Virus record (IMG/VR): IMGVR_UViG_2718218305_000006
Source: a virus
Lineage: Duplodnaviria; Heunggongvirae; Uroviricota; Caudoviricetes
DNA: 64,000 nucleotides
Strand: one strand, 5' to 3'
How positions within the stretch are numbered: position 1 is the stretch's first letter; every line of letters starts with the position of its first letter. This document shows, piece after piece, positions 1 through 64,000 of this stretch. A model generated the notes under the pieces. It was given only the letters and a program-made list of their open reading frames with translations, searched no databases and was not told where the DNA came from. Both the position numbers and the translations under genes were made by a program.

Positions 1-19932: not shown

Positions 19933-22377
19933 TTAAAAATCAGCCTGATTCGGGAACAGTTTTTGCCAGATTGCTGAAACTTGTTTTGCCTGGTGACGGG
20001 CATCGTCCAGCGCATTGTGGGGTACGCCTTCGAATGGAATAGCCATTCTGACATCAAAGCCAATGGCATTACCCAGTTCAACGATTGTGCGTACATCGCG
20101 ATCGTTGTAGTAAAGCCACGGGCAGGGGATCCCCTGCCGTTCATATGAACGGCGTAAAATTACGTTGTCGAAGTTGGCTCCATTTCCCCATACTTGGACA
20201 AAACACCCGCCGGAGTTTTTTTCGATAAATTCTATGAATAGCCGGAGAGCAACATCTAACGAGATTTCATCGGTAAAAATAGCGGATTGTGCTTCGCGTG
20301 ATTGTTTCGCCCACCACTTTATTGTTTTACGGTCGATGATTCCGCCGGAGGTTTCCAGATCGATAGCTTTACTGAATTCAGGCCCCATCTCTCCGGTTGC
20401 CGGATCAAAAAATTTACCGCCAATAGAGTTGATTGGCGCATCAGGATTTGTTCCCATCGTTTCAAGGTCGACCGACAGGTGAATCCACACTCTGCTGGTG
20501 GATGTGCTTTTGTGATGACCGTTCACCGCAATTAAGGGATCTGCCGCCTCGCCAGTTTCACTATCGCTGGTGTGATGCTGATCGTTACCAGCATTCTCAT
20601 TGTTCGGATGTTCCGCGCCTTCCATTTCCTCCGGATCATTTTCCTGAACTTCAGGCTGATTCTCTCCATCGAATATTTCCTGGTATGTTGCGTCACCCAT
20701 CACCGCACCACAATCAGGGCAGTTGCCGCCACCGCTATGACCGCAGGCGGTGCAGATCTTTTCCGGTTCCTGTTGCACTACTGGTTCAGGTTGTTTCGTT
20801 TCTGGCTCGTTTTGTTGCGTATTTGGGCTGTTTTGTTCCGCTTTCTGGTCGTTCTGTTCCGTTTCTGGCTGATTCTGGTACACAGAATCGCGGGTCTGGA
20901 TCCCCTTAATCCATTTCGGATCATTCGGGTCGCTAATCCCTTCAACAAATTCTCCGCGAGAGGCAGCCAGTAATTTGTCTGCATCGACAGGATTTTGGGG
21001 CGGAATGTTTTTCCGGGCTTCATGGAGTTCTGCCCGCAGTTTCTGATATTTCGCATCAACAGAATTTATCTGTGGCTGAGCATCCATCGACTGCGTGTCC
21101 TGATTATGTTCAGTTGTATCCGGTTCCACTGCTTCAGTCGTTGCCTGTTCATCTGCCATTGCGCCAGATGGCTGCGGTTTTTCTTCATCATCCTGTTTTC
21201 CTTCTTTTGTTACACGCTGCGGCATTGGAGCAGAGGAGCGACCGCAGGCAATATCCACGATTTCTGGATCAGGGTTGGCATGGTCGGTTTCGGTCAGTAC
21301 TTTGTTCAGATATTCGGTAACACGGTGGGGAGTAGCCTCGATACCAATTGGTGCTTCTTTCACGGACGCAACCACTATCGCGCGGGAATAATCCAGGTGA
21401 CCAGGCATGGCGATGAATTTGTCACGAAAAACAGAAAAGGGCGGCTTATTCTCTGAAACGATTTCTTCAATGCGTTTGGCGTGTGCCGGATGTGGATTGT
21501 AAATATCGATGTCCATTGAACGGGCCAGAACGCCAGCGGCAACGTCACGTTCCACTGACGCATTATCGTGGACAAAACCTTCACCGCGATCGGTAAGAAT
21601 TCCTCCGCCAGCATTAGCGCCGGATGGCGTGCGGCTGATGCGTAAAACACGATTTCCTTTCATCCACTCTTTTGTCAGCAGACCTCGATCGGTATAGTCA
21701 GCGTCCAGGTATGCTTCGAAAAAAGCAGTCATTAACCCCAGACTGGAATTAACGGGATTAGGGAAAACTTTGTCTGTGTCGCGTACCAGTTTGTGAAGGT
21801 CGCGAATCTCCAGCGGGTCGAGCAGCTTTGTTTTGTGAGAAATGGCCAGGGCAGTAACAGCAGGCAGTTCTTCCGCCCGTGCTATATGTAATGCCTGAAG
21901 TTCTTCCCGTGCAACGTGCGTTACTGGTTTTTCGCTGCCGTGTTGCGCAAGCCAGCGAATGGGCAGCTCCTGACCAGAAACCGGCAGGAGCATATTCTCC
22001 TCAATCTCCGTCATGTCTTCGCTGTTGACGTTGGTATTGTCAGTACTGGCTGGTTTCTCCTGCACGGAGGGAGAGGGCGCGATAAATACCATTGTAATGC
22101 CATCTTCCCCGCCTTTTTCGTATCGGTTGCAGAATTCGGTATCAAACACGCCTTCAGGTGGAAGGTCATTCACAACGGGTAAATGGACGCGAACGGGTTT
22201 TTTAAAGTCGTCTTCATCATAATCGTTGTCATCCATTGCGGTAATGCAGCGGGAGATGGCAACAGATAATTTTTTTGCTGTAGTCCAGTAAAAACCACCT
22301 TTAATTCCCAGACGTTTTCTGACTTTGTCATTTTTTGCTTCGCAATATAGCGCAAATTCTTCTTTATCAGTGCTCAT
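19933..22377 (-). CDS. Large phage exonuclease-like protein with C-terminal DEDDh-type 3'-5' exonuclease domain, 814 aa
   Basis: C-terminus has DnaQ-like motifs (…[10 protein letters not shown]…; …[12 protein letters not shown]…; …[10 protein letters not shown]); central acidic Q/E/N/P-rich low-complexity region and Cys4 ribbon (CTACGH…CPDCG). Confidence 0.75.
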
Positions 22378-22469
22378 TGATAAACCTCATTACAGATTTA
22401 AGGGTGAACAAATCCCTGCCATTGCTGGCATTTTTAATCCGTTGGTATGGTGTTAATATGGCTGGAGGG

Positions 22470-22661
22470 TTATCCAGCCGGTGTTTCGTTATTCAGGTAC
22501 AGCGATACTTTTTTTTTTACCGGGAGGCATTCACCAGAAATTTTTTGCTCGTCTCTTGCCTGGAGGCAGGATTCTTTACTGGCATAAATTCCGGTAATCA
22601 CATTCTGTGATTCACCCGTTATAAGAAAAACCGTCATCATCAGTGCAAATGCTGAAGTCAT
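22470..22661 (-). CDS. Hypothetical small protein with N-terminal hydrophobic segment
   Basis: 63-aa ORF overlapping the stop of the next gene by 4 nt. Confidence 0.4.
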   Translation of the reverse strand: MTSAFALMMTVFLITGESQNVITGIYASKESCLQARDEQKISGECLPVKKKVSLYLNNETPAG

Positions 22662-22846
22662 TGACGTTCTCCGAAAATACCAAGTTCAAGAAGAGCAATT
22701 CGGGAAAGTATGGAATTATCATTGAGCAGATAAGGCTCATATTTCCTCATATTAATGGCATCTTCAGTAAACTCCCGGTTACTGAGCAGAACACCAATAT
22801 CAAAACAACCTTCAGACGTATTAACGTTTGGTAATAACGTTTCCAT
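22658..22846 (-). CDS. Hypothetical small protein
   Basis: 62-aa ORF starting METLLPNV… with an upstream GAGG-type RBS. Confidence 0.4.
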   Translation of the reverse strand: METLLPNVNTSEGCFDIGVLLSNREFTEDAINMRKYEPYLLNDNSILSRIALLELGIFGERQ

Positions 22847-23409
22847 TATCGCGTCCTCAACAATGAATTTTGTGATGCGGTGCCTGGTGCCTCCAGGTGA
22901 CGTTAACCAGTTAACAATTAACGCCGGATACAGAGAATCCACCCATAACACTGTTTTTGGTTTTAACTGTTCCGCGTGCGCTTAGCCGCATTCACCGCAT
23001 CACAAAATTCACTTTAAAAAGGGCGGCAGAGCAGCCACGGAGTAAAACTGATACCGCCAAACGTCACCAGAAAATTGATAACAGAGGGCGTTGCAGCGGG
23101 GTTGTCACTTAAGCGTATGGTCAACCTGACAACCCGGTGTCCTCAAGGGGAAGGAATAACCCCGCCATACTTACCGCCGCGCCATTTCGCGGAGTGCCAC
23201 AACCGGAAGCGCACGTTCGAAGAAATCTAACGACAAGCCTTCTAAGGGAAAGAGCTTCGCCGTACGCTTTCGCGTTATGCCCTGACTTTTCAGGGAAATA
23301 TCCTTTCAGTAAACTGTCAGTACCGGATTCTTATCCGTGTCCGGCGCACGACCACACGTGACAGCGTGTTGGTCTCCATTTTTAACCCAGAACCTCAATG
23401 GAGGATAAA

Positions 23410-23619
23410 ATGCCAAACAAAAAAAGAAATCCGCTTATTGAAAAACAGATTGAATGCCTGGTAAATCAACTCAGGCAATCAGGGTTATTAAAAACTCATT
23501 CAGAGTTGAGGCTCACAGAATCAGCATTCGACGATAAATTAAATAATGTCCTTTATAATGGCATTATTGATTTTAATCGTTCTGTTGGTCGCCGCGGCCC
23601 TGCTGGTGTTTCCTTATAA
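23410..23619 (+). CDS. Hypothetical small basic protein, convergent with the 23620 gene
   Basis: Strong RBS ggagga 6 nt upstream of the ATG; 69 aa, AT-rich. Confidence 0.45.
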   Translation: MPNKKRNPLIEKQIECLVNQLRQSGLLKTHSELRLTESAFDDKLNNVLYNGIIDFNRSVGRRGPAGVSL

Positions 23620-24258
23620 TTACCAGTCAATCCAGAGTGGACCGTGTTCAGCGTAAATATAACTGTACACATCCAGATTATATTTGTGGTCTGTTAAGAA
23701 CAGGCCGCAAATACATGCCGAAGCTTCCAGTGCAGCGGCTCTGTTACTGAATAACCATGTAGCAACATTCCAGCGTTTTTCTGCATCCCAGTCTTTCTCA
23801 AGGCCTGATACCATGAAGAAACCGTTAGTGTTGCCATCAAATAATTCTGTTTCCAAATTTTTAAGCAATGCCTGATGGACTCTTGCCAGGTATTCCGCCG
23901 GAATTTCGCCACGAATTCTGATGAGATTGTCATAAACAAACATGTTCCCCGCATATGGCGATTTTTCTTTCTTGTTTTTTAAACCAGCATCATGAGCAAA
24001 CTGATCAATTTCTTCTTCCGTTGGTTTCGTATTGATGTTTTGCGCTGTCGTTTCTGCAATTTTATTTGCCACACTCTCTGAGTCGTGTTTATTTATAGAC
24101 GCACAGAAATACAATCCGGTAAACGCATCGCGCACATTACGAGCCATATTATCAGTGTCTTTTTTCGTTACCGATTCCAATTCAAGTTCGTTCAGACGAT
24201 GACGAAGTGTGTGTGCTGCAATCTCCTGGATTGAAGGAGGTAAATCTTTAAATTCCAT
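23620..24258 (-). CDS. Hypothetical protein co-transcribed downstream of the repressor (function unknown)
   Basis: 212-aa ORF; start ATG overlaps the upstream gene's stop (translational coupling); no domain recognised by eye. Confidence 0.6.
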   Translation of the reverse strand: MEFKDLPPSIQEIAAHTLRHRLNELELESVTKKDTDNMARNVRDAFTGLYFCASINKHDSESVANKIAETTAQNINTKPTEEEIDQFAHDAGLKNKKEKSPYAGNMFVYDNLIRIRGEIPAEYLARVHQALLKNLETELFDGNTNGFFMVSGLEKDWDAEKRWNVATWLFSNRAAALEASACICGLFLTDHKYNLDVYSYIYAEHGPLWIDW

Positions 24259-24269
24259 CGTCAACCTCA

Positions 24270-24422
24270 TCAGTCAGTGTTTCTGGCTAACCAGCGACGC
24301 GCGCCAGCTTCAGTTTTAAACGTTTTGCTTTTGGTATACGTCATCGCGGTGAACGTACCGTCCTGGTTGGGGAACACGCCACATACCAGAGATTCGTTGT
24401 TGCCAAGATTGAGCGTATCCAT
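24270..24422 (-). CDS. Small protein downstream of the repressor (possibly YdaF/DUF1391-like)
   Basis: 50-aa ORF (MDTLNLGNNESLVCGVF…); its stop overlaps the start of the 23620 gene. Confidence 0.45.
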   Translation of the reverse strand: MDTLNLGNNESLVCGVFPNQDGTFTAMTYTKSKTFKTEAGARRWLARNTD

Positions 24423-24590
24423 GTTGACCTCATTTGCCCTTAACGCCGGGGGGGCGGAACTAAGACCTGTCGCACCGTTGTGCTTTGATGGGATATATTG
24501 TTCTCTTAAGATGAACATATGTCAACATTGTGAATGCGCAAGAGGCAAAAAAAACCGCCTTCCGGCGGTATTGTTTTGTAAAATAAAGAA

Positions 24591-24980
24591 TTATTTTTGT
24601 CGCGTTATTGGGTCAACGTATTCTGAGTAAAATTCGGTCAGTTTTTGAAGGCGCATTTGAAAAGCTGCCAGCATATTTCTACGCTCTACAGGTGGCAGGT
24701 TTCTGTAAACATCAAGCAGGGCTTTCTCATCATCATCAAGCGCCTCTCTGTTTGTATCTTCTTTTCCTGTCAGTAGCCAGGAAAGGGAAACATTTGTCGC
24801 TTCTGCAATTTTGGCTGCGGAATCTTTACTGATTGTCCCTCTTTTTTTCCAGGCGTTGACTGATGAGCGTCCTACACCAGCGATGCGCGCTAAATCTGAA
24901 CCGCTTAAATGATGCTGTTGCGAGATCGTATCTAACCTTTCTGCCAGCGGGGTGTCGTATTGCTTTTTTCTCATGTCCAT
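24591..24980 (-). CDS. Prophage repressor, XRE-family HTH (RacR/DicA-like; no S24 peptidase domain)
   Basis: 129 aa with HTH (…LSGSDLARIAGVGRSSVNAWKKRG…); divergent from the Cro-like gene at 25083 across a ~100-bp operator region. Confidence 0.75.
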   Translation of the reverse strand: MDMRKKQYDTPLAERLDTISQQHHLSGSDLARIAGVGRSSVNAWKKRGTISKDSAAKIAEATNVSLSWLLTGKEDTNREALDDDEKALLDVYRNLPPVERRNMLAAFQMRLQKLTEFYSEYVDPITRQK

Positions 24981-25082
24981 TTAGCAATTATAACCGTTCA
25001 GTGAACACTAACAATTCCTCGTAGTGTTGACTTATGTTCTCTTTAAGTGAACAATGTTGTGGCTGATTGAATTGGAGGTTGT

Positions 25083-25358
25083 ATGACAGCATTGGACAAG
25101 GCAATAAAGATTGCTGGTGGTATTCGTCCGCTAGGGCGTGCAATAGGGGCTTGGCCGTCTCAAATACACAAATGGGCAAATGAATACAATGGTCGAGTGC
25201 CGACAGGGGAGCGGGTTCGTCAAATTTATATTGCAACTGGGGTGACTCCTCATGAATTGCGACCAGATTTATATCCGAATCCAACCGACGGGTTGCCTGC
25301 TGGAGATAAGGCTAACACACAAAATACACCGGAGTTGATTCATGAAAATCAAGCATGA
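25083..25358 (+). CDS. Cro/YdaS-like HTH regulator
   Basis: 91-aa ORF (…IAGGIRPLGRAIGAWPSQIHKW…) divergent from the repressor. Confidence 0.7.
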   Translation: MTALDKAIKIAGGIRPLGRAIGAWPSQIHKWANEYNGRVPTGERVRQIYIATGVTPHELRPDLYPNPTDGLPAGDKANTQNTPELIHENQA

Positions 25359-25767
25359 ACACATCCGCATGGCGATGAATGCTTGGGCGTATCCGGACGG
25401 TGAGAAAGTACCTGCAGCTGAAATAGCTCGGGCTTATTTCGAACTGGGGATGACGTTCCCGGAACTTTACGACGACAGCCATCCGGAAGCCCTGGCCCGT
25501 AATACCCAGAAAATTTTCCGCTGGGTGGAGAAGGACACGTCTGATGCTATTGAAAAAATTCAGGCGTTGTTACCGGCGATCGAAAAGGCGATGCCGCCTT
25601 TGCTGGTGGCCCGTATGCGCAGTCACAGTTCTGAGTATTACCGGGAGATTGTCGAACGGCGAGATCGGCTGGTGAAGGATGTCGATGATTTTGTTGCGTC
25701 AGCGGTCGTTTTATATGACCAGATAAATCGCGGCGGCCCGGCAGGGAATGCTGTGGTGATGCACTAA
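25342..25767 (+). CDS. YdaT-like (CII-like) regulatory protein
   Basis: 141-aa ORF following the Cro-like gene, Rac-prophage-type gene order. Confidence 0.55.
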   Translation: MKIKHEHIRMAMNAWAYPDGEKVPAAEIARAYFELGMTFPELYDDSHPEALARNTQKIFRWVEKDTSDAIEKIQALLPAIEKAMPPLLVARMRSHSSEYYREIVERRDRLVKDVDDFVASAVVLYDQINRGGPAGNAVVMH

Positions 25768-25789
25768 AAGCACGGTGTTCGGGGGGGTT

Positions 25790-26743
25790 ATGAGCAGCAA
25801 GCTTCATGGTCTTGTCTGGGAAGGGTGCGCCTTCACCGGCATGATCTTATCCAGGGTGGCAGTTATGGCCCGTCTTGCAGACTACAGCAATGACGAGGGC
25901 GTGTCATGGCCTGCTATTGAAACTATCCGGCGTCAGATCGGTGCAAGAAGTGAATCCACCGTTAAATCTGCTATTGCAGAACTGGCGAAAGAGGGCTGGC
26001 TGACGAAGGAAGAGCGTAAGGTCGGTGGGCGTAACGTAAGCAATATCTATCGGCTTAATGTGGAAAAACTTGAAGCAGCTGCAGCGGCGGCGCGTGAGGC
26101 ATATAAACCAAAAAGAAAAATTAGCCTGGCAAAAAATGACCCGTCAAATATTGACCCCTCAACGGTTGGCCCGTCAAATTTTGATGGATCAACTGTTGAT
26201 AAAAAACTGCCGATTAGGGGGGCGATGATTGACCCCGATCCGTCAGTATTAAAACCTGAACCGTCAGATAAAAGATCTTCTTGTCCGGACGTTTCACTGC
26301 CGGACGAAAAACAATCATCACCGGTTGAGCGATTTCTGGAGAAACACCCGGATGCGCATACCTGGAATGTCCCGAAGCGACAGTGGGGAACCCGGGAGGA
26401 TTTGACGTGTGCACAGTGGATCTGGGGACGGGTTGTTGCGTTGTATGAACAGGCCGCCAGTGATGATGGGGAGGTATCACGCCCCAGAGAGCCTAACTGG
26501 ACGACCTGGGCGAATGATGTGCGCATGATGCGTATGCTGGATGGACGTAGTCACCGACAGATTTGTGAAATGTTTGGGCGTGTTCAGCGGGATTCGTTCT
26601 GGGTAAAAAACATCATGAGTCCGGCAAAACTCCGGGAAAAATGGGATGAACTGGTTATTCGCCTGGGGCGTTCGCCCGCGCAGCGTTGCGTGAATCATAT
26701 TTCTGAACCGGATACCGAAATTCCGCCTGGTTTCAGGGGGTAG
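25790..26743 (+). CDS. Replication initiation protein (O-like, N-terminal winged HTH) with internal iterons
   Basis: N-terminal HTH region; the iteron array codes the PSNIDPSTVGPSNFDGSTVD segment; followed by a DnaC-like loader gene. Confidence 0.7.
   Translation: MSSKLHGLVWEGCAFTGMILSRVAVMARLADYSNDEGVSWPAIETIRRQIGARSESTVKSAIAELAKEGWLTKEERKVGGRNVSNIYRLNVEKLEAAAAAAREAYKPKRKISLAKNDPSNIDPSTVGPSNFDGSTVDKKLPIRGAMIDPDPSVLKPEPSDKRSSCPDVSLPDEKQSSPVERFLEKHPDAHTWNVPKRQWGTREDLTCAQWIWGRVVALYEQAASDDGEVSRPREPNWTTWANDVRMMRMLDGRSHRQICEMFGRVQRDSFWVKNIMSPAKLREKWDELVIRLGRSPAQRCVNHISEPDTEIPPGFRG
26138..26285 (+). repeat. Putative replication-origin iterons
   Basis: About four direct repeats of CCGTCA(A/G)(A/T)(A/T)TT(G/A)A-type spaced ~20-25 bp apart inside the initiator gene. 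Confidence 0.5.
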
Positions 26744-26749
26744 CGCACC

Positions 26750-27487
26750 ATGAAAAACATTACGTCAGGTGGTGTTCTGGCAAGAGTCAGCAGATTTGTG
26801 CCGCAGGATGCAATCCCTCCGTACCGTACGGTGGCGGAGTGGCGGGAATGGCAGCTTGCTGAAGGGCGTAAGCGAAGCGAGGAGGTTAATCGTCTGAATC
26901 ATCAGACGCGGGTTGAAAAAATCATTAACCGCTCCGGTATCCAGCCGCTTCACCGGAAGTGTACGTTCGGTAACTACCGGGTGCAGAACGATGGTCAGCG
27001 CCATGCCCTGAGTCAGGCGAAATCCATTGCGGCAGAGCTGGAAGGCGGCTGTACGAATTTTGTTTTCAGTGGCAGGCCTGGCACAGGAAAAAACCACCTG
27101 GCGGCTATTGGCAACCACCTTCTGGCGAAAGGTCGCAGTGTGATTGTGATAACAGTGGCGGATGTGATGCTGGCGTTACATGGCAGCTACGACAACAAAA
27201 ACTCGGGCGAAAAATTTTTGCAGGGATTGTGTGGCGTTGACCTGCTGGTACTGGATGAAATTGGCATGCAACGGGATACGCGTAATGAGCAGGTCACGCT
27301 GAATCAGATTGTTGACCGCAGAACGGCATCGTTACTCAGTGTGGGGATGCTGACAAATCTTAACCATGCAGCGATGAATACACTTCTCGGCGAGCGGGTG
27401 ATGGACCGCATGTCCATGAACGGTGGTCGCTGGGTGACGTTTAACTGGGAGAGCTGGCGTCCGAACGTCAGCCAGCACAGGAACTGA
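26750..27487 (+). CDS. DnaC-like helicase loader (IstB-like AAA+ ATPase)
   Basis: Walker A FSGRPGTGKNHLA, Walker B LLVLDEIG. Confidence 0.85.
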   Translation: MKNITSGGVLARVSRFVPQDAIPPYRTVAEWREWQLAEGRKRSEEVNRLNHQTRVEKIINRSGIQPLHRKCTFGNYRVQNDGQRHALSQAKSIAAELEGGCTNFVFSGRPGTGKNHLAAIGNHLLAKGRSVIVITVADVMLALHGSYDNKNSGEKFLQGLCGVDLLVLDEIGMQRDTRNEQVTLNQIVDRRTASLLSVGMLTNLNHAAMNTLLGERVMDRMSMNGGRWVTFNWESWRPNVSQHRN

Positions 27488-27516
27488 GAAGTAATTTTTA
27501 TCCGGAGGAAGTTTTA

Positions 27517-28287
27517 ATGGAAACCGTATTGCATGCACTGAAAGCGATGGGTAAAGCCAATTCTGTTGAACTGGCGGCGCGGCTTGATATCAGCCGTGAA
27601 GAAGTTCTCAACGAACTGTGGGAACTCAAAAAAAATGGCGTTGTTGATAAAACGGGTCACACCTGGTTTCTGGCTGTCGAAGGTGAATCCCGGGTAACCG
27701 AAGAGCGGCCAGTAAAATCTGAAACACAGGATATGCTGACCGAAGAGGTCGCTCCAAAAGTTAGCGCTAACATGATGATTGAGTTTATCGATCAGGAGGG
27801 GGCTAAAACCTGTGAAGAAATAGCGGGTAAGTTCGGTGTCAGTACTCGCAAGGTTGCTTCCACGCTGGCGGCGGTAACCGCAACGGGGCGGCTGGCACGC
27901 GTTAATCAGAACGGTAGATTTCGTTACTGCATGCCGGGCGATAATTTACCAGCAGAGCCGAAAGCCGCGCTGGTAACGGAAAGTGATGGTAAGGCCTTTC
28001 CTCAGCCAGCAGGTGCTGCGTTACCAGTCCGGGAAGCCGCAACACAGGAAGAAAATAAAACAGAAACTGTGGCGGTCACAGTGCAGTCACAGCCGTTGTT
28101 CACCAGAAAACATCCGGATGGTCTGATTTTACCATCGCTGCATGTGGCTAACCGCGAGCTGCGCCGGGCAAAAGGTCAGGTTCAGAAGTGGGAGCGTGTC
28201 TGCGCCGCGCTGCGGGAGCTGAACAAGCACCGGGATATTGTTCGGCAGATTGTCGATTCATCCGGTCGTATTGTGTCGGAAAAGTGA
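27517..28287 (+). CDS. Hypothetical phage protein with N-terminal winged-helix-like region
   Basis: 256-aa ORF in the nin-like region. Confidence 0.5.
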   Translation: METVLHALKAMGKANSVELAARLDISREEVLNELWELKKNGVVDKTGHTWFLAVEGESRVTEERPVKSETQDMLTEEVAPKVSANMMIEFIDQEGAKTCEEIAGKFGVSTRKVASTLAAVTATGRLARVNQNGRFRYCMPGDNLPAEPKAALVTESDGKAFPQPAGAALPVREAATQEENKTETVAVTVQSQPLFTRKHPDGLILPSLHVANRELRRAKGQVQKWERVCAALRELNKHRDIVRQIVDSSGRIVSEK

Positions 28288-28302
28288 TTGCCGGAGGCGC
28301 TT

Positions 28303-28683
28303 ATGGCGAAACCTTTTACACACGAACAGCGTGAAGAACTGAAGGCCCGAATTATCGGGCTGGTACGCAAAAATGAACGCATGACGATATCACAACTGGA
28401 GAGAGCGACGGGAGCAGGCTGGCATTCAGTCAGACGTTGCCTTGTGGATGTACTGGCTTGTGGCGATTTATACATGCCCGGTAAATACGGTGTTTTTGCA
28501 TCAGAACAGGTGTATCGCGTATGGCGTAAGGCAGCGGAGAAAACAACCGACCAGACATTGATTCGAAAGTTACCAGACGGAGAAATACGCCGCTATGACA
28601 GGCATCAGAACATAATTTGCAGTGAGTGCCGAAATAGCGAAGTTATGCAGCGTGTACTGGCGTTCTGTCAGGGGAATTTTTAG
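28303..28683 (+). CDS. Hypothetical phage protein
   Basis: RBS ggagg 5 nt upstream of ATG 28303; 126 aa. Confidence 0.5.
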   Translation: MAKPFTHEQREELKARIIGLVRKNERMTISQLERATGAGWHSVRRCLVDVLACGDLYMPGKYGVFASEQVYRVWRKAAEKTTDQTLIRKLPDGEIRRYDRHQNIICSECRNSEVMQRVLAFCQGNF

Positions 28684-28755
28684 GAGGTGGTGCTGTGAGT
28701 GAAATTAGCTATCAGGCTTCAATTGCCGCTGGCATTCGCATCAAAGGAGAGGTGC

Positions 28756-29112
28756 ATGGAAATAAAACCAGAAGATGAGTTAAGTAATATTGTTTTATTT
28801 CCGGTAAAAGAGGATGACCCACGTAATCAGGTTAATTTTCTTTATGAGCCATCGGAAAGACCATATTGCCATCACGCCTCTGTCCGGGTTGACGAAAAAG
28901 AGCGTCAGGTCCGCTGTAAAATCTGCGGTGCAGTTGTGGAGCCATTTGACTGGATGCTCTCTGTGGCGAAAAGAGAAACCAGACTGGCAGATGATGTAAG
29001 GCTCTTGCGTCAGGAGGAGCGGGAAAGGCGAAAAAATATAGAAAAGCTAATTCAGATTGAGCGTAACGCGAAAGCGCGGATACGCAGGGCGACAAAATCC
29101 AGAACTGAATAA
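28756..29112 (+). CDS. Hypothetical protein with Cys/His cluster (zinc-ribbon-like) and basic coiled C-terminus
   Basis: RBS aaaggagagg; CHH…CKICG motif. Confidence 0.5.
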   Translation: MEIKPEDELSNIVLFPVKEDDPRNQVNFLYEPSERPYCHHASVRVDEKERQVRCKICGAVVEPFDWMLSVAKRETRLADDVRLLRQEERERRKNIEKLIQIERNAKARIRRATKSRTE

Positions 29113-29151
29113 TTAAATTTAGCTCTGTTAAAAATTTAATCCTTAACCGGA

Positions 29152-29162
29152 GGGGGGGGGGG
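29152..29162 (+). repeat. Homopolymeric G11 tract
   Basis: ccgga-ggggggggggg-agg at the boundary between the GC-rich nin region and the low-GC kinase island. Confidence 0.9.
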
Positions 29163-29209
29163 AGGCGCCCTCAGAACATCAGGAGGCTGTCCGGCAGGGC
29201 GGTAGTTAA

Positions 29210-29383
29210 ATGCGAAAGTTCAAAATAATTATTGAAACGGGAATAGCCGGTGGAGATTTCGAGGATGAATTCGAAGTGGATGATGATGCGACGCCTGATG
29301 AAATACATGACGAAGCAAAAGATATTTTCTTTAACTACTGCAATTACTCATATCACGAAATAAAAGACGAAGAGGAAGAATAA
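29210..29383 (+). CDS. Hypothetical small highly acidic protein (57 aa)
   Basis: ORF MRKFKIIIETGIAGGDFEDEFEVDDDATPDE…KDEEEE; low GC; below the ORF-track length cutoff. Confidence 0.35.
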   Translation: MRKFKIIIETGIAGGDFEDEFEVDDDATPDEIHDEAKDIFFNYCNYSYHEIKDEEEE

Positions 29384-29384
29384 A

Positions 29385-29489
29385 ATGGCTGATTTTGCTT
29401 CAACTAAATATAACGCCAATTTTGAAGAATGGCATGAACTGTTAATGGACTATGTAGAGTTACCGCGGTGGAAGCATGGCGTGATATGA
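29385..29489 (+). CDS. Hypothetical very small protein (34 aa)
   Basis: ATG 2 nt after the previous stop, RBS gaggaaga. Confidence 0.25.
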   Translation: MADFASTKYNANFEEWHELLMDYVELPRWKHGVI

Positions 29490-29642
29490 AGTTGCATAAG
29501 AAGTTGCTTTCTTTATCTGGAAATAATATATCCTCTAACGGGAAAGAAATAGAAAATGGTGACTTTAATGAACCCAACCCCCAATAAAAAGAGGTTGGGA
29601 ATACTATGGTTAAATTAGAGTAAATATCTTGGATATCTAAAA

Positions 29643-38903: not shown

Positions 38904-39461
38904 ATGAACCATGAAGAAATGAATCAGCGCTTCAGTCGTCTGGAAAATGAAATTGCTGAACTGAATAAAAAACTGTCGACGCTGATGCCTTCTGAAGATG
39001 AAAAAAAACGCCGCGATGAGCAGTTTGCTGCGTTTGACGATTATTGTCGGAAAGTGATGAGCAGAAATCTCTCAGAGTGTTTCAGTATTCATAATGATAA
39101 TTTCAGTGAGCTGGAATGGGAGTGTAACCGGCCATCCTTTGTTGTATCCGGTGATGCTGGGAAAATAACCATCTCAGAAAATGGAAAAGTAACACCGCCA
39201 TCGCACCAGCATAGTGAGGAGCTCATTGAATTTGCCATTGATTACCTGAAGAACAATAAAAAACAGGGGCTGATGAAGTGCATTGGTCGTTGCATGGGAT
39301 ATCTGCAGATAGCTGCTGAGATTGAAGCGCTGGCCAGTGGTGCGGACAAGGATGCAGTTGTGCGGGAGGCTCTTCTTCGTGAGTTTGACAACCCGCCCTT
39401 TAAAAAAGTGCCGGCTTACTGGTTTCATCCAGGACTGACTTATCTTAAAGGACGTATATAA
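38904..39461 (+). CDS. Hypothetical protein inserted between holin and endolysin
   Basis: 186-aa ORF starting right at the holin stop; N-terminal coiled coil, Cys-containing C-terminal half; no recognised domain. Confidence 0.55.
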   Translation: MNHEEMNQRFSRLENEIAELNKKLSTLMPSEDEKKRRDEQFAAFDDYCRKVMSRNLSECFSIHNDNFSELEWECNRPSFVVSGDAGKITISENGKVTPPSHQHSEELIEFAIDYLKNNKKQGLMKCIGRCMGYLQIAAEIEALASGADKDAVVREALLREFDNPPFKKVPAYWFHPGLTYLKGRI

Positions 39462-39503
39462 GCTGGCTCGTTATCTGTTGCCGATAAATCCTGATAAATA
39501 TCC

Positions 39504-40037
39504 ATGAACACCAAAATCAAATACGGCCTGTCGGCTGCCGTTCTGGCGCTGATTGCCGCTGGTGCGCCTGCGCCTGACATTCTCGACCAGTTTCTGGATG
39601 AAAAGGAAGGTAACCACACCACGGCATACCGTGATGGTGCGGGTATCTGGACCATCTGCCGAGGTGCCATCATGGTGGATGGTAAGCCTGTGATTCCTGG
39701 CATGAAGCTGTCGAAGGAAAAATGCGACCGGGTTAACGCCATTGAGCGTGATAAGGCGCTGGCATGGGTGGAGAAAAACATCAAAGTGCCACTGACCGAA
39801 CCCCAGAAAGCGGGTATTGCGTCATTCTGTCCTTACAACATTGGCCCAGGTAAGTGTTTCCCGTCGACGTTTTATAAACGAATTAATGCAGGTGATCGCA
39901 GGGGAGCGTGTGAGGCGATTCGCTGGTGGATTAAGGACGGTGGGCGTGATTGCCGCACACGTTCAAATAACTGCTACGGACAGGTTATTCGTCGTGACCA
40001 GGAAAGCGCATTAGCTTGTTGGGGGATAGATCAGTGA
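39504..40037 (+). CDS. SAR endolysin (T4-lysozyme-like muramidase with N-terminal signal-anchor-release segment)
   Basis: N-terminal hydrophobic [16 protein letters not shown], then lysozyme-like domain; position between holin and Rz. Confidence 0.8.
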
Positions 40038-40501
40038 GAAGAGTAACCGCGATTATTTACGCTCTGGTTATCTGCATCATCGTCTGTCTGTTATGGGCTG
40101 TTAATCATTACCGCGATAACGCCATCACCTACAAAGCGCAGCGCGATAAAAAAGCCAGAGAGCTGGAACAGGCGAATGCCACCATTACTGACATGCAGGT
40201 GCGCCAGCGTGATGTTGCTGCGCTCGATGCAAAATACTCGAAGGAATTAGCCGATGCGAGAGCTGAAAATGAAACTCTGCGTGCTGATGTTGCCGCTGGT
40301 CGTAAGCGCCTGCGGATCAACGCCACCTGCCACGGTACCGTGCGTGAAGCCACCGGCACCTCCGGCGTGGATAATGCAACCGGCCCCCGACTGGCAGACA
40401 CCGCTGAACGGGATTATTTCATCCTCAGAGAACGGTTGATGATGATGCAGAAGCAGCTGGAAGGGGCGCAGGAATATATCCGCACTCAGTGTATTAACTA
40501 G
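40034..40501 (+). CDS. Rz-like i-spanin
   Basis: GTG start overlapping the endolysin stop; N-terminal TM, coiled-coil periplasmic domain; resembles lambda Rz. Confidence 0.75.
40254..40439 (+). CDS. Rz1-like o-spanin lipoprotein, embedded in +1 frame within Rz
   Basis: [20 protein letters not shown] lipobox followed by a proline-rich segment (…[26 protein letters not shown]…). Confidence 0.8.
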
Positions 40502-40524
40502 TATTTTTGTTATCCGGAGAATGC

Positions 40525-40749
40525 ATGAAGAAATTACTGGTAACCGTAAAGCCTTTTCAGGGAACAATTCCGTTCCGTATTTTGCAGCGTGGTCGTGTTC
40601 TTGTTGAAGGTTCGTTCAGTGGTAAATGTACGCAATTACACTCCCGGACCTTTCAGGTGAATGCCACGAATGAAGAGCTAACCGTTGAGTGTACGATGAA
40701 TGCCGCTAAATGCCGCATGGTATCCGCTGCATTACAGCCAGTGTGTTGA
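40525..40749 (+). CDS. Hypothetical small protein after the lysis cassette
   Basis: RBS ggaga 5 nt upstream of ATG 40525; 74 aa. Confidence 0.4.
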   Translation: MKKLLVTVKPFQGTIPFRILQRGRVLVEGSFSGKCTQLHSRTFQVNATNEELTVECTMNAAKCRMVSAALQPVC

Positions 40750-41004
40750 GCGACCTTATTATCCATGCGCGGTATTGTCGCCGTATTCCCGTATTAACAG
40801 AGACCGCAGCCCGACAGGGAGACTCCTCTGCGCGAGTGTGCGGGGATAATCAAAAACGATACACACCGGGGTTTACCGCGTTAACGGAGCGCGGCGTTGT
40901 CCCCTCATGGTCGCTGGTCCGGTGCGATGGTGGAAGAAACCGGACTACATTACAAATGATAACCATTATCATTTTTCGGGTCCTCCTGGTGTGGTGGGCC
41001 TGAA

Positions 41005-41030
41005 CACGGGGCGGGCGGCGCGGAAAAAGG
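41005..41030 (+). other. Candidate cos site region (lambda cosN-like GGGCGG…)
   Basis: gggcgggcggcgcgg followed by an AT-rich segment, ~140 bp upstream of the small terminase gene. Confidence 0.3.
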
Positions 41031-41167
41031 CGCATTTTTTGATTTTTATGGCACCATCACCACCAGTGTAAGTTATTGATATATAGAAAAATAAAAATTT
41101 TTAGTGTCGAATCTGGTTGTTTTTTGTTCATCACTGGTGTGTGTTTACATAATTTTCAGGGGGAGTT

Positions 41168-41644
41168 ATGGATCGTGAATTAAAAAATCTGCATCTGAAT
41201 ATTTCCCAACTGGCCGCATTATCCGGTGCTCATCGACAGACTGTTGCGGCTCGGGTAAAAAACATAAGCCCAGCCGGTGGTCATGAGAGCAATCTCAAAC
41301 TGTACCGACTGACAGATATCCTTGCCGAGCTGATGAAAGCTCCTCTGCCTGTAGATAACGAGGAAATGGATCCTCATGCGCGTAAAGCATGGTACCAGTC
41401 AGAACGTGACCGACTGAAATTTGAGCAGGAAACTGGTCAGCTTGTGCCAGTCAGTGATGTCAGGCGGTCCTTTTCTGTCGTGGTGAAAGCGATAGTTCAG
41501 GTACTGGAAACCTGGCCTGACCGGCTGGAGAGGGACAGGGGGTGGACCGCATCACAACTGAATGAAGTACAGATTGTGGTTGATGAGATCCGCGACACAC
41601 TGGAAAAGGCAGTCATTGACTGTTGTGATGAGGCCGATATGTGA
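41168..41644 (+). CDS. Terminase small subunit
   Basis: 158-aa ORF with N-terminal HTH-like region; stop overlaps the large terminase start. Confidence 0.65.
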   Translation: MDRELKNLHLNISQLAALSGAHRQTVAARVKNISPAGGHESNLKLYRLTDILAELMKAPLPVDNEEMDPHARKAWYQSERDRLKFEQETGQLVPVSDVRRSFSVVVKAIVQVLETWPDRLERDRGWTASQLNEVQIVVDEIRDTLEKAVIDCCDEADM

Positions 41645-43764
41645 ATCAGGTGAACGAGAGCCATAGCCGCGCATCCGATATCTGGCGCGAAGTGGCCTCG
41701 CTGTTTCGCCCACCTGGCCGGTTACCAGTAGCGGAAGCCATCAGGCGTTATATGCGGGTTCCACGGGGAGCCAATACTTCCGGTCCGTGGGAGTCATCGC
41801 TGACGCCCTATATGATTGACCCCATTAATACATTATCAGCCCGTGAATATGACGCGGTGGTGTTTGTGGGACCTGCGCGAACCGGGAAAACCGAAGGGCT
41901 GATTGATGGCTGGATTGTGTACGGCATCATCTGTGATCCGGCGGATATGCTGGTGGTGCAGATGACTGAGACGAAGGCGCGTGAGCATTCCAGAACGCGT
42001 CTTTCCAGGACGTTTCGCCACAGTCCGGAGGTCAGCAAGCGCCTCAGTCCTTCCCGTAATGACAACAACGTCCACGATAAAATGTTTCTTGACGGCTCCT
42101 TCCTGAAGATTGGCTGGCCGTCGATCACCGTCTTTTCCTCTTCGGATTACCGTCGTGTGGCGCTGACGGATTATGACCGTTTCCCTGAAAACGTGGACGG
42201 GGAAGGGGATGCCTTCACGCTGGCCTCAAAGCGTACCACCACCTTTATGTCCTCGGGGATGACCCTGGTCGAGAGTTCACCGGGGCGGGATATCACCGAT
42301 ACCAAATGGCGTTGTGGTGGCGCACATGAGGCACCGCCAACAACGGGTATCCTGTCACTGTATAACCGGGGAGACCGCCGCCGGTGGTACTGGCCGTGTC
42401 CGCACTGCGGGGAATATTTTCAGCCGGTGATGGATAACATGACCGGATACCGGAATAACCCGGATTTTGTGGCTGCCGGTCAGGCTGCCCGTCTGATGTG
42501 TCCGCATTGTCGCGGGCTGATTGCCCCTGAGCAGAAACGCGAACTGAATAACCAGGGGATCTGGCTTCGTGAAGGTGAACGGGCGGCGGCGGACGGCAGT
42601 ATCACCGGAACGCCACGAAACTCCCGGATTGCGTCATTTTGGATGGAGGGGCCAGCTGCGGCGTTTCAGACCTGGGAACAACTGATTTTTAAACTGCTGG
42701 CGGCAGAAGAAGAGTATGAGCGAACCGGCAGTGAAGAGACCCTGAAAGCGGTGGTGAACACCGATATCGGACGACCCTATCTGCCCCGTTCAGCCACGGA
42801 ACAGCGTAAAAGTGAACTGCTTGAACAGCGTGCCGAGCCGTTTCCCCGGCGATCTGTGCCGGATGGTGTGCGTTTTATTGAGGCAACGGTTGACGTACAG
42901 GGCGGTAAAAATCGCCGTTTTGTTGTGCAGATCACCGGATACGGAGAGCAGGGGGAACGCTGGATTGTTGATCGCTACAACATCCGGCATTCACTGCGCT
43001 GCAGTCCCAACGGTGAAAGTCTGCCGGTTGATCCGGCGGCATATCCGGAGGACTGGGATTTGTTGCTGACGGATGTGTTCCATAAAACATGGCCGCTGGC
43101 TTCTGATCCGGATGTGCGCATGCGTCTGATGGCCATGGCGGTGGATACGGGAGGGGAAGCCGGGGTGACAGATAACGCCTATCGTTTCTGGCGTCGTTGC
43201 CGGAGTGACGGACTGGGCAACAGGGTGTTTCTGTTCAAGGGGGATGGACTTCGCCGTGACAGGCTGATTAACCGAACCTTCCCGGATAATACCGGCAGAA
43301 GTGCCCGCCGTGCCAGAGCCAGTGGCGATGTCGCGCTGTGGCTGGTTCAGACGGATGCGTTTAAGGATCGTGTAAATAATGCCCTGTGGCGTGACACACC
43401 AGGGCCGAACTATATCCACTTTCCCGACTGGCTGGGGCGGTGGTTTTACGATGAGCTGACCTATGAAGAGCGCGGCAGTGACGGAAAATGGCGAAAACCG
43501 GGCAGGGGCGCTAACGAAGCGTTTGACCTGCTGGTTTATGCGGATGCGCTTGCCGTTCTGCATGGTTACGAAAAGATCCGCTGGCCCTCCGCACCGGACT
43601 GGGCACAGCGGGAAACGTGGCTCGTCTTCCCGCAGGAGCGTTCTGGTGAAACGGTATCCCCGGAACTGACGGCCGGGGCAGAAAAACGCCGTCGCCGGAA
43701 GAAAAAACTGCGGACGGAGCGTGCGGAAGATAATCCATGGATAACATCAGGAGGCTGGTTGTGA
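41641..43764 (+). CDS. Terminase large subunit (lambda gpA-like), 707 aa
   Basis: Walker A VGPARTGKT; size and position before W and portal. Confidence 0.85.
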   Translation: MNQVNESHSRASDIWREVASLFRPPGRLPVAEAIRRYMRVPRGANTSGPWESSLTPYMIDPINTLSAREYDAVVFVGPARTGKTEGLIDGWIVYGIICDPADMLVVQMTETKAREHSRTRLSRTFRHSPEVSKRLSPSRNDNNVHDKMFLDGSFLKIGWPSITVFSSSDYRRVALTDYDRFPENVDGEGDAFTLASKRTTTFMSSGMTLVESSPGRDITDTKWRCGGAHEAPPTTGILSLYNRGDRRRWYWPCPHCGEYFQPVMDNMTGYRNNPDFVAAGQAARLMCPHCRGLIAPEQKRELNNQGIWLREGERAAADGSITGTPRNSRIASFWMEGPAAAFQTWEQLIFKLLAAEEEYERTGSEETLKAVVNTDIGRPYLPRSATEQRKSELLEQRAEPFPRRSVPDGVRFIEATVDVQGGKNRRFVVQITGYGEQGERWIVDRYNIRHSLRCSPNGESLPVDPAAYPEDWDLLLTDVFHKTWPLASDPDVRMRLMAMAVDTGGEAGVTDNAYRFWRRCRSDGLGNRVFLFKGDGLRRDRLINRTFPDNTGRSARRARASGDVALWLVQTDAFKDRVNNALWRDTPGPNYIHFPDWLGRWFYDELTYEERGSDGKWRKPGRGANEAFDLLVYADALAVLHGYEKIRWPSAPDWAQRETWLVFPQERSGETVSPELTAGAEKRRRRKKKLRTERAEDNPWITSGGWL

Positions 43765-43973
43765 GCACAGAAGAAGCCAGAGAAATGATACAGCGGTACC
43801 GTGAAGCGGAAATGGCCGTACTGGAGGGAAAGTCTGTCACCTTCAACGGGCAGCAACTGACGCTGGAAAGCCTTTCTCAGATCCGCGCCGGACGTCAGGA
43901 GTGGGAACGCAGGCTTGCCGCGATGGTGAGCCGCAGGCGGGGAAAACCGGGATTTAAACTGGCGAGGTTTTAA
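43761..43973 (+). CDS. W: Head-tail joining protein W-like
   Basis: 70 aa from GTG 43761 (RBS ggagg) overlapping the terminase stop; C-terminus …RRRGKPGFKLARF resembles lambda gpW. Confidence 0.65.
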   Translation: MSTEEAREMIQRYREAEMAVLEGKSVTFNGQQLTLESLSQIRAGRQEWERRLAAMVSRRRGKPGFKLARF

Positions 43974-45475
43974 TGGCAATTATTGATGATGTGATCGGCG
44001 TGTTTTCCCCCGGGTGGAAAGCAGCCAGACTGCGTTCAAGGGCGTTAATCATGGCCTATGAGGCGGTGAAACCGACCCGGACACATAAAGCCCGGCGGGA
44101 AAATCGCTCTGCTGATCAGCTCAGTAAATACGGTGCGGTTTCCCTGCGGGAGCAGGCCCGTTTTCTGGATATCAATCATGACCTGGTGATTGGTGTGTTT
44201 GACAAGCTGGAAGAGCGGGTGATTGGTGCCAGGGGAATTATTGTGGAGCCTCAGCCATTACGAAAAAACGGGGAAATGGCGGCTGAGCTGGCTGCGGATA
44301 TCCGCCGTTTGTGGGCTGAATGGTCCGTGAGTCCGGATGTGACAGGGCAGTATACCCGTCCTGTGCTTGAACGTTTACTGCTGCGGACCTGGCTGCGGGA
44401 TGGTGAAGTGTTTGCGCAGATGGTCAGTGGTGCGGGAAACGGTCTGGAACGGACGGCGGGAGTGCCATTCTGGCTTGAGGCGATGGAGCCGGATTTTGTT
44501 CCCATGCGCACTGATGAATCCGCCGGACTGAATCAGGGGGTTTTTCTTGATGAGTGGGGAAGACCGAAAAAATATCTGGTTTATAAAAATTATCCGGTCA
44601 GCGGCCGGCAGAGTGATACGAAAGAAATCGCTGCCGGAAAAATGATCCACCTGAAGTTCACTCGTCGTCTGCATCAGACGCGAGGCTCATCCATGTTATC
44701 GGGGGTGCTGATGCGGATCAGTGCCCTTAAGGAGTATGAGGATGCGGAACTGACAGCGGCGCGTATTGCTGCGGCGCTGGGACTGTATATCCGTAAAGGT
44801 GACGGACAGGACTATGAAGATCCGGGGATCAAAGAAACCGAGCGGGAAGTCCATATCACCCCGGGTATTATTTATGACGATTTGCGCAAGGGCGAGGATA
44901 TCGGCATGGTCAAATCTGACCGTCCCAATCCCAACCTTGAAACTTTCCGCAACGGCCAGTTGCGTGCAGTGGCAGCAGGCAGTCGTCTGAGTTTTTCCAG
45001 TGCGGCGCGTAACTATAACGGCACCTACAGCGCCCAGCGGCAGGAGCTGGTCGAGTCCACGGATGGTTACCTGATCCTGCAGGACTGTTTTATTGGCGCG
45101 GTAACCCGCCCGGTGTACCGGACATGGCTGAATATGGTGGTTGCGGCAGGTCTGCTGAAAATTCCGGCGGATGTGGAGATGAAAACGCTATATAACGCGA
45201 CGTATTCCGGTCCGGTGATGCCGTGGATCGACCCGGTTAAGGAAGCTGAAGCCTGGAGAATTCAGATCCGGGGTGGTGCAGCGACAGAATCTGACTGGGT
45301 GCGTGCTGGTGGGCGCAATCCGGATGAGGTCAAACGTCGCCGCAAGGCTGAAATTGATGAAAACAGCAGACTGGGGCTGGTCTTTGATACTGACCCCGTC
45401 AACGACAAAGGAGGCAACAGTGCCGGAACTGAACAACAGCGTCAGCAGGCCACCGACAGCCAGCATGAAGAATAA
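43973..45475 (+). CDS. Portal protein (lambda gpB-like)
   Basis: 500-aa ORF between W and the protease/capsid gene. Confidence 0.8.
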   Translation: MAIIDDVIGVFSPGWKAARLRSRALIMAYEAVKPTRTHKARRENRSADQLSKYGAVSLREQARFLDINHDLVIGVFDKLEERVIGARGIIVEPQPLRKNGEMAAELAADIRRLWAEWSVSPDVTGQYTRPVLERLLLRTWLRDGEVFAQMVSGAGNGLERTAGVPFWLEAMEPDFVPMRTDESAGLNQGVFLDEWGRPKKYLVYKNYPVSGRQSDTKEIAAGKMIHLKFTRRLHQTRGSSMLSGVLMRISALKEYEDAELTAARIAAALGLYIRKGDGQDYEDPGIKETEREVHITPGIIYDDLRKGEDIGMVKSDRPNPNLETFRNGQLRAVAAGSRLSFSSAARNYNGTYSAQRQELVESTDGYLILQDCFIGAVTRPVYRTWLNMVVAAGLLKIPADVEMKTLYNATYSGPVMPWIDPVKEAEAWRIQIRGGAATESDWVRAGGRNPDEVKRRRKAEIDENSRLGLVFDTDPVNDKGGNSAGTEQQRQQATDSQHEE

Positions 45476-47444
45476 ATCCTGGTTCAGGATGCTGGCGGGT
45501 AGTCAGGGTGAGGCAGATATTTATATTTATGACGAGATTGGTTTCTGGGGAGTTACCGCGAAGCAGTTTGTCAGCGATATGAATGCCCTGGGTGATATCA
45601 CCCACATTAATCTCCATATCAATTCACCGGGTGGCGATGTCTTTGAAGGCATCGCCATTTTTAATGCCCTGAAAAATCAGGGGGCGACCATTACCGTGTA
45701 TGTGGATGGCGTTGCCGCCTCGATGGCATCTGTGATTGCGATGGCCGGTGATACGGTCATTATGCCGGAAAATGCCTTCATGATGATCCATAAGCCATGG
45801 GGATTCAGTGGCGGGGATGCTGAGGATATGCGCAGTTATGCCGATTTGCTGGATAAAGTCGAATCGGTACTGTTGCCAGCCTATGCGCAGAAAACCGGAA
45901 AAACCACCGATGAAATTGCCGCCATGCTGGCGGATGAAACCTGGATGTCCGGTGCCGAATGTCTGGCACACGGATTTGCTGACCAGGTGACACCCGCTGT
46001 TGAGGCAATGGCATGTATTCAGTCAAAACGTACAGAGGAATTTAAAAAGATGCCGGAATCCATCCGAAACATGATTACTCCGCCACGCAACAGTGCCCCG
46101 CGTGATACCACAGTGACAATCCCTGCACCGGCGGTAACAGAACCATCACCGGTACCGGCAGTGTCTGATGAGGCGACCATTCGCGCCCGCGTTATGGCTG
46201 AGCAGAAAGCCCGCATGTCAGGCATTAACGATCTGTTTGCCATGTTCGGTGGTCGCTATCAGACGCTTCAGGCACAGTGCGTGGCTGATCCTGACTGTTC
46301 GCTGGAAATGGCCCGTGAACGTCTGCTGAATGAAATGGGCAAGGAGTCCTCGCCGACCAACAAAAATACACCGGCTCATATTTATGCCGGAAACGGCAAT
46401 TTTGTGGGGGACGGGATCCGCCAGGCGATGCTGGCCCGTGCCGGATTTGAAAATGTCGAGAAGGATAACGCCTATAACGGGATGACCCTGCGTGAATGGG
46501 CTCGCATGTCACTGACGGAGCGCGGTATTGGGGTGGCCAGTTATAACCCCATGCAGATGGTCGGGCTGGCGCTGACGCACAGCACCTCTGATTTTGGCAA
46601 TATTCTGCTGGATGTGTCGAACAAGGGGCTGATCCAGGGCTGGGAGGAATCAGAAGAAACCTTCCAGAAGTGGACCCGTAAGGGACGCCTGTCAGACTTC
46701 AAAACAGCGTATCGCGTGGGGATGGGCGGTTTTGGTTCTCTGCGCCAGGTTCGTGAGGGGGCGGAGTATAAATACATCACCACCTCAGATCGCAAGGAGA
46801 CCATTGCACTGGCCACTTACGGGGAGATTTTCTCCATCACCCGCCAGGCCATTATCAATGATGATCTGAATATGCTGGTGGACGTGCCGATGAAGATGGG
46901 GCGTGCGGCGAAGGCAACGATTGGTGACCTGGTCTACAAGGTGCTGACGGATAACCCGAAACTGTCCGACGGTAAGGCGCTGTTCCATGCCGATCACAAA
47001 AATATTGCCACCGGGGGGATCTCCGTTTCCGGACTGGATGCGGCCCGTCAGATGATGCGCCTGCAGAAAGAAGGCGATCGTGCCCTGAATATCCGTCCGG
47101 CCTTTATGCTGGTACCGGTGGCACTGGAGACGGTGGCGAACCAGACCATCAAATCGGCCAGTGTGAAAGGGGCGGATGCAAACGCCGGTGTCATTAACCC
47201 TATCCAGAACTTTGCTGAGGTGATTGCAGAAGCGCGTCTTGATGCGGCAGACCCGAAAACCTGGTATCTGGCGGCGGCACAGGGCACTGACACCATTGAA
47301 GTGGCCTGGCTGGATGGTGTGGACACGCCATACATTGATCAGCAGGAAGGTTTCACCACTGACGGCATTGCCACAAAAATCCGTATTGATGCCGGAGTGG
47401 CACCACTTGACTGGCGCGGGCTGGTGCGTTCGTCGGTGGCCTGA
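45465..47444 (+). CDS. Prohead protease (ClpP/S49-like) fused to HK97-fold major capsid protein
   Basis: N-terminal ClpP-like domain (…HINSPGGDVFEG…), long linker, C-terminal capsid domain; 660 aa from ATG 45465. Confidence 0.75.
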   Translation: MKNKSWFRMLAGSQGEADIYIYDEIGFWGVTAKQFVSDMNALGDITHINLHINSPGGDVFEGIAIFNALKNQGATITVYVDGVAASMASVIAMAGDTVIMPENAFMMIHKPWGFSGGDAEDMRSYADLLDKVESVLLPAYAQKTGKTTDEIAAMLADETWMSGAECLAHGFADQVTPAVEAMACIQSKRTEEFKKMPESIRNMITPPRNSAPRDTTVTIPAPAVTEPSPVPAVSDEATIRARVMAEQKARMSGINDLFAMFGGRYQTLQAQCVADPDCSLEMARERLLNEMGKESSPTNKNTPAHIYAGNGNFVGDGIRQAMLARAGFENVEKDNAYNGMTLREWARMSLTERGIGVASYNPMQMVGLALTHSTSDFGNILLDVSNKGLIQGWEESEETFQKWTRKGRLSDFKTAYRVGMGGFGSLRQVREGAEYKYITTSDRKETIALATYGEIFSITRQAIINDDLNMLVDVPMKMGRAAKATIGDLVYKVLTDNPKLSDGKALFHADHKNIATGGISVSGLDAARQMMRLQKEGDRALNIRPAFMLVPVALETVANQTIKSASVKGADANAGVINPIQNFAEVIAEARLDAADPKTWYLAAAQGTDTIEVAWLDGVDTPYIDQQEGFTTDGIATKIRIDAGVAPLDWRGLVRSSVA

Positions 47445-47531
47445 TAACCGCGTTATCACAATCACTGCCCGAAAGGGCTTTTTTTATGCCTGAAAAACAG
47501 CCCCACAGGGGCTGTCCGGAGAAACAGCATT

Positions 47532-47858
47532 ATGGCGAAAAATTTTGTACAGGACGGTACCACCATTGAACTGGTGAATGCCGGAGATCAGACCATCCTG
47601 AGCGGTGCTGCGGTGGTGGTCGGCAGTATGGTGGCCGTGGCCATTACCGATATTCCTGCCGGTGAGGCCGGTGACGGTTTTGCCGAAGGCGTGTTCCTGC
47701 TGCCCAAACAGTCTGCTGACGACATTCAGTCCGGCGCGGTGGTTTATCTGAAGGACGGGGTTGTGCAGCTGGCTGCCGACGGTGCGGTGGCCGCGGGGGT
47801 AGCCTGGGAAAATGCTCCTGCAAACAGCGCCACTGTGGCGGTAAAAATCAATGTCTGA
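47532..47858 (+). CDS. Head protein (decoration/DUF2190-like, tentative)
   Basis: 108-aa Ala/Gly/Val-rich ORF after the capsid gene. Confidence 0.5.
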   Translation: MAKNFVQDGTTIELVNAGDQTILSGAAVVVGSMVAVAITDIPAGEAGDGFAEGVFLLPKQSADDIQSGAVVYLKDGVVQLAADGAVAAGVAWENAPANSATVAVKINV

Positions 47859-48132
47859 TCTGTTTACGCGAATGTGTTGCCGGATGGACGTGGCGACCGT
47901 TCGGATGATGGGCAAACAGGCGGAGATTAACGGCGTCGTGTACGACGTGATGCCGGAGGAAGAGTCCGCGGAGATGGGGGCGCTTTCGGGCAGCCAGTTG
48001 TCACTGGTGGTGTTTTCAGCCCGGTACCGTCCGGCCCGTCATGATGTTGTTGTGTTTGCGGGGCGCACACTGACGGTGACCCGTTATGACACGTACAACG
48101 GTAAACCCCGGATTTTTGTCGAACAGGAATGA
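47851..48132 (+). CDS. Head-tail connector protein (FII-like, tentative)
   Basis: 93-aa ORF overlapping neighbours on both sides. Confidence 0.5.
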   Translation: MSDLFTRMCCRMDVATVRMMGKQAEINGVVYDVMPEEESAEMGALSGSQLSLVVFSARYRPARHDVVVFAGRTLTVTRYDTYNGKPRIFVEQE

Positions 48133-48758
48133 GTATGGCAATAAAAGGTCTGGCGCAGGCCATGAAAAATCTGGATGCAATTGATCGCCGTGCCGTTCCC
48201 CGGGCCTCTGCCACGACACTGAACCGCGTGGCGGGGGCCATTATTGCGAAAACGGCCTCTTCAGTTGCCAGGGAGCTGGCCGTTCCCCGTCGTCTTATCC
48301 GTGCCCGCATCCGGTTAAGTCCGGCACGACCGGATAAGGTTTACGCAAAGGTTTACATCAATACCGGCAACCTGCCCGCCATCAAACTGGGGGAGGCCCG
48401 CGTTCGACTTTCCCGCAGAAAACGGAGAAAGAAAGGACAGCGTGCGGCCCTGAAAGGGGGCGGCAGTGTGCTGATTGTGGGGAAAAGACGGATCCCGGAC
48501 GCCTTTATCACCCGGCTGGCTAACGGACGCTGGCATGTGATGCAGCGTATGCCGTGGGCATCATCATCCACCGGCGCGGACAGCAAAGGGAGGCCGAAAC
48601 GCCACCGTCTGCCGATCGAAGTGGTGAAGATTACGACTGCCGGACCGCTGGCAGAAACCTTTGAACGTGAACGGGACCGGATGTACCGGGAAAAATTACC
48701 GGCGCAGATGATGAAAGCCATGACGCATCAGTTACGCCTGGTGCTGAAAAGAAAATGA
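48129..48758 (+). CDS. Minor tail protein Z-like
   Basis: 209-aa basic ORF immediately upstream of the U-like gene. Confidence 0.6.
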   Translation: MSMAIKGLAQAMKNLDAIDRRAVPRASATTLNRVAGAIIAKTASSVARELAVPRRLIRARIRLSPARPDKVYAKVYINTGNLPAIKLGEARVRLSRRKRRKKGQRAALKGGGSVLIVGKRRIPDAFITRLANGRWHVMQRMPWASSSTGADSKGRPKRHRLPIEVVKITTAGPLAETFERERDRMYREKLPAQMMKAMTHQLRLVLKRK

Positions 48759-48770
48759 CTGGGAGGGTGT

Positions 48771-49169
48771 ATGAAACACCGTGAAATACGGGCGGCAGTT
48801 CTGTCTGCCCTGAAAGAAAATATTTCTGAGAGGGTGAGCTGGTTTGACGGTCGCCCGGTTTTTATTGATGAACAGGAACTGCCTGCTGTTGCTGTTTACC
48901 TGACAGATGCGTCTGCTGCTGACGAGTTCGTTGATGAGGGAACCTGGGAGGCGACACTGCATATTGAGGTTTTTCTCAGGGCAAAAGAACCGGACTCGGC
49001 ACTGGATATGTGGATGGAAGAAAAAATTCTTCCTGCGCTGGAGGCAGTTCCCGGGCTCAGTGCATTACTGCTGAAGATGAATCTTCAGGGGTATGACTAC
49101 CGCCGGGATGATGAGTTTATGATGTGGGGATCGGCAGATCTCCTGTGGAAAATTACCTACGAGATGTGA
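48771..49169 (+). CDS. U: Tail terminator protein U
   Basis: 132 aa; [11 protein letters not shown]…AVAVYLT…LHIEVFL…GYDYRRDD…ITYEM closely parallels lambda gpU. Confidence 0.85.
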
Positions 49170-49176
49170 GGACGAT

Positions 49177-49929
49177 ATGGCAACACCAAATCCCCTTGAG
49201 CCGGTAAAAGGTGCCGGTACCACTCTGTGGGTTTACAACGGCAAGGGTGATGCTTATGCAAACCCGTTGTCAGACGATGACTGGCAGCGACTGGCTAAGG
49301 TGAAGGATCTGACGCCGGGCGAGATGACGGCAGAACCCTACGATGATAACTACCTGGATGATGAAGACGCGGACTGGACCGCGACCGGGCAGGGGCAGAA
49401 GTCTGCAGGAGATACCAGTTTTACGCTGGCCTGGAAACCGGGAGAAGAAGGTCAGAAAGGGCTTATAGGCTGGTTTGAAAGCGGGGATGTGCGGGCCTAT
49501 AAAATCCGTTTCCCAAATGGCACGGTGGATGTGTTCCGTGGCTGGGTCAGCAGTATCGGTAAGGCCGTGACGGCGAAAGAAGTGATCACCCGCACGGTGA
49601 AAGTCACTAACGTGGGCAAACCTTCCGTGGCGGAAGAACGCAGCGAAATTACGCCGGCCACTGCAATTAAGGTGACACCGACATCCGGTACGGTGGCAAA
49701 AGGGAAAACAACCACCCTGACGGTTTCTTTTGAGCCGGAAAGTGCAACCGACAAGACGTTCAGAGCGGTTTCCGCCGATCCGTCGAAAGCCACCATTAGT
49801 GTGAAAGATATGACAATTACGGTAAACGGCGTGGCGACAGGTAAGGTGCAGATCCCTGTGGTGAGCGGAAATGGTCAGTTCGCCGCAGTGGCTGAAGTCA
49901 CCGTTACTGAAGCGGGCGCTGCAGGGTAA
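49177..49929 (+). CDS. V: Major tail protein V (with C-terminal Ig-like domain)
   Basis: …[11 protein letters not shown]…[22 protein letters not shown]…[20 protein letters not shown]… matches lambda gpV. Confidence 0.9.
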
Positions 49930-49942
49930 ACGGAGGTAATAC

Positions 49943-50365
49943 ATGTTTCTGAAAACAGAACAATTTGAATATAACGGTGTGTCCGTCACGCTTTCCGAAT
50001 TGTCTGCGCTGCAGCGGTTTGATTATATGAAGTTTGTTTCAGACGCAGCACAACAGAAGACAACGAAGCATAATGCCGTGCACATTAACCAGCGATATCT
50101 GGAAACGGCATCCCTGCTTGTGGCGATGTCGCTATGGCATTCCCATTCCCTCAAAGGCACTCTGGCCTCTCCGGAGACAGAGATGCAGCAGATCCGCCGT
50201 GAAGTGATGCTGGGATGGCCTGCTGATGCACTGAATCAGGCAACGAACCGGGTGCTTTATCTTTCAGGTATGCTGGATAACCGGCACGATGCCGATCCTG
50301 AACCAACCGGGAAAGCAGAAGCGACAGAGCCGGTAACATCAAAAAAGCATTCGAAGGTGAGCTGA
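49943..50365 (+). CDS. G: Tail assembly chaperone G
   Basis: MFLKTEQFEYNGVSVTLSELSALQR… resembles lambda gpG; ends at slippery heptamer. Confidence 0.85.
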   Translation: MFLKTEQFEYNGVSVTLSELSALQRFDYMKFVSDAAQQKTTKHNAVHINQRYLETASLLVAMSLWHSHSLKGTLASPETEMQQIRREVMLGWPADALNQATNRVLYLSGMLDNRHDADPEPTGKAEATEPVTSKKHSKVS

Positions 50366-50700
50366 ACTTTGTCCTGAAACTGGCGCGTGAGATGGGGAGA
50401 GCCGACTGGCGCGCCATGCTTGCCGGGATGACATCCACCGAATATGCCGACTGGCGACGTTTTTACTGCACGCATTATTTTCAGGATACCCAGCTGGATA
50501 TGCATTTTTCCGGGCTGACGTACGCCGTACTCAGCCTGTTTTTTTGCGATCCGGATATGCATCCGGCGGATTTCAGCCTGTTCGCTCCGGAGGCAGAGGA
50601 AGGACAGGCGGAGACGCCGGACGAAAATGATGTACTGATGCAGAAGGCGGCGGGCCTCGCCGGTGGAGTCCGTTTCGGGGAGGAGGGAAGGAGGTTGTGA
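49943..50700 (+). CDS. T: Tail assembly chaperone G-T fusion made by -1 frameshift
   Basis: T ORF (50392-50700) in the -1 frame relative to G, contiguous with the slippery site. Confidence 0.65.
50341..50347 (+). promoter_or_regulatory. Programmed -1 frameshift slippery site A AAA AAG (G to G-T)
   Basis: tca-aaa-aag heptamer 18 nt before the G stop; -1 frame open to 50700. Confidence 0.6.
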
Positions 50701-50734
50701 CAGTTATTGATGGTATCAGAGGACATTTCAGGAG

Positions 50735-53389
50735 GTGACCACGATGGCAGGTAATTTTGCCGATCTGACAGCCGTGCTGACACTGGATTCTGCCCGTTTT
50801 TCTGAAGAGGCAGCGCGGGTAAAAAAAGAGCTGGGTGAAACCAGTGCGCTTGCTGATTTGATGTCCGGGAAAGTCAGTCAGTCTTTCAGAAAACAGGCTG
50901 ATGCTGCTGAGCAGAGTCTGAGCCGACAGGCGCTGGCTGCACAAAAAGCCGGGATATCAGTCGGACAGTATAAGGCTGCCATGCGCACACTGCCCGCACA
51001 GTTCACGGATATTGTCACTCAGCTTGCCGGTGGTCAGAATCCCTTCCTTATCATGCTGCAGCAGGGGGGGCAGATCAGCGATTCATTCGGTGGACCGCTC
51101 AGCCTGCTTACCCTGCTGAAGGAGGAACTTCTCGGGATCAGGGATGCCTCTGAATCATCAGAGGAGTCGCTGTCAGATACGGCAAATGCACTGGCTGAAA
51201 ATGCCCGGAATGCCGGTGAGCTGGGACGATTTATGTCGGTGGCCCGTGTGGCGGCAGGTGGCGGGGTTGCCGTACTGGCCGCGCTTGCTGCCGCCGCCTG
51301 GCAGGCAGAGCAGGCTGACCGGGCCTTATTGCGTTCACTGACCCTGACCGGAGGGGCTGCTGCCACCACAACGGCAGAATTGTGGAAAATGGCCGGGGTG
51401 ATCAGCGATGAAGCCGGTGGTGGTATCAGACAGGCGGCAGAAAATCTGGCCCGTCTGGCAGAAAGCGGGAAATATACCGCCGGGCAGCTACGGATCATGG
51501 GGGAAACCTCTCAGAGATGGCTGCAGACGGTGGGGGACGATGCCGGGAAGGTGGAAAAAGCCTTTGAAGGGATTGCAGCAGATCCGGTGAAGGCGCTGGC
51601 CTCCCTGAATCAGCAGTATAACTTCCTGAGCGTTTCCCAGTTACGCCATATTGATGAGCTTGAGCGCACGAAAGGTAAACAGGCTGCGGTGACGGAGGCG
51701 ATGTCCCTGTTTGCGGATGTCATGAATGCACGTCTGGAGCAACTTGATAAAGCGGCCACGCCGGTGGAAAAAATCTGGGACGATGTTAAAACCTGGACTT
51801 CTGACGCATGGGCATGGATAGGTGATCATACACTGGGGGCACTCAGTCTGATCACTGACGTGGTGGCAGGAACCGTTGAACAGGTGAAGCTGCTGCTTGT
51901 GCAGGGGGATCTGGCGCTGGCTGAATTTATTCAGTCAGCCTGGGAAACGACAAAGAATGTGCCCGGCGTTGGTGCGTTGTTTGGTGAACTGGCAGAAGAG
52001 AACCGCGTATTTATTGAGAAAACAAAACGCGATGAACTGGCGCTGAGAAAATCCATTGCGGAACGGGATGCGCGTATACGCCAGGGGGAAATGGGGTACA
52101 TCAACCGTTCGCGTGCAACAGGCGTCAGCAAAGGTCCGGGGCAGCAGGAAGCCGTCAGCCGTCTGGCTGAAGAGCTGACAGGTAAAAAGCATACATCACC
52201 GAAAACGCGCTCTGCCGGGGAGAGGGAAGAGGAGCAGGCAAGAGAGGCTCTGCTTGCCCTTGAAGCTGAGCTCAGGACGCTGGAAAAACACAGCGGTGCG
52301 AATGAGAAAATCAGCCGGCAGCGCCGTGATTTATGGAAGGCGGAAAGTCAGTATGCGGTCCTGAAAGAGGCTGCCACGAAACGACAGTTATCTGAGCAGG
52401 AAAAATCCCTGCTGGCGCATAAAGACGAGACGCTGGAGTACAAACGCCAGCTGGCTGAGCTGGGCGACAAGGTTGAATACCAGAAACGCCTGAATGAGCT
52501 GGCACAGCAGGCGGTGCGGTTTGAAGAGCAGCAGAGCGCGAAGCAGGCCGCCATCAGCGCAAAAGCCCGCGGTCTCACTGACCGTCAGGCGCAGCGGGAG
52601 TCTGAAGCGCAGCGTCTTCGGGACGTGTACGGTGATAATCCGGCTGCGCTGGCGAAGGCCACATCGGCACTGAAGAACACCTGGTCTGCGGAGGAGCAGC
52701 TTCGTGGAAGCTGGCTGGCCGGGCTGAAGTCCGGCTGGGGGGAGTGGGCGGAAAGTGCGACGGACAGTTTTTCGCAGGTTAAAAGTGCTGCCACGCAGAC
52801 CTTTGACGGTATTGCACAGAATATGGCGGCGATGCTGACCGGTGCAGAGGCAGACTGGCGGGGATTCACCCGTTCGGTGCTGTCCATGATGACAGAAATC
52901 CTGCTTAAACAGGCCATGGTGGGCATTGTCGGGCGTATCGGCAGCGCCATTGGCGGTGCTTTCGGTGGTGGTGCATCTGCTTCCTCGGGGACGGCCATTG
53001 AGGCTGCGGCGGCGAACTTCCATTTCGCGACCGGAGGATTTACGGGGACGGGCGGCAAATATGAGCCTGCGGGGATAGTTCACCGCGGGGAGTTTGTTTT
53101 CACGAAAGAGGCAACCAGCCGGATAGGTGTGGGGAATCTTTACCGTCTGATGCGCGGCTATGCGGAAGGTGGTTATGTGGGTGGTGCCGGAAGTCCGGCG
53201 CAGATGCGGCGGGCGGAAGGTATTAATTTTAATCAGAACAATCACGTGGTGATTCAGAACGACGGCACCAACGGACAGGCGGGGCCGCAGCTGATGAAGG
53301 CGGTGTATGACATGGCCCGCAAGGGGGCGCAGGATGAGCTCCGGCTGCAGTTGCGTGATGGCGGTATGTTATCGGGGAGCGGGCGATGA
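50735..53389 (+). CDS. H: Tail tape measure protein H, 884 aa
   Basis: Ala-rich coiled protein; C-terminus shared with the prophage X copy; 142 aa shorter than the X tape measure. Confidence 0.9.
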   Translation: MTTMAGNFADLTAVLTLDSARFSEEAARVKKELGETSALADLMSGKVSQSFRKQADAAEQSLSRQALAAQKAGISVGQYKAAMRTLPAQFTDIVTQLAGGQNPFLIMLQQGGQISDSFGGPLSLLTLLKEELLGIRDASESSEESLSDTANALAENARNAGELGRFMSVARVAAGGGVAVLAALAAAAWQAEQADRALLRSLTLTGGAAATTTAELWKMAGVISDEAGGGIRQAAENLARLAESGKYTAGQLRIMGETSQRWLQTVGDDAGKVEKAFEGIAADPVKALASLNQQYNFLSVSQLRHIDELERTKGKQAAVTEAMSLFADVMNARLEQLDKAATPVEKIWDDVKTWTSDAWAWIGDHTLGALSLITDVVAGTVEQVKLLLVQGDLALAEFIQSAWETTKNVPGVGALFGELAEENRVFIEKTKRDELALRKSIAERDARIRQGEMGYINRSRATGVSKGPGQQEAVSRLAEELTGKKHTSPKTRSAGEREEEQAREALLALEAELRTLEKHSGANEKISRQRRDLWKAESQYAVLKEAATKRQLSEQEKSLLAHKDETLEYKRQLAELGDKVEYQKRLNELAQQAVRFEEQQSAKQAAISAKARGLTDRQAQRESEAQRLRDVYGDNPAALAKATSALKNTWSAEEQLRGSWLAGLKSGWGEWAESATDSFSQVKSAATQTFDGIAQNMAAMLTGAEADWRGFTRSVLSMMTEILLKQAMVGIVGRIGSAIGGAFGGGASASSGTAIEAAAANFHFATGGFTGTGGKYEPAGIVHRGEFVFTKEATSRIGVGNLYRLMRGYAEGGYVGGAGSPAQMRRAEGINFNQNNHVVIQNDGTNGQAGPQLMKAVYDMARKGAQDELRLQLRDGGMLSGSGR

Positions 53390-53715
53390 AAACATTTCGC
53401 TGGAAAGTGAAGCCGGATATGGAGGTGAACTCGCAGCCGTCGGTGCGTGAAGTGCGTTTTGGTGACGGGTACTCACAGCGTATGGCGGCAGGGCTGAATG
53501 CTGACCTGAAAACATACCGTGTGACGCTTTCCGTGACCCGGGAGGAGGCCCGGCATCTGGAAGCGTTCCTGGCAGAGCACGGAGGCTGGAAGGCATTTTT
53601 GTGGAAGCCACCCTATGCATACCGGCAGATAAAGGTGACCTGTGCCGGGTGGTCTGCGCGGGTCGGGATGTTGCGCGTTGAGTTCAGCGCGGAGTTTAAG
53701 CAGGTGGTGAACTGA
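53386..53715 (+). CDS. M: Minor tail protein M
   Basis: 109 aa; ATGA overlap with the H stop. Confidence 0.85.
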   Translation: MKTFRWKVKPDMEVNSQPSVREVRFGDGYSQRMAAGLNADLKTYRVTLSVTREEARHLEAFLAEHGGWKAFLWKPPYAYRQIKVTCAGWSARVGMLRVEFSAEFKQVVN

Positions 53716-54413
53716 TGCAGGATATCCACGAAGAAAGTCTTAACGAGTCGGTAAAATCAGAGCAGTCACCGCGGGTGGTGCTCTGGGAAATTGACCTGAC
53801 GGTGCAGGGCGGTGAGCGCTATTTTTTCTGCAATGAGCTGAATGAAAAAGGGGAGGCGGTCACCTGGCAGGGGCGGCAATATCAGGCATACCCGATTGAC
53901 GGCAGTGGCTTTGAGATGAACGGGAAGGGCAGCAGTGCCAGACCGTCGCTGACGGTGTCCAATCTGTTTGGTCTGGTCACCGGGATGGCGGAGGACCTGC
54001 AGAGCCTGGTGGGGGCCACGGTGGTCCGCCGCCGGGTGTATGCCCGTTTTCTGGATGCGGTGAATTTTGTGGCGGGCAATCCGGAAGCGGACCCGGAGCA
54101 GGAGCTGAGCGACCGCTGGGTGGTGGAGCAGATGTCAGAGCTGACGGCCATGACAGCCTCGTTTGTGCTGGCAACACCGACGGAGACGGACGGGGCGCTG
54201 TTTCCTGGTCGCATCATGCTGGCGAACACCTGTATGTGGGATTACCGGGGAGATGAATGCGGGTATAACGGTCCTGCGGTGGCGGATGAGTTCGACAACC
54301 CCACCACGGATATCCGTAAGGACAGATGCAGCAAGTGCATGCGCGGGTGTGAGATGCGCGGCATGGTGGCTAATTTTGGCGGTTTCCTTTCCATTAATAA
54401 ACTTTCGCAGTAA
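53715..54413 (+). CDS. L: Minor tail protein L (intact, 232 aa)
   Basis: Full-length counterpart of the truncated L in prophage X; C-terminal Cys cluster. Confidence 0.85.
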   Translation: MQDIHEESLNESVKSEQSPRVVLWEIDLTVQGGERYFFCNELNEKGEAVTWQGRQYQAYPIDGSGFEMNGKGSSARPSLTVSNLFGLVTGMAEDLQSLVGATVVRRRVYARFLDAVNFVAGNPEADPEQELSDRWVVEQMSELTAMTASFVLATPTETDGALFPGRIMLANTCMWDYRGDECGYNGPAVADEFDNPTTDIRKDRCSKCMRGCEMRGMVANFGGFLSINKLSQ

Positions 54414-54423
54414 ATCCCGGTTT

Positions 54424-55167
54424 ATGACACAGACTGAATCAGCGATTCTGGCGCATGCCCGGCGGTGTGCGCCTGCGGAGTCGTGCGGCTTCGTGGTGAG
54501 AACGCCGGAGGGGGAGCGGTATATCCCTTGTGTGAATATCTCTGCAGAGCCGGAGGCGTATTTTCGTATTGCACCGGAAGACTGGCTGCGGGCAGAGATG
54601 CAGGGGGAGATTGTGGCACTGGTCCACAGTCATCCCGGTGGTCTGCCCTGGCTGAGCGAGGCCGACCGGCGGCTGCAGATAAAAAGTGCACTGTCCTGGT
54701 GGCTGGTCTGCCGGGGGGACATTCATAAATTCCGCTGTGTGCCACATCTGACAGGACGGCTCTTTGAGCACGGGGTGACGGACTGTTACACGCTGTTCCG
54801 GGATGCATACCATCTGGCGGGGACTGAAATGCCGGATTTTCATCGCGAGGATGACTGGTGGCGCAACGGCCAGAACCTGTACCTGGACAATATGGAGGGA
54901 ACGGGCTTTTACCGGGTGCCCCTGTCCTCTGCACAGGCGGGCGATATTCTGCTGTGCTGCTTTGGTGCTTCGGTACCGAACCATGCCGCCATTTACTGTG
55001 GCAACGGTGAGCTGCTTCACCATCTGCCTGAACAACTGAGTAAACGGGAGAGGTATTCCGAAAAATGGCAACGACGAACGCATTCTGTCTGGCGTCACCG
55101 CCACTGGCACGCATCTGCCTTCACGGGGATTTACAACGATTTGGCCGCCGCCTCAGCCTGTATGTGA
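54424..55167 (+). CDS. K: Tail assembly protein K (JAMM/MPN plus NlpC/P60-like)
   Basis: MTQTESAILAHARRCAPAESCGFV…HSHPGG… matches lambda gpK. Confidence 0.85.
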   Translation: MTQTESAILAHARRCAPAESCGFVVRTPEGERYIPCVNISAEPEAYFRIAPEDWLRAEMQGEIVALVHSHPGGLPWLSEADRRLQIKSALSWWLVCRGDIHKFRCVPHLTGRLFEHGVTDCYTLFRDAYHLAGTEMPDFHREDDWWRNGQNLYLDNMEGTGFYRVPLSSAQAGDILLCCFGASVPNHAAIYCGNGELLHHLPEQLSKRERYSEKWQRRTHSVWRHRHWHASAFTGIYNDLAAASACM

Positions 55168-55742
55168 ACACGGCAGCGGAAGCCATCCGGGCGCTGTCGT
55201 TACAGGTGCCCGGATTCCGCCGTCAGATGAACGAAGGCTGGTACCAGATACGTATTGCCGGTGATGACACGGCACCGGAGGCGGTGTACGCCCGTCTTCA
55301 CGAACAGCTGGGTGAGGGAACGGTCATCCACATTGTGCCGCGACTGGCCGGGGCCGGAAAGGGTGGACTGCAGATTGTGCTGGGGGCGGCAGCCATCGTG
55401 GGCTCTTTCTTCACTGCCGGGGCATCGATGGCGTTATGGGGTTCAGCCCTGGCAGCCGGTGGTTTTTCTGCCACCACGATGCTGTTTTCTCTGGGGGCCA
55501 GCATGATTCTGGGTGGTGTGGCCCAGATGCTGGCCCCGAAGGCAAAAACACCGGATTACCGCGCAACGGATAACGGCAGACAGAACACGTACTTTTCGTC
55601 ACTGGACAACATGATTGCCCAGGGTAACCCGATGCCGGTGCCTTATGGTGAAATGCTGGTTGGTTCACGACGGATATCCCAGGACATCAGCACCCGTGAT
55701 GAGGGCGGAGACGGGAAAGTGGTGGTTATCGGGCGGGGATGA
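55065..55742 (+). CDS. I: Tail assembly protein I
   Basis: 225 aa with Gly/Ala-rich hydrophobic C-terminal half; lambda gpI-like; overlaps the K 3' end. Confidence 0.8.
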   Translation: MATTNAFCLASPPLARICLHGDLQRFGRRLSLYVNTAAEAIRALSLQVPGFRRQMNEGWYQIRIAGDDTAPEAVYARLHEQLGEGTVIHIVPRLAGAGKGGLQIVLGAAAIVGSFFTAGASMALWGSALAAGGFSATTMLFSLGASMILGGVAQMLAPKAKTPDYRATDNGRQNTYFSSLDNMIAQGNPMPVPYGEMLVGSRRISQDISTRDEGGDGKVVVIGRG

Positions 55743-55982
55743 AAATAAAAAAATCCCGCAGAGTTAGCGGAGCTGCGGGAGAGAACGATGAAGATTAACG
55801 TTATGGAGTTATTTTTCAGGCATCAAAAAAGTAACGCAGCGTCATTATTGCGGCTACAGGCAATTGCCGGAAATGTGAAGAGTTTCAGAAATTTTATTCC
55901 GTCATGACACAGGCACCCTCCGGGGTGCCTGTTGTTTTCTGGCATAAACAGATTCAGACATCAGACAGGAGAGGGGGACAGA

Positions 55983-58900
55983 GTGGGTAAAGGGGGCGGC
56001 AAGGGGCACACGCCGGTAGAGGCAAAGGACAATCTTAAGTCCACGCAGATGATGAGCGTGATTGACGCCATTGGTGAAGGGCCGATTGAAGGTCCGGTGA
56101 AGGGGCTGCAGAGTATCCTGGTGAACAAAACCCCGCTGACGGACACGGACGGTAATCCCGTGATACACGGTGTGACCGCGGTCTGGCGTGCCGGGGAGCA
56201 GGAGCAGACACCGCCGGAAGGTTTTGAGTCCTCCGGAGCTGAAACCGCACTGGGCGTGGAAGTGACGAAGGCAAAGCCGGTGACGCGCACCATTACGTCC
56301 GCGAACATTGACCGCCTGCGGGTCACCTTCGGGGTGCAGTCACTGGTGCAGACCACGTCAAAGGGTGACCGAAACCCGACATCCGTCCGCCTGCTGATTC
56401 AGTTACAGCGTAACGGTAACTGGGTGACGGAAAAGGATGTCACCATTAACGGCAAGACAACCTCGCAGTTTCTGGCGTCGGTGATTCTGGATAATCTGCC
56501 TCCCCGTCCTTTTAACATCCGGATGGTCAGGGAGACGGCGGACAGCACCACGGACCAGCTGCAGAATAAGACGCTGTGGTCGTCATACACCGAAATCATC
56601 GATGTGAAACAGTGCTACCCGAACACGGCTATTGTGGGGCTGCAGGTGGATGCGGAGCAGTTCGGCGGCCAGCAGATGACGGTGAACTACCATATCCGCG
56701 GTCGCATCATCCAGGTGCCGTCAAACTATGACCCGGAAAAACGCACGTACAGTGGTATCTGGGACGGTAGCCTGAAACCGGCATACAGCAATAACCCGGC
56801 CTGGTGCCTGTGGGACATGCTGACCCACCCGCGCTACGGAATGGGAAAACGCCTGGGGGCGGCGGATGTGGACAAGTGGGCGCTGTATGCCATTGCGCAG
56901 TACTGCGACCAGATGGTCCCTGATGGTTTCGGGGGCACAGAGCCGCGGATGACCTTTAATGCGTACCTGTCACAACAGCGTAAGGCGTGGGATGTGCTCA
57001 GTGATTTCTGCTCGGCGATGCGCTGTATGCCGGTATGGAACGGCCAGACGCTGACGTTCGTTCAGGACCGCCCGTCGGATGTGGTGTGGCCGTACACCAA
57101 CAGCGATGTGGTGGTGGATGATAACGGCGTGGGGTTTCGCTACAGCTTCAGCGCCCTGAAGGACCGCCACACGGCGGTGGAGGTGAATTACACCGACCCG
57201 CAGAACGGCTGGCAGACCTCCACGGAACTGGTGGAAGACCCGGAAGCCATACTGCGCTACGGGCGCAACCTGCTGAAGATGGATGCGTTCGGCTGCACCA
57301 GTCGCGGTCAGGCCCACCGTGCCGGGCTGTGGGTGATAAAGACCGGACTGCTGGAAACGCAGACGGTGGATTTCACGCTCGGGTCACAGGGGCTGCGTCA
57401 CACACCCGGTGACATTATTGAAATCTGTGATAACGACTATGCCGGGACCATGACCGGCGGACGTATCCTGTCCATCGATGCCGCCAGCCGCACCCTGACG
57501 CTGGACCGTGAGGTGACCCTGCCGGAGACCGGTGCCGCCACGGTGAACCTGATTAACGGCAGCGGTAAGCCGGTGAGTGTGGACATCACCGCACACCCCG
57601 CGCCGGACCGGATACAGGTCAGCACCCTGCCGGATGGCGTGGAGACATACGGTGTGTGGGGGCTCTCCCTGCCGTCACTGCGTCGTCGCCTGTTCCGCTG
57701 TGTCTCCATACGGGAAAACACGGACGGCACCTTTGCCATCACGGCGGTGCAGCACGTACCGGAAAAAGAAGCCATCGTGGATAACGGGGCCAGCTTTGAG
57801 CCGCAGTCAGGCACCCTGAACAGCGTTATTCCACCGGCAGTGCAGCACCTGACGGTGGAGGTGAGCGCGGCTGACGGTCAGTATCTGGCACAGGCGAAAT
57901 GGGACACGCCGCGGGTGGTGAAGGGTGTGCGCTTCAGTCTGCGCCTGACCAGCGGAAGCGGAGAAGACAGCCGTCTGGTGACCACCGCCATCACTGCGGA
58001 TACAGAGCATCGTTTCAGTGGTCTGCCGCCCGGGGAATACACCCTGACAGTCAGGGCAATTAACAGTTATGGCCAGCAGGGCGAACCGGCCACCACCACG
58101 TTCAGGATTAATGCACCTGCGGTACCCGCCACGATTGAGCTGACACCGGGCTATTTTCAGATAACAGCGGTCCCGCGTCTTGCGGTGTATGACCCGACGG
58201 TACAGTTTGAGTTCTGGTTTTCGGAGACAAAAATCGCAGACACATCTCAGGTGGAAACCTCTGCCCGTTATCTGGGGACCGGCAGTCAGTGGAGTGTATC
58301 CGGCCCGCACATTAAGCCCGGGAAGGATTTCTGGTTTTACGTGCGCAGCGTCAACCTGGTGGGGAAATCTGCTTTTGTGGAAGCCAGTGGCCGGGCCAGC
58401 AATGATGCAGAAGGGTATCTGGGGCTGTTTCGGGAAAAAATAGGAAAACTGCATCTGGCTCAGGGGCTGTGGGAGCTGATAGACAACAGCCAGCTTGCGG
58501 ATGAGATGGCGGAGATGAAGACCACCATCACCGAAACCCGCAATGAAATCACACAGACGGTCAGTAAAACGCTGGAAGACCAGAGCGCCACCATACAGCA
58601 GATACAGCGCGTGCAGAAGGACACAAATGATGACCTGGCTGCGCTGTACATGCTGAAGGTTCAAAAAACGAAAGACGGCATTCCCTATGTGGCCGGGATT
58701 GGTGCAGGGATTGAGGATACTGATGGCCAGCCACTGAGCAACATACTGCTGCTGGCTGACCGTATCGCGATGATAAATCCGGAGAGCGGCAACAGCACGC
58801 CGTTATTTGTGGCGCAGGGGAATCAGCTGTTCATGAACGACGTGTTCCTGAAACGACTGTTTGCGGTGAGCATCACGTCATCCGGCAATCCTCCGGCATT

Positions 58901-59459
58901 TTCCCTGACGCCGGACGGGCGACTGACGGCGAAAAATGCGGATATCAGTGGCAGTGTGAATGCGAACTCAGGGACGCTCAACAACGTCACGATTAATGAG
59001 AACTGTCAGATTAAGGGGAAACTGTCAGCCAACCAGATTGAAGGTGATATTGTCAAAACGGTCAGCAAGTCTTTCCCCCGCACGAGCACTTATGCCAGTG
59101 GCACCATCACGGTAAGAATCAGTGATGATCAGAAGTTTGACCGGCAGGTCATGATACCGCCAGTGTTATTCCGCGGTGGTAAGCATGAGAATTTCAACAG
59201 TAATAACCAACAGTCATATTGGTATTCAACCTGCCGGTTAAGAGTGACCCGCAATGGTCAGGAGATTTTTAATCAGTCCACGACGGATGCTCAGGGCGTA
59301 TTTTCCTCAGTTATAGATATGCCTGCCGGACAGGGGACGCTGACACTGACATTCACCGTATCTTCATCAGGAGCGAATAACTGGACACCAACAACCAGTA
59401 TCAGCGATCTGCTGGTTGTGGTGATGAAAAAATCCACAGCAGGTATCAGTATCAGCTGA
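55983..59459 (+). CDS. J: Tail tip/central fibre protein J (intact)
   Basis: GTG start with RBS ggagaggggga; N-terminus [39 protein letters not shown]… and C-terminus …[20 protein letters not shown] parallel lambda gpJ. Confidence 0.9.
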
Positions 59460-59477
59460 ATTTTATAACCCATAACG

Positions 59478-59501
59478 GGCGTCAGAAATGACGCCTTTTT
59501 T
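59478..59501 (+). terminator. Intrinsic terminator after J
   Basis: gggcgtc-agaaat-gacgcc hairpin followed by T-run. Confidence 0.5.
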
Positions 59502-59525
59502 ATTGCAGAAAAGCGAGAGGTAATT

Positions 59526-60125
59526 ATGCGTAAACTTTATGCCGCCATTTTGTCCGCAGCCATCTGTCTGGCCGTATCCGGTGCGCCTGCATGGGCGTCT
59601 GAACATCAGTCCACGCTGAGCGCGGGCTATCTTCATGCCTCGACGAACGTTTCCGGCAGCGATGATCTGAACGGGATTAACGTGAAATACCGTTATGAGT
59701 TTACGGACACTCTGGGAATGGTGACGTCATTCAGCTATGCAGGAGACAGGAATCGCCAGCTTACCCGTTACAGCGATACCCGCTGGCATGAAGATTCCGT
59801 TCGTAACCGCTGGTTCAGCGTAATGGCGGGGCCGTCTGTGCGCGTGAATGAATGGTTCAGCGCGTATGCGATGGCGGGTGTGGCTTACAGCCGTGTGTCG
59901 ACTTTCTCCGGGGATTATCTCCGCGTAACTGACAACAAGGGGAAAACGCACGACGTGCTGACCGGAAGTGATGACGGTCGCCACAGCAACACGTCTCTGG
60001 CGTGGGGGGCTGGCGTGCAGTTTAACCCGACCGAATCCGTGGCCATTGATATTGCTTATGAAGGCTCCGGCAGTGGCGACTGGCGCACTGACGGTTTCAT
60101 CGTGGGTGTCGGTTATAAGTTCTGA
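59526..60125 (+). CDS. lom: Lom-like outer membrane protein
   Basis: Near-identical paralogue of 9719-10318. Confidence 0.85.
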
Positions 60126-60151
60126 TTAGCCAGGTAACACAGTGTTATGAC

Positions 60152-60179
60152 AGCCCGCCGGTTCAGGCGGGCTTTTTTG
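60152..60179 (+). terminator. Intrinsic terminator after lom
   Basis: agcccgcc-ggttcag-gcgggct hairpin followed by TTTTTT. Confidence 0.6.
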
Positions 60180-60189
60180 TGGGGTGAAT

Positions 60190-61503
60190 ATGGCAGTAAA
60201 GATTTCAGGTGTACTGAAAGACGGCACAGGAAAACCGGTAGAGAACTGCACCATTCAACTGAAAGCCAGACGGACCAGCAGCACGGTGGTGGTGAACACG
60301 GTGGCCTCTGAAAATCCGGATGAAGCCGGTCGTTACAGCATGGACGTTGAGTACGGTCAGTACAGCGTCATTCTGTTGGTGGAGGGCTTCCCGCCGTCAC
60401 ATGCCGGGACCATCACCGTGTATGAAGATTCTCAACCCGGTACGCTGAATGATTTTCTCGGTGCCATGTCGGAGGATGACGTCCGGCCGGAGGCACTGCG
60501 CCGTTTTGAACTGATGGTGGAAGAGGTGGCGCGTCACGCTGAGGAGGCGAAGAAGAATGCCGGAGAGGCGGAGACGTCAGCGAGGAATGCCGGCATATCA
60601 GCCAGTCAGGCAGAAGAGAGCGCTGCAAATGCTGACACTTCAGCAGGGGATGCATCGGAGTCAGCCCGGCAGGCGGCAGAAAGTGCAGCCGCTGCAAAGC
60701 AGTCAGAGGAGGCGTCCTCGTCCTCGGCCTCTGCGGCCGCTCAAAAAGCCAGTGAGTCATCACAAAGTGCAGCAGAAGCTGAATTGTCAAGAAAGACGGC
60801 AGAAAGTGCAGCCGGTAATGCAGCCAGGGATGCAACGACCGCAGCAGAAAAAGCCCGGGAGTCAGCAGAAAGCGCACAGTCAGCGGAACAAAGCAGGATA
60901 GCGGCGGAAGAGGCCGTAAACCGAATCCCCACCGTGGTGGGGCCTCCCGGGCCAAAGGGGGAACAGGGTCCCGCGGGTCCTCAGGGGCCGAAGGGAGATA
61001 AAGGAGAGCGTGGCGACACCGGCCCGGCAGGGGCAACCGGTGAACGGGGGCCGGCAGGTGATGCTGGTCCGGCAGGCCCGCCGGGGCCGAAAGGTGACAG
61101 GGGAGAGCGGGGAGAGACCGGTCTGACGGGAAATGCAGGTCCACAGGGTCCAAAGGGAGATACCGGTGCGGCAGGCCCGGCAGGCCCACAGGGACCGAAA
61201 GGAGAAACAGGTGCGGCTGGCCCGGTGGGGGCGACCGGACCTCAGGGACCGAAGGGCGACCCGGGGGAGACGCAAATACGGTTCCGTCTGGGGCCGGGAA
61301 ACATTATTGAGACAAACAGCCATGGCTGGTTCCCGGATACAGATGGCGCACTCATCACCGGACTGACCTTTCTTGACCCCAAAGATGCCACACGGGTTCA
61401 GGGTTTTTTTCAGCATTTGCAGGTCAGGTTTGGTGACGGGCCGTGGCAGGATGTTAAGGGGCTGGATGAAGTGGGCAGTGATACAGGCAGAACAGGAGAA
61501 TGA
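60190..61503 (+). CDS. Tail fibre protein with collagen-like Gly-X-Y repeats
   Basis: Near-identical to 10383-11696 with scattered substitutions. Confidence 0.8.
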
Positions 61504-61504
61504 C

Positions 61505-64000: not shown

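Follow-up and report, generated by a model that had tools for sequence, protein, structure and literature searches.

What does a run of eleven guanines do in the early region of a lambdoid prophage? Its length might set the expression of its neighbours, it might mark the place where an island was joined to the phage backbone, or it might be a simple repeat that serves something else. The run occupies plus-strand positions 29152-29162 of the window, the whole 64-kb stretch of phage DNA that was analysed, and direct reading confirms the eleven G (G11; C11 on the minus strand) reported in a preliminary description of this DNA. Its immediate context is CCGGA-G11-AGGCGCCCTCAG and its wider context TTAACCGGA-G11-AGGCGCCCTCAGAACATCAGGAGG. 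No other homopolymer of the window is as long, the runners-up being T10 at 22509, T9 at 2109 and three G7 runs. Dinucleotide-preserving shuffles contained G11 or C11 in 7 of 100 cases; the run is unusual, yet not extreme, and could have arisen by chance from composition alone. Because the draft contig AAVVKJ010000073.1 (GCA_014439925.1; L204), which is 100% identical to window positions 25017-30787, independently carries G11, the run is no artefact of a single assembly.

The element that hosts the run is a lambdoid prophage, and the run lies in its rightward early operon. In annotated relatives the plus-strand order is cro, ydaT, replication genes, DUF1627, DUF977, the 118-aa zinc-ribbon gene and the 57-aa DUF7167 gene; past DUF7167 come PP2C and Ser/Thr kinase genes in reverse orientation, followed by hok/sok, DUF968 and RusA. 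The prophage is a mosaic, of which the best complete RefSeq E. coli genome covers 67% of a 24-kb slice. Its kinase matches the PADLOC defence-system models mad6, PD-T4-6 and Stk2. The features around the run are as follows.

28756-29112, plus strand: upstream gene, zinc-ribbon-like protein of 118 aa (phrog_1621; WP_000403785.1 in relatives)
29113-29209, plus strand: non-coding spacer of 97 nt from the zinc-ribbon gene to the DUF7167 gene, within the rightward early operon; no ORF, promoter, terminator or Rfam match
29125-29153, plus strand: left conserved intergenic linker, ending in a vestigial Shine-Dalgarno (SD) sequence GGAGG (29149-29153); defined by alignment, single copy in the window
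29147-29170, minus strand: ISEc20 (IS110 family) target GGGCGCCT-C11-TCCGG; the insertion point in a relative corresponds to window position 29157
29152-29162, plus strand: G11 homopolymer, read directly; length alleles G6-G11 in relatives
29181-29212, plus strand: DUF7167 translation start region, with SD AGGAGG (29181-29186), hairpin (29186-29203) and ATG (29210)
29210-29383, plus strand: downstream gene, acidic DUF7167 protein of 57 aa (phrog_1997; Pfam PF23768, E=7e-15)
29385-29489, plus strand: truncated phrog_519 gene, of which residues 1-26 only match phrog_519 and whose 3' end holds the left joint of the kinase island (29471-29474)
29475-31330, minus strand: low-GC island with PP2C phosphatase and Ser/Thr kinase; boundaries from comparison with phage 813R8 and contig L130
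29643-30359, minus strand: PP2C phosphatase (Pfam PP2C_2)
30343-31137, minus strand: Ser/Thr kinase (Pfam Pkinase)

At the position of the run, 121 of the 127 loci compared carry GGGATTTCTGCA or a one- or two-base variant of it. The same state is found in the more distant phages PhiR42_1, 813R8 and E66, and most matching complete genomes fit it, as judged by 147-nt spans. The 12-nt GGGATTTCTGCA is, as read from these sequences, the ancestral state, and the G-run is confined to one sub-lineage, recognisable too by its variant of the downstream hairpin, CTGTCC-GGCA-GGGCGG. Run lengths of G6, G7, G8, G9, G10 and G11 occur among the relatives and fall into three sequence types. The Gn+CA type (G6, G7 and G8) comes from pig and human ETEC-like strains and one metagenome contig; the Gn+AGGCG type (G8, G9, G10 and G11) comes from STEC of serogroups O157, O103, O45, O121 and O145; and the third type is G6+CG. 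Within the AGGCG type, G8 is found in O157 Balcarce and 28RC1, and G9 in O103:H2 12009, O45:H2, O121, O157 YB14-1, O145:H28 RM12581 and others. The IMG/VR contig L130 holds two copies of the module, one with G9 and the second with G10, and G11 is found in the window and in L204. Neither G10 nor G11 occurs in complete E. coli genomes; a scan of genome contigs for the run gave 0 matches, and a scan of metagenomes gave one contig, with G8+CA. The AGGCG type reads like a longer G-run broken by a single A. As to how such a run may have begun, it is plausible that a 6-bp deletion (ATTTCT) from the ancestral sequence left GGA-GGGG-CA, which would be a seed for the run. Wherever possible, run lengths were taken from the sequences themselves and not from BLAST spans, which are unsafe for this purpose: RM12581 appears as G8 by its span and is in fact G9 with a 1-nt deletion in DUF7167.

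How fast the length changes is best judged from the flanks, which we compared in ten AGGCG-type copies over 4281 shared bases (27485-31765). Over these 4281 nt a single SNP separates O157 Balcarce_24.2 from the window, besides G8 in the former and G11 in the latter, and 28RC1 (G8) and O121 WL1277 (G9) have identical flanks. The Balcarce and 28RC1 comparisons indicate that G8 arose on two different flank haplotypes. Because G8, G9 and G11 stand on flanks only 0-1 SNP apart, run length evolves much faster than base substitution. The preliminary description had held that a run of this length is prone to slipped-strand mispairing and had suggested a check of its length across related strains; the length does vary, from G6 to G11, and the near-identical flanks bear out the expectation. 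A cause in replication slippage would fit this pattern. The window's exact DUF1627 protein occurs in three draft genomes, where the run is G9, G11 and split by an insertion sequence (IS), respectively. Since G9 is common to five serogroups, the run is not wildly unstable on epidemiological time scales. Homopolymer length is the weakest point of long-read assemblies, and part of the allele spread could be technical; in one pig-strain record a neighbouring gene is frameshifted. The run is thus of practical interest both as a fast-evolving marker in a prophage common to O157, O103, O45, O121 and O145 STEC and as a source of homopolymer assembly error.

The place that the run occupies is an empty gene slot. 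ArgO145 and several Stx2a phages share its left sequence (...TAATCCTGAACTGGAGG), GGAGG included, and there it leads into TATATTTATG and a phrog_4659 gene of 70 aa, past which stands the same arrangement of SD, hairpin and ATG as before DUF7167. In 50 IMG/VR contigs with the phrog_4659 gene, at least two different gene ends occur upstream of the left linker, and the SD-hairpin precedes at least three different, unrelated downstream genes. On these alignments the run is the meeting point of two conserved intergenic linkers with no gene between them, and GGAGG at 29149-29153 is a vestigial ribosome-binding site, the relic of a slot still filled in ArgO145-like phages. Neither the linker nor the hairpin is repeated elsewhere in the window, where both are single copies. 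The run illustrates the decay of such a slot, left over in an array of phage cassettes, into simple sequence.

On the far side of the run, the DUF7167 start region is well preserved. The hairpin has 7 bp and the loop GGCA, and it bridges the linear SD-ATG distance of 23 nt. It is present in 8 of 8 sequence variants tallied among relatives, which are mostly C>T changes (G.U) on the 5' arm only; one variant lacks the inner pair. The SD, hairpin and ATG lie wholly 3' of the run and, because both SD and ATG do so, run length leaves their spacing unaffected.

A use of the run by a mobile element is directly visible in one relative. A look-up of the window's DUF1627 protein brought up contig DAXLXR010000046.1 (GCA_042770555.1; L205), in which the zinc-ribbon gene and DUF7167 are separated by a 1449-bp element that encodes a DEDD transposase of 398 aa. 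This contig consists of window 25017-29157, the 1449-bp ISEc20 and window 29157-29337, with both flanks 100% identical, and its junctions read CCGGA-GGGGGG|IS|GGGGGG-AGGCG (C6|IS|C6 in the orientation of the IS). The element therefore splits the site and leaves the flanks unchanged, and the site agrees with the flank consensus of the other copies, in the strand orientation that these have with respect to the transposase. With the IS in place the run counts 12 G, against G9 and G11 in the empty alleles of this haplotype; G10 turned up a single time, elsewhere. Twelve G would fit a G10 target plus 2. ISEc20 itself is common, being found in about 1120 of 5426 complete E. coli genomes, and none of these 5426 genomes or the IMG/VR contigs has it within this run; one assembly with ISEc20 in this run was found (plus one similar place, not shown). 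Ten sampled contexts of the zinc-ribbon gene had the spacing typical of the ancestral run-free spacer and no IS.

Insertion into a homopolymer appears to be the habit of this element. In transposase orientation, nearly all ISEc20-like copies examined have C-run flanks: among 24 distinct junction pairs from E. coli and Shigella the left flank has at least three C in 22 and the right flank at least four C in 18, and in five of the six right-flank exceptions the right flank mimics the left end of the IS (CGTTAC/T). Relatives with 73-82% amino-acid identity (Burkholderiales, Actinobacteria, MAGs) behave alike at 39 sites, with a left flank of at least three C in 35 and a right flank of at least four C in 33. 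At one prophage site (L220) empty alleles are pure C8 or C9 and the occupied allele has 4+7 C, which would fit duplication of a 2-nt core (C9 to 4+7). At four other sites the common empty alleles have fewer C than the occupied ones and do not match such a duplication: dgcE (empty AACA+C6, occupied CCCC|IS|C6; the half-site of this type is AACACCCCCC), a lambda-like N leader (empty AA+C6, occupied C5|IS|C6), a tail-fibre gene (empty CCCA+C5/6, occupied C5|IS|C6) and yecD (empty C5-T-C5, occupied C5|IS|C7 or C5|IS|CTC4). A search for the empty form of one further site (L209) gave no match. Because of these four sites, it is not the whole story that the IS simply lands in pre-existing long runs; either it targets rare long-run alleles only, or the flank acquires C's when the element inserts and is lost. 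For dgcE there is a frameshifted allele without the IS that reads A+C10. We also considered 61-nt pieces of the ISEc20 left end in Rz genes as footprints and rejected them, since they are copies of the IS interrupted by a second IS. G/C homopolymers are both scarce and mutable in E. coli, and a preference for them would explain where ISEc20-like recombinases land, which includes dgcE, yecD, prophage N leaders, and tail-fibre and lysis genes.

The basis of this preference may lie in an RNA. IS110 elements pick their targets via a bridge RNA, whose left target guide equals the left target sequence of the top strand and whose right guide can pair with the right target of that strand (PMC11208160); Durrant et al. 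put the non-coding RNA of ISEc20/ISSfl4 at the left end. No Rfam model matches ISEc20. Its left-end non-coding region (5' UTR, 227 nt) holds CUGCCCCCAG...CCGGGGGGUG inside a perfect 10-bp stem, with the motifs CUGCCCCC and GGGGGG. We propose that CUGCCCCCAG and CCGGGGGGUG are putative target guides for (T/G)C-run DNA, as they agree with the rules for left and right target guides (LTG/RTG), and that bridge-RNA pairing probably underlies the choice of target by ISEc20. The literature searched contained no description of a target preference of ISEc20/ISSfl4 and none of poly-G in STEC prophages.

Based on these observations, we consider it probable that this G.C homopolymer, specific to one lineage and unstable in length, sits in a spacer stretch without function, changes by slippage, is neutral for expression and is used as a target by ISEc20. 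It is distinct from the island joint. In one sub-lineage the run would have replaced the ancestral 12 nt GGGATTTCTGCA, between the vestigial and the real DUF7167 ribosome-binding sites. It would then gain and lose G's by replication slippage, and these changes in length should leave expression unaffected. Its minus strand, T-C11-TCCGG, matches the DNA target of ISEc20, which the bridge RNA probably selects. What grew in the decayed gene slot would, on this proposal, be a neutral hypermutable homopolymer that serves ISEc20 as a landing site.

Other explanations have to be weighed against this one. The preliminary description had placed the run where GC-rich DNA changes to the low-GC island, and had suggested that it may mark the recombination joint of the kinase/PP2C moron. 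The step in composition near the run is real, from about 0.50 to about 0.36 (GC 0.495 over 27485-29112, 0.515 in the spacer, 0.362 in the DUF7167 gene and 0.362 in the island), but it belongs to the DUF7167 gene, which is itself low-GC, and not to the island edge. DUF7167 belongs to the backbone and not to the island: phages without the island have it too, next to the same spacer. Homology with such phages (813R8 and the first copy in L130) crosses the run, DUF7167 and the beginning of the small gene after it, ends at 29471-29474 and resumes at about 31331; the left joint of island and backbone is at about 29474, which is 310 nt rightward of the run. The ORF at 29385-29489 is cut by this left joint, and 813R8 has the intact phrog_519 gene (58 aa). 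Strain E66, moreover, has the island and lacks the run, and L130 has one copy of the run without an adjacent island. Break-point mapping refutes the joint, to which we give practically no credence; what is left of the suggestion is that two linkers abut at the run, which is also an insertion site of ISEc20. The preliminary description had further supposed that run length could alter the transcription or spacing of the adjacent genes, and a phase-variable switch would follow if slippage changed promoter spacing, transcript structure or translation of the small genes in a heritable ON/OFF manner. The run is long for E. coli and polymorphic, and it persists in two sister sub-lineages whose flanks are 2-3% apart. 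Like a contingency locus it is a hypermutable repeat that differs in length among close relatives, subject to assembly error at homopolymers; it does not, however, lie in an ORF or by promoter elements where the number of units would set expression. No ORF of at least 20 aa crosses it on either strand. A consensus scan at and around the run found nothing resembling a promoter or terminator, and the best -35/-10 pair spanning it scored 7/12 when every pair was scanned for G6-G13. There is no intrinsic terminator at the run: GAGGG and CCCTC can pair, but AGAACATC comes next. The folding of the two strands does not surpass that of shuffled sequences (z -1.1 and -1.5), and no Rfam family crosses the run, sok at 31378-31553, 2.2 kb away, being the only match of the Rfam search. 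Across a G3-G14 series the predicted unpaired probability is constant for the AUG (0.67) and stays at 0.60-0.62 for the SD, both of them 3' of the run. Most relatives, finally, lack the run. We therefore regard a switch as very unlikely. Because no ORF, promoter, terminator or SD-start interval includes the run, changes in its length are most likely neutral for expression, as the anatomy and folding suggest. The run is probably unimportant as a regulatory element, which removes the story of a phase-variable kinase island.

Even less probable, in our view, is a structural role, in which C11 in an antisense RNA would load Rho onto transcripts reading through from the convergent kinase operon, or a G-quadruplex or R-loop formed by the G-run would impede rightward transcription. 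No intrinsic terminator was found past the PP2C gene, and the antisense RNA over 29083-29202 is C-rich (C 0.28-0.38 versus G 0.16-0.23), but this region has more C than G throughout even without the run, and the island-bearing strain E66 has no run. G11 barely suffices for three G3 blocks, a fourth lies 34 nt off (the next GGG is at 29197-29199), and three are impossible for the G8 and G9 alleles. A canonical G-quadruplex (four blocks of G3 or more with short loops) was accordingly rejected as a candidate. The remaining alternative concerns the origin of the run and is compatible with our preferred explanation. It holds that the run is an ISEc20 footprint: an insertion next to CCC of the ancestral sequence (GTG-CAGAAAT-CCC-TCCGG on the minus strand) would have put some four C's in the left flank, and loss of the IS would have left GTG-C7-TCCGG, which slippage then expanded into a better target. 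Occupied copies at dgcE, the N leader and the tail-fibre gene do show C4-5 replacing other bases beside C6, the IS-free A+C10 allele of dgcE is unreachable by slippage alone, the CA-type run equals C4 plus the ancestral CCC, and CCCTCCGG of the ancestral state agrees with the IS motif CCGGGGGG, read as its reverse complement, in 7 of 8 letters. Against this, IS110 chemistry swaps strands at the 2-nt core only and excision restores the target (PMC11208160), so that a rewriting of flanks has no established mechanism. At this run the occupied copy has kept its unique flanks intact, ISEc20 was not found at an ancestral-type site in IMG/VR or the sampled assemblies, and the ATTTCT deletion followed by slippage also accounts for the origin. 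We consider a footprint doubtful.

A broader reading, for which we have somewhat more sympathy but which we offer tentatively, extends to the whole IS110 subgroup of ISEc20/ISSfl4 and its relatives from Burkholderiales and Actinobacteria (73-82% amino-acid identity). Their bridge RNA, with C5 and G6 target guides, may home to G/C homopolymers of about 8-11 nt, so that slippage gates RNA-guided insertion; an element of this subgroup may also leave additional C's behind as it inserts and is lost, and thereby make or lengthen its own landing pads, and the G-run of the window would be both a scar and a reusable landing pad. If this is true, slippage of a hypermutable run would control access of an RNA-guided recombinase to a place where its insertion would interrupt the early operon of the prophage.

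As a simple sequence repeat and as an IS target the run is a known kind of thing, and the homopolymer preference of the IS110 subgroup is the part for which we found no description. Tracts of this sort are known from phase variation, such as the C-tract of the Bordetella pertussis fim promoters and the poly-G tracts of Neisseria in the porA and opc promoters and in ORFs of the pgtA type. They lie between promoter elements or in ORFs, where their length sets expression. The present run resembles them as a long intergenic G/C run that varies in length among close strains; unlike them, it lies outside promoter elements and ORFs, 5' of the next gene's SD. Neutral polymorphism of intergenic mononucleotide repeats is reportedly also found in E. 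coli. With such repeats the run shares its non-coding position and a variation of 1-3 units between otherwise identical flanks, whereas 11 units is longer than usual for E. coli and a site-specific IS makes use of the run. In lambdoid phages, short conserved intergenic sequences flank interchangeable small genes at module junctions. The run is like these in standing where a left and a right linker abut, with no gene between, and unlike them in lacking conservation and in lying away from the point at which the island of the window was exchanged.

The closest parallel for the insertion itself is the bridge-RNA targeting of IS621 (Durrant et al. 2024, PMC11208160). As with IS621, the insertion site of ISEc20 is strand-specific and defined by sequence, the 5' non-coding region has a stem-enclosed motif pair that would fit the left- and right-target-guide rules, and, at this run and the L220 site, the difference between occupied and empty alleles would fit about a 2-nt core. 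If the proposed guides are correct, the run would be a natural case of an RNA-guided recombinase whose target is switched on and off by slippage. Unlike the targets of IS621, that of ISEc20 is a homopolymer whose length is itself hypermutable, and the putative guides C5 and G6 are mutually complementary, so that the register could slide.

In the window, 23 nt separate the AGGAGG of the DUF7167 gene from the ATG, and this gap is occupied by a conserved 7-bp hairpin (G29186-T29203) with the loop GGCA.

Window 29181-29212, plus strand: DUF7167 translation start region with AGGAGG, hairpin and ATG.

Folding of this hairpin would place the Shine-Dalgarno site about 7 nt from the start codon. A hairpin that shortens the effective distance between Shine-Dalgarno site and start in this way is described for genes 38 and 25 of phage T4. 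The majority of relatives carry the hairpin as GCCGCCC-GAAA-GGGCGGT, and most variants among the relatives retain the full stem, with changes that are C>U only. In other phages, the same Shine-Dalgarno hairpin stands in front of at least three genes that are unrelated to one another.

Comparison of lambdoid phages places the G11 tract and this start region within a broader arrangement, in which two conserved linkers enclose small genes that can be exchanged for one another, phrog_4659 and DUF7167 among them.

Window 29125-29153: first conserved intergenic linker.
Window 29176-29209: second conserved intergenic linker.
Locus L006, 2890-3190, and the IMG/VR contigs with a phrog_4659 gene (L139-L188): the linkers in other phages.

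These linkers look like the places at which members of a small-gene cassette array are swapped. One prophage contig (L130, IMGVR_UViG_2740892372_000013) contains the zinc-ribbon/tract/DUF7167 module twice, about 1.5 kb apart, and the kinase island comes after the second copy only.

L130, 6025, minus strand: G9 tract.
L130, 7522, minus strand: G10 tract.

In RM12581, an E. coli O145:H28 strain, the DUF7167 gene has a 1-nt deletion near its start, at the position that corresponds to window 29221; this deletion shortens the annotated protein and recurs in one IMG/VR contig. A 375-kb contig with the window haplotype (GCA_000753135.1, CCQN01000149.1) stops about 70 nt short of the tract, where the poly-G run, or an insertion sequence at that place, may have broken the assembly.

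On its left side the kinase island interrupts a phrog_519 gene, and on its right it adjoins hok/sok.

Window 29475-31330, minus strand: low-GC kinase and PP2C pair, from sequence and profile matches.
Window 31378-31553: sok.
Window 31566-31703: hok.

The kinase and PP2C genes overlap by 17 nt. The kinase matches the PADLOC models mad6, PD-T4-6 and Stk2, and the PP2C phosphatase has no match among PADLOC models.

Variable C-runs are also found at sites used by ISEc20. In the prophage DUF6645/SASA tail-fibre gene, the run (CCCACCCCC / CCCACCCCCC) differs by one C between O157:H7 PV15-279 and E2865, both of which have this gene annotated as frameshifted, and the site is occupied by ISEc20 in an IMG/VR prophage. 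In Shigella flexneri, ISEc20 uses the C6 run of the chromosomal gene dgcE as a site. At this run E. coli has odd frameshift alleles without the IS: one genome reads AACACCCCTAGCAG and a second one A+C10. About one-fifth of ISEc20-like copies (L214, L218, L231, L251, L252 and L290 among them) have the right flank CGTTAC/T instead of a C-run. This flank resembles the left end of the element itself (GTTAC...), and such copies may occupy donor-like half-match sites. In E. coli AR_0013, ISEc20 lies in an Rz gene, inserted after GAAGCCCC, and is broken at its own base 61 by another IS; this interruption accounts for the many 61-nt matches to the ISEc20 left end in Rz genes.

What the first reader, a model, noticed from the sequence alone, without database searches (positions are those of the whole stretch)
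38904..39461. Unknown 186-aa gene inserted between the pinholin and the SAR endolysin
Lysis cassettes normally place holin and endolysin genes next to each other. Here an ORF begins at the holin stop codon and ends 42 bp before the endolysin start, so it would be expressed with the late lysis genes. It has an N-terminal coiled coil and no recognisable enzymatic motif. It could be a lysis regulator or a late-expressed moron.
Basis: partly seen in the sequence, partly recalled or inferred. Interest (0 to 1): 0.55.

Follow-up and report, generated by a model that had tools for sequence, protein, structure and literature searches.

The report
Headless YdfR-family gene in lysis cassette
The ORF between the holin and the endolysin is a real, selected gene, but it is an ordinary one: a variant, missing its usual first domain, of a common and still uncharacterised prophage protein family that fills this slot in many E. 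coli prophages.

Summary
A 185-codon ORF (ATG 38904, stop 39459-39461; 186 aa only if GTG 38901 is used) starts 3 nt after the P21-type holin stop and ends 42 bp before the SAR-type endolysin.

It is not an unusual insertion. In S21-holin cassettes of E. coli prophages the S-R slot usually holds a modular YdfR/DUF1327-family gene. The window's gene is the "headless" form: a heptad-repeat helical hairpin, a linker and an orphan ~107-aa C-terminal domain, without DUF1327.

- The exact protein is on 944 public contigs, named only "hypothetical" or "phage protein", including a Stx2a prophage of O157 strain 493/89.
- The C-domain occurs in 776 of 5,426 complete E. coli genomes, mostly fused to DUF1327.
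- Distant homologues in Salmonella sit at the head of lysis cassettes with other holin types.
- pN/pS is about 0.2-0.4, and GC is 44% against about 53% for its neighbours.
- Function is unknown. 933W/Sakai-type phages have S abutting R, so the gene is dispensable for lysis.

My inference is a cytoplasmic late accessory protein acting in the YdfR pathway; K-12 YdfR binds RNase E. A lysis-timing role is the main rival.

The parts
36033..37979 (+). nanS-p-like sialate O-acetylesterase gene. An upstream late-region cargo gene that gives the context of the Stx-phage-type late region.
   Evidence: Pfam DUF1737 + SASA + DUF6645. The same gene is annotated yjhS/SASA esterase in relatives.
38116..38295 (+). 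DUF1378 small gene
   Evidence: PF07125, E=1.3e-38
38336..38608 (+). DUF826 small gene
   Evidence: PF05696, E=1.8e-28
38685..38900 (+). P21-type class II holin S (pinholin type), 71 aa, with a dual-start motif M1-Y-Q-M4
   Evidence: PF04971, E=8.5e-33; phrog_20/9876 holin
38890..38895 (+). Shine-Dalgarno-like GGGGAG inside the holin 3' end, 8 nt upstream of the target ATG. Translational coupling to S is inferred.
   Evidence: Sequence. The same 3-nt gap between S stop and start codon is present in four other loci.
38904..39461 (+). Target gene: 185 aa, about 21.3 kDa, pI 5.8, soluble. A headless (DUF1327-less) member of the YdfR-related family phrog_1085. An alternative GTG start lies at 38901.
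38910..39080 (+). Residues 3-59: heptad-repeat helical hairpin (helices 3-27 and 31-59). Presumed oligomerisation or partner-binding module.
   Evidence: AlphaFold2 model me9c3d5299eba, block pLDDT 66-91. The a/d pattern F10-L13-I17-L20-L24-L27 is visible in the sequence. The segment is shared with PhiR12-type 169-aa YdfR proteins.
39081..39137 (+). Residues 60-78: acidic low-confidence linker. This is the site of segment insertions in the 208-222-aa relatives.
   Evidence: pLDDT <50 for residues 54-72; alignments; pI 4.4
39138..39458 (+). Residues 79-185: orphan alpha/beta C-terminal domain (3-stranded sheet 80-97; helices 101-117, 123-144, 151-161, 178-184). Conserved motifs: H-x-H (101-103), GRCMGYLQ-AAEIE (128-141), DNPPFK (162-167), W-PG-YLK-R (173-184).
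   Evidence: Block pLDDT 82-95 over residues 81-185 and 73 for residues 71-80. Conserved columns. Homologues in Salmonella and uncultured samples.
39462..39503 (+). 42-bp spacer before the endolysin. It is conserved with the R-upstream sequence of related phages. It contains no convergent partner gene, unlike several relatives.
   Evidence: Query positions 882-960 match R-upstream regions. tblastn found no partner gene in the window.
39504..40037 (+). R21-like SAR-type endolysin (lysozyme), 177 aa
   Evidence: PF00959, E=1e-23; phrog_7 endolysin. The Gly/Ala-rich N-terminal segment is visible in the sequence.
40034..40501 (+). Rz i-spanin. The GTG start overlaps the R stop.
   Evidence: PF03245, E=1.4e-50. 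PGAP coordinates were transferred from locus L009.
40254..40439 (+). Rz1 o-spanin embedded in Rz (+1 frame), with lipobox LVVSAC
   Evidence: ORF and translation. The arrangement matches rz/rz1 in phage 86.

Best explanation
**What it is (shown).** This is a genuine, non-essential accessory gene of the late operon. It is the domain-loss ('headless') form of the modular YdfR-family proteins, which commonly occupy the slot between the P21-type holin and the SAR-type endolysin in E. coli lambdoid prophages.

The full-length relatives (259-329 aa) have this architecture: DUF1327 domain, linker, heptad-repeat helices, variable linker, orphan C-domain. The window's gene keeps only the helices, the linker and the C-domain.

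It is soluble and cytoplasmic, with no transmembrane segment and no signal peptide. It lies within the late transcription unit, between S and R. Its start codon is 3 nt after the S stop, with the Shine-Dalgarno sequence inside S.

**How it works (inferred, not shown).** The protein acts late in the lytic cycle in the cytoplasm, through protein-protein contacts and not through catalysis. The helical hairpin would oligomerise or dock. The conserved C-domain would bind a host or phage partner.

The C-domain is fused to a DUF1327-type domain in most E. coli relatives. The Salmonella relatives carry an N-terminal region that looks DUF1327-like by eye but has no Pfam match. The only experimental datum for DUF1327 is that K-12 YdfR residues 1-72 bind the catalytic half of RNase E, and YdfR co-purifies RNA. 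I therefore place the C-domain in the same pathway: modulation of host RNA-decay machinery or of late or lysis transcript fate. The headless form would work alone, or in trans with DUF1327-bearing paralogues from co-resident prophages.

It is not a core lysis effector.
For: **Family and architecture.**
- phrog_1085 match, E=7e-112, to profile positions 117-296 only.
- 86% identity over the shared part to the Stx2_95 329-aa protein, which carries PF07041 at residues 1-112.
- Fused forms of 259, 268, 287 and 296 aa and standalone forms of 185-222 aa are both listed.
- The standalone forms range from 97% down to 47% identity. The ones I retrieved start with MN/MK/MH followed by an EE/EK heptad helix (sequences). 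The headless architecture is therefore old and maintained, not a fresh deletion.
- The junction DNA differs from the fused form.

**Selection.** pN/pS is 0.19-0.33 in 8 of the 10 pairs of 185-aa alleles (0 in one pair, 0.71 in another on very few changes) and 0.12-0.44 for the C-domain against more distant forms.

**Abundance.**
- The exact protein is on 944 contigs.
- The C-domain is in 776 of 5,426 complete E. coli genomes.
- The same 185-aa gene sits in the same slot in a Stx2a prophage of strain 493/89.

**Late-operon position is conserved across diverged relatives.**
- Salmonella homologues lie just upstream of a PF04971 holin.
- S. diarizonae and uncultured homologues lie upstream of PF16080-type holins.
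- One uncultured homologue lies about 0.9 kb upstream of a GH108 endolysin on a short contig where no holin was called.

**Dispensable for lysis.** 933W/Sakai-type phages have S abutting R.

**Protein properties.** Soluble: maximum Kyte-Doolittle 19-residue window 0.95, pI 5.8. The AlphaFold2 model has mean pLDDT 79.8.

**RNase E link.** PMC13232886 reports that YdfR residues 1-72 bind Rne 1-597, by bacterial two-hybrid assay and pull-down, and that RNA co-purifies.
Against: - The mechanistic half is inference by domain fusion only. The window's protein lacks the very domain (DUF1327) that was shown to bind RNase E.
- In the same paper, overproduction of YdfR changed the transcriptome very little.
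- No sequence or fold relative with known function exists for the C-domain. No step of the proposed action is supported directly.
- The position next to lysis genes would equally fit a lysis-timing role.
- Linkage to the cassette may simply reflect that the Q-to-lysis region is a cargo hot spot. Stx, ArtAB-like toxin genes, HicAB and ParE are seen there.
Confidence: 0.4

Rival explanations
1. Cytoplasmic lysis-timing regulator. The protein binds a cytoplasmic part of the lysis machinery, for example the basic C-terminal tail of the pinholin/antiholin. It would delay or sharpen hole formation, analogous in logic to T4 RIII acting on holin T from the cytoplasm.
For: - The gene sits inside the lysis cassette with a start codon coupled to S.
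- The family is always found in or at the head of lysis cassettes, even in diverged relatives.
- The protein is acidic overall (pI 5.8; N-terminal part 5.35). The holin tail is basic ([13 protein letters not shown]).
- Expression depends on the late operon, because no promoter of its own was found.
Against: - Homologues accompany different holin families (PF04971 and PF16080), and one lies near a GH108 endolysin. A specific holin contact is therefore less likely.
- In Salmonella the gene lies upstream of S, separated from it by a convergent gene.
- The slot is empty in many fully lytic Stx2a phages.
- There is no similarity to any known antiholin or holin regulator.
- Fusion to an RNase E-binding domain is not what one expects of a holin partner.
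Confidence: 0.22
2. Acquired cargo serving phage-phage or phage-host conflict. Candidates are superinfection exclusion, anti-defence or defence, expressed late, with no role in lysis or RNA metabolism.
For: - The gene is a compositional island: GC 44.3% and GC3 43%, against 53% and 55-67% for S and R.
- Modules are shuffled extensively and the linker is variable.
- Presence is patchy among close phages.
- Neighbouring cargo in relatives includes toxins and toxin-antitoxin genes.
- A conserved convergent small partner gene occurs in several relatives. This could indicate a two-gene conflict module.
Against: - No PADLOC match.
- No promoter or terminator of its own, so it would not be expressed from the repressed prophage as classical morons and exclusion genes are.
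- The window's copy lacks the partner gene.
Confidence: 0.18
3. Functionless remnant. The ORF is a deletion derivative of a full-length YdfR-family gene that lost its N-terminal domain and is drifting toward loss.
For: - It lacks the family's defining domain.
- Many truncated fragments of the family are present in databases.
- The slot can be empty.
Against: - pN/pS is well below 1 in nearly all comparisons.
- The ORF is intact in 248 complete genomes and the exact protein is on 944 contigs.
- Several diverged standalone lineages (47-97% identity) keep the same start context (sequences).
- The Shine-Dalgarno sequence is well placed.
- Most 'fragments' in the databases are flagged partial, on short contigs.
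Confidence: 0.1

Closest known systems
Long YdfR-family proteins of Stx and lambdoid phages, e.g. Stx2a phage Stx2_95 BCI50300.1 (329 aa), phage 86 gp05 YP_794052.1 (268 aa), and the 296-aa form common in E. coli (P0035/P0039)
   Same: They occupy the same S-R slot. They share the heptad helices and C-domain: 86% identity to Stx2_95 and 72% to phage 86 over the aligned part, and 84% to the phage 86 C-domain by tblastn. They belong to the same PHROG family (phrog_1085).
   Different: They carry an N-terminal DUF1327 (PF07041) domain of about 112 aa that the window's protein lacks. The window's N-terminal 15 codons also differ at the DNA level from the fused forms.
Short YdfR (E. coli K-12 Qin YdfR, P76160, 103 aa; BP-4795 ORF47, 114 aa)
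   Same: Same genomic slot between the S21-type holin and the lysozyme (K-12 gene order from my own knowledge). Same family in the sense of shared modular relatives.
   Different: There is no sequence overlap at all. Short YdfR is the DUF1327 domain only, and the target is everything except DUF1327. The RNase E binding shown for YdfR residues 1-72 (PMC13232886) therefore cannot be transferred directly.
Standalone 213-aa form in Stx2a phage Stx2_12E129 (BCI98956.1)
   Same: Headless architecture, the same start 3 nt after the S stop, and 68% identity over the full length.
   Different: It has an extra ~28-aa segment in the linker. It is followed by a convergent 104-aa gene (phrog_1853) before R, which the window lacks.
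Salmonella enterica homologues (e.g. P0125, 192 aa; P0161, 189 aa)
   Same: Conserved C-domain with the GR-MG-LQ-AAEIE, DNPPFK and W-PG-YLK motifs, at 36-42% identity. They lie in the late region next to a P21-type holin.
   Different: Their N-terminal region looks DUF1327-like by eye (my reading; Pfam found no match), and they lack the long heptad hairpin. They lie upstream of the holin, and holin and lysozyme overlap directly.
T4 RIII (cytoplasmic antiholin cofactor); analogy only, from my own knowledge
   Same: A small soluble helical cytoplasmic protein linked with lysis control. This is the only known precedent for a cytoplasmic, non-membrane lysis regulator.
   Different: There is no sequence or fold similarity. 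RIII belongs to a different phage type and is not encoded inside a holin-endolysin cassette. No interaction data exist here.

Membership tests
YdfR family / DUF1327 (PF07041) | Presence of the DUF1327 domain (about 93-112 aa, N-terminal) | tested here: not met
   Pfam scan of the target found no PF07041 hit even at E<=1. The same scan gave E=2e-34 to 4e-46 for four slot-mates in related phages. The alignment shows the target starts after the domain.
YdfR family / DUF1327 (PF07041) | Location between the S21-type holin and the lysozyme in lambdoid prophages | tested here: met
   for the window. The same slot is occupied in BP-4795, PhiR12_1, phage 86, Stx2_95 and L014/L015.
PHROG phrog_1085 (unknown function; long YdfR-type proteins) | Significant match to the family HMM | tested here: met
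   E=7.2e-112, 374.6 bits. Target residues 1-185 align to profile positions 117-296 of 296, so only the C-terminal 60% of the profile is covered.
Holin / antiholin | One or more transmembrane domains | tested here: not met
   The maximum Kyte-Doolittle 19-residue window is 0.95, which is far below transmembrane values. No holin Pfam or PHROG hit.
Endolysin / spanin | Muralytic domain, or a spanin transmembrane segment or lipobox | tested here: not met
   No Pfam, NCBIfam or PHROG lysis-category hit. No lipobox or signal sequence is visible in the translation.
Classical moron (Juhala/Hendrix sense) | Base composition deviating from its neighbours | tested here: met
   GC 44.3% and GC3 43.0%, against S 53.2%/66.7% and R 52.8%/54.5%.
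Classical moron (Juhala/Hendrix sense) | Own promoter and terminator allowing expression from the repressed prophage | tested here: not met
   The consensus scan found no + strand promoter-like or terminator-like site between 38600 and 39520. The scan is crude, so weak promoters are not excluded.
Known anti-phage defence systems (PADLOC-DB v2) | Match to any defence-protein HMM | tested here: not met
   0 families at E<=1 for the target and for the 329-aa relative.
RNase E-binding YdfR function (PMC13232886) | Physical interaction with the RNase E N-terminal half | not testable with these tools
   This needs a two-hybrid or pull-down experiment. The interaction surface was mapped to YdfR residues 1-72, a region absent from the target.

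The most novel reading that the evidence does not exclude
The orphan C-domain could be the effector end of an undescribed phage late function. That function would couple the host RNA-decay machinery (RNase E, reached through DUF1327 in cis or in trans) to the timing or yield of lysis-cassette expression. The conserved convergent 104-aa gene (phrog_1853) would act as its regulator or antagonist. Under this reading the headless copy in the window would be a deregulated or trans-acting version of a two- or three-part module that sits at the head of pinholin/SAR-endolysin cassettes across Escherichia and Salmonella.
Probability: 0.1. Interest if true: 0.7.

Novelty: new member of a known kind. Interest (0 to 1): 0.3.

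Why it matters
By itself the gene matters little. It is a widespread 'hypothetical protein' that lysis does not need.

- **Corrected assumption.** In P21-type cassettes of E. coli prophages a gene between the holin and the endolysin is the rule, not the exception. The slot-filling family is modular.
- **An unstudied domain.** The family's orphan C-domain is present in about 14% of complete E. coli genomes, including Stx2a prophages. It has never been studied.
- **A possible biological link.** One family domain has recently been tied to RNase E, and Shiga toxin release depends on this same late operon. A role in late-transcript fate or lysis timing would affect toxin release kinetics.
- **An annotation fix.** Intact 296-aa genes are being called truncated pseudogenes in RefSeq.

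Tried and rejected
1. **Family searches on the target.** Pfam, NCBIfam and PADLOC gave only sub-threshold noise such as DegQ, Relaxase_C and HLH. A member-by-member Pfam scan of the C-domain alignment at E<=5 found nothing consistent.

2. **PDB sequence-profile search with the C-domain alignment.** The best E-value was 0.094 (a PhoU homologue), which I rejected.

3. **First AlphaFold2 run.** With 16 E. coli sequences the mean pLDDT was 49.5 and the model was unusable. A 39-sequence alignment that included Salmonella and uncultured homologues gave pLDDT 79.8.

4. **Fold searches on that model.**
   - Foldseek against BFVD viral structures: no hit at E<=0.001.
   - Foldseek against PDB: no hit at E<=0.001.
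   - afdb50 was not available.
   - The long N-terminal helices may dominate these searches.

5. **Exhaustive HMM search of 1.8 billion representatives.** It gave only 42 hits. The three large proteins (P0143, P0145, P0156) are repeat proteins matched spuriously and were rejected after I read them.

6. **Literature.**
   - A full-text search for 'ydfR' or 'DUF1327' returned 45 papers. All 25 listed matched on 'ydfR' only, and most of those are melanoma cell-line names.
   - The only relevant paper found is the RNase E interactor study.
   - Two Stx-phage comparative papers do not discuss the S-R slot in the passages retrieved.
   - A search for 'between S and R' returned nothing, and a search combining essQ, rrrQ and ydfR returned nothing relevant.

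7. **'Simple recent deletion of DUF1327'.** Rejected. The first ~15 codons differ at the DNA level from the fused forms, and diverged standalone lineages exist.

8. **Other copies in the window.** I looked for a DUF1327 copy or the convergent partner gene elsewhere in the window. There is none.
Full report
**1. The observation**

The + strand carries an ORF at 38901..39461. From the GTG at 38901 it encodes 186 aa. From the ATG at 38904 it encodes 185 aa, and this is the start PGAP uses in identical loci.

- The preceding gene (38685..38900) is a P21-type class II holin (PF04971, E=8.5e-33). Its TAG stop is at 38898-38900.
- A GGGGAG Shine-Dalgarno sequence at 38890-38895 lies 8 nt before the ATG. 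The start is placed for translational coupling to S.
- The ORF stops at 39459-39461, exactly 42 bp before the ATG (39504) of a PF00959 lysozyme. That lysozyme has a Gly/Ala-rich, SAR-type N-terminus.
- Rz (40034..40501, PF03245, E=1.4e-50) with its embedded Rz1 (40254..40439, lipobox) follows.
- A consensus scan finds no promoter-like or terminator-like site on the + strand between S and R.

The one slip is the length: 185 aa from the stated start.

**2. It is a real gene**

- Five 185-aa alleles from the window and four E. coli genomes give pN/pS of 0.19-0.33 in 8 of their 10 pairs. One pair has no nonsynonymous change, and the pair L011/L012 gives 0.71 on only 3 synonymous against 8 nonsynonymous differences.
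- The C-terminal 114 codons, compared with more distant forms (Stx2_12E129, phage 86, Stx2_95), give 0.12-0.44 at pS up to 0.33.
- The exact protein occurs on 944 public contigs, named only 'hypothetical protein' or 'phage protein'.
- Megablast finds some part of the gene in 810 of 5,426 complete E. coli genomes, and at least 80% of it in 248.
- One of these copies is the Stx2a prophage of O157 strain 493/89. There the gene (WP_001015164.1, identical protein, three synonymous differences) sits in the same slot, downstream of stx2a, nanS-p, DUF1378, DUF826 and S.

**3. What it is**

The target has no significant Pfam, NCBIfam or PADLOC match. It does match PHROG phrog_1085 (unknown function) at E=7e-112, but only over profile positions 117-296 of 296. 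The annotated relatives explain this partial match. In S21-holin cassettes the S-R slot is typically filled by a YdfR/DUF1327-family gene of variable length:

| Phage | Length | Architecture |
|---|---|---|
| BP-4795 ORF47 | 114 aa | DUF1327 only |
| PhiR12_1 | 169 aa | DUF1327 + heptad helices |
| Phage 86 gp05 | 268 aa | DUF1327 + C-domain |
| Stx2_95 | 329 aa | DUF1327 + helices + C-domain |
| Stx2_12E129 | 213 aa | helices + C-domain, no DUF1327 |

The window's protein is 86% identical to the Stx2_95 protein over the shared part and lacks the DUF1327 domain. It is a 'headless' family member.

This is not a fresh deletion.
- The first ~15 codons differ at the DNA level from the fused forms.
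- Standalone forms of 185, 208-209, 213, 216-217 and 221-222 aa range from 97% down to 47% identity.
- The ones I retrieved begin with the same type of MN/MK/MH-EE/EK heptad helix.

**4. How common the slot-filling is**

| Element | Places | Complete E. coli genomes (of 5,426) |
|---|---|---|
| S21-type holin | 8,764 | 2,403 |
| DUF1327 N-domain | 6,157 | 2,922 |
| C-domain | 951 | 776 |

- Most C-domain copies (about 93% identity) belong to an intact 296-aa fused ORF. PGAP annotates this ORF as a truncated YdfR pseudogene and leaves the C-domain unannotated.
- In the phage collection, an evenly spaced sample of the 362 records that share this holin region shows two groups. 933W/Sakai-type Stx2a phages have S abutting R. 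Long-tailed Stx1a, Stx2c and BP-4795-type phages carry ydfR.
- Only 20 phage records have any tblastn match to the target, and only 5 records (3 phages) have the C-domain.

An occupied slot is therefore normal for this cassette type. The gene is dispensable for lysis, and its presence is patchy.

**5. Wider family and context**

An exhaustive profile search of 1.8 billion representative proteins found only 42 hits. After removing three spurious repeat proteins, these are enterobacterial. A profile search with names shows E. coli, Shigella and Salmonella enterica, plus unnamed samples.

The conserved core is the C-domain, with these motifs:
- H-x-H
- GR(C)MG-LQ-AAEIE
- DNPPFK
- W-PG-YLK-R

Genomic contexts of the relatives:
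- Salmonella homologues carry an N-terminal region that looks DUF1327-like by eye, although Pfam finds no match, plus the C-domain. They lie just upstream of a P21-type holin that overlaps its lysozyme. They sit downstream of Q and of cargo such as ArtAB-like toxin genes or HicAB.
- S. diarizonae and uncultured homologues lie upstream of PF16080-type holins. One uncultured homologue lies about 0.9 kb upstream of a GH108 endolysin, on a short contig where no holin was called.

Association with the head of the lysis cassette is thus conserved. The exact S-R position and the holin type are not.

Several relatives are followed by a convergent small gene, and the window has no such partner.
- In four diverged loci this is a 104-105-aa protein (phrog_1853, 40-77% identity).
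- In two other loci it is a 96-aa DUF1883 protein.

**6. The protein**

- It is about 21.3 kDa, with pI 5.8 and no hydrophobic segment (maximum Kyte-Doolittle 19-residue window 0.95).
- Its GC content is 44.3% (GC3 43%) against about 53% for S, R and Rz. It is a compositional island.
- With a 39-sequence alignment, AlphaFold2 gives mean pLDDT 79.8.

| Residues | Predicted structure |
|---|---|
| 3-27 and 31-59 | helices; a/d heptad F10-L13-I17-L20-L24-L27 |
| 54-72 | low confidence |
| 80-97 | three-stranded sheet |
| 101-117, 123-144, 151-161, 178-184 | helices |

Block pLDDT is 82-95 over residues 81-185.

**7. Mechanism**

What is shown:
- The gene lies within the late transcription unit, between S and R.
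- The protein is soluble and cytoplasmic.
- It is modular.
- It is under purifying selection.
- It is not needed for lysis in related phages.

What is inferred: the C-domain is fused to a DUF1327-type domain in most E. coli relatives, and the Salmonella relatives carry an N-terminal region that looks DUF1327-like by eye. It therefore probably works in the same process as DUF1327.

The only experimental datum on DUF1327 comes from PMC13232886. K-12 YdfR residues 1-72 bind the N-terminal catalytic half of RNase E, shown by two-hybrid assay and pull-down, and YdfR preparations carry RNA. Overproduction changed the transcriptome little.

My best reading (confidence 0.4 for identity and mechanism together) is a cytoplasmic late accessory protein. 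It would act by protein-protein contacts in a YdfR/RNase E-linked pathway. The helical hairpin would allow oligomerisation, possibly with DUF1327-bearing paralogues from co-resident prophages.

Rivals:
- **A cytoplasmic lysis-timing regulator (0.22).** It fits the position and the coupling to S. It is weakened by association with different holin families and by the empty slot in lytic relatives.
- **Conflict cargo (0.18).** It fits the low GC, the patchiness and the neighbouring cargo. It is weakened by the absence of its own promoter and of any PADLOC match.
- **A functionless remnant (0.10).** It is contradicted by the selection signal and by the diversity of intact standalone lineages.

**8. 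Comparison with what is known, and verdict**

The gene fails the defining test of the YdfR family, because it has no DUF1327 domain. It passes the test for phrog_1085 and shares the slot and two modules with long YdfR-family proteins. It is not a holin, antiholin, endolysin or spanin. It meets the compositional criterion for a classical moron but not the promoter/terminator criterion.

The two Stx-phage comparative papers that treat this region do not discuss the S-R slot in the passages I retrieved. I found no functional study of the C-domain.

The finding is correct as an observation but ordinary. It is a new (headless) member of a catalogued, uncharacterised family. Interest is low to moderate (0.3). 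It rests on the unexplored function of a domain present in about 14% of complete E. coli genomes, inside the operon that controls Shiga toxin release.

Noticed in passing
L013:2154-2468 (-), L002:3607-3921 (-), L005:4599-4916 (-), L018:495-812 (-); absent from window 39462-39503: A conserved 104-105-aa gene (phrog_1853, no Pfam, 40-77% identity) lies immediately 3' of the C-domain gene and convergent with it. It is present in E. coli phages, Salmonella and an uncultured contig. In L016 and L020 a 96-aa DUF1883 gene holds the same position. This may be a functional partner. The window's copy lacks it.
   Followed up: partly
L014:1959-2849 and L015:1959-2846 (E. coli NR329 and strain 131): PGAP annotates only the first 336 nt of this YdfR + C-domain gene (1959-2294), as 'YdfR family protein, incomplete, missing C-terminus', and leaves the C-domain unannotated. 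An intact 296-aa ORF was confirmed in L014; L015 carries the same annotation pattern, but its ORF was not translated. About 540 complete genomes carry C-domain copies at 90-95% identity, and many sampled rows show no annotated feature. This looks like a systematic annotation artefact.
   Followed up: partly
window 38904-39461: The gene is a compositional island: GC 44.3% and GC3 43.0%. For comparison, S is 53.2%/66.7%, R is 52.8%/54.5%, Rz is 52.9%/57.4%, and the whole window is 52.3% GC.
   Followed up: yes
window 38685-38696: The holin dual-start motif reads M-Y-Q-M, with no basic residue between the two Met codons. Phage 21 S has M-K-S-M, and the Lys is what makes the longer product an antiholin (from my own knowledge). 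The longer product here may not act as an antiholin, which would leave lysis timing to other factors.
   Followed up: no
window 33922-36033: This prophage has the late-region layout of Stx phages: a Q-like DUF1133 gene, then nanS-p, DUF1378, DUF826 and S. It has no stx genes and no tRNA genes. Instead there is an ORF6N-domain gene (34744-35319) and three terminator-like hairpins at 35568, 35791 and 35910.
   Followed up: partly
window 6131-11696 and 55932-61503: Two tail-fibre-like regions show the same pattern of ORF sizes: 1100 or 1175 aa, then 199 aa, then 439 aa. This suggests two lambdoid prophages, or prophage ends, in tandem within the window. An integrase gene at 18301-19575 (-) lies between them.
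   Followed up: no
L005:2157-3469, L007:2339-2992, L016:2025-2725: In Salmonella relatives, the stretch between Q and the C-domain gene carries other cargo: an ArtAB/pertussis-like toxin gene (faint Pfam hits), HicAB, or ParE plus an HTH gene. The Q-to-lysis interval is a cargo hot spot there too.
   Followed up: no
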